A program made the translations under genes and the position numbers. Shown here piece by piece: positions 1 through 64,000 of a DNA stretch of 64,000 nt (position 1 is its first letter; each line of letters starts with the position of its first letter). The stretch is from positions 62,001-126,000 of the IMG/VR virus record IMGVR_UViG_3300009181_000033; one strand, given 5' to 3'. The notes under the pieces are model-generated. The model saw only the letters and a list, made by a program, of their open reading frames with translations. It was not told where the DNA came from and did no database searches.

Positions 1-66
1 GCAACCTGATTGTAGTTAATCCTACCTCCGGGCCTCCCCAATGTATCGAGGAAGGGATTGTAAAAA

Positions 67-237
67 TCACCCCATAAAACCCTCCACCTGATTATTGGAG
101 TTTTTTCTCACAATGGTTCCGGTGGAACTGGAGTAAAGGAAACGAACCATATCTCCAATTTTCCAATCAACCTCATCGAGTAGTTTTCCATCGAGGGTGA
201 GGAGGGAGGAGATGAATACCGTGTTTATTTCACTCAT
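67..237 (-). CDS. small KOW/SH3-like family protein (WKIGDMVRF)
   Basis: Start reassigned to the ATG at 237, overlapping the upstream stop; carries the family motif internally. Confidence 0.5.
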   Translation of the reverse strand: MSEINTVFISSLLTLDGKLLDEVDWKIGDMVRFLYSSSTGTIVRKNSNNQVEGFMG

Positions 238-419
238 GATTCTTTCTCCAGTTCCCCTGGGGCGATGATTTGTTCCGGACGGAAATAAATCTGTTTCCCA
301 TCGGGTAGCAGGGTGAGGTAGGATTGAATCCCATAGGAATTCCACCTTATATCCAGGATTATCCCGGTTCTTGTTGGCTCACCAAAAAAGTTTGTAAAAC
401 ACAGATCACCAACATCCAT
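234..419 (-). CDS. MKPGD-family small protein (MDVGDL...GII...YLTLLPDG)
   Basis: Family motif; GTGCAA promoter 36 nt upstream. Confidence 0.7.
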   Translation of the reverse strand: MDVGDLCFTNFFGEPTRTGIILDIRWNSYGIQSYLTLLPDGKQIYFRPEQIIAPGELEKES

Positions 420-455
420 AACCCTATCCTATCATGGTTCCTCAGGGTTTTGCAC
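420..455 (-). promoter_or_regulatory. leaderless phage promoter GTGCAA-N18-TAGGAT-N6-ATG
   Basis: One of about 35 copies with fixed spacing to the start codon. Confidence 0.7.
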
Positions 456-701
456 CGTTCCTAGAACAATATAGGTTCCATCGGTTACGTAAGAATAGTT
501 CTCACACCTTCTCATGGGAACTTCGTGTTTAAAAACCGTTCCAGGCCGGGAAGAATGAATCAATAGGATCTTTGAAACACCATCACCAGGAATTCCAGGA
601 AGTTCACCAACGATTGTATAAATTGTGTTTCTGGATTGGGATAGGATAACATCACCAACCTGTAATTCACTCTCCAGGGCAACGGAACCGATCTCCCTCA
701 C
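432..701 (-). CDS. hypothetical protein, KOW-like (LQVGDVI)
   Basis: ORF track; its C-terminus VQNPEEP is encoded by the next promoter. Confidence 0.6.
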   Translation of the reverse strand: MREIGSVALESELQVGDVILSQSRNTIYTIVGELPGIPGDGVSKILLIHSSRPGTVFKHEVPMRRCENYSYVTDGTYIVLGTVQNPEEP

Positions 702-703
702 CG

Positions 704-886
704 TTACCCCACAAGGTGTTTATCGTGGCGGAATTCTGTTAGGATCTCCCACAGGAGGGCCGGAAGTGAATCATGGATGTGAAGGTAACCTGGTATACCA
801 TCATACATGCAACACCAGGCCGGGCCAGGTGAAATAACTCCGGGCTTTTCTCTCCAAATCCTGAATGATTTCATTAGGTTAAACAT
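704..886 (-). CDS. hypothetical protein
   Basis: ORF packs tightly between its neighbours. Confidence 0.55.
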   Translation of the reverse strand: MFNLMKSFRIWREKPGVISPGPAWCCMYDGIPGYLHIHDSLPALLWEILTEFRHDKHLVG

Positions 887-1099
887 TCAACTACGAATTT
901 CTAGTTCAGCTTCGAGTTCGGTGATTTGCCTTTTTAATTCAGCAATTTGTAATCTAATCTGAGCGGTGGAAAGATTACTAAAATCTTTTGGTTTAGGTAA
1001 ACCAATCATTCTACTTTTTTCTTTCTTATCTTCGGTTAGTTGGGCTCGCTTAATTTCTTCTGTAATAATCTGCTTAAGTTGTGCTGCGGTGATTTTCAT
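887..1099 (-). CDS. putative virion protein with MKIT..QL..II.EE leader
   Basis: N-terminal motif shared with other ORFs; ATATTTA directly upstream. Confidence 0.65.
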   Translation of the reverse strand: MKITAAQLKQIITEEIKRAQLTEDKKEKSRMIGLPKPKDFSNLSTAQIRLQIAELKRQITELEAELEIRS

Positions 1100-1244
1100 G
1101 GTGATAAATATATCTCCTAATTAAAAATGTCAGTGAAGTTGAAAATATCATATACTGATGATTAGCAACGCGAGGTGTATCATAGGGATATTTATTTATT
1201 GTGAGTTAGAGAAAAGATACGGCCTTGTGCCGTATCATGAATCG

Positions 1245-1649
1245 TCATATTCTATCATGCTGAGTTTCAATGTATTTTTTCACACTTTCTTCGTTGGTTT
1301 CTCCAACAGATCCGTAGAAGGTTCCTCTACTCCACAAACCTGATCCCCAAAATTTTCTACCTTTTAGTTTTGGAAACTTAGTGAAGATATACACAGCTGA
1401 TATTGATTTCAACGTTTTTGCTATTTCTATCGGAGCTGTTTGATGATCCGCCTGAACAAAAATGTGAACATGATCTGGCATCACTTCAATGGTATGTAAT
1501 AGCCAACCATATTCTCCACAAGTTTCTGCAATGATATGTTTTGTCTCGACAGCAATATCATCTTTTAACACTGCATGTCGATATTTTGGGCACCAAACGA
1601 TGTGATAACCGAGTGAATGAACGCAATTATTTTCTGATATTTTTTGCAT
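1245..1649 (-). CDS. tnpA: IS200-type Y1 (HUH) transposase
   Basis: YHIVWCPKYR, DHVH (HUH), LWSRG, catalytic YIETQ; likely start MQKISENN. Confidence 0.95.
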   Translation of the reverse strand: MQKISENNCVHSLGYHIVWCPKYRHAVLKDDIAVETKHIIAETCGEYGWLLHTIEVMPDHVHIFVQADHQTAPIEIAKTLKSISAVYIFTKFPKLKGRKFWGSGLWSRGTFYGSVGETNEESVKKYIETQHDRI

Positions 1650-1668
1650 ATTGGTTATACTTATAAAC

Positions 1669-2832
1669 GTGAACAGGACGATCAAGGTAAAATTACAACT
1701 TTCTGATGCAGATGTTCTCTCGCTTAGAGAAACTCAGAAGATTGTTTCGTCCTGCTTCAACGATCACGTAGCTTGGTCATTTAAGAAGAAGTCTTGGTCG
1801 AAGTTAACTGCCCATAAAGATCTCTATTTCTCACAGAGAGAAAAATTCCCTCAACTTCCGTCTGCAATGTTGCAATCCACAAGAGATACAGCTCTTGAAT
1901 CTGTAAAAGCGTTAAAATTCAAGTTTCAGCCTAAGAAATCTGAAAACAGCGGGATTAGGTACGATAAGAGATTGTTCTCACTAAGAGGAGAACAACTTAC
2001 TTTGAGCTCTATAAACGGTAGAATTAAGACAATAGTTCAATTCCCTGAATGGTGTAAGGAAGTTGTAAAAAAGGGAAAGGTTCAAGGAATTCAACTTTGC
2101 TGGGACAAGAAAAAGAAACAGTTTAATGCGAGTATAGTCTTTAGCTTGTTCGATATTAAGCCTAAATCAGACGGAACAGTCATAGGCTTAGATAGAGGTT
2201 TGATCAACTTAGTGACGAGTTCAGAAGGTGAAATTTTTGGTGGGAAATCAGTCAGAAAGAATCAGAGGAAGTTCCTCTACTTGAGGAAGAAGTTGTCGAC
2301 AAAAGGTACTCATTCCGCTAAAAGGCTTCTTAGGAAGATTAGTGGAAAAGAGCAGCGGTTCAGTCGAGAAATTAATCACATCATTGCGAAAGAATTGTCT
2401 GAAAGAAGTGAAGTCAAAACGTATGTCATAGAGGATTTAAGCGGAATTAGAAACAAATCAAGAGGAAGAAAGATGAACAAGATTCTCTCCTCTTGGGCTT
2501 TTAAACAGTTTGAATCTTTCTTGACTTATAAGTGCACAGCAAAAGGAATATCTGTCGAAAAAGTTGATGCAAGATATACGTCACAAAGATGTTCTTGTTG
2601 CGGAACAATTAGAAAAGAAAATCGTTTGAGAGGAAGATACTCCTGTAATCGATGTAGTTTCACAAAACACGCAGACATTAATGCAGCAATTAATATCAGA
2701 GATCGTTGGATCTCTAAATCATCTCGCAGCTTGAACTGTGAGCAGGATGCAGTCAATCATCCACACGGAAACAGTGTTGTTCTTGACGTTGGATCAAGCG
2801 CTGAGTTCCAAGGTCACGGCCTCGTGCCGTGA
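1669..2832 (+). CDS. tnpB: RNA-guided endonuclease TnpB
   Basis: RuvC motifs GLDRG / IEDL / HADINAA, TSQRCSCCG zinc ribbon; GTG start at 1669 after ATACTTA. Confidence 0.95.
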   Translation: MNRTIKVKLQLSDADVLSLRETQKIVSSCFNDHVAWSFKKKSWSKLTAHKDLYFSQREKFPQLPSAMLQSTRDTALESVKALKFKFQPKKSENSGIRYDKRLFSLRGEQLTLSSINGRIKTIVQFPEWCKEVVKKGKVQGIQLCWDKKKKQFNASIVFSLFDIKPKSDGTVIGLDRGLINLVTSSEGEIFGGKSVRKNQRKFLYLRKKLSTKGTHSAKRLLRKISGKEQRFSREINHIIAKELSERSEVKTYVIEDLSGIRNKSRGRKMNKILSSWAFKQFESFLTYKCTAKGISVEKVDARYTSQRCSCCGTIRKENRLRGRYSCNRCSFTKHADINAAINIRDRWISKSSRSLNCEQDAVNHPHGNSVVLDVGSSAEFQGHGLVP

Positions 2833-2840
2833 CTATTTGA

Positions 2841-3109
2841 CCCTCCGCATTACATTTCGGGAAACTCCGTTCATCCGTTAATCCCTCGTGTTGGAAGAAG
2901 ATCTCTTCCGATTCCTTGAATAAGGAACGTAGATCCTCGTAGCCCAGCTCAATGGAATTGGTTCCACTTCCCCAAGGATCGGTGATTCCAATACTAAACC
3001 TCTTGTAGGTTGGATTCCAATGAATGCTTAGATGATTTCCTTCCATATCATGAAAACCAGCCGAGGTGTTCTTCTTCTTTTTTGCCGTGGTGTTCAACCC
3101 CTTCTTCAT
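2841..3109 (-). CDS. hypothetical protein whose stop was displaced by the IS insertion
   Basis: Promoter at 3110-3145; native end would be CNAEG-TAA at the empty site; now reads on into the IS to 2753. Confidence 0.6.
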
Positions 3110-3413
3110 GATTCTATTCTATCATCCTCCTGCGAAACTTTGCACCGGATCAACATCACTCATGAAAAGGTAGAATTCCTTAACACCTTCGTAATCCCAC
3201 ACACCAACTCGAATTCCAAACTGTTGAACCGCACTGATCCAGGAACCGTGAGGAGATCTTGAGTTCTGTGGGGAATCATAGGTAAATCCCCCGGCCGAGA
3301 TCCATTTTCCACCCTTTTCCACCCCACGAAATCCTCGGTTCTTACCGGATTTTATTGGTGGTTGAGATGAAATATTTCCGTGTGGATCACAGCCAAGTTC
3401 CTCAAGGTTCATG

Positions 3414-3815
3414 TTACGCGTTTTCCCATCCTCCAACCGGCCGATATCCGGAAGGATACTGGCAAACATAACCACGCCAACCATCGGCCTCGCATCCTTC
3501 CAAGGCATCCGAAAGATTGTTCCAGGTGGTTGGATTCCACGAGGCTATTTTTCCTGTTGGAGAACCATCAACAGTGTAGGCAATTCCGTACAACATTCGC
3601 CCATCCAATTCCTTGGTGTGCCTAACCCATTCCTGAAGTGCCCCAATTAGATTTTCTGCCTCCTTCCAACCTTCGGAGGAGGGAGGAAGAGAAAAAGAAG
3701 TACTTTCGTGATAATCAACAGTAACAATTCTCAGTGTTCCATCTACAATCATCTCCAGGAACAAATCACCGTGTTTTTCGGAATCAATTTCGCTTGTGTA
3801 TAGATCTGCACTCAT
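3414..3815 (-). CDS. hypothetical protein
   Basis: GTGCAA promoter at 3816-3851. Confidence 0.65.
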   Translation of the reverse strand: MSADLYTSEIDSEKHGDLFLEMIVDGTLRIVTVDYHESTSFSLPPSSEGWKEAENLIGALQEWVRHTKELDGRMLYGIAYTVDGSPTGKIASWNPTTWNNLSDALEGCEADGWRGYVCQYPSGYRPVGGWENA

Positions 3816-3851
3816 GTTTCTATTCTACCTCACTCAGGTATGGGTTTGCAC

Positions 3852-4031
3852 TCACCTGATCACCTCGTAACAACTTCGAAACCCATTGAATTCCCAACGA
3901 ACAATCTCTCCGTTTCCCAAAAGAACCTCAACATTTCTCCAGGATACCTTGAGAATCAATCCAATCTCAGGTGTGTAACGGTGAACCACCAATTTTCCAG
4001 GTTGAATATCGTTAACACTTGAAGGAATCAC
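3852..4031 (-). CDS. MKPGD-family small protein (IQPGKLVV), not in the ORF track
   Basis: Manual translation, 59 aa, GTGA overlap with the upstream gene. Confidence 0.6.
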   Translation of the reverse strand: MIPSSVNDIQPGKLVVHRYTPEIGLILKVSWRNVEVLLGNGEIVRWEFNGFRSCYEVIR

Positions 4032-4345
4032 GGATCATCCTTTTCATCCTTACACATGTGATCCAAATAGAATGGAAGGGCACCTGGTGGCATGGGTTGA
4101 ACCTGAAACATTTGTTGGGAAATTTGAGTATAATTCCGTGTGATGGGCCTCACGATATTATCAAAGGGATTCTTAAAATTGCTCCATAACACCTTGGCAT
4201 TGTTTTCATCGATTTTTTCCACCACCGTTCCAAGTGAATGTGGGGCCAAATAAAACCGTACCATATCACCTGGTTTTGGTTCATTACAAAACTTGCCTTC
4301 GATGGTTACCAGGGTTCTAATATCCATGATTCTAATATCACTCAT
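4028..4345 (-). CDS. MKPGD-family protein with C-terminal extension
   Basis: PKPGDMVRF...LGTVV...VLWS. Confidence 0.7.
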   Translation of the reverse strand: MSDIRIMDIRTLVTIEGKFCNEPKPGDMVRFYLAPHSLGTVVEKIDENNAKVLWSNFKNPFDNIVRPITRNYTQISQQMFQVQPMPPGALPFYLDHMCKDEKDDP

Positions 4346-4599
4346 GATTCACCTTCCACCTGTTGAGGAATTGCCCGATTTAACCAACCAATAATACCCC
4401 TTGAGGTGATAACCCGGCAACCATTTCCACCTCGTTCAAAGGAATCCTCCAATACCATTGCGAGTTCTCCTGTTTCAAAGAATCCACTAAAACCATTGGG
4501 ATTTTCTTCGATCTTTCCCCACCTGGCACGGAGAACATTACCGAACATCTTATCAATCTCAGGAATTCCTCCTAAACGAACGAGTTCACCAGGTTTCAC
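4342..4599 (-). CDS. MKPGD-family small protein
   Basis: MKPGELVR...GIIGW. Confidence 0.75.
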   Translation of the reverse strand: MKPGELVRLGGIPEIDKMFGNVLRARWGKIEENPNGFSGFFETGELAMVLEDSFERGGNGCRVITSRGIIGWLNRAIPQQVEGES

Positions 4600-4640
4600 T
4601 TGAGCACCTCTATGCTAGAGTACCACACTGATCGGGTGTT

Positions 4641-4835
4641 TTACACGCACGAGATCATCTCAAGACTGACCGGTTGGAGGCTCAAGGTTCTCCCGTCTTG
4701 AAGCACGATCTTCCAAACATCCAGTGTTCCACGTTTCCCAGGGCTCAACACGATACCCAACATCCCGTTGTACTCTTTGGTCCAGGACTTGTCACCCGCC
4801 CTCACTTTCACTCGAACCAGATCACCAGGTTTCAT
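4641..4835 (-). CDS. MKPGD-family small protein, KOW-like
   Basis: MKPGDLVRV...GMLGIVL...LEMIS. Confidence 0.75.
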   Translation of the reverse strand: MKPGDLVRVKVRAGDKSWTKEYNGMLGIVLSPGKRGTLDVWKIVLQDGRTLSLQPVSLEMISCV

Positions 4836-5047
4836 ACGATCACCTCAGTTTTAAGGTGTGTTACCTGAGATGATTCGGATAAATCCGGCCATAAAATACG
4901 TACCCTATTTTTATCAAATATTTCTAGTACAATTCCAAGCCTCATGTGGCCATTGTAGAAGTTACCTACCATATCACCTGGTTGTGGATTGTGTACCGGG
5001 CCACCGGTGGGGGCAGAAAGTGAAAGTGTGTAGTGATTAGAGATCAC
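4832..5047 (-). CDS. MKPGD-family small protein
   Basis: PQPGDMV...LGIVL...ILWP. Confidence 0.65.
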   Translation of the reverse strand: MISNHYTLSLSAPTGGPVHNPQPGDMVGNFYNGHMRLGIVLEIFDKNRVRILWPDLSESSQVTHLKTEVIV

Positions 5048-5050
5048 AAT

Positions 5051-5269
5051 TCACTTTACCTCATCTGTGTAACCTGAGAAAATATTGATTACTCCACGAT
5101 CGGTAATCACATGGTAAAATACCCGAGGATTATCACCGCTTTCCACAGATTCCTCCAGAAAAATTCCGATGGTATCCGAAGAAAATCGAATCACAGGTTC
5201 CCCTGGTTTATAATCAAGAGGATATCCATGGGAATGTGCATAGATTCGAATCAAATCACCCGGTTTCAT
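5051..5269 (-). CDS. MKPGD-family small protein
   Basis: MKPGDLIR...GIFLE. Confidence 0.75.
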   Translation of the reverse strand: MKPGDLIRIYAHSHGYPLDYKPGEPVIRFSSDTIGIFLEESVESGDNPRVFYHVITDRGVINIFSGYTDEVK

Positions 5270-5433
5270 GTGGGAAACTCCGTTAGGTTGTGTTCCTGAT
5301 ATGCCAACTTCTGACCCGTGGATGGGTCAAGAACAACACAATAATCCTTTCCAAAAGTTTCAATGATAATCAATGGGGTTCGAGAATCAATGAGTCTGGA
5401 TCCCTTAAGAAAAACCATATCACCTGGTTTCAC
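5266..5433 (-). CDS. MKPGD-family small protein, not in the ORF track
   Basis: Manual translation (V/M)KPGDMVFL, 55 aa. Confidence 0.65.
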   Translation of the reverse strand: MKPGDMVFLKGSRLIDSRTPLIIIETFGKDYCVVLDPSTGQKLAYQEHNLTEFPT

Positions 5434-5606
5434 GAGATCACCTGGTAATAGTTAAGGAAGTATGCTTGTGCACCATGATTCACCTTGCCATTTGTGAATA
5501 AAACAACAAACCCGTATTCAGTTTCCTCAAGAATCACACCCATCTCCTCATCATGAAAAACCGAGGCATTTGTATAGATGGTATGAATCATATCACCGGT
5601 TTTCAT
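5430..5606 (-). CDS. MKPGD-family small protein, not in the ORF track
   Basis: MKTGDMI..., 58 aa, with its own GTGCAA promoter. Confidence 0.65.
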   Translation of the reverse strand: MKTGDMIHTIYTNASVFHDEEMGVILEETEYGFVVLFTNGKVNHGAQAYFLNYYQVIS

Positions 5607-5642
5607 GATTCACTCTACCATCCCTTTACGGAACTTTGCACC

Positions 5643-5837
5643 TCAAAGTGATTCTATTTCATCATAGAAAACTGGGAATATCTTTGCAGTTGCTGGATGA
5701 AGAACCTGAGATGGTTCGGATTGATCCACACCCATATCCTCCAGGAGTATGAAAAAATCATCTCGAATTTCACGAATCACCAAGGAACCATAGATATCGG
5801 AATCCACAGTCAATCGTACGAGATCACCACGAATCAT
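5643..5837 (-). CDS. MKPGD-family small protein
   Basis: MIRGDLVR. Confidence 0.7.
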   Translation of the reverse strand: MIRGDLVRLTVDSDIYGSLVIREIRDDFFILLEDMGVDQSEPSQVLHPATAKIFPVFYDEIESL

Positions 5838-6028
5838 ACAGGTTTAATCCTTTCCAGGCCAATTCTTTTCACACCGGTGCTGGTGATGATTTCACAGGTT
5901 GGAAATGATGGTGAATAATCTGGATGATTCCACAGAATTTGCTGAACATAAATTCCAAGATAAGGAATGGCATAAGTGTAGGAGTTAACCATCATTCCTT
6001 CAACTTTTACGAGATCACCGGGTTTCAT
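5834..6028 (-). CDS. MKPGD-family small protein
   Basis: MKPGDLVK. Confidence 0.75.
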   Translation of the reverse strand: MKPGDLVKVEGMMVNSYTYAIPYLGIYVQQILWNHPDYSPSFPTCEIITSTGVKRIGLERIKPV

Positions 6029-6248
6029 TGAGAATCTCCATATCCATTCTATAAACCCAACGTACTCCTCGAGGAAATAAAACCTTCAAAACATCCTGAC
6101 CCCATTGATTCTGATGTTCTTCAAGAAGGCAAACAATCTCATTTTTTTCCATGTGAATTTCCCAGGAATCACACTGATCATCAGTGTATACACGTACCAC
6201 ACCAACCTGAATTTTATTGCTGACACGAAGAAGATCACCAGGTTTCAT
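6015..6248 (-). CDS. MKPGD-family small protein
   Basis: MKPGDLLR...KVLFPRGVRW. Confidence 0.75.
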   Translation of the reverse strand: MKPGDLLRVSNKIQVGVVRVYTDDQCDSWEIHMEKNEIVCLLEEHQNQWGQDVLKVLFPRGVRWVYRMDMEILNETR

Positions 6249-6508
6249 ACCAATTCCAGATCACATCTTTTTATCCAACCACAACCACCTAATGTAGGTA
6301 AAACCTTTACCCAAAATGTTTGGATGTGTTTTCCATCACCAGGAATTTCCTTTTGTTCCAATACAATTCCAACATCAATGTAACTGAATTTTCCTACGTG
6401 GCACTTCCTATAGATCGATTCAAAACTCGGCGGATCATCCCACAGCACCTTAAATGGTTCCTCACCCTCCAATTCAGGAATGATTCGTACCATATCACCG
6501 GGTTTCAT
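6245..6508 (-). CDS. MKPGD-family small protein
   Basis: MKPGDMVR...GIVLE...WVKV...GW; promoter at 6509-6544. Confidence 0.75.
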   Translation of the reverse strand: MKPGDMVRIIPELEGEEPFKVLWDDPPSFESIYRKCHVGKFSYIDVGIVLEQKEIPGDGKHIQTFWVKVLPTLGGCGWIKRCDLELV

Positions 6509-6517
6509 GATTCCAAT

Positions 6518-6787
6518 CTACCACATCCATTCCACGGTTTGCACATCTTCTTCTCGAATCCAACCAATTCCGGTGGGACAAGAAATCTTCAACCACCTCT
6601 CGTAGATCTCATCATCTTCATCCACGTAAACATCACATTCCAATACCAATCCAACATCCAAGTAGTGAAAATGGGTTGCAGGTGGAATAAGAATTCCAGC
6701 CTTTGTGTACAACACCAAGGTGGCAACATCAGGAAAGTTTGGATCCAAACTTTCCGCACGAATTCGTACGAGATATCCAGGGATCAC
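6518..6787 (-). CDS. MKPGD-family small protein
   Basis: MIPGYLVR...CPTGIGW; close paralogue of 8294-8563. Confidence 0.75.
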   Translation of the reverse strand: MIPGYLVRIRAESLDPNFPDVATLVLYTKAGILIPPATHFHYLDVGLVLECDVYVDEDDEIYERWLKISCPTGIGWIREEDVQTVEWMW

Positions 6788-6999
6788 GAGATAACCTCGA
6801 GGATGGAATCTGTGAGTTCCGCAATTCTTCCTTTACCCATCCAATTAGGGAGAGTTTCGTTCATGAGAATCGTACACAGGTGAACCTGATCATATCCACC
6901 CGAATCACGGAAACAACCTTCCATCGGGCGAATGTGTAGGATGATTCCAATCATTTCCCTTCCTTGATCATGGGTTCGTACCAGATCACCAGGTTTCAC
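6784..6999 (-). CDS. MKPGD-family small protein
   Basis: MKPGDLVR...LEVIS. Confidence 0.75.
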   Translation of the reverse strand: MKPGDLVRTHDQGREMIGIILHIRPMEGCFRDSGGYDQVHLCTILMNETLPNWMGKGRIAELTDSILEVIS

Positions 7000-7232
7000 G
7001 TGAGAACCTCTATATCATCCTCAATCTCTTCATCCTTCAACCAGGTTCTTCCAACCATTCTAACAGGGGAGGTGAGAAAAACATGGATCTCGTTGTACTT
7101 GGATCCTGGCTTCTTTGGGATGAAATCAATCACCATTCCAAACCAATCACCATAAACGTTATCAAAAACTTGATGACGATGGTAAAAATCAGGCGGAACA
7201 GGTTTGTTTCTAACCATATCACCAGGTTTCAT
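6996..7232 (-). CDS. MKPGD-family small protein
   Basis: MKPGDMVR; promoter upstream. Confidence 0.75.
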   Translation of the reverse strand: MKPGDMVRNKPVPPDFYHRHQVFDNVYGDWFGMVIDFIPKKPGSKYNEIHVFLTSPVRMVGRTWLKDEEIEDDIEVLT

Positions 7233-7250
7233 GGTTCTACCTTACCACAC

Positions 7251-7487
7251 TCACATGTGGGTTTGCATGGTTTGCCGGGTTGATTCCATACGATAAGCGG
7301 TTTGAGGTTCAACCACGATTAGGTCTGATTCCCTACAATGAACGATTCCTTGGGAAGGAAACAACACAGACCACCATGGAAACGGATCATAGGTTTTCGG
7401 TGTGTGACTCTCAAGCAAGAATCCATATTCAATGTCCAGATTCATTTCCCATCGAAACTTCCAACAGACAAGATCACCGGGGCTCAT
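7251..7487 (-). CDS. MKPGD-family small protein
   Basis: MSPGDLV. Confidence 0.7.
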   Translation of the reverse strand: MSPGDLVCWKFRWEMNLDIEYGFLLESHTPKTYDPFPWWSVLFPSQGIVHCRESDLIVVEPQTAYRMESTRQTMQTHM

Positions 7488-7746
7488 TTCGCTTCACTCT
7501 CTTCAAAAATGAATCCTCACCATGATCACCTGAATACAGATAATCGATATCCCTCATCACCTGTGACAGGTTTCTAAGAATAGGAATCTGTTCACGTAGG
7601 TAACTCAAAACCTCTTCACCGTAACCTCGATAATATCCCCACTCATCTTTTAGATCGTTATTCTCAATCTCGTGCTCAAGCTCATCAGCAAACTGGTGAA
7701 CCTGATAATAGATGTAACCGTTGTTATTGAAACTTCCTCCGCTCAT
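7474..7746 (-). CDS. hypothetical protein (MSGGSF...SGD), duplicated at 9936-10202
   Basis: Closely similar second copy. Confidence 0.75.
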   Translation of the reverse strand: MSGGSFNNNGYIYYQVHQFADELEHEIENNDLKDEWGYYRGYGEEVLSYLREQIPILRNLSQVMRDIDYLYSGDHGEDSFLKRVKRNEPR

Positions 7747-7994
7747 TTGCTTCCTCCTTTCAAGATTTCTTCTACGAGTAACTCAGGCTCACCCCATCTT
7801 TCGATCGAACGCCAAGGTAAAGAACCGAGCTCATTTCGCCGTAGCTGGCTCAAATCGTTGAGCTCAGTGATTCCGTAGATTTCAGCGTTCTCAATCTCTT
7901 CGTGGGCATATTTGAATCCAATTTTGCCAGCCTCGGACTCATCCTTCGCCTCTACGAGAATTTCTGTTTGAAATGTCACGCGATAAAGTTTCAT
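7743..7994 (-). CDS. hypothetical protein, paralogue of 10223-10489
   Basis: LYRxTFQTEILV...GSLPWR shared. Confidence 0.75.
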   Translation of the reverse strand: MKLYRVTFQTEILVEAKDESEAGKIGFKYAHEEIENAEIYGITELNDLSQLRRNELGSLPWRSIERWGEPELLVEEILKGGSK

Positions 7995-8251
7995 GGTAGC
8001 ACTTTATCATAGTTTGGACTGGGTTTGCACTCAATGGCTACATTTGCGATCCATAATGGTTGTCCATGCACCAGGATTCTCGTGAATTCTTCACGAATCT
8101 CTAGGATGACCCCTACGTCCTCGGAATAAACAATGACAGCCTTGTGATACCCATATTCCCCTGGATAGCTAGCGTATGCTTTTCTTCCAAGATCAAGGCC
8201 ATGCATCACGGCCCACCGTGGGATCGTAGAGACCATATCACCAGGTTTCAT
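7991..8251 (-). CDS. MKPGD-family small protein
   Basis: MKPGDMV; promoter at 8252-8287. Confidence 0.75.
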   Translation of the reverse strand: MKPGDMVSTIPRWAVMHGLDLGRKAYASYPGEYGYHKAVIVYSEDVGVILEIREEFTRILVHGQPLWIANVAIECKPSPNYDKVLP

Positions 8252-8293
8252 GGTTTTATCTTACCACACTCACGTGTGGGTTTGCACCGGGTT

Positions 8294-8563
8294 TCATGAT
8301 AACTTCTTGATATACACGAGTGGCAACCAACCGATTCCGGTGGGACAAACTATCCTTGCCCAAACACCATCGAGTTCTGGTGGGTCATACTTGTTGACAT
8401 TCATAATTTCCACAATGGTTCCAATGTGATCATAGTGGAATCGAGCAGTAGACTCAAGCCGAGTGGACCAGATACCGGGGGAAGAGTAGAACAAAACATC
8501 AGGCTCAGGATGGTTACGATTCTGGATTCGTTTGTTGAGGATGACAAGATCACCGGGTTTCAT
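8294..8563 (-). CDS. MKPGD-family small protein
   Basis: MKPGDLV...CPTGIGW. Confidence 0.75.
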   Translation of the reverse strand: MKPGDLVILNKRIQNRNHPEPDVLFYSSPGIWSTRLESTARFHYDHIGTIVEIMNVNKYDPPELDGVWARIVCPTGIGWLPLVYIKKLS

Positions 8564-9558
8564 GGCACCCGAGAGAACACCTTATCGAGTGACATCCCAT
8601 CCGTTTCATCAACCAACCGTGTGTCACCTAGGATCTTCATTCGGGTATCCCGGGAAGGTGGACCAAACTCACGAACGAACTTGAACCTGGAAGGGCGGTT
8701 CTTGATGGAGTCATCGATTCGACTGATGTTGTTTGCTGTCATGATGAAAACATTCCCCCTGTAATCATTGTGCACCCCATCGAGGGCATTGATGATTGCA
8801 TCAAATGTGAACTTCACCTGATCGTTCTTCATGGAACACTCCCTCCCGTCAAAGTAGTTATCAAAGTCCTCGAGGAGAACGATTGAGCGAGGAGGAACGG
8901 AGGCGAACATCATTGCAACATCCAGGTTGTTGTACTCCGGATTGAGGTAGACAACATTGATGGGCAAGGAATACTTTCGCGAGAGATACTTTACGAACTG
9001 TGTCTTTCCGTTTCCTGGTGGGCCATAGAGGAGGCAGCCTGTCTTGTTTGACTCTCCCGAGAGCACCTTTACAACATCCCGCTCAATGTCATTGTAGAGT
9101 TCCTTGTCAAGGACGGGTTCTGTATGAGGATCACACTTGAGTTCCCCCAGCCTGTCACAACCGTGAGGCGTGAGGGCCATCACGGGAGCATAATCTGAAT
9201 CGGTCTCACGGGTGAGGAGTTTGTTGATATTCTCACGGTTCCACCTCATGAACGTGAGGACCGTCATCTCCTCCTTTCCTTGCCATCCGGCAGTGAGCAA
9301 CCTCTCTCCACGAGAGAAATACATGTAAACTCCCCGAAGTTTCACGATTGCATCATAGGTGTTCGGAAACTTTGGCTCGGAAACGTGCTCACCAGCCAGG
9401 ACCCACTTGAACTGTGCCTCCTTTTCAATCAAACTGATTACCCTCTTGGAGGTGTCGTTGTCCAGCCGATACGAACCAGTCAACAAGTACTTGAAGATTG
9501 CCCAGATCGATACAAATGTAGAACCAAGAATTCCAATCAATCCAAAGAATGTGTTCAT
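8560..9558 (-). CDS. membrane-anchored AAA+ ATPase, BCS1-like
   Basis: N-terminal TM helix, GPPGNGKT, VLLEDFD, LDGV, MTAN, RPSRF. Confidence 0.85.
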   Translation of the reverse strand: MNTFFGLIGILGSTFVSIWAIFKYLLTGSYRLDNDTSKRVISLIEKEAQFKWVLAGEHVSEPKFPNTYDAIVKLRGVYMYFSRGERLLTAGWQGKEEMTVLTFMRWNRENINKLLTRETDSDYAPVMALTPHGCDRLGELKCDPHTEPVLDKELYNDIERDVVKVLSGESNKTGCLLYGPPGNGKTQFVKYLSRKYSLPINVVYLNPEYNNLDVAMMFASVPPRSIVLLEDFDNYFDGRECSMKNDQVKFTFDAIINALDGVHNDYRGNVFIMTANNISRIDDSIKNRPSRFKFVREFGPPSRDTRMKILGDTRLVDETDGMSLDKVFSRVP

Positions 9559-9562
9559 TTAT

Positions 9563-9910
9563 TTAACCACCAGAATCTTTCGCCATCCAAAGGCCAAAAG
9601 GTAGACCCGAAAGAGCCGAGATCCAGAACCAGTTCCACCAACCCATGAAAGCGTAACCCGTGAAGAGATTAACACCTACCCAAACGAATGATCCCATGGC
9701 AAGGAAAGCTCCTGGGAACACAACACACCATGCCAAAATCCTGATGAAACCCGGAAATACTGTGGCAATTGCCGCCAGAATTGCTGTCATTACAATGAAT
9801 TGCATTTTTACCTCGTGAAGATCTTGATGAGAACAATCACAATGAAACACGGGATCACAATTGAGGCTACTGTACCCCACATCAACCAGGTCGCCATCTT
9901 CAGGAACCAC
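9563..9910 (-). CDS. putative membrane protein (start uncertain, possibly at MQFIV)
   Basis: Hydrophobic segments. Confidence 0.55.
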   Translation of the reverse strand: MVPEDGDLVDVGYSSLNCDPVFHCDCSHQDLHEVKMQFIVMTAILAAIATVFPGFIRILAWCVVFPGAFLAMGSFVWVGVNLFTGYAFMGWWNWFWISALSGLPFGLWMAKDSGG

Positions 9911-9935
9911 GTAACTGCGTCAACCAAAACATTAA

Positions 9936-10202
9936 TCATAAATTCTTCTTCACCCTCTCTAGGAACGAATCCTCATCGTGATCACCAGAATACAGGTAAT
10001 CAATGTCCCTCATCACCTGCGACATCTTTCTAAGAATAGGAATCTGTTCACGCAGGTAACTCAACACATCTTCACTGTAACCTGGGCAATATCCCTACTC
10101 ATCTTTTCGATCATTATTCTCAATCGCATGCTCAAGTTCATCAACAAACTGACTCACCTGATAATAAATGTACCCATTCGAATTGAAGTGTCCGCCTGAC
10201 AT
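9936..10202 (-). pseudogene. second copy of 7474-7746 with TGG>TAG at 10095-10097
   Basis: Aligns full length with the first copy; Trp codon replaced by TAG. Confidence 0.75.
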
Positions 10203-10222
10203 AATTTCCTCCTACAGCTCTT

Positions 10223-10489
10223 TCACGCAGAGTTTCTTTCTCTCAGGATTTCTTCAACAGTTAGTTCAGGTTCCTTTGCCAAATCACGTTGGATGTTTCT
10301 CCACGGCAAAGAACCACGTTCACCTCGAAGGAGTTGATCCTCTGCTGTGATCTCCTTGATGGAATACACGTTCGTATTTCCATTACCAATCTCCTCTTCT
10401 AGATTATTGTACCCAATTCGTTCTGCCTCACGTTCATCCGAGGCATCCACCAAGATCTCTGTTTGAAATGTCAGCCTATAAAGGGTCAT
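10223..10489 (-). CDS. hypothetical protein, paralogue of 7743-7994
   Basis: Promoter at 10490-10525. Confidence 0.75.
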   Translation of the reverse strand: MTLYRLTFQTEILVDASDEREAERIGYNNLEEEIGNGNTNVYSIKEITAEDQLLRGERGSLPWRNIQRDLAKEPELTVEEILRERNSA

Positions 10490-10513
10490 GTCACTACCTT
10501 AAACCACAAGGTA

Positions 10514-10798
10514 TCAGATTTGCACATCTACATTCATTACTGTTCCAGGAGAAATCAACTTAATCTCATCCTCTTCCTCCACGAAAATTTCTTTCACAAC
10601 ACCTTCACACAAAAGTTTTAAGGTTGAATATGAAGTTTCCCAACGCCCAAATGGATCTTGATTTTGACCTTCATCGTGATTCAATACCACACCCACAATC
10701 ACACCACATTCCATTCCTTCCCAAATCTTGGTAATCTTAATCAAATTACCCCTCATCAAACCTAAACACTGTGATCTAGACATACTTGAATCCCCCAA
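10514..10798 (-). CDS. MKPGD-like small protein (MRGNLI)
   Basis: Family-like pattern; start uncertain. Confidence 0.55.
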   Translation of the reverse strand: MGDSSMSRSQCLGLMRGNLIKITKIWEGMECGVIVGVVLNHDEGQNQDPFGRWETSYSTLKLLCEGVVKEIFVEEEDEIKLISPGTVMNVDVQI

Positions 10799-10880
10799 AG
10801 GTTAATCACGTAAGAAGAATGTCACCACCCACACTCGACAAATTCTCAACAAATTCCATCACTCATTTCCTTCCACATAA

Positions 10881-10920
10881 AACTTCGGTCGGATCCCCAC
10901 AAAGAAAATCCGACCGAAAT
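10881..10920 (-). terminator. conserved TCGGTCGGAT...ATCCGACCGA hairpin
   Basis: The same hairpin follows all three lectin-like genes. Confidence 0.8.
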
Positions 10921-10946
10921 TGTTTTAATCGTGTTTAATCATTAAA

Positions 10947-11825
10947 TCAAACCAACCCACCACGAGTCATCAGATCCGTAGTCACAGCGGCACGCTGAGA
11001 ATCGGTCAGAGAACCCTTCCAGATGTGAAGTTGTGAGATTGAAACGTTAAGATCTTTACCCACCAACATTTGGTTTACTGTGATTGCACTTCTTCCACCA
11101 TTTCCATACTGCGCAAAAGAACCATCGTCTTGATAGACAGTTTTACTGACACCATTTTGCCAGAACTTGAACTGACCTGCTGCAGTAGATGCAGATGTAC
11201 CAGTGTATTCCATCAACCACAATTGAGGCACTGCTGTAATATTTGCATCACACTTGAAATTTCCCAAATTATTAATGGTGGATCTTCTGGAGAAATAAAC
11301 ACCAGATCCGTAACCGTAAAGACCTGGTGCTCTACAGAACATATTGCCATCAGTCGTGCTCATGAACGCAGCTAAACCGACAACACCACCAGCATGTGTA
11401 GCACCTTGACCCGAAGTGGGGATAATTAACGCAGCAACCGTGTATGCACCTGTATATCCAGAAATTTTTGACGCCCAATCATTTGCTTTTAAGTATAAAT
11501 CTCCTCCCAAAACAGCAGTTGGTAGTGTTATGCCATTTGAAGACCATCCAGAAGCTCTATATTCTGGTCCATAGTTCGAACCAACGGTCAAGTTTTGTAC
11601 GGCACTGCTGTCTGGAATAGATGAAATTCTACTAGTTCCAGAAACACTGGCAAATGTAGCTGATGCTACATCCCAGTGACTTTGCTCCAAACCTGCAATC
11701 ACGTAAGCGGGATCAGAGCTCCCACCCCCTGATGATGAGACCCCAACTCCCATTGAGGTGCTTTTTGTCGTGTCACCGTTGATCACAACTTGTTTACTTG
11801 TATCTCCACTTATTGTTATCGGCAT
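10947..11825 (-). CDS. putative virion LamG/concanavalin-like protein with MPI..GD..K N-terminus
   Basis: Gly/Ser/Thr-rich; resembles the C-terminal module of 51565-54633; ATACTTA upstream. Confidence 0.65.
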   Translation of the reverse strand: MPITISGDTSKQVVINGDTTKSTSMGVGVSSSGGGSSDPAYVIAGLEQSHWDVASATFASVSGTSRISSIPDSSAVQNLTVGSNYGPEYRASGWSSNGITLPTAVLGGDLYLKANDWASKISGYTGAYTVAALIIPTSGQGATHAGGVVGLAAFMSTTDGNMFCRAPGLYGYGSGVYFSRRSTINNLGNFKCDANITAVPQLWLMEYTGTSASTAAGQFKFWQNGVSKTVYQDDGSFAQYGNGGRSAITVNQMLVGKDLNVSISQLHIWKGSLTDSQRAAVTTDLMTRGGLV

Positions 11826-12021
11826 AATTTTTCTCCTATGGGTTAAGAATCCTTAATGAATTCTGTGCAAATAAGTATGGTGCAACTGCGGGAAACAAAT
11901 TACGTGAATGTTTGTAACATGATCTGATGCCCACATATACGAACAATTGGTTTGAGATCACAGGTGTAAAAAACTTTTTTCTATCTCTTCTCTCTTCATG
12001 CCAACACCATAAACTACCCCA

Positions 12022-12234
12022 CTAACTCTTTTCACAAACCACCTCAAACTCCACCACATCAAAGAGATCACAGATATCTTTCATCCGACCTCGGTGGGTT
12101 ATTCCATTACTCAACAGGTACTTGTAGGACAATCCCCAGGTGTCTTCAGTCACCGACAGGATAACTCCGGTCAAGTTTGAATGTCCATTTCTCTGCAGGT
12201 ACTCGTTTGGAAGTAATAGATCACCAGGTTTCAT
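12022..12234 (-). CDS. MKPGD-family small protein
   Basis: MKPGDLL. Confidence 0.75.
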   Translation of the reverse strand: MKPGDLLLPNEYLQRNGHSNLTGVILSVTEDTWGLSYKYLLSNGITHRGRMKDICDLFDVVEFEVVCEKS

Positions 12235-12431
12235 TCCACCAACTCCAGGTAATTTCGATGAAGTCTAACAATCATCTTGCCCGTGTCAGGGTGACCCACC
12301 CTCAACACCTGCAACATCTCCAGCTGGTATTTGGTGTACTTCTTCCCTTTGGTGGGTACGTACTCCGGACCAAGCACCACCCCAAGAATGTCGGGTGAAG
12401 TCTTGAATCGAACCAGGTTACCAGGCTTCAT
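12231..12431 (-). CDS. MKPGD-family small protein
   Basis: MKPGNLVRF; promoter at 12432-12467. Confidence 0.75.
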   Translation of the reverse strand: MKPGNLVRFKTSPDILGVVLGPEYVPTKGKKYTKYQLEMLQVLRVGHPDTGKMIVRLHRNYLELVE

Positions 12432-12588
12432 GATTCAAACTTACCACACTGAAATGGGGGTTTGCACCCGTGCCTAGATCTCCACATCATCTTATCTTTT
12501 GCGCGCCAAGTGAACAACCCGTGGAACCTTCCGATCTCCACGCACAACCTCTTGTTCCGACCCTCCATCGATCTCTTGGATGGGATGC

Positions 12589-13772
12589 TGAATAACTTAC
12601 GGCACAAGGCCGTAAGGTTCGAGGGTAGTCTTGCCTTCATCGACTTTACCCTTTAGGGACTTCAGCTCGGACGGTTTTGCCGTCCTTCGGCCCTTCCTGC
12701 AAATCTCTTTCTTCACAGGATCGATCTTTAGGCGTAATGCGATGTTGAAAGCTGCATTCACGTCCGCATGATCAATGTGTTCACAGTGCAAACAGTGAAA
12801 CACTTTTCCATTTCTGCTCTCTTTATCAACGACTCCGCAACGAGAACACGAGGTTGATGTCCAAGCAGGATCAACAACGTTCAACTCTACACCTTGCTCC
12901 TTGGCTTTGTAAGTGAGAAGCATTCTCACTTGATAGAACGGCCAAGAGTTCAAAGTATGATTTCCTTGTTTGCGGTACTTCTTCGTACAATCTTTTCTGA
13001 TCCCTGAGAGATCTTCTAACTTAATTCCAACTCCACTTTTCTTTGCTTCTTTGACTATTGTAGTTGTGATCTTGTGAATCGTATCGGTCGTCTTCCTTCT
13101 CTCACGATCCTTGATCTTCTTCAGCTGTGACCACTGCTTCTTCTCTTGCAGGTTCTGCCTAATATTCTTATACTTCTTCTTCAAGAAGGGAATCTGTTTT
13201 CCAAACTTCTTGATTTTTCCTGTCTGCGGATTTGCCACAACAATGGAGTGAGAAGTTGAGTTAAGATCGATGCCGATGAAACCTTTAGGTTCATCGACCT
13301 GTTGATCAGGGAAAGTCACAGAAACATAAGCCCAAGTTTTATCAATCTCAACTTGATTAAGCTTTGTCCAATCAGAAGGAAACCAACAGCGAAATTCTAC
13401 CCTAAGACTTGGAATCCGTAGTTTCCTAGTTTCTGCATCAAACTTTAGATTTTGACCAGGAACCGTTAGTTTAACCTTTTTTGGGTTAACTGATTTGATC
13501 TTCTTATTCAGTCCATACTTTCTAACGATCTGATTAGCAATCTCAGATTTTAGGCCGATATGTTTAATAGCTTTTGTTGAGACGAGACCATTTTCAAGAG
13601 CGTACTGAGCAACTTTAATTGCCTTCTCAAAGAGAGAAGGCTCAAAGCTTACACCATGTTTCACCTTGAATGTCTTGATCATCTCCATAATAAGTATTCT
13701 TTACTTAAGAAAAGTACTAAACAAAAATTCATGATACGGCACAAGGCCGATATCCTTTCTTTTTGTTAGCGT
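12589..13772 (-). mobile_element. IS1341-like tnpB-only element (IS200/IS605 family), target TTTAC
   Basis: Left hairpin GATATCGGC-CTTGT-GCCGTATC; right hairpin TTACGGC-CTTGT-GCCGTAA then GTTATTCA; excision rejoins an ORF (CYFT/HPIQEIDGG). Confidence 0.88.
12597..13688 (-). CDS. tnpB: RNA-guided endonuclease TnpB
   Basis: GIDLN / LEDL / HADVNAA, TSTSCSRCG zinc ribbon. Confidence 0.93.
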   Translation of the reverse strand: MEMIKTFKVKHGVSFEPSLFEKAIKVAQYALENGLVSTKAIKHIGLKSEIANQIVRKYGLNKKIKSVNPKKVKLTVPGQNLKFDAETRKLRIPSLRVEFRCWFPSDWTKLNQVEIDKTWAYVSVTFPDQQVDEPKGFIGIDLNSTSHSIVVANPQTGKIKKFGKQIPFLKKKYKNIRQNLQEKKQWSQLKKIKDRERRKTTDTIHKITTTIVKEAKKSGVGIKLEDLSGIRKDCTKKYRKQGNHTLNSWPFYQVRMLLTYKAKEQGVELNVVDPAWTSTSCSRCGVVDKESRNGKVFHCLHCEHIDHADVNAAFNIALRLKIDPVKKEICRKGRRTAKPSELKSLKGKVDEGKTTLEPYGLVP

Positions 13773-13898
13773 GTAAAGTAGCACATGCGAATATTAAATC
13801 GATAGGAAATTACCCACTCAAATCCCGTGCGTTTGCTCTTGCCGGTCTTCGGATCGTAACGAACACCTGTCCAGGAAAAATTCATAGGTTCACCTTCA

Positions 13899-14702
13899 TC
13901 ATACAATAATAGTTTCCTCTGGTCTAACGGTTCCAAAGTAAGATGCCCGGGCCACCACACACTCGATAGAATTAGAAACACGTACCTTACAAGGTGTATG
14001 TGTGTGTCCTGCCAAAACAATCACACGTTTCTTCTTTCTACCTTCCATAACTCTCTCAATCATTTGGCCTAAAACAGTGTTTGCATTGTACGGCAACCAA
14101 AACTTTTCCATCTTGGTTCCAACCGCCCGGGTTGCCTCCTTCCACGGTGGGAAATGTGTAACAATGAAAATCGTCTTGTGACTCTCCAGGGAATCAACCA
14201 ATTTCTTCTCCAGTTGATTCGCAGACATTTCCGCAAGATGCCTAAAGAACTTGATTCTCGATTCCATGTCAGGCAAAACCCTCAAGTCATGTGTCAACAA
14301 CCAATCAGTTGTCCACTTCAAATACGATGGATCACCTGACAATGCATCATACCAACCTTCGGCACCAATCAGGGCAACATCTTCGTTGAGAGAAACAACA
14401 TCACTCTCGGTCAACCAATGAAGATTCGGATAAAAATCACAGAGTCGACGAACATCATCATGAACCGAATCCATGTATCGCCCATGATAATCATGGTTGC
14501 CAAGCACGAAATAGATTGGACCTGGAAAGTTACGTGCAAGATACCGCAAATCGTTTTCAAGATTCTTCCCAGAGGAAATATCCCCAGAAAGAAACAAACC
14601 ATCCGCATGAAGTCCTTCCAACCTTCGAACAAAGAACCTCTTCATCCACGGCAAAACCGACATATTTAAATGCGGATCACTATACCAAACATATCGTTTC
14701 AT
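13899..14702 (-). CDS. calcineurin-like metallophosphoesterase
   Basis: SDPH, GD, GNHD, THFPP, GHTH motifs. Confidence 0.9.
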   Translation of the reverse strand: MKRYVWYSDPHLNMSVLPWMKRFFVRRLEGLHADGLFLSGDISSGKNLENDLRYLARNFPGPIYFVLGNHDYHGRYMDSVHDDVRRLCDFYPNLHWLTESDVVSLNEDVALIGAEGWYDALSGDPSYLKWTTDWLLTHDLRVLPDMESRIKFFRHLAEMSANQLEKKLVDSLESHKTIFIVTHFPPWKEATRAVGTKMEKFWLPYNANTVLGQMIERVMEGRKKKRVIVLAGHTHTPCKVRVSNSIECVVARASYFGTVRPEETIIV

Positions 14703-15088
14703 ACATCCTCCAAATCAATCTCAAGTTCCCGCTTGCGTACCCAACTCCCGCCTTCCCTCGCCCAAAACTCCAACACCTTCAATGACTCCGAAGTCATGGT
14801 TGGTCCCACATTACAACATCCGGAATTTGGTGGATCACCATAGTAGAGATCTGGAATCAACAGAGAAGGTGGTTCCTTTTGATCTGCGGAGAATTTATCC
14901 CGCGTTAGTGAAACCTTAAAGAGTGTTCCACACGCCTGACAGACAATCAGGTATAAAACTACTTCGTTTGCATAGGGATTCGGTGCCAGGTCCGGATGAA
15001 ATGCACCATACCGTGGAACACCATTGTCATCCCACCACTCAGGCTTCTCAGTGATGCGTGAGAGAATGTCAGAATAACGTGTCTTCAT
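14699..15088 (-). CDS. hypothetical Cys-containing phage protein
   Basis: WWDDNGVPRY, CQACG, YGDPP. Confidence 0.7.
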   Translation of the reverse strand: MKTRYSDILSRITEKPEWWDDNGVPRYGAFHPDLAPNPYANEVVLYLIVCQACGTLFKVSLTRDKFSADQKEPPSLLIPDLYYGDPPNSGCCNVGPTMTSESLKVLEFWAREGGSWVRKRELEIDLEDV

Positions 15089-15127
15089 AAATAACCAGTT
15101 GATCCATAATACTTAGTTAGTATTAAG

Positions 15128-16186
15128 ATGAATAATGAGCAATTATTAAGAGAAGTAATTAGATTATCGTTAGTTGAACAATCGTTTCAACAACCTCAAT
15201 CAAAGATGCGCAAAATTAAACTAACAGTGCCTCAAGAAAGTGGTCTAATAAAGACAATAGAACTTTCTGAGAGTTATATTGTCGGTGTTCTTGGTATACC
15301 AAGAAATCTTCTATTAGAAAGTGTTTACGATTCCAAACTAAATAAAGTCATATTGAAAGAACATCTTCTATTTGAAGGTTGGTGGAGTGAAGCAAAACAA
15401 CTTCTTGGAAAAGGTATTGATAAAATCAAAGAAACAAGCAATGACATTGTTGATGTCATTGAAAACTTTGGATCAAATGCTAAAGGTGTGGTTGCAGGTC
15501 TTTGGGCGGCAGCATCTGACAGTAACATTCTAGGAAAAGTAACAGGCGCTGCATCACAACTTGCAAGTAGAAGAGCAACTGACATTTTTGAGCCACTTAC
15601 CAAGATTACAAACTTATTAAAAAGTACAGAAATTGGCAAAAAAGCAGCTGGTGTATTTTCAAATATCATTGAAAAAATTAAAACTTTACTGAAGTCTTTC
15701 ACTTCGTTAGATGGATGGAAAGGAATGTTGTCTTCTGCTGCTGTTTATCTTGGCATAAAGTTTCTCAGATCTAAAATCGGAACTACAATTCAAGACATAG
15801 CAGATAAATGTAAATCAGGAGATTGGAAAAGCATTGCAAATGAAATTACAAAAGGTGTTTTTGCAAAAAGTTTAGATGCAATATCTGCTCCCGAAACTGA
15901 GCAAGAAAATGAAGAAAATGAAGAAGATGAAGAAGATGAAGAAACTTCATCCGAAGGTTCGTATATACGAATAGTCATCAACTTCATTAACAGCAAAGTT
16001 ATTAATGCGATTAAAAACTTTATTTTTGAAAAAATCAAATCAATCGCCGGCGATGCCATCGCAGCGCTCGCAGGCCCGGTAGCATGGATAAAAACCGCAG
16101 TAACAATATTCAAAACAACAGATTTCGTTGTTGAAACTTTAATGGACATAATTTCACGCGCAAAAGGTCCATTTAACAAATTGTAA
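15128..16186 (+). CDS. putative virion (internal) protein with LLREVIR..L.E leader and acidic tract
   Basis: AT-rich, opposite strand to its neighbours, ATACTTA upstream. Confidence 0.7.
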   Translation: MNNEQLLREVIRLSLVEQSFQQPQSKMRKIKLTVPQESGLIKTIELSESYIVGVLGIPRNLLLESVYDSKLNKVILKEHLLFEGWWSEAKQLLGKGIDKIKETSNDIVDVIENFGSNAKGVVAGLWAAASDSNILGKVTGAASQLASRRATDIFEPLTKITNLLKSTEIGKKAAGVFSNIIEKIKTLLKSFTSLDGWKGMLSSAAVYLGIKFLRSKIGTTIQDIADKCKSGDWKSIANEITKGVFAKSLDAISAPETEQENEENEEDEEDEETSSEGSYIRIVINFINSKVINAIKNFIFEKIKSIAGDAIAALAGPVAWIKTAVTIFKTTDFVVETLMDIISRAKGPFNKL

Positions 16187-16343
16187 CCTTACATCGGTGT
16201 AACAACAATTAACTTACGCGAGAAATATAGAAAAATACCTATATATCAAAATACGAAATCAGCAAAAACAAAAAGTAAAAACAAACGATTAAAGTACCTA
16301 CAACCTTCCCTTGTGATTCATCGGACCTGTCGCTGTAATCGTC

Positions 16344-16613
16344 CTAAAACTCACTCCCGGCGTCGTCGACAAGTGTCCCCCCCAACTGACACCTGCTTCC
16401 CATCTCCATTAGCCTAACCCAAGAATGCATCACCCAACCAATTTCGGTACCAAACATAACCTTCAACCAATCTTCACCCCACCAATTTTCGATGTCCAAT
16501 ACGAGTCCGGGAATTCCATAAACATTCATTAACCTCTGTCCACCAAAATTTCCAATTTGGACACAAGGCGAAATGTTCTCTGTAGCCGTACACACCAAAT
16601 CGCCGGGTTTCAT
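16344..16613 (-). CDS. MKPGD-family small protein
   Basis: MKPGDLV...WLKV...IGW. Confidence 0.75.
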   Translation of the reverse strand: MKPGDLVCTATENISPCVQIGNFGGQRLMNVYGIPGLVLDIENWWGEDWLKVMFGTEIGWVMHSWVRLMEMGSRCQLGGTLVDDAGSEF

Positions 16614-16957
16614 GGGCTCACTGGATGTCTTTCATCTACGCAACGAAGTGGATCCTCACAAGAACACACAACAAGGGTGCTTCCATCGTCTTTCTCCTGA
16701 ATTTCAATAAATCCCTTTACACACTCAATCCTTGTATCCATCTTCGCTAAAACAACGAAAGGAGTGCACGTTGTGGGAACTGTGGGAGTTGAAACAGTTG
16801 TTGCCTGAGACAATGAATCATCAATGTTTTTCGAAATAAAAAGTGTAATAACAATTAAAGTTGCAACTGCAAATACACCTACGAAAATTCTTCTCTTACT
16901 CATGTCATTCTTCTCCATAAACATAATTTGCTTCAGTTTCATGTCCATTCGGCCCAA
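16610..16957 (-). CDS. putative membrane-anchored protein
   Basis: Single TM helix, Cys-rich tail; start uncertain. Confidence 0.55.
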   Translation of the reverse strand: MGRMDMKLKQIMFMEKNDMSKRRIFVGVFAVATLIVITLFISKNIDDSLSQATTVSTPTVPTTCTPFVVLAKMDTRIECVKGFIEIQEKDDGSTLVVCSCEDPLRCVDERHPVSP

Positions 16958-17154
16958 TTGTAATCAATCAAATAGATGGCTTGTCCATGTAACACCTCTA
17001 GTCCATGTTTCGTAAGGGTACGTGTGTTTGCCGTGATTGCAATACCTTTTCCCGCGTGTTCACTAACATCATCCAGCAACATTCCAAAGCATACTCGCCA
17101 TCGGGATTTTTCACTCTCCCACTTTCTCCACTTCACCATATCACCTGGCTTCAC
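16939..17154 (-). CDS. MKPGD-family small protein
   Basis: GTG start (V)KPGDMVKW. Confidence 0.65.
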   Translation of the reverse strand: MKPGDMVKWRKWESEKSRWRVCFGMLLDDVSEHAGKGIAITANTRTLTKHGLEVLHGQAIYLIDYNWAEWT

Positions 17155-17371
17155 TGACAACCTCAAATTCCAGCTCATCATTTGGCATCTGAAAGAAATC
17201 CCAAACATCAACCACACCATCGTTCTTTAGAACACGAAACACGTGGGTAGGATAGACACCAAGTCCTCGTGACCAATAATCGAGCGGATTAAGAACCTCT
17301 AGGATCAATCCAGATTCACCATCCTCAAAGAACGTGGTCTTGATGTAGTCACCCGACTTTGGAGAAATCAC
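17141..17371 (-). CDS. MKPGD-family small protein
   Basis: KSGDYI...GLILE...RVL. Confidence 0.7.
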   Translation of the reverse strand: MISPKSGDYIKTTFFEDGESGLILEVLNPLDYWSRGLGVYPTHVFRVLKNDGVVDVWDFFQMPNDELEFEVVSEAR

Positions 17372-17598
17372 TTTACCTCCGTAAAATAACTAGAGTTACT
17401 CCAACCAACGTATCCATTCGCCAACCACCGAACCCACAATTCACGATTCTTGGCAGTCTCAAGAATGATTCCGGTTGTATTGCGGGGTGCATCTGGAATG
17501 AGAGGATTTACCCAATCGTTCTTGAAATTTTCAGCCCCAGGAATCGACGTAAACATCGGGAGATTACAGAGACACTTGACGAGGCTTCCTGACTGCAT
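17368..17598 (-). CDS. MKPGD-family small protein
   Basis: MQSGSLVK...GIILE...VGW. Confidence 0.7.
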   Translation of the reverse strand: MQSGSLVKCLCNLPMFTSIPGAENFKNDWVNPLIPDAPRNTTGIILETAKNRELWVRWLANGYVGWSNSSYFTEVK

Positions 17599-17664
17599 AT
17601 AACTACCATATCACGTCTCAATCACAAATTTGCAAAATTTGCACAAGTTTTTTCTATCTTGAAA

Positions 17665-18320
17665 TCAACCTGAGGAAAGGAAGTTTTGCATTTTCGGACT
17701 AGACTTCGCAAGAGTCGACCACACAACACGACCGATTCTCACCGGTCCCAATGCCAAAACTTCATTCTCGTCAGACTTACTCCTCAACGAGAGCAAATTA
17801 TAAAACCCATCAGGTCCACTCAAAAACGTTCCGCTGTTTTCGGCCACGTCTGCCGCCAAGATCACAATCATTCTCTTTCCAGGTGGCACAGAAGCTGTTG
17901 CAAATCGATACGCAATCGCCGGTTCATTCGTCCACGAATCAGCATTTTTTTGTGGGCTATATGTTCCACCCACAACCGCGTCACCTTCCAGCTCGTCAGC
18001 GAAGTCAGGAGATACTCCAAGTCCCCGGAGAAGCCCCACAGCCTCCTCCTTTGACAGTAACATTCCTCTATAAACTGTTTGAACAGCAGGCGGTTTCAAC
18101 ACGTCATCGTACGATCCATCCGCCAAACCAGCACGTAGCACGGCAACAGATTCAGGCGACATGTTGGTGCTCCACAAGATCTGCTTCGAAAGTTGTCGAA
18201 AAGTATCCTTTTCTATTTCGGTATCAGGTTCAGGCAAACGTTGAACTCTCGAATCACCAAAGGCATATGCACTATTTCTTCCCTAATGAGAGAACGAAGC
18301 TCAGATAAACGTATCTTCAT
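17665..18320 (-). CDS. putative ADP-ribosyltransferase-fold virion protein, frameshifted near 18275
   Basis: VYRG / SWT / ENEVL triad; leader MKIRLSELRSLIREE starts at 18320 in another frame. Confidence 0.55.
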
Positions 18321-18341
18321 GACGTTAAATATGGTCCCATC

Positions 18342-18611
18342 TTATTCAAGATTGTCGACGTTGTCTACGAGAGTCTTGAGAATCCAGCCCATTTTTCCTC
18401 GAGAAGTCAATGCCCACACATAATTTTCACATTCTGACGTCCTAATAACTACTCCTATTTCTTCGTACTTAAAGGTGCCGATTGTGTCGATTATCTCTTC
18501 ATTCCATATGCGTGCAGAAATGGAAGGAGTGATGAGATCGCCAGGAAATATTTTTTTTGATTTTTCTCCGCCGATCTTCTTGGGAGCGTTGCCCACATAT
18601 CGATGTTTCAT
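18342..18611 (-). CDS. MKPGD-family small protein
   Basis: FPGDLI...GVVI...TSRGKMGW. Confidence 0.7.
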   Translation of the reverse strand: MKHRYVGNAPKKIGGEKSKKIFPGDLITPSISARIWNEEIIDTIGTFKYEEIGVVIRTSECENYVWALTSRGKMGWILKTLVDNVDNLE

Positions 18612-18612
18612 G

Positions 18613-18843
18613 TTATGATATTTTTTCTATTGAAAATATAAGATTTGAATTTAAAGAAGAATAGTCATCACCTATCAAAAAGCGAAGCCACGTAAATTCG
18701 CCCCATTTCCCAGAGCCTGATCTTGAATTTTGTTGTGTTTCAATAAAAATGCCGACGTACACGGAACCCATGATGCTCCGAATTTTAACCAGATCACCCG
18801 GGTCCAATTCAATTTCTTTGGAGCTATTATATTTCACCAACAT
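18613..18843 (-). CDS. MKPGD-family small protein
   Basis: DPGDLVKI...GIFIE. Confidence 0.7.
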   Translation of the reverse strand: MLVKYNSSKEIELDPGDLVKIRSIMGSVYVGIFIETQQNSRSGSGKWGEFTWLRFLIGDDYSSLNSNLIFSIEKIS

Positions 18844-19084
18844 GGCTCAAAACTCTCACCAAAAAATTATTTTCCAATTCCTTGCTGGTTATCCAAACAC
18901 TCTTAACACAACCATCCACCAATAGCTTCATTGCAAAAACCCCGACCATCTCCAAATCACAAATCTTATTATCAAATCCCAAAAAAATTGCCAAAAAATG
19001 ATTGTTCTCTATCGAGTGACTATACACCCCTCTGATCTCGAGAAGATCACCGATAGTGATTTTTTCATTTTTATTTTTCGACAT
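18827..19084 (-). CDS. MKPGD-family small protein
   Basis: TIGDLL...LLVDG. Confidence 0.65.
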   Translation of the reverse strand: MSKNKNEKITIGDLLEIRGVYSHSIENNHFLAIFLGFDNKICDLEMVGVFAMKLLVDGCVKSVWITSKELENNFLVRVLSHVGEI

Positions 19085-19176
19085 CGAAAATAATTATATT
19101 TGATTTGTTGAAAGTGAAATCATTGGCTTGGCCAACTCCCAATAATTCAATTCCTGATAAAATGAGTTTCATAAGA

Positions 19177-19226
19177 AAATCGGTCGGACTCCCACAAAGA
19201 GAATCCGACCGAAGTTGTTTTTTGTG
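19177..19226 (-). terminator. conserved hairpin, near-identical to 54743-54794
   Basis: CACAAAAAACAACTTCGGTCGGATTCTCTT.GTGGGAGTCCGACCGATTTT. Confidence 0.8.
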
Positions 19227-19238
19227 TTACCTAACGAA

Positions 19239-22200
19239 TCAACCAATTAGGGTGAATGGTGCAGTGGGTGGCGTGAAGTCTCCACTGTACAACGCAGTTC
19301 CCTTGGTGAATCGCACTTCGTCAATGTAGCCATTGAACTCAATTCCCAAAACAGTGGAATAGTCAAACACGTTGCCCAAAATCAAACCATTTTGAGCCAA
19401 GTTAAACGAAAATGTTGTTGAGCCATCGCACACACCGTTCAAGTAAACGTATACTGTGTTTCCTTTTCTAGAAACTGCAACGTGATACCAGGTGTTTAAT
19501 TGGATCGCAGTATTGCAAGTCAGATAGGTACCACCTGCTGTATAGAGCTTCAACTTATTCGCAGAGTTCGTACAGATGAGGAGACCATCCTGTGAACTAA
19601 CTCTGGTGTCAACCATACTATTGTAGTAGTCTCCAGGGAAACCCGTGCTCATGGCACTCATATTGAACCAATACTCTATTGTAAAGTCACCTGTTCCAAG
19701 CGCAAAGTCAGAAGAAGTCGCCGCAACCCTTGCGCCCGACCCTCTACCTCCTGGTAGATAGAGCGAAGAACTTCCAAATTTCGACTTGGTCGTTGAGATA
19801 GCAGTCCCGGTCCCATACGCTGTAAATGTCTTTGGTGAAGTTGAACTGTCCGTGAACGTTGTGCTTCCATTTGATCCCTCAAAGTGAAGCAAACAATTAT
19901 TCCCATCGGTAAATGGTGCAGTGGGTGGCGTGAAGCTGTTGTTGTAGGCACACTTTCCAACCAATATGCGGAATTCATCAAAGTAACCATTGGTTGTTCT
20001 GGCACCGCCGGCGGCTGTCGGACAATTTCCGATATAAATTGTATCAGTGTATAAGGTTCCTGTAGCCCCTGACGTTCCAACAAGATTTCCATCGTAATAG
20101 ATCTTTATTGGACCCGAGCTGGTTTCTCTTGTTACTGCGAAATGGTGCCAAGCATTTGCAGTGACTGTACCAGTCGCCGCCAATGAACCACCCCAGCTAG
20201 TACCGTTATATGACCAATACGAATACAATTGATTTGCACCAGTCACCATCAAAAGCAATCCTTTAAATTCATCACCTGTTATTATAAATTGCTCACCTGC
20301 GCTTAAAGCATTCAGGTAGAACCAACCCTCAATGGTGAAGGGACGGTCGAGGAGAGCAATGGGTCTAGCTTCGGTGCGATCCATTTTGACATAATTTGCA
20401 ACATTTCCATTTAGTTTTAGAGAAGAACCTCCAAATTTTGACTGCAATGTTGAAATTTGAGCGGCACCGATAAATGAAACTCTACAAGGCGCAATATTCG
20501 TTGTTTCGTCTATCGTTGAAGTTTGACCATTGATGCCATCAAAATTTAACAAAACTGCAGTCTTTGAATTGCCGGTAACTGGTGTGGTTGGAGCAGTGAA
20601 ATTTCCAGTATAAACTGCCTCACCTAATTGAACCCTTATGTTGTCCATGTAACCATCAAAAGGTGATATTGACTGGGCATGCGCAGCCAAACCTACGTAG
20701 AAATAACGGTAGGAACCAAATGTTGTATTGCAAGCTTGTGACAACACAGATGTACCATTAACATAAATGTTAAATGTGGATCCATTACGAACTGCTGCTA
20801 TGTGGTACCACTGATTAATCTGTGGAACAAACGAAGTGACCCCCGCATAACCGGTCGCATCATCAACAAATCTCAGTACATTTGTTGAACTTTGAATAAA
20901 CAATTGAGGACCAGCAACACCCGCAGAACCATTCCAGAACTCTATGAGATTTTGGAAACCAATGTTGTTGGAATTAAAGTAGAACCAACCTTCCATCGTG
21001 AAGTCTTGTGTTCCAAAGGAATAAGTGTTTGCACTTGGGTTTGCGAACTGGAGCTTGTTGGTGTTGGTGCCATTGAGGTAAAGGGATTTGCCACCGAACT
21101 TTGATTGGGCGGTGGAGGTGGCAACGGTGCCGATGCGATGCTGGGTTAGGGGAGATTGGGCAGAGTCTAAAAGGGGAGAAACGTCTTTTACGGTAACAGT
21201 ACTGTTGCCATTATTTGAAACAAATAATTTTGAATTTGCAGCAACAACACCATAAGGATTAGTAAATCCTGCAAAAGTTGTCGTAACTGAATTTGTTGAA
21301 ATGTCTATAACAGAAACTGTGTTTCCACTATAATTAGCAACATATAGTTTTTTGCCATCTGGACTCACAGATGATCCATATGGTGCTGCACCGACAGTGA
21401 TATCGGTTCCTTTTGTTGAGCTTGAAAAATAAACTGGTGACACGGTCCCGCTAGCATTAGTGTAATTTGAATAGTAAGCAGCGTTAGTTGCTTTTGTTGC
21501 AACATAAGCTCCGGAAAAACCGGTTAAAGTTGACAACAGAGATATAGCACCAGTATCTTGGTTTAAAGAATAAACCTTTACGCTAGATCCTAAGCTTACA
21601 TATAATTTAGTGCCATCAGACGATACTACTGGGGCATATACACCCCATGTCGTGTCTCCCAATAGTGTAGCCGAAGGTGTTGCGGCAGTTAAATCAATCC
21701 TATATAAACCTGCGTTTTGACATGCGACGAATAAAAATTTATCATTTGTAGTTATTGCCGACGAATGAACGCCAGTTCCTGTTGTCACAGAGCTAAAAGA
21801 GCCATTTGTTGTGTCTACAATATAAACTTTATTTTGACTGTAGTTAGTTCCATAAATTTTCGTACCCGTTGAATTTATTGTCAACTGGTGAATTTTATTA
21901 CCCTCTGTTTCGAGAGTTTGTGTTTTCGTTCCTGAGGCAACGTCAATTACATGAATTCCACTTCCCGAAGCGAGAGACCATGAACCAATATAAGCTTTTG
22001 CACCATCAGGCGAAAGAATACCTTGCATTGGTGTTGTGGCGCTTATTGTTGAGTCTGCCACCGAAGCAGCGTCATCGAAGTGCAGCAACATCTTCGTATA
22101 AGGATCAGTAGTGATCGTGGCGGTTCCATTGATAATCTGCTGGATGATAGAAGATGTCCTCTTACGAAGAGCGGTCTTCGACATGTCACCCTTGTTCTTG

Positions 22201-22241
22201 GCGACGACCTTGGTCATGTCGCCCTTAAATTTTATAGGCAT
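19239..22241 (-). CDS. large virion adhesin-like protein: YVTN beta-propeller + three LamG/concanavalin-like domains
   Basis: LYVANYSGNTVSVID; repeated SKFGGSS / FTIEGWFY / WYHIA / GYxDE units; true start MPIKFKG at 22241. Confidence 0.85.
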   Translation of the reverse strand: MPIKFKGDMTKVVAKNKGDMSKTALRKRTSSIIQQIINGTATITTDPYTKMLLHFDDAASVADSTISATTPMQGILSPDGAKAYIGSWSLASGSGIHVIDVASGTKTQTLETEGNKIHQLTINSTGTKIYGTNYSQNKVYIVDTTNGSFSSVTTGTGVHSSAITTNDKFLFVACQNAGLYRIDLTAATPSATLLGDTTWGVYAPVVSSDGTKLYVSLGSSVKVYSLNQDTGAISLLSTLTGFSGAYVATKATNAAYYSNYTNASGTVSPVYFSSSTKGTDITVGAAPYGSSVSPDGKKLYVANYSGNTVSVIDISTNSVTTTFAGFTNPYGVVAANSKLFVSNNGNSTVTVKDVSPLLDSAQSPLTQHRIGTVATSTAQSKFGGKSLYLNGTNTNKLQFANPSANTYSFGTQDFTMEGWFYFNSNNIGFQNLIEFWNGSAGVAGPQLFIQSSTNVLRFVDDATGYAGVTSFVPQINQWYHIAAVRNGSTFNIYVNGTSVLSQACNTTFGSYRYFYVGLAAHAQSISPFDGYMDNIRVQLGEAVYTGNFTAPTTPVTGNSKTAVLLNFDGINGQTSTIDETTNIAPCRVSFIGAAQISTLQSKFGGSSLKLNGNVANYVKMDRTEARPIALLDRPFTIEGWFYLNALSAGEQFIITGDEFKGLLLMVTGANQLYSYWSYNGTSWGGSLAATGTVTANAWHHFAVTRETSSGPIKIYYDGNLVGTSGATGTLYTDTIYIGNCPTAAGGARTTNGYFDEFRILVGKCAYNNSFTPPTAPFTDGNNCLLHFEGSNGSTTFTDSSTSPKTFTAYGTGTAISTTKSKFGSSSLYLPGGRGSGARVAATSSDFALGTGDFTIEYWFNMSAMSTGFPGDYYNSMVDTRVSSQDGLLICTNSANKLKLYTAGGTYLTCNTAIQLNTWYHVAVSRKGNTVYVYLNGVCDGSTTFSFNLAQNGLILGNVFDYSTVLGIEFNGYIDEVRFTKGTALYSGDFTPPTAPFTLIG

Positions 22242-22307
22242 AATAGTACTAATTTCCTTTCCGGAACTCCGCGAAAGTTCCGTCGACGTATAAATATAAT
22301 TCAATGT
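22201..22307 (-). repeat. 107-bp perfect inverted repeat, copy A (partner 51499-51605)
   Basis: Direct comparison; covers ATATTTA, a 5' UTR hairpin, the RBS and the first ~13 codons. Confidence 0.92.
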
Positions 22308-22314
22308 CGAATAT

Positions 22315-22590
22315 TTAAAATTTAAAAGCGCTGTCCTTCGGCGCGTCCAGGACCAGGTGCATGTCTCCTTCCCACACATCGAAAGACTTGATGAATCCAT
22401 CGATTAAAATGGTGGCTGTGACCATCGGTGGGAAAACCAATTGTCCTTCTTCTGGCAGCTCGAGCGCCAACAACAGGCCCGTATAGCGCCGGCCGCCGGA
22501 ATATACGTCGACAAAATCGCCGGGCTTGAAATCTTTCCAATTCGAATTTTTCACGGCCATCTCACTTGACATTGAACAGGAAAAATCCAA
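22315..22590 (-). CDS. MKPGD-family small protein (FKPGDFV)
   Basis: Family motif; start probably MAVKNS. Confidence 0.65.
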   Translation of the reverse strand: MDFSCSMSSEMAVKNSNWKDFKPGDFVDVYSGGRRYTGLLLALELPEEGQLVFPPMVTATILIDGFIKSFDVWEGDMHLVLDAPKDSAFKF

Positions 22591-22984
22591 ACAACATCAC
22601 GGCCGTCGCAACAACTTTCCTCACCGTCAACTGCTCACCTAAAAATATCACGGTCAAAGCAGTCGTCACCACCGGGCTCGTCGACACCATCGTCGACAAC
22701 ATCCCAGGGTCAGAACTCCCCTTCAACAAGGTGCCAAACATGACGGCCGCAAACACGTTCATCAAGAGGCTTATGACGGCAAATAAAACGCCCAAAGAAC
22801 TGTACCCAACAATCCCATTCCTATTTATCAAATAAAGGAAAACTGGAATCTCCAACGCGTATACGGCGCCGGCGACGATCTGCATCTGATACGGATGAAT
22901 GCGATCCACCGCCATCTTTCTGAAAAATGCCGACACACCAAACAACAGGATCGTCGGAATCAATAAACCCAGGTGCTTCAACAT
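22562..22984 (-). CDS. EamA/DMT-family membrane transporter
   Basis: Multiple TM helices, SPVVT...FLGEQLT motif. Confidence 0.8.
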   Translation of the reverse strand: MLKHLGLLIPTILLFGVSAFFRKMAVDRIHPYQMQIVAGAVYALEIPVFLYLINRNGIVGYSSLGVLFAVISLLMNVFAAVMFGTLLKGSSDPGMLSTMVSTSPVVTTALTVIFLGEQLTVRKVVATAVMLFGFFLFNVK

Positions 22985-23048
22985 AAATTTCGAAAACTAT
23001 ATATTGTCGTTCCCCAGCGTTTTAGCAATTTTTAATTTTATTTTTAGA

Positions 23049-23609
23049 TCAACATCCGTCGTCGTCCAACACCTTTTCCCTCATGCGACCCAAAAGGCCA
23101 CCCAGGCCTTCCTTTTTAATGATCCTGTCGAACTGTCTCCGATAATTCTCTGATAAACTCATCCCCTCGAATTCTATGTCAACCACCTTATATCCGCCAT
23201 CCTCATTCCTCAGCCTATAACCAACCTCAACAGGCTCGGCACGAGAACTCCTTGGCGGAACAGCAACTCCCCTAACAAAATCACCCTCGGAAGTCCACGC
23301 AACCTTCCAACCAACGACACCCTTGATGTTTCTCTGATAACTCCTCCTCACCAGAATTCCCATCATCATACGAAACTCAAGGCGCTCAACATCTGTCATC
23401 CCAGACCAGTGGTCATGCATTGCAGACTGCGCCATCGCCTCGTAATCAACCACCTCGTCAAGCACAAGCAACAAAGCAGTCGGATTCTTTGCACTCCTCA
23501 GAATCTCGGAATGCTTGGCAACCACGTACTCCTGGGGAGTCAGGGCAAAAACATCACAAGCAGATAGTCCAACAAAACAAAAAACAAAGGCACACAAGGA
23601 CTTCTTCAT
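23049..23609 (-). CDS. mlaC: MlaC/Ttg2D-like periplasmic phospholipid-binding protein
   Basis: Signal peptide, DYEAMAQ..M..HW, YKVVDIEFEGMSL.ENYRRQF..II. Confidence 0.85.
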   Translation of the reverse strand: MKKSLCAFVFCFVGLSACDVFALTPQEYVVAKHSEILRSAKNPTALLLVLDEVVDYEAMAQSAMHDHWSGMTDVERLEFRMMMGILVRRSYQRNIKGVVGWKVAWTSEGDFVRGVAVPPRSSRAEPVEVGYRLRNEDGGYKVVDIEFEGMSLSENYRRQFDRIIKKEGLGGLLGRMREKVLDDDGC

Positions 23610-23837
23610 GGCACAAATCTATGTTCCTTCAATAAGCATGTATAAAACATTTCATGACATTTTGATCACGAAATAATCACGCAGTCACAGCACCCTTGAG
23701 GCTCGTGCCAAATCCTTCAACAAATTTGATTCGATACGTGAATAACTTTCCTCCCACCGAGCTCACACAAAGCCACCCCTATTTTTTCTCAAATATATTC
23801 ACACACAAAAACTTTAATCTACATATATAGCTTCGTC

Positions 23838-24209
23838 ATGAAGCTACTCAATAAACTCGTTGCCAAAATACACGAAATAAAGAAGTCACACCTCAGGTCA
23901 CCACAATGGGACGAAGTCAGGGACGCGTTCGTCAAAAAATACCCGACATGTGCAGCATGCGGCGGCACGGAATCCCTACAAGTCCACCACATAAAACCAT
24001 TCCACCTACATCCGGAATTGGAACTCGACGAGGGTAACCTCATCAGCCTATGCATGGGCGAACACAACTGTCACCTCAACATCGGCCACGGCGACTCATT
24101 CAAATGCTACAACCCGGACGTCGACATCGACTCCGCCCACTTCAGGCTCGGCTCCCCCAACGAGAGAAAATTTATCATAGAAAACGCAAAAAAGAAGCGG
24201 CGCTCCTGA
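23838..24209 (+). CDS. HNH endonuclease
   Basis: CAACG...QVHHI.P...NLISLC...CH. Confidence 0.85.
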   Translation: MKLLNKLVAKIHEIKKSHLRSPQWDEVRDAFVKKYPTCAACGGTESLQVHHIKPFHLHPELELDEGNLISLCMGEHNCHLNIGHGDSFKCYNPDVDIDSAHFRLGSPNERKFIIENAKKKRRS

Positions 24210-24215
24210 GAATAT

Positions 24216-24626
24216 TCACCGCGACCTGAACGCCGGCTTATACCGCTCAACAACCTGAACGTTCTCGCTCTCAACGCCCATCACCTCACGAATAACTCCC
24301 AAGGCACGATCCACGTCAAACGTCTTGCAGCTGAACGCGTCCAAACTAAAGAACCGCTGCAACGGCCACGCATGCACACTCAAATGCGAAGTCGATATAA
24401 CCTGTACCCCGGTTATCCCTCCCTCGTCCTCAAAACACCCCGTCTCACGCACACGCTCGAGCACTTCAGGATCCACAGGAACCTCGTATATCATCGGTCG
24501 ATCCAATGGCTTCATCTCCAGCACATCGGTCAAAGCAGCAAACAATCTCCCTAAACCCGCGCGCGTGAACACAGCAACATCCCGCACACGAGCGTCAACA
24601 ATAATATGCAATCCAGCGTCTTCCAT
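24216..24626 (-). CDS. speD: S-adenosylmethionine decarboxylase proenzyme-like
   Basis: GLHIIVD, GITG...STSHLSVHAWP, LDAFSCK. Confidence 0.85.
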   Translation of the reverse strand: MEDAGLHIIVDARVRDVAVFTRAGLGRLFAALTDVLEMKPLDRPMIYEVPVDPEVLERVRETGCFEDEGGITGVQVISTSHLSVHAWPLQRFFSLDAFSCKTFDVDRALGVIREVMGVESENVQVVERYKPAFRSR

Positions 24627-24720
24627 CAGAAACTCCTTTCAGCGAACACGCATAACTATTCAACAAAAAAGAAAGGGCACCACACATGATGCCCTTCTAA
24701 TCATCTTTTCTAACTTCTAG

Positions 24721-24912
24721 TCACATCATCATAGGATCAATGTCGCCCATTTTCTTGTGAGCAGCCTGAGCCTCAGCCGGCTCATACTCGTGATCATATC
24801 CACAGGTACCACACGCCTCATAATCTGCCGGCACGTCAGCAGGAACTGCACCCATCACACGACTCACTTCTTCTTTAATAATTCTTCTTAATTGTGAAAC
24901 TGTTAATCTCAT
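24721..24912 (-). CDS. small protein with MRLT.SQLRRIIKEE leader
   Basis: Leader motif; CGTCG..H.Y. Confidence 0.7.
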   Translation of the reverse strand: MRLTVSQLRRIIKEEVSRVMGAVPADVPADYEACGTCGYDHEYEPAEAQAAHKKMGDIDPMMM

Positions 24913-25074
24913 CGTATATTTTCTCCCTGCTTGCTTATTGCTTAGTTATATATATTTCATAAAACAAAATGGGGGTTTTTACGCCCCCATTTTTATTAAC
25001 AATATTCCCGGGCTCCCCGGGCGCGCGATCGAGCACCCTTTTACAACCAACATTTTCAAGCTCGATCAATAAGG

Positions 25075-25446
25075 TTAGGCTGACAGCTCTCTTGAACTGA
25101 TCTCATCTGCCAAATTTCTTGAACTTGTTCCAATATAACCAAGAACCTCGCCCAAGGCTCGGGCCGCAGGATTCTTGCCCTCACCGGTCATCTTAAACCC
25201 AGCTGAATCAAGAATGTACCCATAGAGGCCTCGAAGATCCAACTTCCTCGAAAGAGCTCCAACAGCCTTCGGCGTCGACATCAGCTCCTTCGCTGCCTCA
25301 AGAACACCAGGCACATCATGCATCTTCCGTATCACAACAGCCCCTCCCACCGTATCCTCATGCTCACCACCAACATTCTTCATGTCCTCAGACAAACCAA
25401 TCTCTTCCCGAATAATCCGCCTGAGCTGCAACGTCGTCAACTTCAT
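25075..25446 (-). CDS. putative virion protein with MKLTTLQLRRIIREE leader
   Basis: Leader motif; ATAGTTA upstream. Confidence 0.7.
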   Translation of the reverse strand: MKLTTLQLRRIIREEIGLSEDMKNVGGEHEDTVGGAVVIRKMHDVPGVLEAAKELMSTPKAVGALSRKLDLRGLYGYILDSAGFKMTGEGKNPAARALGEVLGYIGTSSRNLADEISSRELSA

Positions 25447-25476
25447 GCCCATAACTATGGACCCCTCCCACAAAAC

Positions 25477-25761
25477 CTAAAACTCTCTCGTCGTACGATA
25501 ATCAAACTCAATCGCACCATCATCGTTCTTGTACGCTATCACTGACACACGCCACTTCTCCCGACCCTCCTCAGCAAACGTATCCGCCATCACCTCAACA
25601 GCATCCATCACATCATCCAACACCCCAGGATCTGTCGTCCACTGTTCCACAAATTCAGACAACGACTGCTCACTCCCCTCAAACATCCCATGCGTACAAT
25701 CCTCACGATGCGAATCCCAAATGTATTGCAACCTCGACATAATAAAATCTTCCTTTCTCAA
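25477..25761 (-). CDS. hypothetical acidic protein
   Basis: ORF with RBS-like GAAAGGA before MSRLQY. Confidence 0.6.
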   Translation of the reverse strand: MRKEDFIMSRLQYIWDSHREDCTHGMFEGSEQSLSEFVEQWTTDPGVLDDVMDAVEVMADTFAEEGREKWRVSVIAYKNDDGAIEFDYRTTREF

Positions 25762-25779
25762 CTCAAATCACACATAAAA

Positions 25780-26050
25780 CAAATTCCAAAAAAAATTTCC
25801 GGGAAATTTTCGAGAATACAACTGACACCAAAAAAACCATCCCACGGAAAATAGCCCGCAAGGCAAAGCAAACGAATGGGAAAAAATCCCCGGGAATTTT
25901 CGAACACCCTTAGCCGCGGCGGTGCTGCAGAAAGCCCACATAGTTCGCATATGGCCGGGGGGCCCCGGGGCTAAAAGGGGCTGTTTTGGGGCTGTTTTTG
26001 GGGCCCACCTGGCTGCATTTAGGCTTATTTTGGCGCCTTTTTGAGGGGGG
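25780..26050. other. strand-skew switch site 1 (C/A-rich to G/T-rich); candidate terminus or origin
   Basis: Non-coding; repeated AAAA(T)..CCGGGAA(A)TTTTCGA; GC palindromes; motifs shared in inverted form with 49285-49523. Confidence 0.55.
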
Positions 26051-26597
26051 CTGGTGGGTTGTTGTGGGGGCTGGAGGAGGCTGGGGGTGGCTGGGGTGTA
26101 TACCATTCGATGTCATCTAGGTTATAGGTATCGAAGAGGGAGGGGGAGTGTGAGGGTAGGGGGATTGAGGATAGGTCGAGTTCGAAGTTGTCGTGCCAAA
26201 TTGCCATAGTTTCGTGGATGTTGTGTGGGGGTGAGGGGAGTGATTCTGGGGGTTGGGTGATTTTGAAGGACTGCATTCTGATAAGTAGGTGGAGATTCCT
26301 TTGTTTCAGCCGAAGATTTTGAAGTAGAGCCAGATGAAGGGTGAGGTGAAGAGGCCGAGGAGGATGATGGAGAGGATTGCGCAGCCTGGGGCTATGGATG
26401 TGGTGCCTTTGCCTTTGTTGGTGATGAGGTCTGTGGCTACGGCGGTTGCGAAGATCTTTCCTGTGTTGCTGGCTTTGAACATGGTGTTTCTCCTTTTTGT
26501 TTGGTTGTGTTTGGAGCGGGATGTCGGTAATGCTCCGACCTTTCGGGCTTGGAAAGCCCGCGCACATCTGTCTATACCAATCCCGCGAATGTGTGGG

Positions 26598-26670
26598 TGG
26601 GGCCGAACGGAATTGAACCGTTAACCTACCGGTTAAAAGCCGGCTGCTCTACCTGTTGAGCTACGGTCCC
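26598..26670 (-). tRNA. tRNA-Lys(TTT), A4-C69 mismatch, no encoded CCA
   Basis: Cloverleaf GGGACCG..CTTTTAA..GTTCAATT. Confidence 0.85.
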
Positions 26671-26764
26671 GGGTGTGTTACTTGGGATCCCCCATATGGA
26701 TCCTTTTCACTTATTCAATAATAAATACAATCTGCTGTTTCCTCGCACATGGGTTGAGGTAACA

Positions 26765-26839
26765 TGGCGACCTCACGGAGACTTGAACTCCGATATCGAC
26801 CTTGAAAGGGTCGAGTCCTGACCTTTAGACGATGAGGCC
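26765..26839 (-). tRNA. tRNA-Glu(TTC)
   Basis: Cloverleaf with CCA. Confidence 0.9.
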
Positions 26840-26869
26840 GTTGTGATTAATTGTCAAGTTAAGTTAGAT

Positions 26870-26960
26870 TGGCGGATTCTCAAGGATTCGAACCTTGGGT
26901 GGGCTATTAACCCACGGCGGTTTTCAAAACCGCTGCCTTAAACCTCTCGGCCAAGAATCC
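26870..26960 (-). tRNA. tRNA-Ser(TGA)
   Basis: Long variable arm, G73, CCA. Confidence 0.92.
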
Positions 26961-27100
26961 ATATGACTTACAGTGTTTCATTTGACTTTCTTAACTTAAT
27001 CTACCGAGTCTTAGTTTTACACCACCAGATTCACATTTTTTCATCCTCAAATCTTATTAGCTAAAAAAGTTAGACTAGCTGTCTAGGTCGTAATATATAT

Positions 27101-27883
27101 ATGATTATGGAACATAAAGATTTTCTGTGTGAGCATTGTGAGCGTGTCTGCAAGAATGCCATGTCGCTATCTCAACATCGTTTAAGATGTGAGAAGAATC
27201 CTGGGAATATTAAAGATAATTTCTATCTACCTTCTAGGAAGGGAAAATACAAGAAAGACAATCCTTCAGAGTTGACGTTGAAGAGGCGAGCTGCTCGAGC
27301 TAGAAAAGTCTTATTTGAGGAGAATGGCTCACTATCTTGCTTGTACTGTGAAAAACTCACCGAGGATTATTCATGTTTAACTGTACATGAATCAATGTGT
27401 CCAAAGAATCCCAACAGAGGAGACAGAAGCCTTAGTGAAGAGACTAAAAAGAAATTATCACTTATCACGAAGGGTAGAAAGATGTCAGATGAGTTTAAGA
27501 CAAAGATTAGTGAGGCAATGAAGCGAGCTATTCTTGAGCATCCTGAATCTTATACGTCATCCAACAGAGGAAGGGTAAAACAGATTATTGTCGATGGAGT
27601 TAAGCTTCATGGTTCATGGGAGGCAACTTTTTATTCCTGGGCAAAAGAAAATAATCTGAATCCTGAAAGGTGTTTGACTGGATTTGATTACTTCTGGAAT
27701 GGGAAGAACAGAAAGTATTTTCCGGATTTTTATCTTCCGAATCTTGATCTTTATGTCGAAGTGAAAGGATATGAGACCGAACAAGATAGAGAAAAATGGA
27801 GACAGTTTCCTGAGAAGATTATTGTTCTAAAAAAAGAAGAGATAAGAAGCATTCTGAAAGGATCTTATTCAATCCGATTTTAA
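27101..27883 (+). CDS. free-standing homing-type endonuclease: Zn-finger repeats, NUMOD3-like helices, PD-(D/E)xK domain
   Basis: CEHC..H..C, SEETKKKLS, YFPDFYLP...YVEVKG; antisense inside the tRNA cluster. Confidence 0.8.
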   Translation: MIMEHKDFLCEHCERVCKNAMSLSQHRLRCEKNPGNIKDNFYLPSRKGKYKKDNPSELTLKRRAARARKVLFEENGSLSCLYCEKLTEDYSCLTVHESMCPKNPNRGDRSLSEETKKKLSLITKGRKMSDEFKTKISEAMKRAILEHPESYTSSNRGRVKQIIVDGVKLHGSWEATFYSWAKENNLNPERCLTGFDYFWNGKNRKYFPDFYLPNLDLYVEVKGYETEQDREKWRQFPEKIIVLKKEEIRSILKGSYSIRF

Positions 27884-27889
27884 AGAGTT

Positions 27890-27967
27890 TGGTGGAACGG
27901 GTGGGACTCGAACCCACACATGTCCGGTTATGAGCCGGGTAATCTGAACCAATTGATTTACCGTTCC
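27890..27967 (-). tRNA. tRNA(CAT), Met or Ile2
   Basis: Cloverleaf, CTCATAA loop, AATC/GATT D-stem, CCA. Confidence 0.85.
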
Positions 27968-27978
27968 ATTTAGAGATT

Positions 27979-28056
27979 TGGTGGGACAGGAGGGACTCGA
28001 ACCCCCACATGTTCGCTTATGAGGCGACTAATCTGAACCTATTGATTTACTGTCCC
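27979..28056 (-). tRNA. tRNA(CAT), Met or Ile2, tandem paralogue
   Basis: Same D-arm as the neighbour with covarying stems, CCA. Confidence 0.85.
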
Positions 28057-28067
28057 ATTTTAGTATT

Positions 28068-28144
28068 TGGCACCCCCAGATGGATTCGAACCACCGACCG
28101 GTCGGGTAGAAACCGACAGCTCTAATCCGCTGAGCTATGGGGGC
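28068..28144 (-). tRNA. tRNA-Arg(TCT)
   Basis: Cloverleaf, CCA. Confidence 0.9.
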
Positions 28145-28169
28145 GTGTTGTGTTTTCTTTTGTGATTTT

Positions 28170-28254
28170 TGGTGGAAGGTGATGGATTCGAACCATCGAA
28201 GGCGGTGCCGGCAGATTTACAGTCTGCTCCCTTTAGCCACTCGGGAAACCTTCC
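28170..28254 (-). tRNA. tRNA-Tyr(GTA)
   Basis: Long variable arm, CCA. Confidence 0.92.
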
Positions 28255-28285
28255 TTGGAGACGTTACGTTGATTATCAAAGAACG

Positions 28286-28371
28286 TGGTACCAGGGACGG
28301 GACTCGAACCCGTACGACTGTGAGGTCCGCGGATTTTAAGTCCGCTGCGTATACCATTCCGCCACCCTGGC
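28286..28371 (-). tRNA. tRNA-Leu(TAA)
   Basis: Long variable arm, CCA. Confidence 0.92.
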
Positions 28372-28417
28372 AAGGTGAGGGACCTATTGTGACCGGGTCC
28401 CTGGGCGGTGTATTTAT

Positions 28418-28738
28418 TTACTTAGTTTTGGTCTTGGTCGCCGTTGGTGTCTTCTTGGTGGGTGTTGTCTTCTCGAGGAGGACTGGAACGACCTGTGCGT
28501 AGTAGGATGATGGGACGTCAGGTCGACGATGGTTGATGTTGGAGGCGCATGAGGCAGCCTTGGATCGTGAGTAGAAGATCTGGGCTTCGGCCTTGACAGA
28601 CCAGATTCCACGGAGTCGACCGGAGTATGCACGGCGGTTGAGGAACTTGCCTGCGTTTGCCTCCCGCACGATGTAGGCGGTGTAGTACTTGTCCATGTCG
28701 ATGTCTGAGGCGAACTGCTGCGTCTTGGTGTTATTCAT
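28418..28738 (-). CDS. hypothetical protein
   Basis: Promoter-like GTAAATC..TATAA upstream, hairpin downstream. Confidence 0.65.
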   Translation of the reverse strand: MNNTKTQQFASDIDMDKYYTAYIVREANAGKFLNRRAYSGRLRGIWSVKAEAQIFYSRSKAASCASNINHRRPDVPSSYYAQVVPVLLEKTTPTKKTPTATKTKTK

Positions 28739-28798
28739 GTTGTTTATATTATTCTTTCCTTGGCTGGATTTACAAACTATTTTTTGGGGTGGAATCTG

Positions 28799-29014
28799 TT
28801 AGGCTGCGAGGATTGTGGCGGTGTTGGAGGCGATGTGTTTGGCGTTGTCGTTGGTGGTGATGATGGCTTCTTGTGAGTTTGAGAAGAAGATGTTGTTGCG
28901 TGGGTCGATGATGGGGTCGATGTGGATGATGGGGAGGAAGGATCCTGAGGGAGTGAGGATGACTTGACCGATTTGGAGGGAGCTGACCTTGGTGGTTGTT
29001 GTGTTGTTGCTCAT
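28799..29014 (-). CDS. hypothetical protein (LQIGQVI)
   Basis: ORF track; KOW-like start. Confidence 0.55.
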   Translation of the reverse strand: MSNNTTTTKVSSLQIGQVILTPSGSFLPIIHIDPIIDPRNNIFFSNSQEAIITTNDNAKHIASNTATILAA

Positions 29015-29038
29015 GGTGGGTATAAGTATGTTGATTTT

Positions 29039-29112
29039 GAGCCACCTGTCGGAATCGAACCGACGACCTACGGGTTAAAAGCCCGCTGCTCTACCGACTG
29101 AGATACAGTCCC
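29039..29112 (-). pseudogene. chimeric tRNA: Lys(TTT) 5' half fused to the 3' half of a GCCACCT/AGGTGGC (Thr-type) tRNA
   Basis: Acceptor strands GGGACTG and AGGTGGC do not pair; AGGTGGC pairs with GCCACCT at 29774-29780. Confidence 0.8.
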
Positions 29113-29148
29113 ATGACGTCAATCTAAGCGAGGCGACCCCAGTGGGAA

Positions 29149-29232
29149 TGGAGCCTGAGGTCAGATTCGAACTGACGTGGGTTACCCGCCGCGTTACAAA
29201 TGCGGTCCAATCGACCTCTATGGGACTCAGGC
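29149..29232 (-). tRNA. tRNA-Thr(TGT) with atypical long variable arm
   Basis: GCCTGAG/CTCAGGC, TTTGTAA loop, GGGTAACCC extra arm, T73-CCA. Confidence 0.8.
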
Positions 29233-29703
29233 TTGATTCTTGAATTCTCTGTTACCTTTTCTTATTCGTGTTGATGTTTTTTCTTTTGATGATCTTCCCC
29301 AATTTCTAAAGTTAGGTGTTAGTGCGTGACAGTTAGGACATAATACTCTAAGATTTTCTTTTGTATTATTAGTATGATTACCGTCGATATGATCGATTTC
29401 TAGAATTGTCTGTCCATTATCTCGTGTCTTATTATAACCGCATTGAGAACAAGTATTATTCGCTTCTTGCAATAATCGTTCTCGTCGTTTACCGTAACCC
29501 AGCTTTTCAAAAGGAACCGAAGACCAATCAGTATAAGAATGTTGATTCTTTGCTTCTTTACCTCTTCTCGACTTCATTGCTTCGTAAAAAGCTTCTGTCT
29601 TGGGAGGAACAGCAATCCTATCAGGGTTTTCCTTACAGTGCCTTTCATGATATTTCAATCCTCTTTTTCCACATTCTCTTGAACAATATTTACATGTATC
29701 CAT
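29227..29703 (-). CDS. HNH homing endonuclease
   Basis: CSQCG, LEIDHIDGN..NN..ENLRVLCPNCH; stop codon lies inside tRNA-Thr. Confidence 0.9.
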   Translation of the reverse strand: MDTCKYCSRECGKRGLKYHERHCKENPDRIAVPPKTEAFYEAMKSRRGKEAKNQHSYTDWSSVPFEKLGYGKRRERLLQEANNTCSQCGYNKTRDNGQTILEIDHIDGNHTNNTKENLRVLCPNCHALTPNFRNWGRSSKEKTSTRIRKGNREFKNQA

Positions 29704-29747
29704 ATTACTAAGTATTAGTTACATGCAACCGTTGACCAAAAAAAGTG

Positions 29748-29780
29748 AAACCGTTGCTCTACCAGCTGAGCTAAGGTGGC
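29748..29780 (-). pseudogene. orphan tRNA 5' half (Thr-type), broken in the anticodon loop
   Basis: GCCACCTTAGCTCAGCTGGTAGAGCAACGGTTT followed by unrelated sequence. Confidence 0.8.
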
Positions 29781-29815
29781 GGGTTGTGGGCGGGTTGTTT
29801 CCGCCCGAGGTGTGT

Positions 29816-30520
29816 TTATCCGTTCATCGTCTTGGAGGGCTTGACGGTGTCGTCGCTCCTGGTGATGAGCTCAACATCGGAGGTGAAGAGGTAGATGGGC
29901 TTGCGGCCTTCGATCTCCACGTAGCATCTGATGCGCTGTGAGCTGTCGACGATGCCGGTGAGTCCGATGAAGCGAGGATCTCCGCCGATGATGCGGACGA
30001 GGTCGCCTTGTTCGATCCTGACGTTGCGAGATCGCTCGGTGGCGGCGACACGGTTGTGATGTTGGAGATGGAGTGAAATTGATGCGATGGTGGCTGCATC
30101 GAAGTTGGAGATGATGTCGCTGAAGATGACAGCGGCTTGGTCGTTGAGCTTCGGCAGCTTGGCGCCGGCCTTCTCGACCTTCTTCATGTGTGCCGGCTTC
30201 TTGTTGTCGTTGAGAGCCTGTAGCGCTGCCAGCTTCTCTGCCTTGGCTGCAGCTCGGGCGCCGCGCCGGTCGGCACGCTCTGCCTCGAGCTTGGAGAGCT
30301 TGTTGGCCTTGTTTGCCTCGCGGGTGGCCTTGCGCTCGGCCTTTGCCTCGTCGTCGGTGGATGGCGACTTCTTGCCCTTGGCAAGTTCGGCCTTGACAGG
30401 CTTTGCCATGGCAACGGCCGGCTCGGAGGAAGCGGATGCGTCCTTGGCAGCCTTGCGAGCCTTGGCAGCAGCGAGAGCCTTATCGATTGCGGAGAGCTTG
30501 GTCGTGTCAGTCATTTCCAT
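29816..30520 (-). CDS. Lys/Ala-rich protein with C-terminal KOW motif
   Basis: Histone-H1-like N-terminus; IEQGDLVRIIGGD..FIGLTGIV. Confidence 0.75.
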   Translation of the reverse strand: MEMTDTTKLSAIDKALAAAKARKAAKDASASSEPAVAMAKPVKAELAKGKKSPSTDDEAKAERKATREANKANKLSKLEAERADRRGARAAAKAEKLAALQALNDNKKPAHMKKVEKAGAKLPKLNDQAAVIFSDIISNFDAATIASISLHLQHHNRVAATERSRNVRIEQGDLVRIIGGDPRFIGLTGIVDSSQRIRCYVEIEGRKPIYLFTSDVELITRSDDTVKPSKTMNG

Positions 30521-30861
30521 ATTCCTTGTTGTTTGGTTGCCGTTACTTTCTTAATTTACTCTGTGGTTGCCGACTTTGCACCGACTATTTTTCGTTTGCG
30601 ATTTTAATTTCTTCCTCCGTTGGAGGGCGCAGTTTGAAGCTGGAGGAAGGAATGACGAAGATTCCGTCGTAGATGAGATCCCCTGCCATGTTGAGGCAAC
30701 CCCCGATGGTGTCGATGATGGGGAAGGTCTCGCCGATGTAGTGATTCACGTAGACTCGTTTATTGACGTCGAAGTATATCCAGTCTTTGGTGAGTACCGC
30801 CATCAGGCGAGGTGTCGTGTTGTTGAGTTTTGGATAGAGAGGCTTTTGCTTTTCTTCCATG

Positions 30862-31212
30862 TCAGTAGTGTCCTGGTCGAGTGGTGTGACCCGACCAGGC
30901 GGTACCGTCCCAGATGTATGCATGTTCTGTGCCAAAATCTGGCCAAGCTTCTCGAAGCATCTCGTCGAGGTTGTCGTAGAAGACGAATTCCTTGTCTTCC
31001 CCACGATCCCTGGCGTATGCCACGGTCTCGGCGAGGGTGTCACCCAAGGAGCTCAGGTTGCCGAGCTCCACGAGTTCTCGAGCTAGCTTGGATGAGTTGT
31101 AATGATTCGTGAGGGTTGCGCCTACTCCCTCAGGGCGGCCGTCGTAGTGACAGTAAACGCCCTCGATGGATCCGTTAGCGTGAATGATTCCGATGCATGA
31201 GCGAGTTGACAT
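30862..31212 (-). CDS. conserved-looking phage hypothetical protein
   Basis: MSTRS.IG...GVYCHYDG.PEGVG..L. Confidence 0.75.
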   Translation of the reverse strand: MSTRSCIGIIHANGSIEGVYCHYDGRPEGVGATLTNHYNSSKLARELVELGNLSSLGDTLAETVAYARDRGEDKEFVFYDNLDEMLREAWPDFGTEHAYIWDGTAWSGHTTRPGHY

Positions 31213-31221
31213 GTGTACCTT

Positions 31222-31452
31222 TCAGTGATTGGATGCGAGGGCGAGAGGTTGGACTTCGGTGCGTAGTCTCTGGACGGTGGAGAGGAAGCCGATGTAGGCT
31301 TCGTCGATGGCATCGATCTCCCTGAAGTCAGGGTCGGTGGCGTTCTCCTCCAGGACTTGCAGCTCTTTGATGCGATTCTTCATCTGTCTCAGCTCGAATT
31401 CGAGTGAGGTGAGGTGAGACATCTTCAGGGTGTAGAACAGCTGAGGAATCAT
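31222..31452 (-). CDS. hypothetical protein
   Basis: RBS AAAGGAA, GC3 codon pattern. Confidence 0.6.
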   Translation of the reverse strand: MIPQLFYTLKMSHLTSLEFELRQMKNRIKELQVLEENATDPDFREIDAIDEAYIGFLSTVQRLRTEVQPLALASNH

Positions 31453-31463
31453 TCTTTTTCCTT

Positions 31464-31721
31464 TCAGTAGGAAGCCTGGCGACAGATGACTGGCTTTTGG
31501 CTTGACGGCATTAGGAGCCTCTTCTTGTAGCCGTTTCCGACATTGATGCAGTTGAAGTAGAAGACTGCTTGAGCCAGATCACCACGGAACGAGTAGCGGG
31601 TTCGGTAGCTACCCTTGCTGTACCGGCCGACCTGCACGAGGAACTCGGTGGCGGAGGAGTATGCAATGTGCTTGCCGTTGAGTGTTGCGGTCTTGAGGTT
31701 CGTCTGCATTCCGTTCATCAT
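31464..31721 (-). CDS. hypothetical protein
   Basis: GTGCAAAGTCAAC promoter upstream. Confidence 0.7.
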   Translation of the reverse strand: MMNGMQTNLKTATLNGKHIAYSSATEFLVQVGRYSKGSYRTRYSFRGDLAQAVFYFNCINVGNGYKKRLLMPSSQKPVICRQASY

Positions 31722-31963
31722 GATCTTAATCTACCTTGAGGATTGTTGACTTTGCACTCAGTCGAGAGAGGCCTTCAGATTCGCGATGCCGATCTCGAAC
31801 GCCCGGATGTCGAGAGGATCCGTGGCGGTACGCAGGGACTCCGTCATGCTGTCGAGCAGCGTTCGACGGTATTCCACCGGCAGATTGGTGAGGTCGAGCT
31901 TCTTAACTTCGGATCGGTTGGCTTCCATGGTTCTACTCTATCAGGTTGAGGTGGAACTTTTCA

Positions 31964-32188
31964 CTACCTGCCCCATTGCTGAGGAATCGACTTTCGAAGA
32001 ATCTCGAGGATTCCGCCGAAGTTGCCCAAATCATCATCATCATCGAGATCATCTAGTGCGGCACGAATCCGCTTCGCCTCCTCGAGGGTCATGCACATGG
32101 AGACACAGTCAGACTTACCTGGCACACCTGGTACATACTTTGTGATGATCATGATCTCTTTGTACTCCTTCTCAGTTGAGCTTTTCAC
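31964..32188 (-). CDS. hypothetical protein
   Basis: ORF track; real start may be an internal Met after a GTGAAA promoter variant. Confidence 0.5.
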   Translation of the reverse strand: MKSSTEKEYKEIMIITKYVPGVPGKSDCVSMCMTLEEAKRIRAALDDLDDDDDLGNFGGILEILRKSIPQQWGR

Positions 32189-32535
32189 ACTCGGCCGATG
32201 GCGGAAAGGAACTGCTTCTTCGCCTCGGCGCCGAGGACCGCACCGACCATCACGTAGAGCGCCTCGCGGAAGGACGTGAACTTGGCGAGGGTCGCCGAGA
32301 ACTCCATGACGTGGTTACCGTGGATGGGGGAGATGTAGGAGGCGTTCCGTTTGACCGCGTCATTGATCTCATCGAGTGAGCGGACGAGGCGACATCCGAT
32401 ACTCTCAAGTTCCTCAGCGTGTCGATCGACCGTCGCGGCGATGGTCAGGAGGTCGCACTGTGTGAGGGTCCACTCCCTCTCGTTGGGGGAGATGAGGGTG
32501 AGAACAGCGTTCTCGAACTTATTGGTGTTGTTCAT
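32185..32535 (-). CDS. hypothetical protein
   Basis: GTGCAA promoter 36 nt upstream. Confidence 0.7.
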   Translation of the reverse strand: MNNTNKFENAVLTLISPNEREWTLTQCDLLTIAATVDRHAEELESIGCRLVRSLDEINDAVKRNASYISPIHGNHVMEFSATLAKFTSFREALYVMVGAVLGAEAKKQFLSAIGRV

Positions 32536-33049
32536 AGATTAGTTATACTTCAGCGAATGTTGACTTTGCACTCACATGCAGAAGAAGAGCACCACGGTGG
32601 CGTAGAAGCAAGCTAGTGTGAAGCACCCGACGATTCCGTACGCCACCGTCCGCACCGCGAACTGCGCGGGAGAGATGCGTTCACCACGGCTGTTCACCAT
32701 CAGTTCCTTCAGCTCGTCAACCATGAGACAAGTGTACTCCGCAGAATGTTGACCTTGCACCGCTCCAAAAATATTTTTTATTTTCTTCCCTCCCCAGGAC
32801 CCTCCGACAATCCCCGGACTGCATCCCCAGGCTGCCCAGGATGCCCTCAGAATAGTCTTTGCCACCAGGACGGGTTGACATCCATGCCGGCATTTGAAAA
32901 CACTCCTGAAGGCATCCTGGCGCAAGTATGTCAAAGAGCGGGATTAGAATGGTGTCAAATCTGACCCATGGGTCTATCTCGAATCAGCTTGTTTTCAAAT
33001 GCCGGGTATGACAATAAATGTCACATTGACATGTGCTTTTTTGTGTACT

Positions 33050-33277
33050 TTAGAGAGCAGATGGGACAGTGGGTCTAGGGGGTAGGATGACTTCCTCGTC
33101 GTCGATGATTGAGGTGTCGATGAGATCGTTCATGTCCTTAGCAGACCTCTTAAGGTAATACCTCCCGCCGTCAACCGAAATGGAACCACACTTGCAGGTG
33201 ACGAAGTCATGCACGCCTCTGCTCTCGATGTTGTCGCTGCACTTCCTGCATTGAGCTGAGTTTCTGAGGATGCCCAT
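33050..33277 (-). CDS. small Zn-ribbon phage protein
   Basis: RNSAQCRKC.D.IES..HDFVTCKCG.ISVDGG; start at MGILRN. Confidence 0.75.
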   Translation of the reverse strand: MGILRNSAQCRKCSDNIESRGVHDFVTCKCGSISVDGGRYYLKRSAKDMNDLIDTSIIDDEEVILPPRPTVPSAL

Positions 33278-33290
33278 GGTGTTAAGCCTT

Positions 33291-34607
33291 TCAGCGCCAG
33301 GCGCCGTTGATCTGCTTCGCGTTGTCCATCTGGACGAGGACGTCCGAGGTGTGGAAGTGCATCTTGCAACCCTTGCCAAGGACGTAGCCTCGGCGGATCC
33401 TCGAGGGACCAGGAGCTGCACACTCTCCGTCGGTCATGATGAGCAAGCCATCCCAGCGGCCACGGTTCTTCGGATCGTTGGCGAGCTGAGTGGGAGCATT
33501 GAAGTCGGTTCCGCCACCACGAACCCTCTTGGCAGGAATGTTTGCGCCCTTGCGCCAGGTGTAGACATCCTTGTTGAGAGCGATCGTGTCGAAGGGAACA
33601 ACGTCGATGGTGACGTTCTTGGTGAGGCTACCGAGTTCACCGAAGAATTCTGCCAGCATGTTGTTGCTGACCGATCCCGACTGATCGATGGCGACAAGGA
33701 TCTTGGCTACGTAGCCTTTCTTGACGCCTGGGTGGATGTAAGGGTAGCGCTTGTTGATTCGCTTGATCGAGGTGCTGCGGCCGCCCTTGACGAGGTTGCC
33801 GACGAACTGGCGAAGGACGTTCCGCCAATTGATCACGGTGGTGATCGACTTGCGGATGGCTTCAATCATGTCGGCCGACATGTTTCCCCAGCCATTGGCC
33901 TGGGCGTCGGCGTGCTTGGCTGCCTTCTCGACCATTGCCCTGACCTTGCCTTCAACGTATTCACGCTTCTCCTCCGGAATGCTGTCCCAGGCGTCATGGT
34001 CGTCCATCGAGACAATGATGTTGCCTTCCCCGGTGAGTTCTTCGGGAGTCATGCCTTGCTTCTCGGCTTCCTCCTTGATCTTTTCGAAGTACCATTCGGA
34101 AGACTGCATGGGTGGAAGCTTGGCGATGATCTCCGCCAGCTTCATGCCCTGCTTCTCGTCTGCCGTGAAGTCTCGGCCTTCGGGGTGCTTTGGGAAGACA
34201 CCGGGAACGAGTGCGAATTCGGGGAGGATGCGATCACCCGTGACGTGGGAGGAATATTGCTTATTTTCCTTGTCGAGGAGGATGGAGTTAATGGCAAGAT
34301 CGGTGGCGACGTTCCAAAGTTGGGGTGGTGTCTTGCGGCGTGCCTGGACGTGGCCGAACACGAGGTGATAGTATTCGTGATTGATGACACCACGGATCTC
34401 GCGTGGCGAGAGGGAACCGAAGAATTCCGGGTTCCAGTACATCACGATTTCGTCGTTCTTCTCATTGAAGGCGACCGCGGCTGTGGGGATCGATCGAGTC
34501 GGAGTCTTCTGGATATGTCTGCTGAGCTCTGCGAAGAAAGGAGAATCCTGCAGGAAAGAAATGAGATGCCTGTCAAGGTTGAAATCCGTCTCAGCTTGAG
34601 TGAACAT
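33291..34607 (-). CDS. DUF2201-type HExxH metallopeptidase + VWA domain protein
   Basis: INHEYYH, NVATDLAIN, MIDAS DQSGS, GGGT, TDG. Confidence 0.9.
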   Translation of the reverse strand: MFTQAETDFNLDRHLISFLQDSPFFAELSRHIQKTPTRSIPTAAVAFNEKNDEIVMYWNPEFFGSLSPREIRGVINHEYYHLVFGHVQARRKTPPQLWNVATDLAINSILLDKENKQYSSHVTGDRILPEFALVPGVFPKHPEGRDFTADEKQGMKLAEIIAKLPPMQSSEWYFEKIKEEAEKQGMTPEELTGEGNIIVSMDDHDAWDSIPEEKREYVEGKVRAMVEKAAKHADAQANGWGNMSADMIEAIRKSITTVINWRNVLRQFVGNLVKGGRSTSIKRINKRYPYIHPGVKKGYVAKILVAIDQSGSVSNNMLAEFFGELGSLTKNVTIDVVPFDTIALNKDVYTWRKGANIPAKRVRGGGTDFNAPTQLANDPKNRGRWDGLLIMTDGECAAPGPSRIRRGYVLGKGCKMHFHTSDVLVQMDNAKQINGAWR

Positions 34608-34686
34608 AAATTACCCTTATCACTGAAGGTGCGGACTTTGCACCGGTGGTCAAAACAATTTCTTTCCCACAAGATCCTATTTAAAT

Positions 34687-34956
34687 TCAGTCGAATCTCT
34701 TCACTGTCACAGTTGTCGTGGTGACGACTTCCTCGGTGCAAACTCTGAAGTTCTCCTTGGGAATGTCCCAGTAGAACCATCTGAGATTGCCGTTCGACAG
34801 GAGCTGAGTATTGCTATATTCCCCGAATATATACTCAGTTCCTGCCGGCACAACGGTGATGGTCTCTGACTGGAGATTATTATATGACCATTCCTTTGTG
34901 AGGATGGCCACCTTACGCGTATTTTTTGAGGTGGATGTTTCGCTCTTGCTGCCCAT
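34687..34956 (-). CDS. hypothetical protein
   Basis: ORF track; start approximate. Confidence 0.5.
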   Translation of the reverse strand: MGSKSETSTSKNTRKVAILTKEWSYNNLQSETITVVPAGTEYIFGEYSNTQLLSNGNLRWFYWDIPKENFRVCTEEVVTTTTVTVKRFD

Positions 34957-35113
34957 GGTGTACATCCTAAAATGCTGTTGAGCAATCTTACAACTATTTT
35001 TAGAAAATCATTTTAAGCAGATCATCTGCTCCCAGGAGGGAACATCAAAGCTACTGAGCCTATCACGATTGTGATCCAAAAAATGGAAACTATGATATCG
35101 CTCATGGCAGGTT

Positions 35114-35335
35114 TCAGATTGGATTCTTTTCGAGAGCCTCGAGTGTTGCTTCTGTGACCCGCTGTTCTCTTCTCTGGAGGAGCTCTAACCAGGATTCATC
35201 TGAACTGATCATTGCTTGGATCGTCTGGGTGACGGCGTCTGTGATCTGATCGTTAACTCCGTTGGGAAAAGACATGTGATTGAGCAGAAGCACGATGAGC
35301 TCTTCGTTGGTGTAACGTTTTGTGATGGACAACAT
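35114..35335 (-). CDS. hypothetical protein
   Basis: RBS AAAGGTG. Confidence 0.55.
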   Translation of the reverse strand: MLSITKRYTNEELIVLLLNHMSFPNGVNDQITDAVTQTIQAMISSDESWLELLQRREQRVTEATLEALEKNPI

Positions 35336-35553
35336 GTTTCACCTTTTCATGGCGCTGAGCTTGCCCAGTACCTTCTCCAAAGAGCCTTGTCGAACCTTTA
35401 AATCATTCTCTTCCTCAGAGTCCTCGAGGGTACTGTATAATCGAAGCTCAATCTCATCCAGCTTGTAACGGACGAGCGTGTGTAGGTGTGTGATGTCGAT
35501 ATTGTCTAGCATAGCCCAAGCATTTTAAGACATCTTTTTTCATTGTACAAATT

Positions 35554-35628
35554 TGGTGGATCCAGTGGGATTCGAACCTACAGCCTACGGGTTAAAAGCC
35601 CGCTGCACTACCGTTGTGCTATGGATCC
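35554..35628 (-). tRNA. tRNA-Lys(TTT)
   Basis: Complete cloverleaf with CCA. Confidence 0.92.
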
Positions 35629-35688
35629 AGAAAAGAAAAGAGAAGGAGGAGCATTAAGGAAGCTTGGGCTAGAAGAAAAGCTGAGAAA

Positions 35689-36465
35689 TCAAGAACATTG
35701 GATGATGCCTTTCTCATAGAGACCTCGGTTGTTGATACCAAGGACGTACGTCCTGCCTGACGTACCAAACCTATTTTTAGAAACTGTGAAGATTCTCTCA
35801 CCGTATGTCTCCGACTTCTTCTCAAGGTCCACGTAGACCTCACCTCTCACGTCGACGGCATGCAGGATTGTGTTCTTTCCTGCGAAGACGGCCGGTCCAT
35901 TGCCGTGGCTTTTTGTCACCTGACCGATGAAGATCACAACACCGAAGTTCTTCTTGGCCCAGTCGGTCAAAGCCTCGACCGAACGGACGGCCGTCATGGA
36001 ATTCGTGAGGGCACCGTTGTACTTGCCATCGTCCAGGGTCTGAAGCGAGTCCTGGAGGATGAACACCTGCTTGCCGGGGTTCGCCTTGCGGAGAGAATCG
36101 GCATGCTTCAGCAGGTCGCTGACCAAGGTGTCCTGTCCGACGACGAAGCCGTTGCGGAGACCGAGGCGCTCCACGACCATCTTGACCTGATAGAGGCTTT
36201 CCTCACCGGTATTGTAGAGACAGATGTGACCGGCTGAGGTGATGGCGTTGGCAAGCTGGAGGAGCAAGGTTGTCTTGCCGGCGCCAGGGGTGCCGGTGAG
36301 CATCATGACGGAGGAGGGCACGAAGCCGTCACCGCCGAGGGCGTCGTCGAACCAGGAGATGCCGACCTTCTTGCGATCGCGGAGAGCATCGGGGACCTGG
36401 ATGTCCATGATGTTCATGCCGCGCTTGAGACCACGAATTCCGACGTTCAGATTCATCTTCGACAT
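35689..36465 (-). CDS. RadA/Sms-like RecA-family ATPase (core only)
   Basis: GTPGAGKT, GEES, DSLQT, GQVTK, LHAVD and KNRFG signature; no Zn finger or Lon-like domain. Confidence 0.85.
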   Translation of the reverse strand: MSKMNLNVGIRGLKRGMNIMDIQVPDALRDRKKVGISWFDDALGGDGFVPSSVMMLTGTPGAGKTTLLLQLANAITSAGHICLYNTGEESLYQVKMVVERLGLRNGFVVGQDTLVSDLLKHADSLRKANPGKQVFILQDSLQTLDDGKYNGALTNSMTAVRSVEALTDWAKKNFGVVIFIGQVTKSHGNGPAVFAGKNTILHAVDVRGEVYVDLEKKSETYGERIFTVSKNRFGTSGRTYVLGINNRGLYEKGIIQCS

Positions 36466-36802
36466 TTCGATTTCCTCTCGGCGTTCCGGGTTACTCTCTT
36501 AACCTATCATGCCGGTTGCAGACCTTGCACCAGGCACCCAACTTTTTATTGAACCACGATAGAATACGCGGGTCGAGAGAGATTCATGGAGCACCTCACC
36601 CCGCTCTCATTGAAGACGACGTCGACGAACGAACAGGCCGAACCGCCTTCGTAGCCAGCGGCCGCAAGATCGTAGTCCTGCAAGTCGTAGACCATGCGAG
36701 TGTAGCAGTCGGACGTGGTCGTTGCAAGACGACCGTTCACCTTGAGGAGCGTTCCCTTGTTCATAGTTAAGTTGTACCTTGCTGGTTGCAGACCTTGCAC
36801 CA

Positions 36803-37237
36803 TCAATCGAAAATAGGCTCAAAGTCACGCAAATTTGAGGCGAGATAAATCCTTCCGCCCACGAGGAACTTGAAGCGCTGGACTCTCCTCGTGCTCTTCC
36901 CCAGGTTCCAAGGGGATTCTTCCACGCGACAGTCGCCCATGTATACCGCGAGGGTTCCACTCTCAATCATCCGGACACTAACACGTGAACCGATCTTGGC
37001 GGAGACAAGGTAGGAGTGCTCGTGTCGACGGTAGATTTTCTCGTCGAAGCGGGCATCCTCGTATAAATGAATTCTGTTATTCCAGAGCGAACCCACCGTG
37101 AGGTGCGGGGCGCGGATCTCCATTTCCTCGTCAGTGCTGTAATCGTGGACCAACGGAAATGGCAGGAGTTCCTTAGGTCGGGAGACCTGATCATCTTTCC
37201 ACTGGACCTTGGGACGGCTAGTTCGATAATAGCTCAT
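36803..37237 (-). CDS. hypothetical protein
   Basis: ATGA overlap; TVGSLW..GTLAVY. Confidence 0.6.
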   Translation of the reverse strand: MSYYRTSRPKVQWKDDQVSRPKELLPFPLVHDYSTDEEMEIRAPHLTVGSLWNNRIHLYEDARFDEKIYRRHEHSYLVSAKIGSRVSVRMIESGTLAVYMGDCRVEESPWNLGKSTRRVQRFKFLVGGRIYLASNLRDFEPIFD

Positions 37238-37434
37238 GTCTCCACCCTGGAATTGTTTTCGAAGGCCACCTGGAGAGAACAGGGCTCGAGGACGAAAGTG
37301 TCGTACCCACTTACCACGACGGCCATGCCTTCACGGGTGATATCAACCCATCGCCCAGTACGCCCCTCGGCCGTGATGACGTACGACCCCAACTGAGGGA
37401 TCTTCGACGTCTTTCTTCTCTCGTTCCAGTTCAC
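37234..37434 (-). CDS. hypothetical protein
   Basis: GTGCAA promoter 36 nt upstream. Confidence 0.65.
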   Translation of the reverse strand: MNWNERRKTSKIPQLGSYVITAEGRTGRWVDITREGMAVVVSGYDTFVLEPCSLQVAFENNSRVET

Positions 37435-37607
37435 TTTCTTAATCTACTCCGCCAACCGCCAAACTTGCACCAACCACAAAAAATATTTGAAGGCCTGAAA
37501 CAATACCCCCAAATCCCCGCACCCGCGACCGGTCGGAAACCATCCCCAGAAGAGCCCAGAATGCCCTCAGAATAGCTTTACTCCCAATGCCATAGGTTCT
37601 TTTGTCG

Positions 37608-37970
37608 TTAGCCAGAAAGTTTTTTCTTGGCTAGCTTCTTCATCGGCAAGAGAATATCCTGGCATGCGTGGTTTAACACCATCCTCTTGCGGTTGAGCTT
37701 CTGGCTCCTCGTGGGAGGAGTGGATCCACCCTCTTCAGGAAACAAGCCAAATGTCTTCATTGTCGCAGGCTTGTTAACCCTGGGCTTCTCCAGCCTCTTC
37801 TTCACAAGCGTACGCCAGATCTTCCGAAACTTTCTCTTCATCACAAGAGCCTCATCAGGGGGAAGGCTTGACAAGACGATGCAGATGTCATTGCTCACAG
37901 GTTCAATGGGCGCAATTCCCATCATGTGCCAAATGGCATTGAGCAACATCCGATCATGTTCGTTATTCAT
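37608..37970 (-). CDS. basic hypothetical protein
   Basis: KRKFRKIWR; start likely MNNEHD. Confidence 0.6.
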   Translation of the reverse strand: MNNEHDRMLLNAIWHMMGIAPIEPVSNDICIVLSSLPPDEALVMKRKFRKIWRTLVKKRLEKPRVNKPATMKTFGLFPEEGGSTPPTRSQKLNRKRMVLNHACQDILLPMKKLAKKKLSG

Positions 37971-37972
37971 TT

Positions 37973-38530
37973 TCAATTTCCCCTGGATACAGACCACTTC
38001 AGGTAAGTCTTCAAACACGCTAGCTTCAGAGAATCAAATGCTTCCTTTCGAACCGTTAGCTTGAGCCTCTTCGCCAACTTCCATCCCCTGTGCCACGCCT
38101 CGATCTCTTCCTCAACACAAGCGACCTTGTGCTGGAAGGTCCTGTTGACACCCGGATGACTCATGAACGGATAACCCATTCCGAATCGATCGTGATTTTC
38201 GTTCGAATTAATCAGGAAGTGACCACACTCGTGGAGCAGGTACATGAACTGGTTCTCAGGTTTCGCCGAAGAACAGATGGAGATGTTCTTGTTTTCATGG
38301 TCGTAGGCACCTGCTAGCTTTGACTTGAAGGTTACCGAGATTCCTTTTGAGGCGCACCAATTAACCAAACGATCGAGATTGCGAATAGAAACAGTATCAA
38401 CACACCATTGCATCTCCAGGGTTGTCTTGGCCGTCCCGGAACGCAGGTCCCGCTGAAAGCGGTCCCACGCCCGGGTACGCCAGAGCTCCCTATCAAAGCT
38501 CCGACCGGCCGTCGATGACATCGACATCAC
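37973..38530 (-). CDS. HExxH zincin-like metallopeptidase (ImmA/IrrE-like)
   Basis: LLHECGH...EEEIEAW. Confidence 0.75.
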   Translation of the reverse strand: MMSMSSTAGRSFDRELWRTRAWDRFQRDLRSGTAKTTLEMQWCVDTVSIRNLDRLVNWCASKGISVTFKSKLAGAYDHENKNISICSSAKPENQFMYLLHECGHFLINSNENHDRFGMGYPFMSHPGVNRTFQHKVACVEEEIEAWHRGWKLAKRLKLTVRKEAFDSLKLACLKTYLKWSVSRGN

Positions 38531-39645
38531 TTCCTGCTCTTCTTGGCTCGAGCAGGTGCTTCAGTTGTCTGTCCGCTCAACGCCTTGGCCTGTGTCTCCT
38601 CGTTAACGCCAAACACCTCGAGGATGGTCGAAACACAATGCTTGTGAACCTGCTTCGAGAGAGCCAGATTCTCAGTGCCATTGCTCGTCATTTTCGACCA
38701 AGCCGACACACGAAGTTCACCAGGGAGATCCTTCATGAACTTGTGAAGATTCTCACCTTGCTTGTCGGTGAGCTCCTTCAGGGTCTTGGTGATGTAGTCA
38801 GCCACCTTTTCGATCAGGACATTCTGTTTCTCCTGGCCGAGCTTGGCAACCTTCTTCTTCACCTTGTCATAGTCGCTCAACACCTCCTCGCCGGTGACCT
38901 GATTGTCGATGGTCTTGGCGAAGGAGTGATAGGCGATGGTCGCCTCCGTGCCGACGTAGCCGAGGCACATCGGGTAGAAGAGCGGGTCGTTGGGCTGGTC
39001 GGCAATCCCGGCCGTGACCAGTGCACGGCTCAGGCGCTCCCACGAACGGCGGCTAGGCGTAACCTTGCCAGGCTCCACGTCCTTGGGCGCATCGAGCCAC
39101 TTCTCGTTGCTGGCGATAAAATCGACAACGAATTCGTGGACGCCACCATCCGCTCGGGCCCACGTGGCCCAATCCTCAACCGTGGGAGTTAGGTCGATGG
39201 TCCAGAAGCGGTCCAGGAGGGCGGGATCCATCTCGTTAACGGTGTAGCTTGCACCGGTGTTGACGGCCGCATAGACGCGTGTCTTGGGATGGAGCTTCCA
39301 TCCGTTTAACTCGCGGTCCAGGACGATCTGGAAAGCGGCCTGTTGCACCTCGTTGGTGCCGCGATTTAGCTCGTCCAGGAAGAGACAGACAGGCTCCATG
39401 CAGGAACGCTTGAACCAGTCAGGAGGGTTGAAGCGAGTCACCTCGCCGTCGGTGCTGGGGAGACCGACCATGTCGCCCTCGGTCATTTGCGAGAGACGGC
39501 GGTCAATAACATCCAAGCCAAACACCTTCGCAACCTGCCGCACAATCTGCGACTTGCCGATACCGTGTGGACCACGGAGCAGCACCGAGTCGAAGGGAAG
39601 CTTGGAAGCCACGGACATGAAGGTCTTGATGCTCATCGTCGTCAT
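38527..39645 (-). CDS. MoxR/AAA_5-like ATPase
   Basis: GPHGIGKS, LFLDELNR, DPALLDRF, PSRRSW. Confidence 0.9.
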   Translation of the reverse strand: MTTMSIKTFMSVASKLPFDSVLLRGPHGIGKSQIVRQVAKVFGLDVIDRRLSQMTEGDMVGLPSTDGEVTRFNPPDWFKRSCMEPVCLFLDELNRGTNEVQQAAFQIVLDRELNGWKLHPKTRVYAAVNTGASYTVNEMDPALLDRFWTIDLTPTVEDWATWARADGGVHEFVVDFIASNEKWLDAPKDVEPGKVTPSRRSWERLSRALVTAGIADQPNDPLFYPMCLGYVGTEATIAYHSFAKTIDNQVTGEEVLSDYDKVKKKVAKLGQEKQNVLIEKVADYITKTLKELTDKQGENLHKFMKDLPGELRVSAWSKMTSNGTENLALSKQVHKHCVSTILEVFGVNEETQAKALSGQTTEAPARAKKSRK

Positions 39646-39698
39646 GCTGTATGTTCTCCTGATTCGCTGTCAGTTGATAGTTTAGTTATGCTGCTTGC

Positions 39699-39929
39699 TC
39701 AGCCGACCTTGCACCCCTCAGCAAAAATTTTTTCAACCTCAATTTTGAGGAGCTTGTACGCAATACGCCAGTCACGATCCTTGGCAGTCGCAAGCTGCTG
39801 GTCGTTCACCGTCAAGGCTGTGACATAATACTTCCCAAGCCTTTCTCCCGTCACGATAGGCTTGAGAGACTTGCCAAAGAGCTCAGTAAACTTGAGCTCA
39901 ACCTGCTTCTTAGGGTTCGGCTTGAACAT
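39699..39929 (-). CDS. hypothetical protein
   Basis: Promoter upstream; C-terminus CKVG comes from the next promoter. Confidence 0.65.
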   Translation of the reverse strand: MFKPNPKKQVELKFTELFGKSLKPIVTGERLGKYYVTALTVNDQQLATAKDRDWRIAYKLLKIEVEKIFAEGCKVG

Positions 39930-40320
39930 GTTCTTATACTACCTCAGGAGCCTGCAGGTTTGCACCGGCAAGATAATTTTCCTTCTGTTTTTCACTGGCA
40001 ATGTCAAAGGATGGTCGGTCACAATTGGCACAGAGGAAGTCCCCTGCCTCGTCCACCGTGCCCACGTTCTTATCGGTACAGACAACACAATACTGGGTGC
40101 AGATCTTGTAATTCTTGTTCATTTCATCTTTCCAATTTCTTCTTTGAGCGCCTTATAAGACCAAAAGCAATACATCACCGTCAACACGAACCAAAACAGC
40201 AAAGCCATCTCGAGGAGAGCAGAGTTCCGAGATGCCCAGTACGTGTTCAGAACAGTGCTAAGGAATCCGTAAGAAAAAGACATGTAAATCACCGTCACAA
40301 TGAATAACGGCATGTTGTCT

Positions 40321-40536
40321 TCAACCAGTCTTCTCTGTGTACGATCTTGCCAGAATGCTCCTGACCGGCGCATCGGCCGCCTCGAGAGTCACCAGGATGT
40401 CATAGAGCTCACCCAGCCTGGCATTGTTACTCTTCTTCTCAATCTCGAGAAGCGTTGCCACCGTACGGCGAGCCGCCAAGGTGAGCTCCGTAAGCCTCTC
40501 AAGCTGATCGATCTTCATGTCTTCGTCCATGTTCAA
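40321..40536 (-). CDS. hypothetical protein
   Basis: ORF packing and codon pattern. Confidence 0.55.
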   Translation of the reverse strand: MNMDEDMKIDQLERLTELTLAARRTVATLLEIEKKSNNARLGELYDILVTLEAADAPVRSILARSYTEKTG

Positions 40537-40895
40537 TCTCCAATCGTGTTGCTGTTGTTGATGATCATCACGGTGTAGGTGTCGCCCTCGATAACCACCT
40601 TGGGCTCACGTACACACTTCAACATCTCGCTGAACCTCTTCACCATGCGTTCAGCTGCCTCCTTCACCTCAGGCTTGTGGCTGTCAAGCGGCGCCAACCT
40701 GAAGGTGAGATAGTAGCCTGTGTAGTCGATCCAGGATCCCTGCTCGAGCACGGAACCGAACTCCTCGAAGATGAGACATCTGAAGTGCTTGGAGACAGCT
40801 TCGGTTACCTGCCTGAAGATGCGAGCAACCTCACCGAGAATTTGGTAGTAGTGCTCGTTGAGAGCGTCAGCCGGGGTGAACGGGTACTTGATCAC
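40533..40895 (-). CDS. hypothetical protein
   Basis: GTG start after GGAGG, overlapping the upstream stop. Confidence 0.6.
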   Translation of the reverse strand: MIKYPFTPADALNEHYYQILGEVARIFRQVTEAVSKHFRCLIFEEFGSVLEQGSWIDYTGYYLTFRLAPLDSHKPEVKEAAERMVKRFSEMLKCVREPKVVIEGDTYTVMIINNSNTIGD

Positions 40896-41662
40896 ATATC
40901 CTCCGAGGTAAACCAGGCGACATCGCCCTTGGTGTTCTTGAGACCGAACCGGGCAGCCCACGTGCCACGGAACTGGGTAACCTTCTTCCAGAAGAGACGG
41001 CCGGTGAAACCCTTCACGGTGAGCTCCGTGCCGTTGGCGGGAAGGTTGACGAAAGCAGCCTCGGCGTCAACCTTGGTAGCGGCAGCCTTCGCCTCACGCT
41101 TGGCTTCCCGCTTCGCCGCATGAGCCGCCTCGGCAGCGACACGCTTCTCCTCATTGATCCTGCGCGCCGCGGCAACAGCAGTTGCCTTGGCGGAGCGGTC
41201 GCGGTTTGAGGCATCCATATAGGCTTCCCAGGCGATGAAGTTGGCCCACATCAGGGGATCACCCGAGACGAAGGTAGCAGCGTCGGTTTGAGGGTTAACG
41301 AGCTTGCTGGCCATCCGGTCGCCGTGAAGGTTGGTGCAGTCGACCCAAGCGAACTGCTCGAAGAACTCGAGCTCGCGCACCTTGTCGGTGAGGTAGTCAG
41401 GCAGCTGTTCGTGGTCTCCGCGCAGCGAACCCCAGTGAGCCCGGGGACGATCGGTGTTGATGTGCTCCGGCGGGATGCCGTGGGTGCCGAGCCACACCAG
41501 GGCGTAGGTGCACTGGGTGGTGCGGTAGTCGGAGTAGTCCATCGTGTCGGACCAGTTACGGGTCTCGGTGGTGCGCTCGACGCGGAGCACCCGGCTAACG
41601 AACACCTCAGACTCGAGGTCGATGTTGTTGTCGTAGTCGCGGGTGATGAGGGTGATTGCCAT
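40892..41662 (-). CDS. hypothetical protein with Ala-rich helix
   Basis: Strong GC3 bias, RBS GGAG. Confidence 0.75.
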   Translation of the reverse strand: MAITLITRDYDNNIDLESEVFVSRVLRVERTTETRNWSDTMDYSDYRTTQCTYALVWLGTHGIPPEHINTDRPRAHWGSLRGDHEQLPDYLTDKVRELEFFEQFAWVDCTNLHGDRMASKLVNPQTDAATFVSGDPLMWANFIAWEAYMDASNRDRSAKATAVAAARRINEEKRVAAEAAHAAKREAKREAKAAATKVDAEAAFVNLPANGTELTVKGFTGRLFWKKVTQFRGTWAARFGLKNTKGDVAWFTSEDM

Positions 41663-41709
41663 GTCGTTCGCTCCGAGTTATCGGGTGGCTCCATTGCCAC
41701 CTGATAGAA

Positions 41710-41985
41710 TTAGTATACCAAGCTGGTTGCCGACTTTGCACCGGCGATGTTCGTGCGGAAGCAGACGCGTCCGTTCTCGATAACATACTCCCATCCCATC
41801 AGCTGCGCAAAAGCATACGCCTCGCGGTGATCAATAGGACAGACAGGAGCATGGTCGAGGTGGTGGAAGTGGTTGCATGGGTTGTTGTCGTTGTCGAAGG
41901 CGTCCGGGCCCTCGACGATGAACGTGGTATCGAGCGGAGCATAGGTGGGGTTGTTGACGCTATCATCGAAGCAGACGTAGAGCAT
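41710..41985 (-). CDS. hypothetical protein
   Basis: RBS AAAGGA. Confidence 0.6.
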   Translation of the reverse strand: MLYVCFDDSVNNPTYAPLDTTFIVEGPDAFDNDNNPCNHFHHLDHAPVCPIDHREAYAFAQLMGWEYVIENGRVCFRTNIAGAKSATSLVY

Positions 41986-42017
41986 GATGTATTCCTTTCA
42001 GCACTGGGTTGAGGTGA

Positions 42018-42299
42018 TCAGTCGTTGAAGATCTCGATGGAGATCCCATCAGTCGACTTGAACTGGAGGGAGATGACGTCTCCGTGCATCCGCCTAGGGC
42101 GGTCAAAGACGAATAGCTTCGAGACGCCGGTCTTGGATGATCGCACGTAGAATCCCTCGTCCAGGGAATCGTTGCTCACCTGTGCCACACGGAAATTCGG
42201 AATGGAGCTCATCTCGCACGTGCCGAGCTTGCCATCCCAGACGAAGAGACGGCCGTCATATACAGGAACTTGCTGCTTTCCGTTAACCTTCATATTCAT
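42018..42299 (-). CDS. hypothetical protein
   Basis: GTGCAAAGTCAAC promoter upstream. Confidence 0.7.
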   Translation of the reverse strand: MNMKVNGKQQVPVYDGRLFVWDGKLGTCEMSSIPNFRVAQVSNDSLDEGFYVRSSKTGVSKLFVFDRPRRMHGDVISLQFKSTDGISIEIFND

Positions 42300-42352
42300 G
42301 GTTATACCTCCCCCGTTGTTGACTTTGCACCTTCAAAGAGAATTTTCTTCAG

Positions 42353-42544
42353 TCACCTTACGAAGACAGGAGCACACTCGTAGAGGGGAGAGCTGGAGAC
42401 CCTGATGTTGTAGTAACCCCTCTTCTCGAGGGCCGTGACGGCCGAGGGTACCTTATTGGAACTGACCTGCTTGCGTCCAGGCTTGCCTGCGGGAGTGCGG
42501 TAGGCGAGCTCATATACGCTGATCTTCTCGGCGAAGCTGCTCAT
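42353..42544 (-). CDS. hypothetical protein, first gene of the leftward arm
   Basis: Start MSSFAEK after AAAGGAA. Confidence 0.6.
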   Translation of the reverse strand: MSSFAEKISVYELAYRTPAGKPGRKQVSSNKVPSAVTALEKRGYYNIRVSSSPLYECAPVFVR

Positions 42545-42559
42545 GTCCAATTCCTTTCC

Positions 42560-42700
42560 ATAAATCAAAACTAACACTCGACAACGCGACATTGCACCAA
42601 AAAACAAGAAAAAAATTTCTTTGCGCAATATTGCGGTGCTTTTGAACAAATTTATTTTTGGTGTGCAAAGCGTGAACTGGGCGAGGTACAACAGGATAAT
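42560..42700. promoter_or_regulatory. back-to-back GTGCAA promoters with A/T-rich spacer: divergence point of the early-type block
   Basis: TTGCAC at ~42592 and GTGCAA at ~42663; coding strand switches here. Confidence 0.7.
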
Positions 42701-42702
42701 CG

Positions 42703-42942
42703 ATGGACTTCAACGATTTCCTGAAGGAAGCACTTGAACCTGACGTCAACCTGAGGCAGGGACAGAAGCTCATGATCAACCTTCACTCGGTTCGGAAAGA
42801 CCTATACGGGAAGCTCTTCAACGGCTCACTCGAAGGCAAGACTTTTTCGTGGGTGTTGTACGACTGTTTCTACGAAGACTAGAAGATGTGGGCGACAATT
42901 GAGTGGCTTGGAGAAAACTGGTGCAAAGTCGGCAACGAGTGA
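42703..42942 (+). pseudogene. small ORF with in-frame TAG at 42880
   Basis: MDFNDF...DCFYED*KMWATIEWLGENW reads on plausibly after the stop. Confidence 0.45.
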
Positions 42943-43313
42943 GGTGCAACTGAATCATGAACGAAGAAGTCAACGTGACGTTAACTGCTCGTGAGCTTGT
43001 CGACACGTATCGTGCCGTGCGATCCCTGATGGGTCACTCGTGTCGGACGAAGCTATCAGTAACTACTACGAGCGACTGGACAGAATTCACTCCAAACTGA
43101 TTGATGCAACTGTGCAAGTGGCTTCCAAGAACAAGGAGGATGGACAATGAGTAACACACGTAAGGTAACGAGACTTCTTATTGACATGATGGATAACGGC
43201 GTGCTTGATCCTAATAATCTGGCTCTGCTGTGTCTCGGTTACATGTCTGAAGATGACGTGGCTGATATGGCTCGCCTCAACGATCTTCTCGAGGAGGAGG
43301 AGGATGATGATGC

Positions 43314-43679
43314 ATGATTGAGCCAATAGTCGAATTCAGACTGGAGCGTGTGGAAAATCGGCCGGACCGGTTTAACTATTATCCCATAGGCAATGGCATG
43401 GTGGCGTCCATACAAGCTGGACATGCCAACTATTGTCATCCTCGAATTACAGATCCATCGTCTGACGCTTACACCGAATTTGAAGTTGCCCTATTCTTCC
43501 TCAACGAGTGGTACCACCCTCACACCAACGAGAAGCTCTGTGACAGAAAATGGGCTTCGCATTGGTCGCCTAACGACCAAGTTGGAGCCTACGTTCCCCG
43601 GGTAGAAGTTATCAACATGATCAACGACCTTCGAGATTATTTCAAGGTCACGTACGCAGGAAAGGAAACAGACACATGA
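43314..43679 (+). CDS. phage hypothetical protein
   Basis: NGMVASIQAG..NYCHPR; RBS GGAGG. Confidence 0.7.
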   Translation: MIEPIVEFRLERVENRPDRFNYYPIGNGMVASIQAGHANYCHPRITDPSSDAYTEFEVALFFLNEWYHPHTNEKLCDRKWASHWSPNDQVGAYVPRVEVINMINDLRDYFKVTYAGKETDT

Positions 43680-43975
43680 TGATCAAGGCGAATGACGTTG
43701 TCTTCTGGAAGGGTCCCAATGGTCTCTACCGCCGCTGGGCAGACGTGGTAGACACGAACGGTGACCAGGTAAAGATCAAGCTCCGCCACGACATTTTCGA
43801 CTACGACCCTTGCAACGGAAAGCGCCACCTGCGGGAAGGAGAGATCCTCAGTGTGCCAATCAACGAAGTCATTTACAACAGCGAATACTATCGATCGAAG
43901 GAGAAGATCAAGGATCACATGGAGTCAGTGAGGAAAGAAAGCAAGAAACCCATTGCCGTAGGAGAAATCTGGTGA
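43676..43975 (+). CDS. hypothetical SH3-like protein
   Basis: ATGA overlap; IKANDVV. Confidence 0.65.
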   Translation: MMIKANDVVFWKGPNGLYRRWADVVDTNGDQVKIKLRHDIFDYDPCNGKRHLREGEILSVPINEVIYNSEYYRSKEKIKDHMESVRKESKKPIAVGEIW

Positions 43976-44175
43976 AGAAAGTCATTTGCTTGCTGTTGCT
44001 TGCTTCTTTCACCCTGGTTTCAACAGCACAAGCTGGCACGGCCGAGTGCGCAACCATCACAGACCACGACACAAGAATGATGTGCTTTGCCTCCCAAACT
44101 AACAACTCCTCGTACTGCTCTTTCATCAAAGACCACGACAAGCGTGCACAGTGCCGCATTATGACGGGGAATTAA
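43972..44175 (+). CDS. small secreted Cys-repeat protein
   Basis: Signal peptide; C..I.DHD.R..C twice. Confidence 0.65.
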   Translation: MKKVICLLLLASFTLVSTAQAGTAECATITDHDTRMMCFASQTNNSSYCSFIKDHDKRAQCRIMTGN

Positions 44176-44228
44176 AATAATCTCACCCGTCGGTGCAAAG
44201 TCAACTCCGAACAAGGTAATCTAGAACC

Positions 44229-44948
44229 ATGAAGACGAAGAAGAGCACCGACGAGCTGGAAAACGACGACTTCATCATCGAATCCCCCGCCGGAGAATCC
44301 TCCGACGACTGGGACACCGTCTCCGATAACGTTCCACGCTCCATGCTCGGAGCTCCTTCAAAGGATCGATCAGCCTCACGACCGGACATCTCCAAGCTCC
44401 CCAGCGGAATCGGACCTGACGGAATCCCAACCTTCGTGCGAGGTGACAAGGTCGTCATCGAACGATACTCCGGAGCACTCAAGGGTCACCCGTACCTCGA
44501 CACCCGTACCTACGTCATCCAGAACGTAGACACGGTCACCGGAAAGATCACCATGTACGACGCCGCCCAAGGCCAGTTCGCCACCGACAACTGGAAGGCC
44601 GGACTGCAGAACGGCAACGTCTACAAGCTAGCCAAGAATACCACCATCGATCTCTCCTCCAAGCGCAAGCGCGGTCGTCCCCGCAAGAACCCCGACGCTC
44701 CCACCAACGTCGCCAAGCCCCCTCCCGCCCTCGACGCCAACGGCATGCCCGTCGTCAAGAAGCGCGGCCGTCCCGCAGGCTCAAAGAACCGTCCCAAGGA
44801 AGTCATCATCAACGAAAAGCGGGCAAAGAAGGACGCACGATTCTTCAAGCGCTACGCCAAGCACCCTTCCTCCCACCAACAGAAGGCCGATCCCAAGTGG
44901 ATCTTCCTCCTCCCCATGGTCGACCTCCTCAAGGTCCTCACCAGGTAA
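44229..44948 (+). CDS. AT-hook (HMGA-like) DNA-binding protein
   Basis: Acidic N-terminus; KRKRGRPRK and KKRGRPAGSKNRPK; promoter at 44193-44228. Confidence 0.75.
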   Translation: MKTKKSTDELENDDFIIESPAGESSDDWDTVSDNVPRSMLGAPSKDRSASRPDISKLPSGIGPDGIPTFVRGDKVVIERYSGALKGHPYLDTRTYVIQNVDTVTGKITMYDAAQGQFATDNWKAGLQNGNVYKLAKNTTIDLSSKRKRGRPRKNPDAPTNVAKPPPALDANGMPVVKKRGRPAGSKNRPKEVIINEKRAKKDARFFKRYAKHPSSHQQKADPKWIFLLPMVDLLKVLTR

Positions 44949-44951
44949 CCC

Positions 44952-45227
44952 ATGCAAGGCTCACTCTGGCGGGTGAAGATGCATGTCTACGGACACACCT
45001 TCAATGGGAACGGTGACATGTTCCTCTTGAAGCCAGGTGAGCTCGTCGTTGTAGGAGACGGAATGGTTCAAGGCGACATGCTAGGGTGGGCAGACTCACA
45101 ATTCAGACCATTCGATCGAAAACTCGTGAACGCCCATCTGTGGGTCAAGGTGCTCCTACCACGCCAGTGTTGGATGAATCGGACATACTTCAACCGTGAT
45201 TCCATGTGGCTGGATAGGGTCTCATGA
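44952..45227 (+). CDS. SH3-like small protein
   Basis: KPGELVV...WVKVL. Confidence 0.6.
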   Translation: MQGSLWRVKMHVYGHTFNGNGDMFLLKPGELVVVGDGMVQGDMLGWADSQFRPFDRKLVNAHLWVKVLLPRQCWMNRTYFNRDSMWLDRVS

Positions 45228-45439
45228 GGAGGTTCGAGGCGGGCGACTTGATCACCCTGAAATATGCGTACGCTTACTCCCCATCATCGATCGCACCCGC
45301 AATCGTACTCGAGGTCATTCGAGGTGGATACAAGGTGCTCTTCCCAAACGGCGTCTACGAACTCAGCTCAGACTACGCCCACGAATCATGCCAACTTCTT
45401 CAAGATTTCGGTGCAAAGTCAACATTCGCTGAAGTATAA
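45224..45439 (+). CDS. MKPGD-like small protein
   Basis: FEAGDLI...IVLE...YKVLFPNG. Confidence 0.65.
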   Translation: MRRFEAGDLITLKYAYAYSPSSIAPAIVLEVIRGGYKVLFPNGVYELSSDYAHESCQLLQDFGAKSTFAEV

Positions 45440-45473
45440 CTGAATTGAAGGTGAGGAAAGGAAGGGCAAGAAC

Positions 45474-45773
45474 GTGAACAAGAACGTGAACAACTTCGTC
45501 GTCCAGGTTATCGAGCACTACAACGACCGCGGCGGTGACGGTGGCATGGCCACGACCATCGTCGGTGTGGTGAAGACCCTCGAGGCGGGCATGCAGATGC
45601 TCGATGATATGGGTGCCAAGGAAGGCCGAGTCCTTCAGATCTTCCCTCCCATGGTCCGCGAGGACGGACGGCTCGTCCCTGGTCCGCCCGACGTCTTCCC
45701 TTACTGTGCTCCTCCTCAGAAGAAGGCCCGTGGCAAGAAGATCGCTGCGGATGTAGCCGAAACTGCTGAGTGA
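45474..45773 (+). CDS. hypothetical protein
   Basis: Promoter at ~45410 and RBS. Confidence 0.6.
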   Translation: MNKNVNNFVVQVIEHYNDRGGDGGMATTIVGVVKTLEAGMQMLDDMGAKEGRVLQIFPPMVREDGRLVPGPPDVFPYCAPPQKKARGKKIAADVAETAE

Positions 45774-46039
45774 GAAAATCTGACGGACAGTGAAAAGCTC
45801 AACATCAAAAGGAGTATAACAGGATCATGAACGAATTCAGTCACGCGGAACTGCGGCTCATCCTCGAAGGCCTTGATGTCGTCCGTGAACGGATGCGGGA
45901 AGATATCAGTGTCAACCTCAACCTCGGCGAGGAAGAGTACAACCAGGTGGTCAGGCTCCAAGACAAGATCATCGAGGCCCTGGAATCTCGCTGCTTCTAC
46001 TGAGTATAAAGTCAACACCCTCTGGAGTATAACTGAATC

Positions 46040-46408
46040 ATGAAGGGCATGAAGAAGGTTGTCACCCTCCCAGCCGGAACCAAATACCACTGGAATCGCT
46101 CACCAGAAGAAGTAAAAGATATCTACAGTCGACTCCCTCCACTCGATGACGCCGGCGAACCCACCATCGTCAACTCCACAGGCACCTCCCACCTCAATGA
46201 ACCAACGATAGTCACCATCACCAAAACACGTAAGATCGACTGGCACTCCTGGTTCAATAAACCCAAATTCCTCGTCGAAGGGCTAACCACCATCAACGGA
46301 AACCCAAAAATCATCATGTTCTCCCTACCCCCCAACGAGTTCTTCCGCCTCGAGGAAGAGGAAGTCATCGTTAACGCCTCGCGAGTCCGCCGGCCCGTGG
46401 CACGCTGA
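46040..46408 (+). CDS. hypothetical protein, paralogue of 46808-47167
   Basis: PAGT.Y, D.AGEP, WFNKP, TING.P shared. Confidence 0.75.
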   Translation: MKGMKKVVTLPAGTKYHWNRSPEEVKDIYSRLPPLDDAGEPTIVNSTGTSHLNEPTIVTITKTRKIDWHSWFNKPKFLVEGLTTINGNPKIIMFSLPPNEFFRLEEEEVIVNASRVRRPVAR

Positions 46409-46417
46409 ACTTCGCCA

Positions 46418-46453
46418 GTGCAAAGTCAACATCAAAAGGAGTATAATAGAATC
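46418..46453 (+). promoter_or_regulatory. consensus leaderless promoter GTGCAA-N18-TATAAT-N6-ATG
   Basis: Perfect -10 box; near-identical copies at ~45790 and 47135. Confidence 0.8.
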
Positions 46454-46618
46454 ATGGTCAGCAAGGATAAGCAGGCACAGGTTGCTCAGGACGCTCTCTA
46501 CGAGATTGGTTGGGAGATGACTCCTGCCGAGGCTCGTGAGCAGCTCGATTTCTTCGCGAAGATGAGCATTGATATTTGGCTTCAATCTGGTCAGACGGAC
46601 CAATTTGCTTGGGAGTGA
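46454..46618 (+). CDS. hypothetical protein
   Basis: Start reassigned to MVSKDK. Confidence 0.6.
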   Translation: MVSKDKQAQVAQDALYEIGWEMTPAEAREQLDFFAKMSIDIWLQSGQTDQFAWE

Positions 46619-46767
46619 TCATGACATTATACGATGTTGTTTATACTAATTCGTTGGGAATTCGCCAGCTCACCGTTGTATCTTCTTTGGTGATTAAAGA
46701 GACGATTGCTCTTTATTCTCGTGAAGGTGGAGTGATTTTTTCGATCAAGCAGCGGACATAACCGCTT

Positions 46768-46809
46768 GGGACTGTAGCACAATGGCAGTGCAGCTGGCTT
46801 TTAACCAGT
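46768..46809 (+). pseudogene. tRNA-Lys(TTT) 5' half without T arm
   Basis: GGGACTGTAGCACAATGGCAGTGCAGCTGGCTTTTAACCAGT followed by coding sequence. Confidence 0.8.
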
Positions 46810-47167
46810 GGCTCAACGGCTACGACCTGTGAAAGCAAGGGAGACGATCGTCATTCCGGCGGGCACCACGTACTACTACACCCGCACCAAGGAAGAGTGC
46901 GAAGACATCCGCCAACGTGACATCGCAACCGGCAACAACTACGACTCGGCAGGCGAACCAAAAATCTACAGCCGAATCACATCCAGCCGAATCCAAGAAA
47001 ACACCTTCTGCACGATCATCAAGAACCGCAACATCGAGTGGGACACTTGGTTCAATAAGCCATCCCACCTCCTCGAGGTGCTAGCAACGATAAACGGCGC
47101 ACCAAGAATTATTTTAGTCAAAGACCCACGCCGGGTGCAAAGTCAACATCAAAAGGAGTTTAACTAA
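46808..47167 (+). CDS. hypothetical protein, paralogue of 46040-46408
   Basis: Shared motifs. Confidence 0.7.
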   Translation: MAQRLRPVKARETIVIPAGTTYYYTRTKEECEDIRQRDIATGNNYDSAGEPKIYSRITSSRIQENTFCTIIKNRNIEWDTWFNKPSHLLEVLATINGAPRIILVKDPRRVQSQHQKEFN

Positions 47168-47170
47168 ACT

Positions 47171-47668
47171 ATGAACGCTGAACAACTCAAGGAGATTCTC
47201 CACCACCATGCCCTCTGGATCCTCAACCCCGAAGAGGGTTGCAGAGCGAATCTGAGTGGAGCGAATCTGAGCGGAGCGAATCTGTTCAGGGCGAATCTGA
47301 GCGAAGCGTTTCTGTGCGAAGCGTTTCTGTGGGGAGCGTATCTGAACGGAGCGTATCTGAACGGAGCTGATCTGAGTGGAGCGGATCTGAGCAGAGCGAA
47401 TCTGTGGGAAGCGAATCTGTTCAGGGCGTATCTGTGGGAAGCGAATCTGAGTGGAGCGAATCTGAGCGGAGCGAATCTGAGCAGAGCGAATCTGAGTGGA
47501 GCGAATCTGAGTGGAGCCGATCTGCGCGGAGCCGATCTGCTGGATGCAAAGTTCACAGTGGAACTGAAGGACGCAAGAAATCTTCACGCCGTTGTTTACC
47601 ATCCACAACAATTGCCATTTTTGGCACTGAACCCTAGTTTCCTGGAATCTGTGCAAAGTTCCACCTGA
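47171..47668 (+). CDS. pentapeptide repeat protein
   Basis: About 21 A(N/D/Y/F)LXX units encoded by a 15-bp tandem repeat. Confidence 0.95.
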   Translation: MNAEQLKEILHHHALWILNPEEGCRANLSGANLSGANLFRANLSEAFLCEAFLWGAYLNGAYLNGADLSGADLSRANLWEANLFRAYLWEANLSGANLSGANLSRANLSGANLSGADLRGADLLDAKFTVELKDARNLHAVVYHPQQLPFLALNPSFLESVQSST

Positions 47669-47686
47669 AAGAGGTATAACTAAACC

Positions 47687-47884
47687 ATGAACAACGACAC
47701 GATCCGAGGTCTCTCCCCCTACGCCGACTTTAAACACGCTGATCTCGTCCGAAGCTCGCGATTGGCGGCGATCGTCAATTCAGCCGCTTCCAAGGGCCAC
47801 AAGGTCCGTCACGACATTGCCGAGGCTTTGGCCATGGAGCTCGAGTACCTCGCTCTTAACTTCGACCTGGTGCCGAAGAAGTGA
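47687..47884 (+). CDS. hypothetical protein, paralogue of 48079-48267
   Basis: LEYL.LNFDLVPKK shared; promoter at 47651. Confidence 0.7.
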   Translation: MNNDTIRGLSPYADFKHADLVRSSRLAAIVNSAASKGHKVRHDIAEALAMELEYLALNFDLVPKK

Positions 47885-48078
47885 CTCGAACGGTGCAAAG
47901 TTCGCCTGAGAAAGGATATACTAGGACCATGGAACAAGATTGGGAACAAGACCTGCAGTACCTTCCCGACCCCAATGAACACGCCAAGGAATGCTGGGAG
48001 TGGTTCAGGGACGCGATCGAGACACTCGACGTCACAGAAGCGGTGCAAAGTTCAACCGAGAAGTGATAGGATAGAACC

Positions 48079-48267
48079 ATGAGCAACGACAAGTCCCACC
48101 TCCATCCCGACCTCCACGATGCCTCCCTCGAGAAGGCCTGCAAGATGGCCAATGGCCTCACCCACACGGCCCACAAGAGCCGCACCACGGTCGAGAGCGA
48201 TGCCGCCGACCTCCACTACATGCTCGAATACCTCAGACTTAACTTTGACCTCGTCCCGAAGAAGTGA
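48079..48267 (+). CDS. hypothetical protein, paralogue of 47687-47884
   Basis: Promoter at 48043. Confidence 0.7.
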   Translation: MSNDKSHLHPDLHDASLEKACKMANGLTHTAHKSRTTVESDAADLHYMLEYLRLNFDLVPKK

Positions 48268-48276
48268 GGAACAACC

Positions 48277-48483
48277 ATGAACATAACAGATGAATTTGTC
48301 ATCCACCGGGCCAAACGAACCAACTCCGGCGCCTACATCCTCCTCTGCAACCTTCCACAGAACGAAGTAACTCCCTGGGTCACCTGGTACTCGGAAGATA
48401 TCACAGGCACACACAGGATCAACGGCAACTACTTCTACTCAGATGAAGCAGCAGACGCCTTCAAGGACTTCGAGGAGAGATAA
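48277..48483 (+). CDS. hypothetical protein (PWVTW..GNYF..A.KDF.ER)
   Basis: RBS GAGGA. Confidence 0.7.
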   Translation: MNITDEFVIHRAKRTNSGAYILLCNLPQNEVTPWVTWYSEDITGTHRINGNYFYSDEAADAFKDFEER

Positions 48484-48489
48484 ACCACA

Positions 48490-48729
48490 ATGCCCCTACT
48501 ACTAGTCGCAGCCATCGCAATCGCCATCGCCTACTTCTCCCCCCGCGCCGCCAACATCATCGCAGGCCTAATCACATTCGGCTTCATCGTCCCATTCTAC
48601 ACATTCGGCGGAGGCACATTCATCTGGACCATCACCACCCTCTGCGGACTATCCATCCCATACATCATCTGCTGCTTCGGCGGACTAATCATCGGCTCCC
48701 TCCTCGCCATGGCCATCTACTCAGAATAA
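48490..48729 (+). CDS. small membrane protein
   Basis: Hydrophobic; architecture similar to 9563-9910. Confidence 0.6.
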   Translation: MPLLLVAAIAIAIAYFSPRAANIIAGLITFGFIVPFYTFGGGTFIWTITTLCGLSIPYIICCFGGLIIGSLLAMAIYSE

Positions 48730-48736
48730 ATACACC

Positions 48737-49081
48737 ATGCCCTTCCCTCCAATCGGCTCCCTCTGGCATGCAATCCCCAACTCCCAAGAAATCTTCGCCT
48801 ACCCAATCGGCCCATCATCCAACATCACCACCATCAGAAATCACCACACCATCCTCGTACTAAAACACCCCGACCCTCGCCACACCACAAACTCATCCCC
48901 CAATAACCCAAAAGGCCTCATCAACGTAATCGTCTTCCCCGAAACACTCCACGCCACCATCTTCTCCTCCAACTTCCACAACACCCTATCCCCAATCGCC
49001 GGAGAAAACAAAAGCACCCCCACACTCCCCCAGGACAACCAACCCAAAACCGAGACTACTTTTCCCCCAGGGAGAGACTAA
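48737..49081 (+). CDS. hypothetical protein in a C/A-skewed zone
   Basis: PIGSLW start like other SH3-type ORFs. Confidence 0.45.
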   Translation: MPFPPIGSLWHAIPNSQEIFAYPIGPSSNITTIRNHHTILVLKHPDPRHTTNSSPNNPKGLINVIVFPETLHATIFSSNFHNTLSPIAGENKSTPTLPQDNQPKTETTFPPGRD

Positions 49082-49530
49082 CCAAATATCACCCAAAATG
49101 CCCAACACCACACCCACACGCCGTGAGGGCACTTTACCCAACAGAGACTACAATTCCCCCAGGGAGAGACCAACACACCCCACAACCAACACCCCACAAT
49201 GCCCCCACAACACAAGAAAGCATACCCACCAAAAGAACTACTTCTCCCCCAAGGAGAACACAACAACACACACAACACCTAACAAAAAAGGCGCCCAGGG
49301 CAGCGCAAACCGCATAATGAGTTTTTCGAGGAAAAAAACGCATTTTTTTCACTTTTTTTTGGGACTTAGTCATCGCCGGCCCGATAGTGCGCTTTTTGCC
49401 ACCCTGGGCGCAATTGTCTCCTGCTAGCCTCGTCTCCGGGGCGCTCCAGGCGTGTATGCACGTGCACGCTTGTGGGGGCCGTGGGAGGGCATTTGTGGGT
49501 TAGTTGAGTTTCCCGGGGATTTTGTTGGTG
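49050..49530. other. strand-skew switch site 2; candidate terminus or origin
   Basis: Three ACTAC..TCCCCCA(G/A)GGAGA direct repeats, GC palindromes, inverted motifs shared with site 1. Confidence 0.55.
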
Positions 49531-49812
49531 GTGGTGGTGGGTTTGGGGGGGTGATATCTGTTTCGCCCATGGGTTGAGGCTAGGGACGCGTCCCAGTCTA
49601 TGGTGTTGGGGATGATGGGGTGGAGACCTGTGTCTTGGGGTTTTCTTTGTTGTTGAAGTTCTAGTGGGAGAAGTCTTCTGTGGTTTCTATGTTATGTGAT
49701 TAGGGGTGATGGTTGGGTATCTTTTGGGGGTGGGGTGTGGATGAGCGTATTAGTTGGTTTGTTTTTCGTGTTGTGGGGAGCTGGGTTTTTAAGGTTTGTC
49801 ACTCGCTGGTGG

Positions 49813-50070
49813 TTATGTGTCGTCTTTGATTTCTTGGCAGTCTTCGTCTAGTGTTGGGTAGATGAGGGCGTTGAGCATTTTGAGTAGGTCTTCTTGGAGG
49901 TCCCATTTTGAGGAGCCGGATGGGAGGTATTCTTCGGAGTAGTTGGTGATGTTGCCGTGTGTGTTGTGGAAGACTTCTCTGATGGTGAAGATGTATGAGG
50001 GAGGGTGGTTGTTGTCGCCGTCTTCTAGGGTAGACCTGATGATCCTGTATTTTGGGTGTGTTTTTTTCAT
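49813..50070 (-). CDS. hypothetical phage protein
   Basis: YRII...IREVF...G.I...DL.KML.A. Confidence 0.6.
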   Translation of the reverse strand: MKKTHPKYRIIRSTLEDGDNNHPPSYIFTIREVFHNTHGNITNYSEEYLPSGSSKWDLQEDLLKMLNALIYPTLDEDCQEIKDDT

Positions 50071-50133
50071 TGGTGTGTTTGAATTAGAAAATCCTCCTCC
50101 CGGGGTTTTGGAAGGAGGATTGGTGTGGGTGGG

Positions 50134-51372
50134 TTAGGAGATTGTGATTTCTAGTTCGAAGCCGAGGAATTCTATGAGTGATTTCCATCCTGAGTTGGCT
50201 GTTGATTGGAGGGTGGAGATTGCGTATTCGTAGAGGGAGTTGATTTTTTGGGTTGTTTTTTCCCAGAGGGATTGTGCCCAGGAGGAGATTTTTTCCCATG
50301 TGTTGGAGAGGGCTGATTTGGCTGAGTCTTTGGCGGCTTCGATGGAGTCGAAGAATCCTTCTTTGAGGAGTGATTGGTGTTGTGAGATTATTTCTCTGTT
50401 TTCTTTTTTGAGTTTTGAGGAGACGAGTGCTTTGAATTTTTCTGCTTCGTTGAGCATTGCGCCGATGACGTCGTTCATGGAGCGTTGTCCTTTGGTGGAT
50501 TTGCGTGATTTGAACTTGACTTGGATGGAGACGTCGGAGTATTTTTTGGCGAGTGCCGTTGTGATTCTTTTTAGTTCGAATGCTTTTTGGAGGGATGATT
50601 CTTGGTCTTTTGGGTTTGTGCCGGAGATGCCTTTTTTCTTTTTGTCTCCGTAGATTGTGGTGGCGCCTGCTGTGGTGAGGAGCCAGTCTGCATGTCCTTG
50701 TGATTCTTTGCCGAACTTCATGAGTCCGCTCATGGATTCGAAGACGAAGGCGTCTTTTAGTTCTGGGTTGGATTCTGGGTCGAGGATGCTGTCGAGTTCT
50801 GTTTGGATTTCTTCTTGGATTTTTTCTTGTTGGATGAGTTGTTTTTCTTCTTTGGTTTTCCCGCCGGCGGCGTAGCCTGAGCTCTTTCTGATTTCGGAGA
50901 CGTCCATTGAGTATTCGACTCCGCTGCGCATTTTCTTGATTTTTTCTAGGACTTCCCCTGCGTAGCCTGAGGCGTCGTAGCCTGCTATTTCGAGGGCGGC
51001 CATGTAGGTTGCCACGGCTTCTCCTCTCTCGCCCGACATGAATTGTCCTGATCCCATCTTGAGGGATATCTTTTGTCCCCCGATGATGAGGTCTGTCTTT
51101 GGTGTTGGGTTGGTTCCGCCGTTTTCCGACCAGAACTTGGAGACGGGTTGGGCGGCGGGCTTGTTGGCTTCGGGGTCTGGGATGGTGTAGCCGAGGTCCC
51201 CTTGGATTCCCTTTGCTATGGCTTTTGCGAGGGTGTTGAAGTGTTGTGGTTCTTCTCCTTTCGCTGCGTCTATGATGGCTGTTTCCAGTTGTGATGCGGC
51301 GCCTAGTTTGTCTTTGGCCAGGTTTTCTTTGAGGCAGAGCTTGACGTAATTTCTCAGGATGGTTTCGTTCAT
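50134..51372 (-). CDS. putative virion protein with possible PD-(D/E)xK-like domain
   Basis: Leader ILRNYVK..LKE; TPKTDL...ISLK; ATATTTA upstream. Confidence 0.65.
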   Translation of the reverse strand: MNETILRNYVKLCLKENLAKDKLGAASQLETAIIDAAKGEEPQHFNTLAKAIAKGIQGDLGYTIPDPEANKPAAQPVSKFWSENGGTNPTPKTDLIIGGQKISLKMGSGQFMSGERGEAVATYMAALEIAGYDASGYAGEVLEKIKKMRSGVEYSMDVSEIRKSSGYAAGGKTKEEKQLIQQEKIQEEIQTELDSILDPESNPELKDAFVFESMSGLMKFGKESQGHADWLLTTAGATTIYGDKKKKGISGTNPKDQESSLQKAFELKRITTALAKKYSDVSIQVKFKSRKSTKGQRSMNDVIGAMLNEAEKFKALVSSKLKKENREIISQHQSLLKEGFFDSIEAAKDSAKSALSNTWEKISSWAQSLWEKTTQKINSLYEYAISTLQSTANSGWKSLIEFLGFELEITIS

Positions 51373-51498
51373 GATGACATTAAATATGCCATCTTTTTTC
51401 TTTTATTCGCCCGGCCCGAAAAGATGCCATCTCGAACCTTTTCACCTGAAGTTGTTGGTTTAGCGCTGCGGCGGACTTCTTTTGCCTCCGATAATTCA

Positions 51499-51605
51499 AC
51501 ATTGAATTATATTTATACGTCGACGGAACTTTCGCGGAGTTCCGGAAAGGAAATTAGTACTATTATGCCTATAAAATTTAAGGGCGACATGACCAAGGTC
51601 GTCGC
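51499..51605 (+). repeat. 107-bp perfect inverted repeat, copy B (partner 22201-22307)
   Basis: Direct comparison. Confidence 0.92.
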
Positions 51606-54600
51606 TAAAAACAAGGGTGATATGACAAAGACAACCCTCCGTAAAAGGGTATCACAGATTTTAAGTGGAGGATCTTCGGGTTCTTCAACAAATGACATCT
51701 ACACCAAGATGCTCCTTCATTTTGACGATACCACAACATCTTCATCTTCAATATCTGCATATTATCCTTTTAGGTGCATCAAATCTTTTGATGGAACAAA
51801 GTTATATGTGGGAACCCACGGTCCGGACACGGGAAGTCAAGGAATTCACGTAATTGATGTCGCAACCAATACAAAAATAAAAACAATTTCTACAACTGGC
51901 AGTGTAATATCTCTTGTTACAAATTCAACGGGAACTAGAATTTATCGTACAAATTACGGTGTGAACAGTTCCTCGAATAGTGGTTCAACAGTTGAAGTAA
52001 TCGATACGTCAAATGATGCTGTCTTAAGTACAATTACTGTTGGATCATCAACAATGTACATTGCAATAACTCCTGATGATAAATTTCTATATGTCACAAG
52101 AGAGTACGGGGGTTTATATCGAATAGATACAGCCACGTTAACCCTAACTGATCTAGGAATTACAACAGCAAAATTTTCACCCATAATATCATCTGATGGA
52201 ACAAAGTTAATTGTAAATGATTCTACATCGGTTTATTGTTACTCAATAAATAAAACGACGGGTGGTTTGACTTTAGTGACCACATTGACAGGTTTTACTA
52301 ATCCTTTTACGTCGTGTTCAGATTCCACTAACGTATATGTTATGAATAAAACTACTTCTGGAACTGTGATACCAGTATCATGGTCAACCTTTACAAAGGG
52401 AACTGCAATAAGCGTGGGCCAGGAACCTTATGGCGGTAGCGTAAGTTCAGATGGAAAACTGTACGTTCCAAACGTTGCTGGCAATACGATTTCTGTCATT
52501 GACACTGCGACCTTGAAAGTTGTTGGTACGTTAACTGGATATACTTCGCCTCGTGATGCAATTGTTTTTGGTTCAAAGTTATTTGTTGCTAATTACACAG
52601 CGAGTGGTTCCATTTCCGTTATTGATCAAGCATCTTTCTCCGATGCAGCCCCGTCAGCAATAAAACAATTTAAGTTTGGCACCGTGACCACTTCCACCGC
52701 CCAGTCCAAGTTCGGTGGCAAGTCACTCGCCCTCGACGGCACCAACACCAACAAGCTCCAGTTTGCCAATCCAAAGACGAAGGCAATGGATTTCTCAAAT
52801 CAACCGTTCTGTGTTGAAGGTTGGTTCTACTTGAATTCACTAACAGGCAATTCATGGTTATTCGGATTTGCCAACAGTGATACAGGCGATTGGCAAGGTC
52901 TCCATGTCGAATTAGATCCCTCTAATCGATTTGCAGTTTACTTGACAACGAATGGTGCAACATGGGATTTGGGTCAACCAGGTATTTCAACAACGACAAC
53001 ACCTTCAATTAATTCTTGGTTTCACCTTGCCTTGACAAGGGAGACAGTCGGGGGCGATATAAAATTGTTCCATAACGGAACCCTGATCGGAACCAAGTCA
53101 ACAACTGCCACGCTTTACACTGGCGATTACATGCAAATTGGTAGAACCAATTATGTTAACGCCACTAGGGTTAATGGTTACGTCGATGATTTCCGTGTTG
53201 TTGTTGGTTCTTGTCCTTACTCTGCATCTGCCTTCGTTGTTCCCACGGCAGAGCTCACTGCAACCGCAGATACAAAGTTGCTCATCAAGGGATCAACCAC
53301 CATCAAGGATGAATCCTCGCTCAACCTCTACACGCAAGCACTTGGTTCTGCCGCATCCTCAACGGTTCAGTCCAAATTCGGTGGTTCTTCCATCAAGATT
53401 GCCTCTGCAACGGGTGATTACGTTAGGGTTTACAACAACACCCAACCCATCGACCTCCGCGACCGTGATTTTACTATCGAGGGTTGGTTCTATTTCAATC
53501 AAAAGAATGTTGGCTATCAACCTCTTTTGGGGATGTATACCGATGGTGACATGCAAGGATTTAACATGTGCCATGAGTCTGGTTCCGGACAAATAGTTTT
53601 TGCATATCTTGCAAATGGATCGTGGGGATCATTAAACTCTGGAGTGAATGCAGACACTGGTTCATGGCATCACATTGCTGTGACTAGATCTGGAACTTCC
53701 CTAAGATTCTTTTTTAACGGACAATTAAAGGCAACAAATACACTCGCTGCTGGTGCATCATTTGCAAGTAAAGACTATATTTTTGCGGGTTACTATCAAC
53801 ACCTGCCTGGCGGTGCAAAAACTTTCAACGGTTACATTGACGAAGTCCGCATATTGGTTGAAAAGTGTGCGTATGCTACCAACTTTACTCCTCAAACAAC
53901 ACAACATCAATTAGGTGCCAATATTGGTCTACCTAACACTGCTGCCCTCACGAATTCATTTACAAATACCACCTTGCCAGGTCTAAAGGTTTGGTACAAG
54001 GCAGACTCGATAACTGGATTGGCGGATGGTGCTTCCGTTACAAGTTGGGTTGACAGTTCAGGCAATGGAAAGAGTCTATCAGGCACAGGGGCAATCTATC
54101 AAGCAACGGGCATCAATGGTAGACCCATTGTTTACTTCAATGGTTCAGGTAATCTCACGGCAACCAATACAGGTCTCCCAACGGGTAATCCAGCAAGGAC
54201 AGTTTATACGGTTGGTTATAAGGGTGGAACTAACGCAAATCAAGAAATGTGGGGTTGGGGTGATAACTCAACCGGTCGCGTGGGTCTTTGGTGGGGCAAT
54301 AATGCTGTATGTTATGAATCCATGGGACCGACGACGGGATGGTATTCTACGGTTGTGGGGAACAAATTTATTTTAACTCATGCCCACGGCGCCGGAGAGA
54401 ACCTCACCCAAAATCCACTTTATGCAAACGGGGTTCCTACAACAATGTCAGCGACAGGAACGGCCAACATAGGCACTAGCACTATTGCTGTTGGTCACAT
54501 TCCAGGTTATACTGACGCCCTTTATTGGGTGGGTGGGTGTGCAGAAATATTGGTATTTGATAGAAAACATACTAATTCAGAGCGCCAGCAAGTTGAAGCA

Positions 54601-54633
54601 TATCTGGCAGAAAAGTATGGAATCTCCGTTTAG
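51565..54633 (+). CDS. large virion adhesin-like protein: YVTN beta-propeller, two LamG domains and a different C-terminal lectin module
   Basis: Paralogue of 19239-22241; C-terminal WYKADS...VTSWVDSSGNG...VEAYLAEKYG. Confidence 0.85.
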   Translation: MPIKFKGDMTKVVAKNKGDMTKTTLRKRVSQILSGGSSGSSTNDIYTKMLLHFDDTTTSSSSISAYYPFRCIKSFDGTKLYVGTHGPDTGSQGIHVIDVATNTKIKTISTTGSVISLVTNSTGTRIYRTNYGVNSSSNSGSTVEVIDTSNDAVLSTITVGSSTMYIAITPDDKFLYVTREYGGLYRIDTATLTLTDLGITTAKFSPIISSDGTKLIVNDSTSVYCYSINKTTGGLTLVTTLTGFTNPFTSCSDSTNVYVMNKTTSGTVIPVSWSTFTKGTAISVGQEPYGGSVSSDGKLYVPNVAGNTISVIDTATLKVVGTLTGYTSPRDAIVFGSKLFVANYTASGSISVIDQASFSDAAPSAIKQFKFGTVTTSTAQSKFGGKSLALDGTNTNKLQFANPKTKAMDFSNQPFCVEGWFYLNSLTGNSWLFGFANSDTGDWQGLHVELDPSNRFAVYLTTNGATWDLGQPGISTTTTPSINSWFHLALTRETVGGDIKLFHNGTLIGTKSTTATLYTGDYMQIGRTNYVNATRVNGYVDDFRVVVGSCPYSASAFVVPTAELTATADTKLLIKGSTTIKDESSLNLYTQALGSAASSTVQSKFGGSSIKIASATGDYVRVYNNTQPIDLRDRDFTIEGWFYFNQKNVGYQPLLGMYTDGDMQGFNMCHESGSGQIVFAYLANGSWGSLNSGVNADTGSWHHIAVTRSGTSLRFFFNGQLKATNTLAAGASFASKDYIFAGYYQHLPGGAKTFNGYIDEVRILVEKCAYATNFTPQTTQHQLGANIGLPNTAALTNSFTNTTLPGLKVWYKADSITGLADGASVTSWVDSSGNGKSLSGTGAIYQATGINGRPIVYFNGSGNLTATNTGLPTGNPARTVYTVGYKGGTNANQEMWGWGDNSTGRVGLWWGNNAVCYESMGPTTGWYSTVVGNKFILTHAHGAGENLTQNPLYANGVPTTMSATGTANIGTSTIAVGHIPGYTDALYWVGGCAEILVFDRKHTNSERQQVEAYLAEKYGISV

Positions 54634-54742
54634 CTCAAGTTGCAATGTATAATGTGGTTTTGAATGACTCACAAGTCCTCCAAAATTACAATGCGATGAA
54701 AGATCAACTTAGATTTACACTAACACTATAAGTCTAAGGCAA

Positions 54743-54794
54743 CACAAAAAACAACTTCGGTCGGATTCTCTTCGTGGGAGTCCGACCGATTTTT
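54743..54794 (+). terminator. conserved hairpin terminator
   Basis: Near-identical to 19177-19226. Confidence 0.8.
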
Positions 54795-54911
54795 ATTGCA
54801 TTGTTGAATTCGGCCACAACTTTTCTTTTTGTTCAAATTCAATATCGAATAATTTGAAATTGGTTGTTATTTATGTTTGTGGGCCTGGCGGTTCCATAGG
54901 AGGTTGAGACA

Positions 54912-55211
54912 ATGAAGGGAATTGTTGTTTTGCTCTGTGCGTTGGCTTTACTGGGTTGTGATGAAGACTGGGGGGTTGCTGGATCTGGTGGCGGGAGCGT
55001 TGACGCAGGAATCGATTCTGCCGGAAGTGGCGGGATGTCTTTGCCGCACAACTTGCCATGGGTCATATGTGGTGGCTACATTGAAAGGGAAGTCATTATA
55101 GAAGGTCAGGCGCATATCTTAGAGGAACCCGTTGATTGCAATGAACACATTGAGCCCGGCGATGACGTGATGGGAGGCTGGAGATCACCGTTCGAATCTG
55201 TGGTGAGGTGA
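54912..55211 (+). CDS. putative lipoprotein
   Basis: LLGC lipobox followed by GSGGGSVDAG. Confidence 0.65.
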   Translation: MKGIVVLLCALALLGCDEDWGVAGSGGGSVDAGIDSAGSGGMSLPHNLPWVICGGYIEREVIIEGQAHILEEPVDCNEHIEPGDDVMGGWRSPFESVVR

Positions 55212-55218
55212 CGCCAAC

Positions 55219-55629
55219 TTATTGTTCATTGACAATTTTGAAATGATAGTGCATTTCTCTCTTGATGCGAGGGACAGCTAGGAATCTCGGGATGATTTGC
55301 GGAAAATTGAAGATCTCAACCTCCACGCTGTGTGGGGAGAGTGAGAGTGTTCCTCGCACACCTTCTAGCAAGCCTCTGTCTATCCCAAAAGACATCTTTG
55401 AGCTATTCCTGTGCCAATGCATGCCATGTTTTTCAAGGCGTTTTGCAAGCGCCTCTGCTGCTGCAATTGCCTCGCTGTCACTTAAGGAGTGATCGTGGAC
55501 ATAGCGAATGTCAGGCTTGGGCTTAATTGTCGGAAGAGCATGTGGAGAGATGGCTGCAGTGGTCGGGGTTGGCGTGGGATGACATGCCGTGAGGAAGATA
55601 AAAATCGCAAGTATCGCGGCAGATCTCAT
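55219..55629 (-). CDS. PHA-granule-region family-like protein with lipoprotein signal
   Basis: LTAC lipobox; H.LS..EA...A..L...G..W...F...G.L....V.V. Confidence 0.6.
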   Translation of the reverse strand: MRSAAILAIFIFLTACHPTPTPTTAAISPHALPTIKPKPDIRYVHDHSLSDSEAIAAAEALAKRLEKHGMHWHRNSSKMSFGIDRGLLEGVRGTLSLSPHSVEVEIFNFPQIIPRFLAVPRIKREMHYHFKIVNEQ

Positions 55630-55973
55630 CTGTTGTAGTCGTCTTGTATCCTAACAATGTCGTCCTCACCAAAGTAAGTGCCTGTTTGGACTTCGATGAA
55701 GGTGAGAACGTCTGCCGGGTGATTGTTGGCAATCCTATGCTTGGCATTTGTGGGGATGTGAAAGTGCTGGTTGGGCCCGCAAGGATATTCCTGGTCTTCG
55801 AGTGTAATTGTGCCATAGCCTGAAAGAATGATCCAGTGCTCTGACCTCTTGGAGTGAGTCTGATAGGAGAGCCTCTGGCCCGGGTCGACAGTAATTAGCT
55901 TGGTGTGGTAGTTGTTTCCCTGCGAGAGGGTTTGGTAAGTCCCCCAAGGCCTTCTTGTTACTGTGCTGTTCAT
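55626..55973 (-). CDS. mannose-6-phosphate isomerase type II C-terminal cupin
   Basis: RPWG, PGQRLSYQ.H..RSEHW, IEVQTG.Y.GEDDIVR.QDDY.R. Confidence 0.92.
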   Translation of the reverse strand: MNSTVTRRPWGTYQTLSQGNNYHTKLITVDPGQRLSYQTHSKRSEHWIILSGYGTITLEDQEYPCGPNQHFHIPTNAKHRIANNHPADVLTFIEVQTGTYFGEDDIVRIQDDYNR

Positions 55974-56668
55974 GTTTCATAGTTCCTGTCGAAGAATTGT
56001 CTACCTGCTTTTCTAATGAGACCACGGAGGTACCTCTGTGAGAAGGTTTCGAGAGCACCGCCAGCACGTGAGAGTCTTGCTTGCAGGTCTTCGTGTTCTG
56101 TTTGCATTCCCGAGAGCATTCCTTTTTCCCAGCCTTCGGCTTCGTAGGCGTAGTTGAGGAAGTCTTCTTTTCGGAGTGAGCAGTCGTCTTGTGCCTCTGG
56201 AGTCTGAGGATCGTCTGCGTTGTCAAGTTTCTTCTTCCCTCGAGTGCCCTTTGAGGCCATGTTATGCCAGGCGCTTATAGCCATTGATGTCATGCTTTCT
56301 CTATCCGAGATGATGAGACCTGATGGTGACGTGGCGTATGCGCAACCGTAGACTATTTTTCCTGGACCTGCGGCCATGGCTATCTGATAGGCATCCCAAC
56401 AAGGATCGTTGGGTTTCGTGATGTTAACGTAACCAATGATGTGTGGTTCAATAAGACTTGATAATTCTTTGAGACCCAAGGTTTCTGCGTTCTCTTCGCT
56501 TGAGAAAGCATCAAGCAGAGAGTCTTCGAAGCCGGGAACGTCATAGATAACCGTGATGATAGCATGGCCGTTGTCGACAACAACGGCGCCGTATCCATCG
56601 ACTGAAGGAGTTCCGGCTTCTTTGAGGAGTCGTTTATAGATTCCCTCGAGGATAACATCGTTTTTCAT
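55970..56668 (-). CDS. putative virion protein with leader ending LLKE
   Basis: Start MKNDVILE after ATATTTA. Confidence 0.65.
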   Translation of the reverse strand: MKNDVILEGIYKRLLKEAGTPSVDGYGAVVVDNGHAIITVIYDVPGFEDSLLDAFSSEENAETLGLKELSSLIEPHIIGYVNITKPNDPCWDAYQIAMAAGPGKIVYGCAYATSPSGLIISDRESMTSMAISAWHNMASKGTRGKKKLDNADDPQTPEAQDDCSLRKEDFLNYAYEAEGWEKGMLSGMQTEHEDLQARLSRAGGALETFSQRYLRGLIRKAGRQFFDRNYET

Positions 56669-56727
56669 GTCACATAAATATGATACATTAGTAGACTTTT
56701 TATCGATATGTCGTATTGTTGTGGTGT

Positions 56728-57804
56728 ATGAGTGAAGATTACTATGCCGTGCTGGGAATTGGTCGAGATGCCAGTGATGAAGACATTCGGCGGGCCTACA
56801 AGAACATAGCAAAAAAAGATCATCCTGACCGCAATCCAGGAGACAAATCGGCAGAGGAGCGCTTTAAGAAAGCAAATGAAGCGTACGCCGTGCTGTCAAA
56901 TGCGGAAAAGAAGAGCCATTATGATCAATGGGGAAATGTCGGTCCTTCCCAGGGTGGATGGCCGTCTGGGGGCGATCCATTCTCAAATTTCCAGGATATT
57001 TTTGCTGATATGTTTGGTGGAGGTCGTAGACACGGTCCGAGCCATCACGACCCGACCGCGCAGGTCCGAGGTGAAGACATTCAAATTGTGCAAAGAATAT
57101 CTTTGAGGGATTCGATGTTGGGATGCAGCAAAGAAATGTCGCTGGAGTTGCCGACAGGGTGCGATGATTGTGGTGGAACAGGGGCGAAAAAAGGAACATC
57201 TCGTGCGAGATGCAACGGGTGCGGAGGTGCCGGACATGTGGTGATAAAACAAGGTTTTATGTCAATAACTCATCCGTGCGGAAAGTGTGGCGGCCGTGGT
57301 GACGTTGTGGAGTCTCCATGTGTAAAATGTCGTGGTGAAGGTCATGTGGCAAGGAAGAAAAAAATAAGCGTCACTATCCCGCCAGGAATCGATACGGGCC
57401 AACAATTGAGGGTGACGGCTGCCGGTGTGGCCGGGAGAAATGGTGGGCCGGCGGGTGATGTATATGTAGTTGTCGAAGTTGAGCCCTTGAACAATTGGCG
57501 AAGGGAAGGGAGTGATCTGGTGACCATGCAGTTGATCGACCTCTTTACTGCTTCGAAGGGTGGTGAGGTCAATTTGGAACTTCCAAGCGGAAAGAAAATT
57601 GACGTTACCGTGCCTGCCGGTACACAACCTGGGACCGAAATAACTTCAAGGGACAATGGCATGCCGAGTGTTAGGAGCCAAAACACAAGGGGCAATTTGA
57701 GGGTTTTGATAAATGTAAAAATTCCCGAGGTGACGTCAGAGAGAGGAAAGATCTTGTTGGGAGCATTAGAAAAGGAATTGGCTTCCCCTGGGACGATCAA
57801 TTAG
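56728..57804 (+). CDS. dnaJ: chaperone DnaJ
   Basis: J domain with HPD, G/F region, four CxxCxGxG repeats, C-terminal domain. Confidence 0.95.
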   Translation: MSEDYYAVLGIGRDASDEDIRRAYKNIAKKDHPDRNPGDKSAEERFKKANEAYAVLSNAEKKSHYDQWGNVGPSQGGWPSGGDPFSNFQDIFADMFGGGRRHGPSHHDPTAQVRGEDIQIVQRISLRDSMLGCSKEMSLELPTGCDDCGGTGAKKGTSRARCNGCGGAGHVVIKQGFMSITHPCGKCGGRGDVVESPCVKCRGEGHVARKKKISVTIPPGIDTGQQLRVTAAGVAGRNGGPAGDVYVVVEVEPLNNWRREGSDLVTMQLIDLFTASKGGEVNLELPSGKKIDVTVPAGTQPGTEITSRDNGMPSVRSQNTRGNLRVLINVKIPEVTSERGKILLGALEKELASPGTIN

Positions 57805-58439
57805 GCCCTGTGCTTCTTTCTCTTGTAGCGAAGAAGTTCGTCGACGATGAGAGACTGTTTGTCTTCGGCTGCGTGCCCCCAAGCCCAGAGCATATTTGAT
57901 TCATGTTTCTTTATTTCCTCCTCCATTTGGAAAGCTCTTTTTTCAAGTGCATCCATCATTTCAGGTGAAGGGTCTTGAATTTTTATGTTGAGTTCAGCGG
58001 CCACGTCAATCAAGGTTTCAATTTCGCCTTTGTTCCATGCCTCGAGGGCTGTCTTGTAGGCTTCTGTCAGCTCCGGATCGCCACCATTCTTGTCGGGATG
58101 AGTTTTGAGTGCAATTTGCTTCCACAACTTTTTGAAGACCTCGACCGTTAGCACCTCCGGTTGCACAATGTCTGCCTCTGTTGTGTCCTCTTCGTCCTTT
58201 ATTTGCTCTTCATTATCCCCATCGATTTCCTGCTCTTCTTTTTTTTCGTCATTTTTCTGACTGTCATCTGATTCGTGTGTTGGAGCCGGGATAGGCGAGA
58301 GATCGGGTGCTTTTTCGTAAAGCTTTCCGCCCATCTCGGACTCGAACTTTGACAATTTTTCCTTGCGGTCTTCAAGCTCAACCTTGAGGTATCCAACCTT
58401 GTGCAGAAGCCCCTTCCATTTCTTTTCCAAGTTGTTCAT
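57801..58439 (-). CDS. J-domain protein
   Basis: ALKTHPDK; coiled coils. Confidence 0.8.
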   Translation of the reverse strand: MNNLEKKWKGLLHKVGYLKVELEDRKEKLSKFESEMGGKLYEKAPDLSPIPAPTHESDDSQKNDEKKEEQEIDGDNEEQIKDEEDTTEADIVQPEVLTVEVFKKLWKQIALKTHPDKNGGDPELTEAYKTALEAWNKGEIETLIDVAAELNIKIQDPSPEMMDALEKRAFQMEEEIKKHESNMLWAWGHAAEDKQSLIVDELLRYKRKKHRA

Positions 58440-58596
58440 GAAAATAAATATATTTTTGTTTTCAACTTAGATTTTTTTTAAACAATTGTCAAAACATTTT
58501 CACATGCGAATATTTATGCGTTGGAGAGTTTTTCGGTGAAATGGTTGCACCTGCGAGCGCTCCAAGACCTTATATCGATAAAGGAAGGTACAAAAT

Positions 58597-61269
58597 ATGT
58601 CAACAACACGCCTTCAGCAATCTCAAGTTAGCGGCTCATTGTCATACAATGACAATGTTGGCCGTAGCGATTTGTTCAAAGCCAATAGATCGCTAGCTGA
58701 TGATCTCAACTCCCTACGCACTCAGGTGAAGGGAATATTAGGTACACAGACCTGGATGGATGAGCAGGCTTTGAGCCTGAGCAACCTCAAGGCTCAATTG
58801 ACCGGCACATTGAGCGCCAACAACGTTGCTGCAGCGGGGACCCTCTCGGTCGCCGGCGCCGCAACAGTGGGCGGAATCCTCGATGTCAACAACACAATCT
58901 CGGCTTCAGCCATCAAGATCGATTGGGACGTTGCCCAACGCCTCTATATCGTCGATTCAGATGGTTCATTGAAGGACGAAGCAAAACTCGTGTTCAATGG
59001 TTCAAAATTAACAGTCACCGGTTCATTCGAATCGACCGGCAACGCTCTCGTCAATGCATTGACCGCTTCTAACGGGATAAATGTTAGCGCCGGTGGTCTA
59101 AGCATTGCCGGTGATCGTCTCTATGTGGATGGCACACTCGGAGTGACTGGCGTCAGCAATTTCGCCAGCGTATACGCTTCAGGGCTTGCAGGCATCTCCG
59201 GTTCACTCACAGTGGCCGGCGCAACATCCCTCAAGTCAGGCTTGAACGTCACCGGATCCATGTCAGGTTCTGGTGCACTCCAGGTCGGTGGAGCTGCAAC
59301 GGTTGCAGGAATCCTCGATGTCAACAACACAATCTCAGCTTCGGCCCTCAAGATCGATGGGGACGTTGCTCAGAGACTCTACATCGTCGACGCAGACGGC
59401 TCATTGAAGGATGAAGCCAACATGGTGTTCGACGGTTCAGCCTTCAAGGTCACTGGCTCCATCTCTGGCTCAGGTGCCATGCAGGCCGGCGGAGCTCTCA
59501 CCGTTGGTGGTGCTGCGGCCTTCAATAGCTCCATGTCAGTTGCAGGTGCTGCTGCATTCAACAGCAGCATGACACTCACCGGCTCATTTGCAATGACCGG
59601 GTCCATGGACGTGAGCGGGTCAGCTTTGTTCCGCAATGGCCTTGAAATCGCGGGCGATGCCCTCGAGATCACCGGCTCATTCGCTGTCACCGGCTCAACT
59701 TCCTTTGACGGCAGCGTCAAGCTCGTTGGTGACGTTGCAAAACGCCTCTACATCGTCGGAGACGACGGTGCGGTGAAGGACGAAGCCAAACTAGTGTTCA
59801 ACGGCTCTACATTGTTTGTGACAGGTGGGTTGGACGTCAGCAGCGGCCTCACAGTCGCTGGTGTCACCGTCAACACCTCTGTTGCCGACTTCAACGCCGG
59901 GATAACCGCGGACGTGATCAAGATCGACGGTGACGTCGCTCAAAGACTCTACATCGTTGGTGCTTCTGGTGAACTCAATGACGAAGAGAAACTAACGTTT
60001 AATGGGTCTGCCTTCAAGGTCACAGGCGTCGTCTCCGGATCAGGCAACTTCCAGGCCGGCGGATCACTCGCCGTCGCTGGTGCTGCTTCGCTCAGCTCCA
60101 CATTGGGTGTAACAGGCCTCGCCACACTAAACAATGGCTTGACTGTCAACTCTGCGGCCGCTGACTTCAACGCCGGGATAACCGCTAACGAGATCAAGAT
60201 CGACAGCGACGTCGCTCAGCGTCTTTACATCGTTGGTGCTTCTGGTGAGCTCAATGACGAAGAGAAACTAACGTTTGATGGGTCTGCCTTCAAGGTGACC
60301 GGTGCCGTTTCTGGTTCCGGAAACTTCCAAGCTGGTGGAACACTCACCGTTGCCGGTGCAGCTTCACTCAACAGCACTCTAGCTGTTGCTGGTGCCGCTG
60401 ACCTCAATGGTGCATTGGACGTCGCTGGCCAGGTTGACCTCGCCGCTTCAGGTGTTGCGACAAACGTTCGCGGCACTTTGAGCGTTGCGCAGGCAGCCAA
60501 CTTCAGCAACAACGTCGTTGTCGCTGGCGATCTCTTCGTCAACGGTACAACCACATACATCAACACGAGCGAAGTTCGCGTTGCTGATGCGTTCATGTAC
60601 CTCGCCACTGGCTCACTCGGTACAACCGACTCAGGTATCGTCCTCCACGGCGGTGCAGGCGTTGGAATGGACCTCGTCATGGGACAGGACGGTGGTGCCG
60701 GAGAGTTCATCTTCGGTAAGGGCTCTCGTGGGCCCGACGGGAATGGGGAGATGGACGGCATCGAGCTCGTCCCTGCCTGGATGTCTGAGCTCAAGCTCGG
60801 CTCACAAGAAGGGCTCTTCAGCGGCTCGTTGGCGCTCTCCGGATCGGACCTCAAGGTCAAGTCCGCCTCGGGTGCCCTCAAGCTCGTTGCCTTCGGGGAC
60901 GAGGAATTCAGCGTTGCCGCTGACACCCAAATGTCTGCATTCCAGACCCAATTCGGTTCCAGCACAACATTGGTTGGTGCCATCCTCGGCCTAGCCGGTG
61001 TTGGCGGCGCTAGCTCCTTCCGCAAGGGCAAGATCTCAGGTTCAGCCATTTCTACACAGTATGGCGGCACCCTTGACTTCTCTTCGGTTGGTGCTCTCCG
61101 CGCGACCGGCGATGCAGCCGCTGGTATGGACGTATACCTCAACGGTGTGCTCCTCGTCCAAGGCGACGATTATACTGTCGCCGCAGTCGATGAGATAACA
61201 TTCGTCGCTGGATTCAGGGTTGTTGCCGATGACAGCATAGTTGTTGTAATTCGCAACGCTGCTTTGTGA
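58597..61269 (+). CDS. large repetitive virion fibre-like protein
   Basis: Five DVA(Q/K)RLYIV...DE...F.GS repeats, many TGS/SGS beta units, C-terminal VYLNG..DY domain. Confidence 0.8.
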   Translation: MSTTRLQQSQVSGSLSYNDNVGRSDLFKANRSLADDLNSLRTQVKGILGTQTWMDEQALSLSNLKAQLTGTLSANNVAAAGTLSVAGAATVGGILDVNNTISASAIKIDWDVAQRLYIVDSDGSLKDEAKLVFNGSKLTVTGSFESTGNALVNALTASNGINVSAGGLSIAGDRLYVDGTLGVTGVSNFASVYASGLAGISGSLTVAGATSLKSGLNVTGSMSGSGALQVGGAATVAGILDVNNTISASALKIDGDVAQRLYIVDADGSLKDEANMVFDGSAFKVTGSISGSGAMQAGGALTVGGAAAFNSSMSVAGAAAFNSSMTLTGSFAMTGSMDVSGSALFRNGLEIAGDALEITGSFAVTGSTSFDGSVKLVGDVAKRLYIVGDDGAVKDEAKLVFNGSTLFVTGGLDVSSGLTVAGVTVNTSVADFNAGITADVIKIDGDVAQRLYIVGASGELNDEEKLTFNGSAFKVTGVVSGSGNFQAGGSLAVAGAASLSSTLGVTGLATLNNGLTVNSAAADFNAGITANEIKIDSDVAQRLYIVGASGELNDEEKLTFDGSAFKVTGAVSGSGNFQAGGTLTVAGAASLNSTLAVAGAADLNGALDVAGQVDLAASGVATNVRGTLSVAQAANFSNNVVVAGDLFVNGTTTYINTSEVRVADAFMYLATGSLGTTDSGIVLHGGAGVGMDLVMGQDGGAGEFIFGKGSRGPDGNGEMDGIELVPAWMSELKLGSQEGLFSGSLALSGSDLKVKSASGALKLVAFGDEEFSVAADTQMSAFQTQFGSSTTLVGAILGLAGVGGASSFRKGKISGSAISTQYGGTLDFSSVGALRATGDAAAGMDVYLNGVLLVQGDDYTVAAVDEITFVAGFRVVADDSIVVVIRNAAL

Positions 61270-61275
61270 TAACAT

Positions 61276-61313
61276 GATATGCGGCACCTGACCTAGGTCA
61301 GGTGCCGCATATC
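61276..61313 (+). terminator. perfect 38-bp palindrome after the fibre gene
   Basis: GATATGCGGCACCTGACCT|AGGTCAGGTGCCGCATATC. Confidence 0.75.
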
Positions 61314-61442
61314 TTTATCTTAGAATTTCTAACATCGCAAGGGACACTACTTATATCAGATCCGCTGCAAAGGCTGCTTTTGCATTGTGAATTCCTACGT
61401 TAATAATATTTAACAGCAACAAAAGAAAGGTTATATAACAAC

Positions 61443-61873
61443 ATGGCTGACGTCACGAGAATATCAGGAAGAGGGCCTGCAGGCCCAAAAGGGGATACCG
61501 GACCTTCGGGAGCAGTGTTTCCTCTTTATTAAGCGGTGTTAGCAGCACCAACAACTCATCTTCAGCCCCTCTTGTCGTTGGGTCCGCGTACCTGGATCCT
61601 TCCACGGTCAATGCTTCCAACATTGCTTTTGAGACAATATTGGGAGTTTCTGGTGGTGGTGCTTCATCAGCGGCAAATATCGTTCTATTTGATCTGACAA
61701 CTGGCACAGCAGTATGCACTCTCAGCTCAACATCTAGTGCGGGTGAGTTTAAACAACAAACAATATCGATGCCAAATTCAGCAAAGCACTATGAAGTTAG
61801 ACTTTACGCATCGAACACCTCAGGATCATCTACCAGGGCGATTGCTAGCATGGCTAGACTTCGCTTTTATTGA
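61443..61873 (+). CDS. short collagen-like structural protein, frameshifted near 61510; paralogue of 61885-62346
   Basis: MADVTRISGRGPAGPKGDTGPS, then a -1 shift into SSLLSG...YEVRLY...MARLRFY. Confidence 0.65.
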
Positions 61874-61884
61874 GGAGAACCATT

Positions 61885-62346
61885 ATGCCCATAAAATGGA
61901 AAGGATCGAATACATCCACTACAAAACTCAATATTTTTGGCGTGGGATCTGAGGGTCCCAGGGGTGAGCAGGGTCCTGCTGGCACCACGCTATTATCAGT
62001 TTTTAATGGATCTATTTCTACAATGAATGGTTCTTCGAGTCCTGAAGTTCTCGGATCAACATATGTTGATCCGACAAAAATTGGAGGCACCAAGATGGTC
62101 CTTGAGGGATCGATAGCTTCTGTTGGTGGAGGTAATTCCACCGCTGCAAACCTGGTGCTCTTCAACAAGACATCGAACTCTGTCGCGACCACAGTTTCGA
62201 CTACACTACAAAATTCGACCTTCGTGAGCTCTGAATTGAACATGCCCGCCTCGCCGGGGTTGTACGAGGTCAGGCTCTACGTATCCAACGCAACTGGTGC
62301 AACCAGCGCCGCTGTGGCGTACATGGCTCGTCTCCGTTTCTATTGA
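61885..62346 (+). CDS. structural protein with MPIKWKG N-terminus and short G-X-Y tract
   Basis: GPRGEQGPAG; YEVRLY...MARLRFY. Confidence 0.75.
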   Translation: MPIKWKGSNTSTTKLNIFGVGSEGPRGEQGPAGTTLLSVFNGSISTMNGSSSPEVLGSTYVDPTKIGGTKMVLEGSIASVGGGNSTAANLVLFNKTSNSVATTVSTTLQNSTFVSSELNMPASPGLYEVRLYVSNATGATSAAVAYMARLRFY

Positions 62347-62371
62347 ATCTAACGAATAAAGGAAAACAAAA

Positions 62372-63418
62372 ATGGCACTACCTACATTAGCAAAAACATG
62401 GGAAATCAACGCAAATGACGCATATAACTATCAAGGATCAGTTCTCGCAGTTGCAAGGCTTGCAACTTGGAAACTTTTCACTGCACTCAAATCCTCGGGT
62501 TGGATAGTTCAGTCGTCATCAAATGGAACAACAGCATCAGCATCAGATTTGTGGACAGATAGCTCTAAACTTAATTGGAATGGGAACGGCCTGGCTAGAT
62601 CATGAGTCGTCTTAAGAAACTCCGTATTCGGTAGCACTTATGACATTTGTATAGATTGCTTGTCAGGCGCCGGCGCTTTGAACGTTAACCCTCAAAATTT
62701 TGCCATTGTTGCTCGTAAACTTGGTTATGTAACAACTTCGTTGGTAACGACGTCTAGACCAGGTGGATCCAACGCTGGAGATGCAGAGCAAGTCATTGGA
62801 AATCATTCACTTGCAACTGGTGGACCATCTTGGAGTCAGCAGTGGTTTGGTGGAGACCAAGCTGATCAAGCCCTAGTTTTTCACTGGCAACGTGCTACAG
62901 ACAATTCGGCATTTAGATTTTTTATCTACAACCAAGATATTCTAACATATTTCTTTATGTTGGAAAAAGCCGGTAATCCATCTGCTGCTTGGACAAGTGC
63001 GTCATCAGACAGTCAGGTTGTGGGCTGGGGTATTTCTAGGTACGCTAGCGCCACAACAGTAGATATTGGCACAAATTTATGGACCAACGGTGTTCTAATG
63101 ACTAGATTGGGAACCTCACCCCAGACTGTCGGACTTCGTACTACGGTTGAAAGTTACAACGGTGGTTGGGTAACTCAGGGCATCATAAATGATCAGACTC
63201 TTGAGTATCCAATGATTCCAATGGGCCTTGTCTGCACGAATGCTCCATACCGCATGCGCCTAGGAAACATTGTTGACATGTGGCATACGCAGATCACCCT
63301 GCCCCATGGATCTACTTTCCCATCCGATGGAACTCGTCAATTCCTTCAGTTGGGCACCGTAATCATTCCTTGGGGAACTTCTGCATCTCCAGGTCCCCTG
63401 CTCCGCACACGTTTCTGA
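62372..63418 (+). CDS. putative structural protein with in-frame TGA at 62603
   Basis: 62372-62605 and 62660-63418 are in the same frame with one stop between (ARS*VVL). Confidence 0.65.
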
Positions 63419-63446
63419 TTCTTTGTAGTCAAGAAAGGAGTCTAGA

Positions 63447-63809
63447 ATGGCAGACTATAGCGGAGGTTCTATTTTCACAGGAGATTGGTCTAATATACCA
63501 ATGTCAGAACTTCGTCCTCGTGACAACCCACTCGTCGGTCCGTTCTTGGGGGCGGTAACTGACAACGATCTGATTTGTAAGATTGGTGGAGACTTAAGTC
63601 CACGTGACAACCCACTACCCGGTTGGTTGGGACTTGAGCTACCAGTGCAAAACACGGTCACCTATTACTATGCAATGCGCGGTAAGGACAACACCGGTTA
63701 CAAGACCTGGGTCGCGTCAGGTTCGCCTGACACAACAGCATCACAGTACACAGGCTCGCTCAGTGGAACGATGACAGACATCGTCGTATTGCAGAGTTGG
63801 ACCAAGTAA
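63447..63809 (+). CDS. putative structural protein
   Basis: RBS AAAGGAG; internal L.PRDNPL repeat. Confidence 0.7.
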   Translation: MADYSGGSIFTGDWSNIPMSELRPRDNPLVGPFLGAVTDNDLICKIGGDLSPRDNPLPGWLGLELPVQNTVTYYYAMRGKDNTGYKTWVASGSPDTTASQYTGSLSGTMTDIVVLQSWTK

Positions 63810-63832
63810 CCAAAAACAAAATCACCATTTTT

Positions 63833-63868
63833 CCACCCGGGAGCTATCGAGTTTCCGGGTGGTTTTTT
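63833..63868 (+). terminator. rho-independent terminator
   Basis: CCACCCGGGA...TTCCGGGTGG followed by a T tract. Confidence 0.8.
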
Positions 63869-64000
63869 ATTTTGTGAAGTTTTTAATTCATATACGAAAA
63901 TATTCAACTGCGAATATTTATTATTTCGGAGGGTATGTCCATGAGCAAGGGTCCGTTATCTCCAAAGGATATGGAGAATTACATACTAGAAATTAAGTCT

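What the first reader, a model, noticed from the sequence alone, without database searches (positions are those of the whole stretch)
29039..29780. tRNA split at its anticodon by an HNH cassette that brings a re-engineered replacement tRNA-Thr
Seen: the 5' half GCCACCT...ACGGTTT (29780-29748) and the 3' half CCGTAGGTCGTCGGTTCGATTCCGACAGGTGGCT (~29073-29040) have perfectly complementary acceptor strands but lie ~675 bp apart. The interval holds an HNH gene whose stop codon is inside a complete tRNA-Thr(TGT) with a class-II-like long variable arm, plus a Lys 5' half. Established: tRNA-Thr is normally class I. Inference: a 'destroy and replace' homing element cuts the canonical tRNA gene and carries an immune, structurally divergent isoacceptor. 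An intron-like rejoining of the halves is a less likely alternative.
Basis: partly seen in the sequence, partly recalled or inferred. Interest (0 to 1): 0.75.

Follow-up and report, generated by a model that had tools for sequence, protein, structure and literature searches.

The report
Homing-nuclease cassette splitting a phage tRNA gene
A selfish nuclease gene, with a spare threonine tRNA gene attached, has landed in the anticodon of a jumbo phage's own threonine tRNA gene; this extends a known habit of phage homing nucleases, and the same layout recurs in many other phages.

Summary
On the minus strand, nt 1-34 of a tRNA (29780-29747) and its 3' part (29074-29040) are separated by 669 bp. 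Two relatives of the phage carry an uninterrupted tRNA-Thr(CGU) at the same syntenic spot, so this is an insertion into the anticodon, after C34. The ancestral gene is Thr, but CGU rather than UGU.

The insert holds a short conserved leader, an AT-rich 158-aa HNH endonuclease gene, and an 84-nt tRNA-Thr(UGU) with a long variable arm that contains the HNH stop codon. It also holds a spacer and the 5' two-thirds of a tRNA-Lys(UUU).

The layout "tRNA 5' fragment, HNH, tRNA-Thr(UGU)" recurs in 17 of 19 close HNH relatives and in cultured Pseudomonas phage HPP-Temi. The break is always in the anticodon loop. At least four other loci also keep a matching 3' remnant.

The long-arm tRNA is not re-engineered by the cassette. 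It belongs to a covarying family found in at least 112 viral contigs, 111 of them without an HNH. In two bacterial genomes it is the only UGU tRNA found.

No intron core is present, and the two halves cannot be joined into a tRNA-Thr.

Best reading: a free-standing homing-endonuclease cassette, like T4 SegB and T5 F-Tfl, that disrupts one tRNA-Thr gene and supplies another. Cleavage by the HNH is inferred, not shown.

The parts
29747..29780 (-). 5' part (nt 1-34) of the disrupted tRNA-Thr(CGU) gene: acceptor strand GCCACCT, D arm, anticodon-stem strand ACGGT and loop TTC, ending at C34
   Evidence: Read directly. It aligns base for base with the intact tRNA-Thr(CGT) of L178 and L176 up to C34.
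29704..29746 (-). Cassette leader: AC, a run of seven T (29744-29738), the conserved GGTCAACGGTT (29737-29727) and an A/T-rich stretch up to the ATG. It may be the cassette's own promoter.
   Evidence: The same motif follows the tRNA 5' fragment in L010, L012, L014 and L098, which come from different phage contexts. The generic sigma-70 scan did not call it, so a promoter role is inference.
29227..29703 (-). HNH endonuclease gene, 158 aa, AT-rich (35.6% GC)
   Evidence: Pfam HNH scores 22.6 bits (cut-off 21.4) and PHROG HNH families reach E 1.9e-18. There are 860 homologues, and both Cys pairs, D104, H105, N117 and H126 are invariant. It is single-copy in the genome.
29149..29232 (-). Cargo tRNA-Thr(UGU), 84 nt including an encoded CCA. 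Class-II-like: 3-bp D stem and a 12-nt variable arm (GGG/CCC stem). The HNH stop codon lies in its acceptor stem.
   Evidence: ARAGORN; Rfam tRNA 44.2 bits. In the family alignment A2, 97.8% of cells are paired and 15 of 20 pairs show compensatory changes. G1-C72, C2-G71, the UGU anticodon and discriminator U are conserved.
29113..29148 (-). 36-nt spacer of unknown origin inside the insert
   Evidence: No match outside copies of this same phage among all loci fetched.
29075..29112 (-). tRNA-Lys(UUU)-like 5' fragment (acceptor strand GGGACTG, D arm, anticodon stem GCGGG, loop CTTTTAA), fused to the Thr 3' part. It is a pseudogene, because the acceptor strands do not match.
   Evidence: Rfam gives only a partial tRNA hit (model positions 8-63) and ARAGORN does not call it. 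Its anticodon arm is identical to that of the phage's own tRNA-Lys at 35554-35628 (alignment).
29040..29074 (-). 3' part of the disrupted tRNA-Thr: stem strand (C)CCGT, variable loop AGGTC, T arm, acceptor strand AGGTGGC and discriminator T. The exact right-hand junction is ambiguous within TAA(C/A)CCGTAGGTC.
   Evidence: The last 30 nt are identical to the 3' end of the intact tRNA-Thr(CGT) in L178. The same 28 nt occur in intact tRNA-Thr genes in L006 and L007.
29787..29807 (-). Hairpin GGGCGG...CCGCCC after the upstream 234-aa gene. It is a syntenic landmark that fixes the position of the tRNA site.
   Evidence: Conserved in the same place in L176 and L178. Listed as terminator-like.

Best explanation
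A free-standing HNH homing-endonuclease cassette has been copied into the anticodon loop of the phage's tRNA-Thr(CGU) gene.

Shown: relatives of this phage have an intact 74-75-nt tRNA-Thr(CGU) between the same two protein genes. In the window, G35-U36 of that gene are replaced by 669 bp. The insert holds a short conserved leader, the HNH gene, a tRNA-Thr(UGU) that overlaps the HNH stop codon, a spacer and a partial tRNA-Lys.

Inferred mechanism: during co-infection the HNH cuts or nicks the intact tRNA-Thr gene of a cassette-free genome near the anticodon. The break is repaired from the cassette-bearing genome.
- The left crossover falls in the conserved tRNA 5' half, which travels with the cassette.
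- The right crossover here fell in a 12-of-13-nt match between the donor's downstream tRNA-Lys anticodon arm and the recipient's Thr anticodon arm. This left the recipient's 3' half as a scar fused to the Lys fragment.

The occupied allele is immune because the target is split by the insert. Loss of the ACG-only tRNA is covered by the cargo tRNA-Thr(UGU). That tRNA reads ACA, the phage's commonest Thr codon, and probably ACG by wobble. The cassette therefore costs the phage little and may help it.

The cargo is an ordinary member of a widespread class-II-like tRNA-Thr(UGU) family and was not modified for this role.
For: Insertion and empty site:
- L178 and L176/L177 carry homologues of the flanking 234-aa gene (80% and 71% identical). 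Both have an intact tRNA-Thr(CGT) at the same spot.
- The three-way alignment shows one clean gap of about 669 bp, with homologous flanks on both sides.
- A contig in run X2 joins 29077 to 29747 with one letter between, which is the form expected for an empty site.

Nuclease: HNH motif and family matches. The ORF is 35.6% GC, against 42.9% for the genome and about 55-60% for the immediate flanks.

Recurrence:
- Of 99 unique HNH relatives, 57 have a same-strand tRNA starting within -95 to +30 nt of the stop codon, and 33 of those are Thr(tgt).
- 17 of 19 short Thr-linked relatives have an orphan tRNA 5' fragment less than 130 nt upstream. It is always broken in the anticodon loop.
- Matching 5' and 3' remnants with different acceptor sequences flank the module in L014, L020, L102 and L123.
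- Cultured Pseudomonas phage HPP-Temi shows the same layout with a distant HNH.

The cargo is a real tRNA: covariation and conserved Thr identity elements. In L014 the stop codon changes from TGA to TAA, and the matching base in the 3' acceptor strand changes with it.

Codon use in long ORFs: ACA 1566, ACG 675.

Precedent: T4 SegB is a free-standing endonuclease in a tRNA cluster. It cuts tRNA genes of relatives that lack it and drives inheritance of the T4 tRNA region. The T5 F-Tfl endonuclease ORFs also lie in a tRNA cluster (PMC2330249).
Against: - No cleavage assay exists. The target of this HNH is inferred only from where it sits.
- No donor with the arrangement "cassette followed by an intact tRNA-Lys" was found.
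- The 5' tRNA fragment travels with the cassette even where no tRNA-Thr was obviously present before (L103, L105, L106). Some moves may therefore be ectopic recombination rather than true homing.
- Close HNH relatives carry class-I and class-II cargo in an interleaved pattern. The tRNA and the HNH therefore recombine often and are not a fixed unit.
- L105 and L019 keep an intact tRNA-Thr(CGT) next to the HNH. Either those copies are immune variants or CGT genes are not the target.
- The promoter role of the leader was not supported by the generic scan.
Confidence: 0.7

Rival explanations
1. Recombination scar without site-specific homing. tRNA genes are short conserved repeats at which phage genomes recombine. 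The HNH-tRNA segment was swapped in by ordinary or micro-homology recombination between tRNA genes. The HNH is then a passenger, or a non-specific promoter of recombination, and not an enzyme aimed at tRNA-Thr.
For: - Both junctions lie in sequences shared by many tRNAs: the D arm and anticodon stem on the left, TAA(C/A)CCGTAGGTC on the right.
- Cargo type changes often among close HNHs.
- 5' fragments of variable extent, some starting only at GGTAGAGC, occur where no full tRNA half exists (L103, L105, L106).
- Nuclease genes are known to mark the boundaries of genetic exchange between phages (PMC10448857, abstract seen).
Against: - The break is in the anticodon loop (nt 32-35) in every one of 17 loci, and also in HPP-Temi with a very distant HNH. 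Random recombination between tRNAs would be expected to scatter the breakpoints.
- One HNH clade is linked specifically to tRNA-Thr (33 of the 57 HNHs with an adjacent tRNA).
Confidence: 0.2
2. An intron: the 669 nt are spliced out of the transcript and the two halves are rejoined into a working tRNA.
For: - The insertion is in the anticodon loop, the classic site of bacterial tRNA group I introns.
- The sister clade of this HNH family sits inside what look, by their exon junctions and shared internal sequence motifs, like group I introns of tRNA-Leu(UAA) in L048, L070 and L093. Rfam did not call an intron in these loci.
- The acceptor strands of the two halves are complementary.
Against: - Rfam finds no group I or group II intron in 26000-36000 or in related loci. 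This is a weak negative, because Rfam also missed the likely introns in L048, L070 and L093.
- The non-coding sequence is fully accounted for by a 43-nt leader, a complete tRNA, a 36-nt spacer and a tRNA-Lys fragment, which leaves no room for a ribozyme core.
- G35 and U36 are absent. The base before the 3' part belongs to a Lys loop (TTTTAA) and nt 39 is C rather than A, so joining cannot restore tRNA-Thr.
- L014 keeps only the T arm and acceptor strand. L010, L012 and L098 have no 3' half at all.
Confidence: 0.03
3. A split tRNA assembled in trans from two separately transcribed halves, as in Nanoarchaeum.
For: Complementary acceptor strands, and recurrence of matching halves in several loci.
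Against: - The sequence after the 5' half (ACTTTTTTTGG...) and the sequence before the 3' half (...GGGCTTTTAA) are not complementary, so no bulge-helix-bulge junction can form.
- The 3' half lacks the anticodon bases.
- Many loci lack any 3' half.
- No archaeal-type splicing endonuclease is expected in a bacterial phage system (general knowledge).
Confidence: 0.01

Closest known systems
T4 SegB, a free-standing GIY-YIG homing endonuclease in the T4 tRNA gene cluster (PMC2330249; PMC13096335)
   Same: It is a stand-alone endonuclease gene among phage tRNA genes. It cuts inside tRNA genes of relatives that lack it, and it drives preferential inheritance of the neighbouring tRNA region, including isoacceptor differences. 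An association between segB and tRNA genes across phages has been documented.
   Different: SegB belongs to a different nuclease family (GIY-YIG rather than HNH). SegB lies between tRNA genes, whereas this cassette sits inside a tRNA gene and leaves both halves. Here the ORF's stop codon is embedded in a co-travelling tRNA. Cleavage by this HNH is untested.
[quoted passage not shown] 2004, as cited in PMC2330249)
   Same: They are endonuclease ORFs inside a phage tRNA cluster. The broader HNH family found here often abuts tRNA genes of many identities.
   Different: No sequence comparison with the T5 enzymes was made here. To my knowledge no split tRNA or tRNA cargo has been described for them.
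Group I introns with HNH ORFs in tRNA anticodon loops, for example tRNA-Leu(UAA)
   Same: Same insertion site (the anticodon loop) and a related HNH clade. L048, L070 and L093 appear to be such introns, judged by exon junctions and shared internal sequence motifs.
   Different: There is no ribozyme core and no restorable exons in the window. Function is kept by supplying a second tRNA gene rather than by splicing.
Phage-encoded tRNA-Thr(UGU) genes that rescue cells from the P2 OLD nuclease (PMC12445682)
   Same: They are phage-borne tRNA-Thr(UGU) genes that replace a host tRNA destroyed by a defence nuclease. Resistance there comes partly from a shortened anticodon stem. The window's cargo has an A-C mismatch at the last pair of the anticodon stem (pair 31-39), next to the loop.
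   Different: Whether the class-II-like cargo resists any nuclease is unknown. Nothing in what I read of that paper (abstract and one Results section) mentions a long variable arm or a link to homing endonucleases.

Membership tests
Free-standing HNH homing endonuclease gene (HEG) | HNH (beta-beta-alpha-metal) nuclease motif | tested here: met
   Pfam HNH 22.6 bits, above the 21.4 cut-off. PHROG HNH families reach E 1.9e-18. Both CxxC pairs, D104, H105, N117 and H126 are invariant in 32 homologues. The only solved relative is weak: McrA, E 0.0057.
Free-standing HNH homing endonuclease gene (HEG) | Presence/absence polymorphism at an otherwise syntenic site (an empty site in relatives) | tested here: met
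   L178 and L176/L177 have an intact tRNA-Thr(CGT) between the same flanking genes. The alignment shows a single 669-bp gap.
Free-standing HNH homing endonuclease gene (HEG) | Not embedded in a self-splicing intron or an intein | tested here: met
   No intron family hit. The non-coding parts are fully accounted for by a leader, a tRNA, a spacer and a tRNA fragment.
Free-standing HNH homing endonuclease gene (HEG) | Site-specific cleavage of the HEG-less allele and HEG-dependent over-inheritance | not testable with these tools
   This needs a purified enzyme and phage crosses. The only support here is indirect: the break is at nt 32-35 of a tRNA in 17 of 19 related loci.
Free-standing HNH homing endonuclease gene (HEG) | Co-conversion of flanking markers | tested here: inconclusive
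   The window's 5' part carries the stem strand ACGGT, as do the fragments next to related cassettes in L012 and L098, whereas L178 has GTTGC. However, L176 has CCGGT/ACCGT, so ACGGT could be native to this phage.
Group I intron in a tRNA anticodon loop | Ribozyme core (P3-P9), and exons that ligate into a functional tRNA | tested here: not met
   No Rfam hit. There is no spare sequence for a core. G35-U36 are missing and nt 39 is of the Lys type. Relatives have a truncated 3' half or none.
tRNA-Thr (cargo gene 29232-29149) | Cloverleaf supported by covariation | tested here: met
   In alignment A2 (16 sequences), 97.8% of cells are paired and 15 of 20 pairs have changes on both sides. None of 500 shuffles reached this, and slid controls gave 33-52% paired.
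tRNA-Thr (cargo gene 29232-29149) | ThrRS identity elements known from E. coli: G1-C72, C2-G71, G35 and U36. The role of G1:C72 is also used in bioRxiv 10.64898/2026.05.03.722492. | tested here: met
   G1, C2, G71, C72 and TGT are invariant in A2. 125 of 129 long-arm genes start with GC. The discriminator is U in 76 of 83, which excludes the G73 of Ser and the A73 of Leu and Tyr.
tRNA-Thr (cargo gene 29232-29149) | Actual charging with threonine and use in translation | not testable with these tools
   Indirect support only: in two bacterial genomes the long-arm gene is the only tRNA with a UGU loop that was found, among 47 and 46 tRNA hits.
Class II (long variable arm) tRNA architecture | Variable region of more than 10 nt that forms a stem, and a 3-bp D stem | tested here: met
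   The window tRNA has a 12-nt variable region with a GGG/CCC stem and a 3-bp D stem. Across the family the variable region is 10-24 nt (mode 15), and 59 of 83 fold into a hairpin of at least 3 bp.
Trans-spliced split tRNA (Nanoarchaeum type) | Complementary leader and trailer that form a bulge-helix-bulge junction | tested here: not met
   The sequences next to the two halves are not complementary.

The most novel reading that the evidence does not exclude
HNH-plus-tRNA-Thr(UGU) cassettes form a distinct class of selfish element that spreads by destroying the resident tRNA-Thr gene at its anticodon and paying for the damage with its own tRNA. In this reading the cargo is an anti-defence tRNA, because host tRNA-Thr(UGU) is a known target of OLD-type nucleases. 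Its class-II-like architecture would then represent a fourth long-arm tRNA family, beside Leu, Ser and Tyr. That family is common in phages and has replaced the chromosomal tRNA-Thr(UGU) gene in a few bacterial lineages, and I found no description of it in the papers searched.
Probability: 0.3. Interest if true: 0.75.

Novelty: new variant of a known kind. Interest (0 to 1): 0.55.

Why it matters
Homing endonucleases in phage tRNA clusters are known (SegB in T4, F-Tfl in T5). This case adds a clear anatomy for how such an element can sit inside an essential-type RNA gene without an intron. It breaks the gene and carries a substitute whose first bases overlap its own stop codon.

The layout recurs across many uncultured phages and in a cultured Pseudomonas jumbo phage, so it can be tested at the bench.

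The work also shows that tRNA-Thr(UGU) with a long variable arm is a common, structurally constrained phage tRNA, and occasionally a chromosomal one. This runs against the usual statement that only Leu, Ser and Tyr tRNAs are class II in bacteria (PMC9976931).

It may also bear on the contest between phage tRNAs and host tRNA nucleases (PMC12445682, PMC13096335).

Tried and rejected
- A megablast of the region against cultured phages found nothing.
- Exact-pattern scans for the 5' half, the Lys fragment and the cargo tRNA found only copies of the same phage, L005.
- The search for related loci with the flanking 234-aa protein found only the same phage. The empty sites came instead from the large protein search followed by contig look-ups.
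- L179, a 70%-identical relative of the flank gene, has a tRNA-Arg(cct) at the site and says nothing about Thr.
- Rfam E-value scans found no intron. They also missed the likely group I introns in L048, L070 and L093, so I treat this as weak evidence.
- The generic promoter scan did not call the conserved leader.
- My orphan-half script wrongly flagged L106 as split. Rfam shows an intact tRNA there, with an extra 3' remnant downstream.
- No RNA run holds the sequence, only DNA metagenomes, so splicing could not be tested with reads. Most "joints" in the read laying at 85% likeness are tRNA-Thr(UGU) genes of other organisms and not empty sites.
- No donor was found for the spacer plus Lys fragment.
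- BLAST of long-arm tRNAs against cultured phages is insensitive and gave only four records.
- A strict pattern survey found the long-arm tRNA in only 2 of 61 and 1 of 61 bacterial genomes of two groups. It is therefore sporadic in bacteria and not a trait of whole phyla.
- I judged structure prediction and complex prediction unnecessary and did not run them.
Full report
**What the window is.** The window is bases 62001-126000 of a 297,894-bp phage genome with direct terminal repeats. It comes from freshwater metagenomes. The genome has 14 tRNA genes by ARAGORN. Most lie in a minus-strand cluster at window 26512-29232, and the only tRNA-Thr called is the long one at 29232-29149.

**The observation.** Read on the minus strand, the region holds, in order:
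- 29780-29747: nt 1-34 of a tRNA, namely GCCACCT, the D arm, ACGGT and TTC.
- 29746-29704: a 43-nt leader with a run of seven T and the motif GGTCAACGGTT.
- 29703-29227: a 158-aa ORF.
- 29232-29149: an 84-nt tRNA-Thr(tgt) (ARAGORN; Rfam 44.2 bits). Its nt 4-6 are the ORF's TGA stop codon.
- 29148-29113: a 36-nt spacer.
- 29112-29075: the 5' two-thirds of a tRNA-Lys(UUU).
- 29074-29040: fused directly to the Lys fragment, CCCGT, AGGTC, a T arm, AGGTGGC and a discriminator T.

The ORF is an HNH endonuclease (Pfam above its cut-off, PHROG E 1.9e-18). It is AT-rich, 35.6% GC against roughly 55-60% in the flanks. Independent assemblies and Logan contigs carry the same junctions with no differences.

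**Empty sites.** The gene just upstream (29816-30520, 234 aa) has homologues at 80% identity (L178) and 71% identity (L176/L177). In those contigs the same hairpin, GGGCGG...CCGCCC, is followed by an intact tRNA-Thr(CGT) of 74-75 nt. After that comes the homologue of the 71-aa gene that follows the split tRNA in the window.
- The first 26 and last 30 nt of the L178 tRNA are identical to the window's two pieces.
- The three-way alignment shows a single gap of about 669 bp. It begins right after TTC (C34) and ends before AA-CCGT.
The element replaced G35-U36 of the anticodon.
- Two other intact tRNA-Thr genes, with CGT and TGT anticodons, share the same acceptor and the same 3' 28 nt (L006, L007).
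- A contig in run X2 joins 29077 to 29747 with one letter between. That is what an intact CGT gene would give.

**The module recurs.** The HNH has 860 homologues, the closest at 74-81% identity. Contigs encoding them show the same order in unrelated neighbourhoods. A tRNA 5' fragment comes first (GCCxCxT TA GCTCAG..GGTAGAGC plus one stem strand), then the T-run/GGTC motif, then the HNH, then a tRNA-Thr(tgt) at or overlapping the stop codon (L010, L012, L014, L098).

I collected 160 loci from IMG/VR and JGI metagenomes, which gave 99 unique HNH ORFs with enough downstream sequence.
- 57 have a same-strand tRNA starting within -95 to +30 nt of the stop codon, and 33 of these are Thr(tgt).
- Among the 19 short (135-175 aa) Thr-linked HNHs, 17 have an orphan tRNA 5' fragment within 130 nt upstream.
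- In all of them, similarity to a tRNA ends in the anticodon loop, at nt 32-35.
- Matching 5' and 3' remnants with different acceptor sequences flank the module in L014 (GCCACCT), L123 (GCCACCG), L102 (GCCTCTC, with one G-U pair) and L020 (GCCTCCG).
- In L014 only the T arm and acceptor strand survive. In L010, L012 and L098 nothing survives on the 3' side.
- In L121 and L127 the victim and cargo types appear swapped: a class-II-like or L010-type 5' fragment lies upstream and the other kind lies downstream.
- Cultured Pseudomonas phage HPP-Temi (Pawinskivirus, PP968062.1) has a Thr-like 5' half running straight into the ATG of a 135-aa HNH. That HNH overlaps an 87-nt tRNA-Thr by 15 nt, although it matches the window's enzyme only in the HNH motif.

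**The cargo tRNA.** Sixteen long-arm tRNA(UGU) genes from these loci align to a cloverleaf. 97.8% of cells are paired and 15 of 20 pairs show changes on both sides. None of 500 shuffles reached this, and slid controls gave 33-52% paired.
- G1-C72, C2-G71, the YTTGTAA loop and a U discriminator are conserved.
- Between the window and L014, the HNH stop codon changes from TGA to TAA, and the 3' acceptor strand changes in step.
- The D arm (3-bp stem, AGnGGTCGA loop) and the 10-24-nt variable region are class-II-like, and the variable region usually forms a hairpin.

This tRNA is not peculiar to the cassette. A pattern scan found at least 112 IMG/VR loci where ARAGORN calls an 80-92-nt tRNA-Thr(tgt), and 111 of them have no HNH upstream.

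The same scan of bacterial genomes gave 17 such genes.
- Five of them (L300, L315, L324, L358, L397), at least four on contigs labelled as Eremiobacterota lineages, lie near tRNA-Tyr and tRNA-Gly. In three of the five a tRNA-Thr(GGU) is also nearby, an arrangement like that of E. coli thrU-tyrU-glyT-thrT.
- In two genomes, with 47 and 46 tRNA hits, the long-arm gene is the only tRNA with a UGU loop found by the pattern used.
- A strict pattern found the gene in only 2 of 61 and 1 of 61 genomes of those two groups, so it is sporadic in bacteria.
- The tRNA identity review lists only Leu, Ser and Tyr as long-arm tRNAs (PMC9976931), and I found no paper describing a long-arm tRNA-Thr.

On the HNH tree, the window's well-supported clade of eight holds four class-I and four class-II cargo genes in an interleaved pattern. 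Cargo and nuclease therefore recombine often.

**Mechanism.** The insertion, its content and its recurrence are shown. The following steps are inferred.
- The HNH cuts the intact tRNA-Thr gene near the anticodon in a cassette-free genome.
- Repair copies the cassette from the occupied genome.
- The left exchange happens in the conserved 5' half, which travels with the cassette.
- In the window, the right exchange used the near-identity between a donor tRNA-Lys anticodon arm (TAACCCGTAGGTC) and the recipient's Thr arm (TAAACCGTAGGTC). This explains the Lys-5'/Thr-3' chimera.
- The split target makes the occupied allele immune.

The phage lost an ACG-only tRNA and gained one that reads ACA. ACA is its commonest Thr codon, with 1566 ACA against 675 ACG in long ORFs.

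This matches the behaviour of T4 SegB, a free-standing endonuclease in the tRNA cluster. SegB cuts tRNA genes of relatives and drives inheritance of its region. The T5 F-Tfl endonuclease ORFs also lie in a tRNA cluster (PMC2330249; PMC13096335).

A possible extra benefit is speculative. Host tRNA-Thr(UGU) is destroyed by the P2 OLD nuclease, and phage tRNA-Thr genes rescue this, partly through a shorter anticodon stem (PMC12445682). The window's cargo has an A-C mismatch at the last pair of its anticodon stem, next to the loop.

**Rivals.**
- An intron is unlikely. There is no ribozyme hit and no spare sequence for a core. G35-U36 are missing, nt 39 is of the Lys type, and relatives have truncated 3' halves or none. 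The HNH sister clade does sit inside what look like group I introns of tRNA-Leu(UAA) (L048, L070, L093). The family therefore appears to use anticodon loops in both ways.
- A trans-assembled split tRNA is excluded, because the junction sequences are not complementary.
- The serious rival is plain recombination between tRNA genes, with the HNH as a passenger. The constant breakpoint and the specific link to Thr argue against it, but only a cleavage assay can settle the matter.

**Verdict.** The element is a new variant of a known kind: a free-standing homing endonuclease of phage tRNA clusters. Here it is lodged inside a tRNA gene and coupled to a replacement tRNA. The long-arm tRNA-Thr(UGU) family is a separate side finding that deserves its own follow-up.

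Noticed in passing
window 29149-29232; L180-L298 (IMG/VR); L300, L315, L324, L341, L358, L397 (bacterial contigs): tRNA-Thr(UGU) with a class-II-like D arm and a 10-24-nt variable arm is a large natural family. At least 112 viral loci carry it, mostly without any HNH. In some Eremiobacterota and a Spirosomataceae genome it is chromosomal and the only UGU tRNA found. I found no description of it in the papers searched.
   Followed up: partly
window 27101-27883 (+): A second AT-rich endonuclease ORF (260 aa; PHROG endonuclease E 2e-24, NUMOD3 motif, weak PD-(D/E)xK-like matches). It lies on the opposite strand between tRNA-Ser and the two tRNA-Met genes, and is probably another homing element in the same tRNA cluster.
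   Followed up: partly
L123, L128, L105, L016, L103, L136, L115: about 60-20 nt upstream of the HNH ATG; degenerate form at window 29727-29760: The D-arm strand (G)TAGAGCA of the orphan 5' fragment is followed 15-20 nt later by its reverse complement, TGCTCTA(C), just before a TATAAT-like box. This conserved inverted repeat could be a hairpin, a protein-binding site or part of a promoter.
   Followed up: no
L048 about 974-1850; L070 about 969-1830; L093 about 988-1850: Distant members of the HNH family sit inside what look like classic group I introns of tRNA-Leu(UAA) (exon junctions GGACTT | ... | AAAATCC). Rfam's intron model did not report them at E<=1.
   Followed up: partly
L374 (Rhodobacteraceae MAG contig DNSZ01000180.1), a 90-nt tRNA: A long-arm tRNA with a Ser-like acceptor (GGAGGCG...), a G discriminator and a UGU anticodon. 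If SerRS charges it, it would insert Ser at ACA codons.
   Followed up: no
L012 3555-3642; L101: ARAGORN calls a tRNA-Ser with anticodon AGA (A34) right after the cassette. A34 is unusual for bacterial-type tRNA-Ser.
   Followed up: no
L070 1830-2421: A full-length ROOL RNA (Rfam 263 bits) lies next to the tRNA cluster of a phage contig.
   Followed up: no
L007 2653-3146; L093 512-591: tmRNA-like genes inside phage tRNA clusters: an ARAGORN permuted tmRNA call in L007, and a sub-threshold Rfam tmRNA hit in L093.
   Followed up: no
window 27890-27967 and 27979-28056: Two tandem tRNA-Met(CAT) genes, 78 nt each, directly after the second endonuclease ORF. I did not check whether they are an initiator, an elongator or an Ile2-type tRNA.
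   Followed up: no
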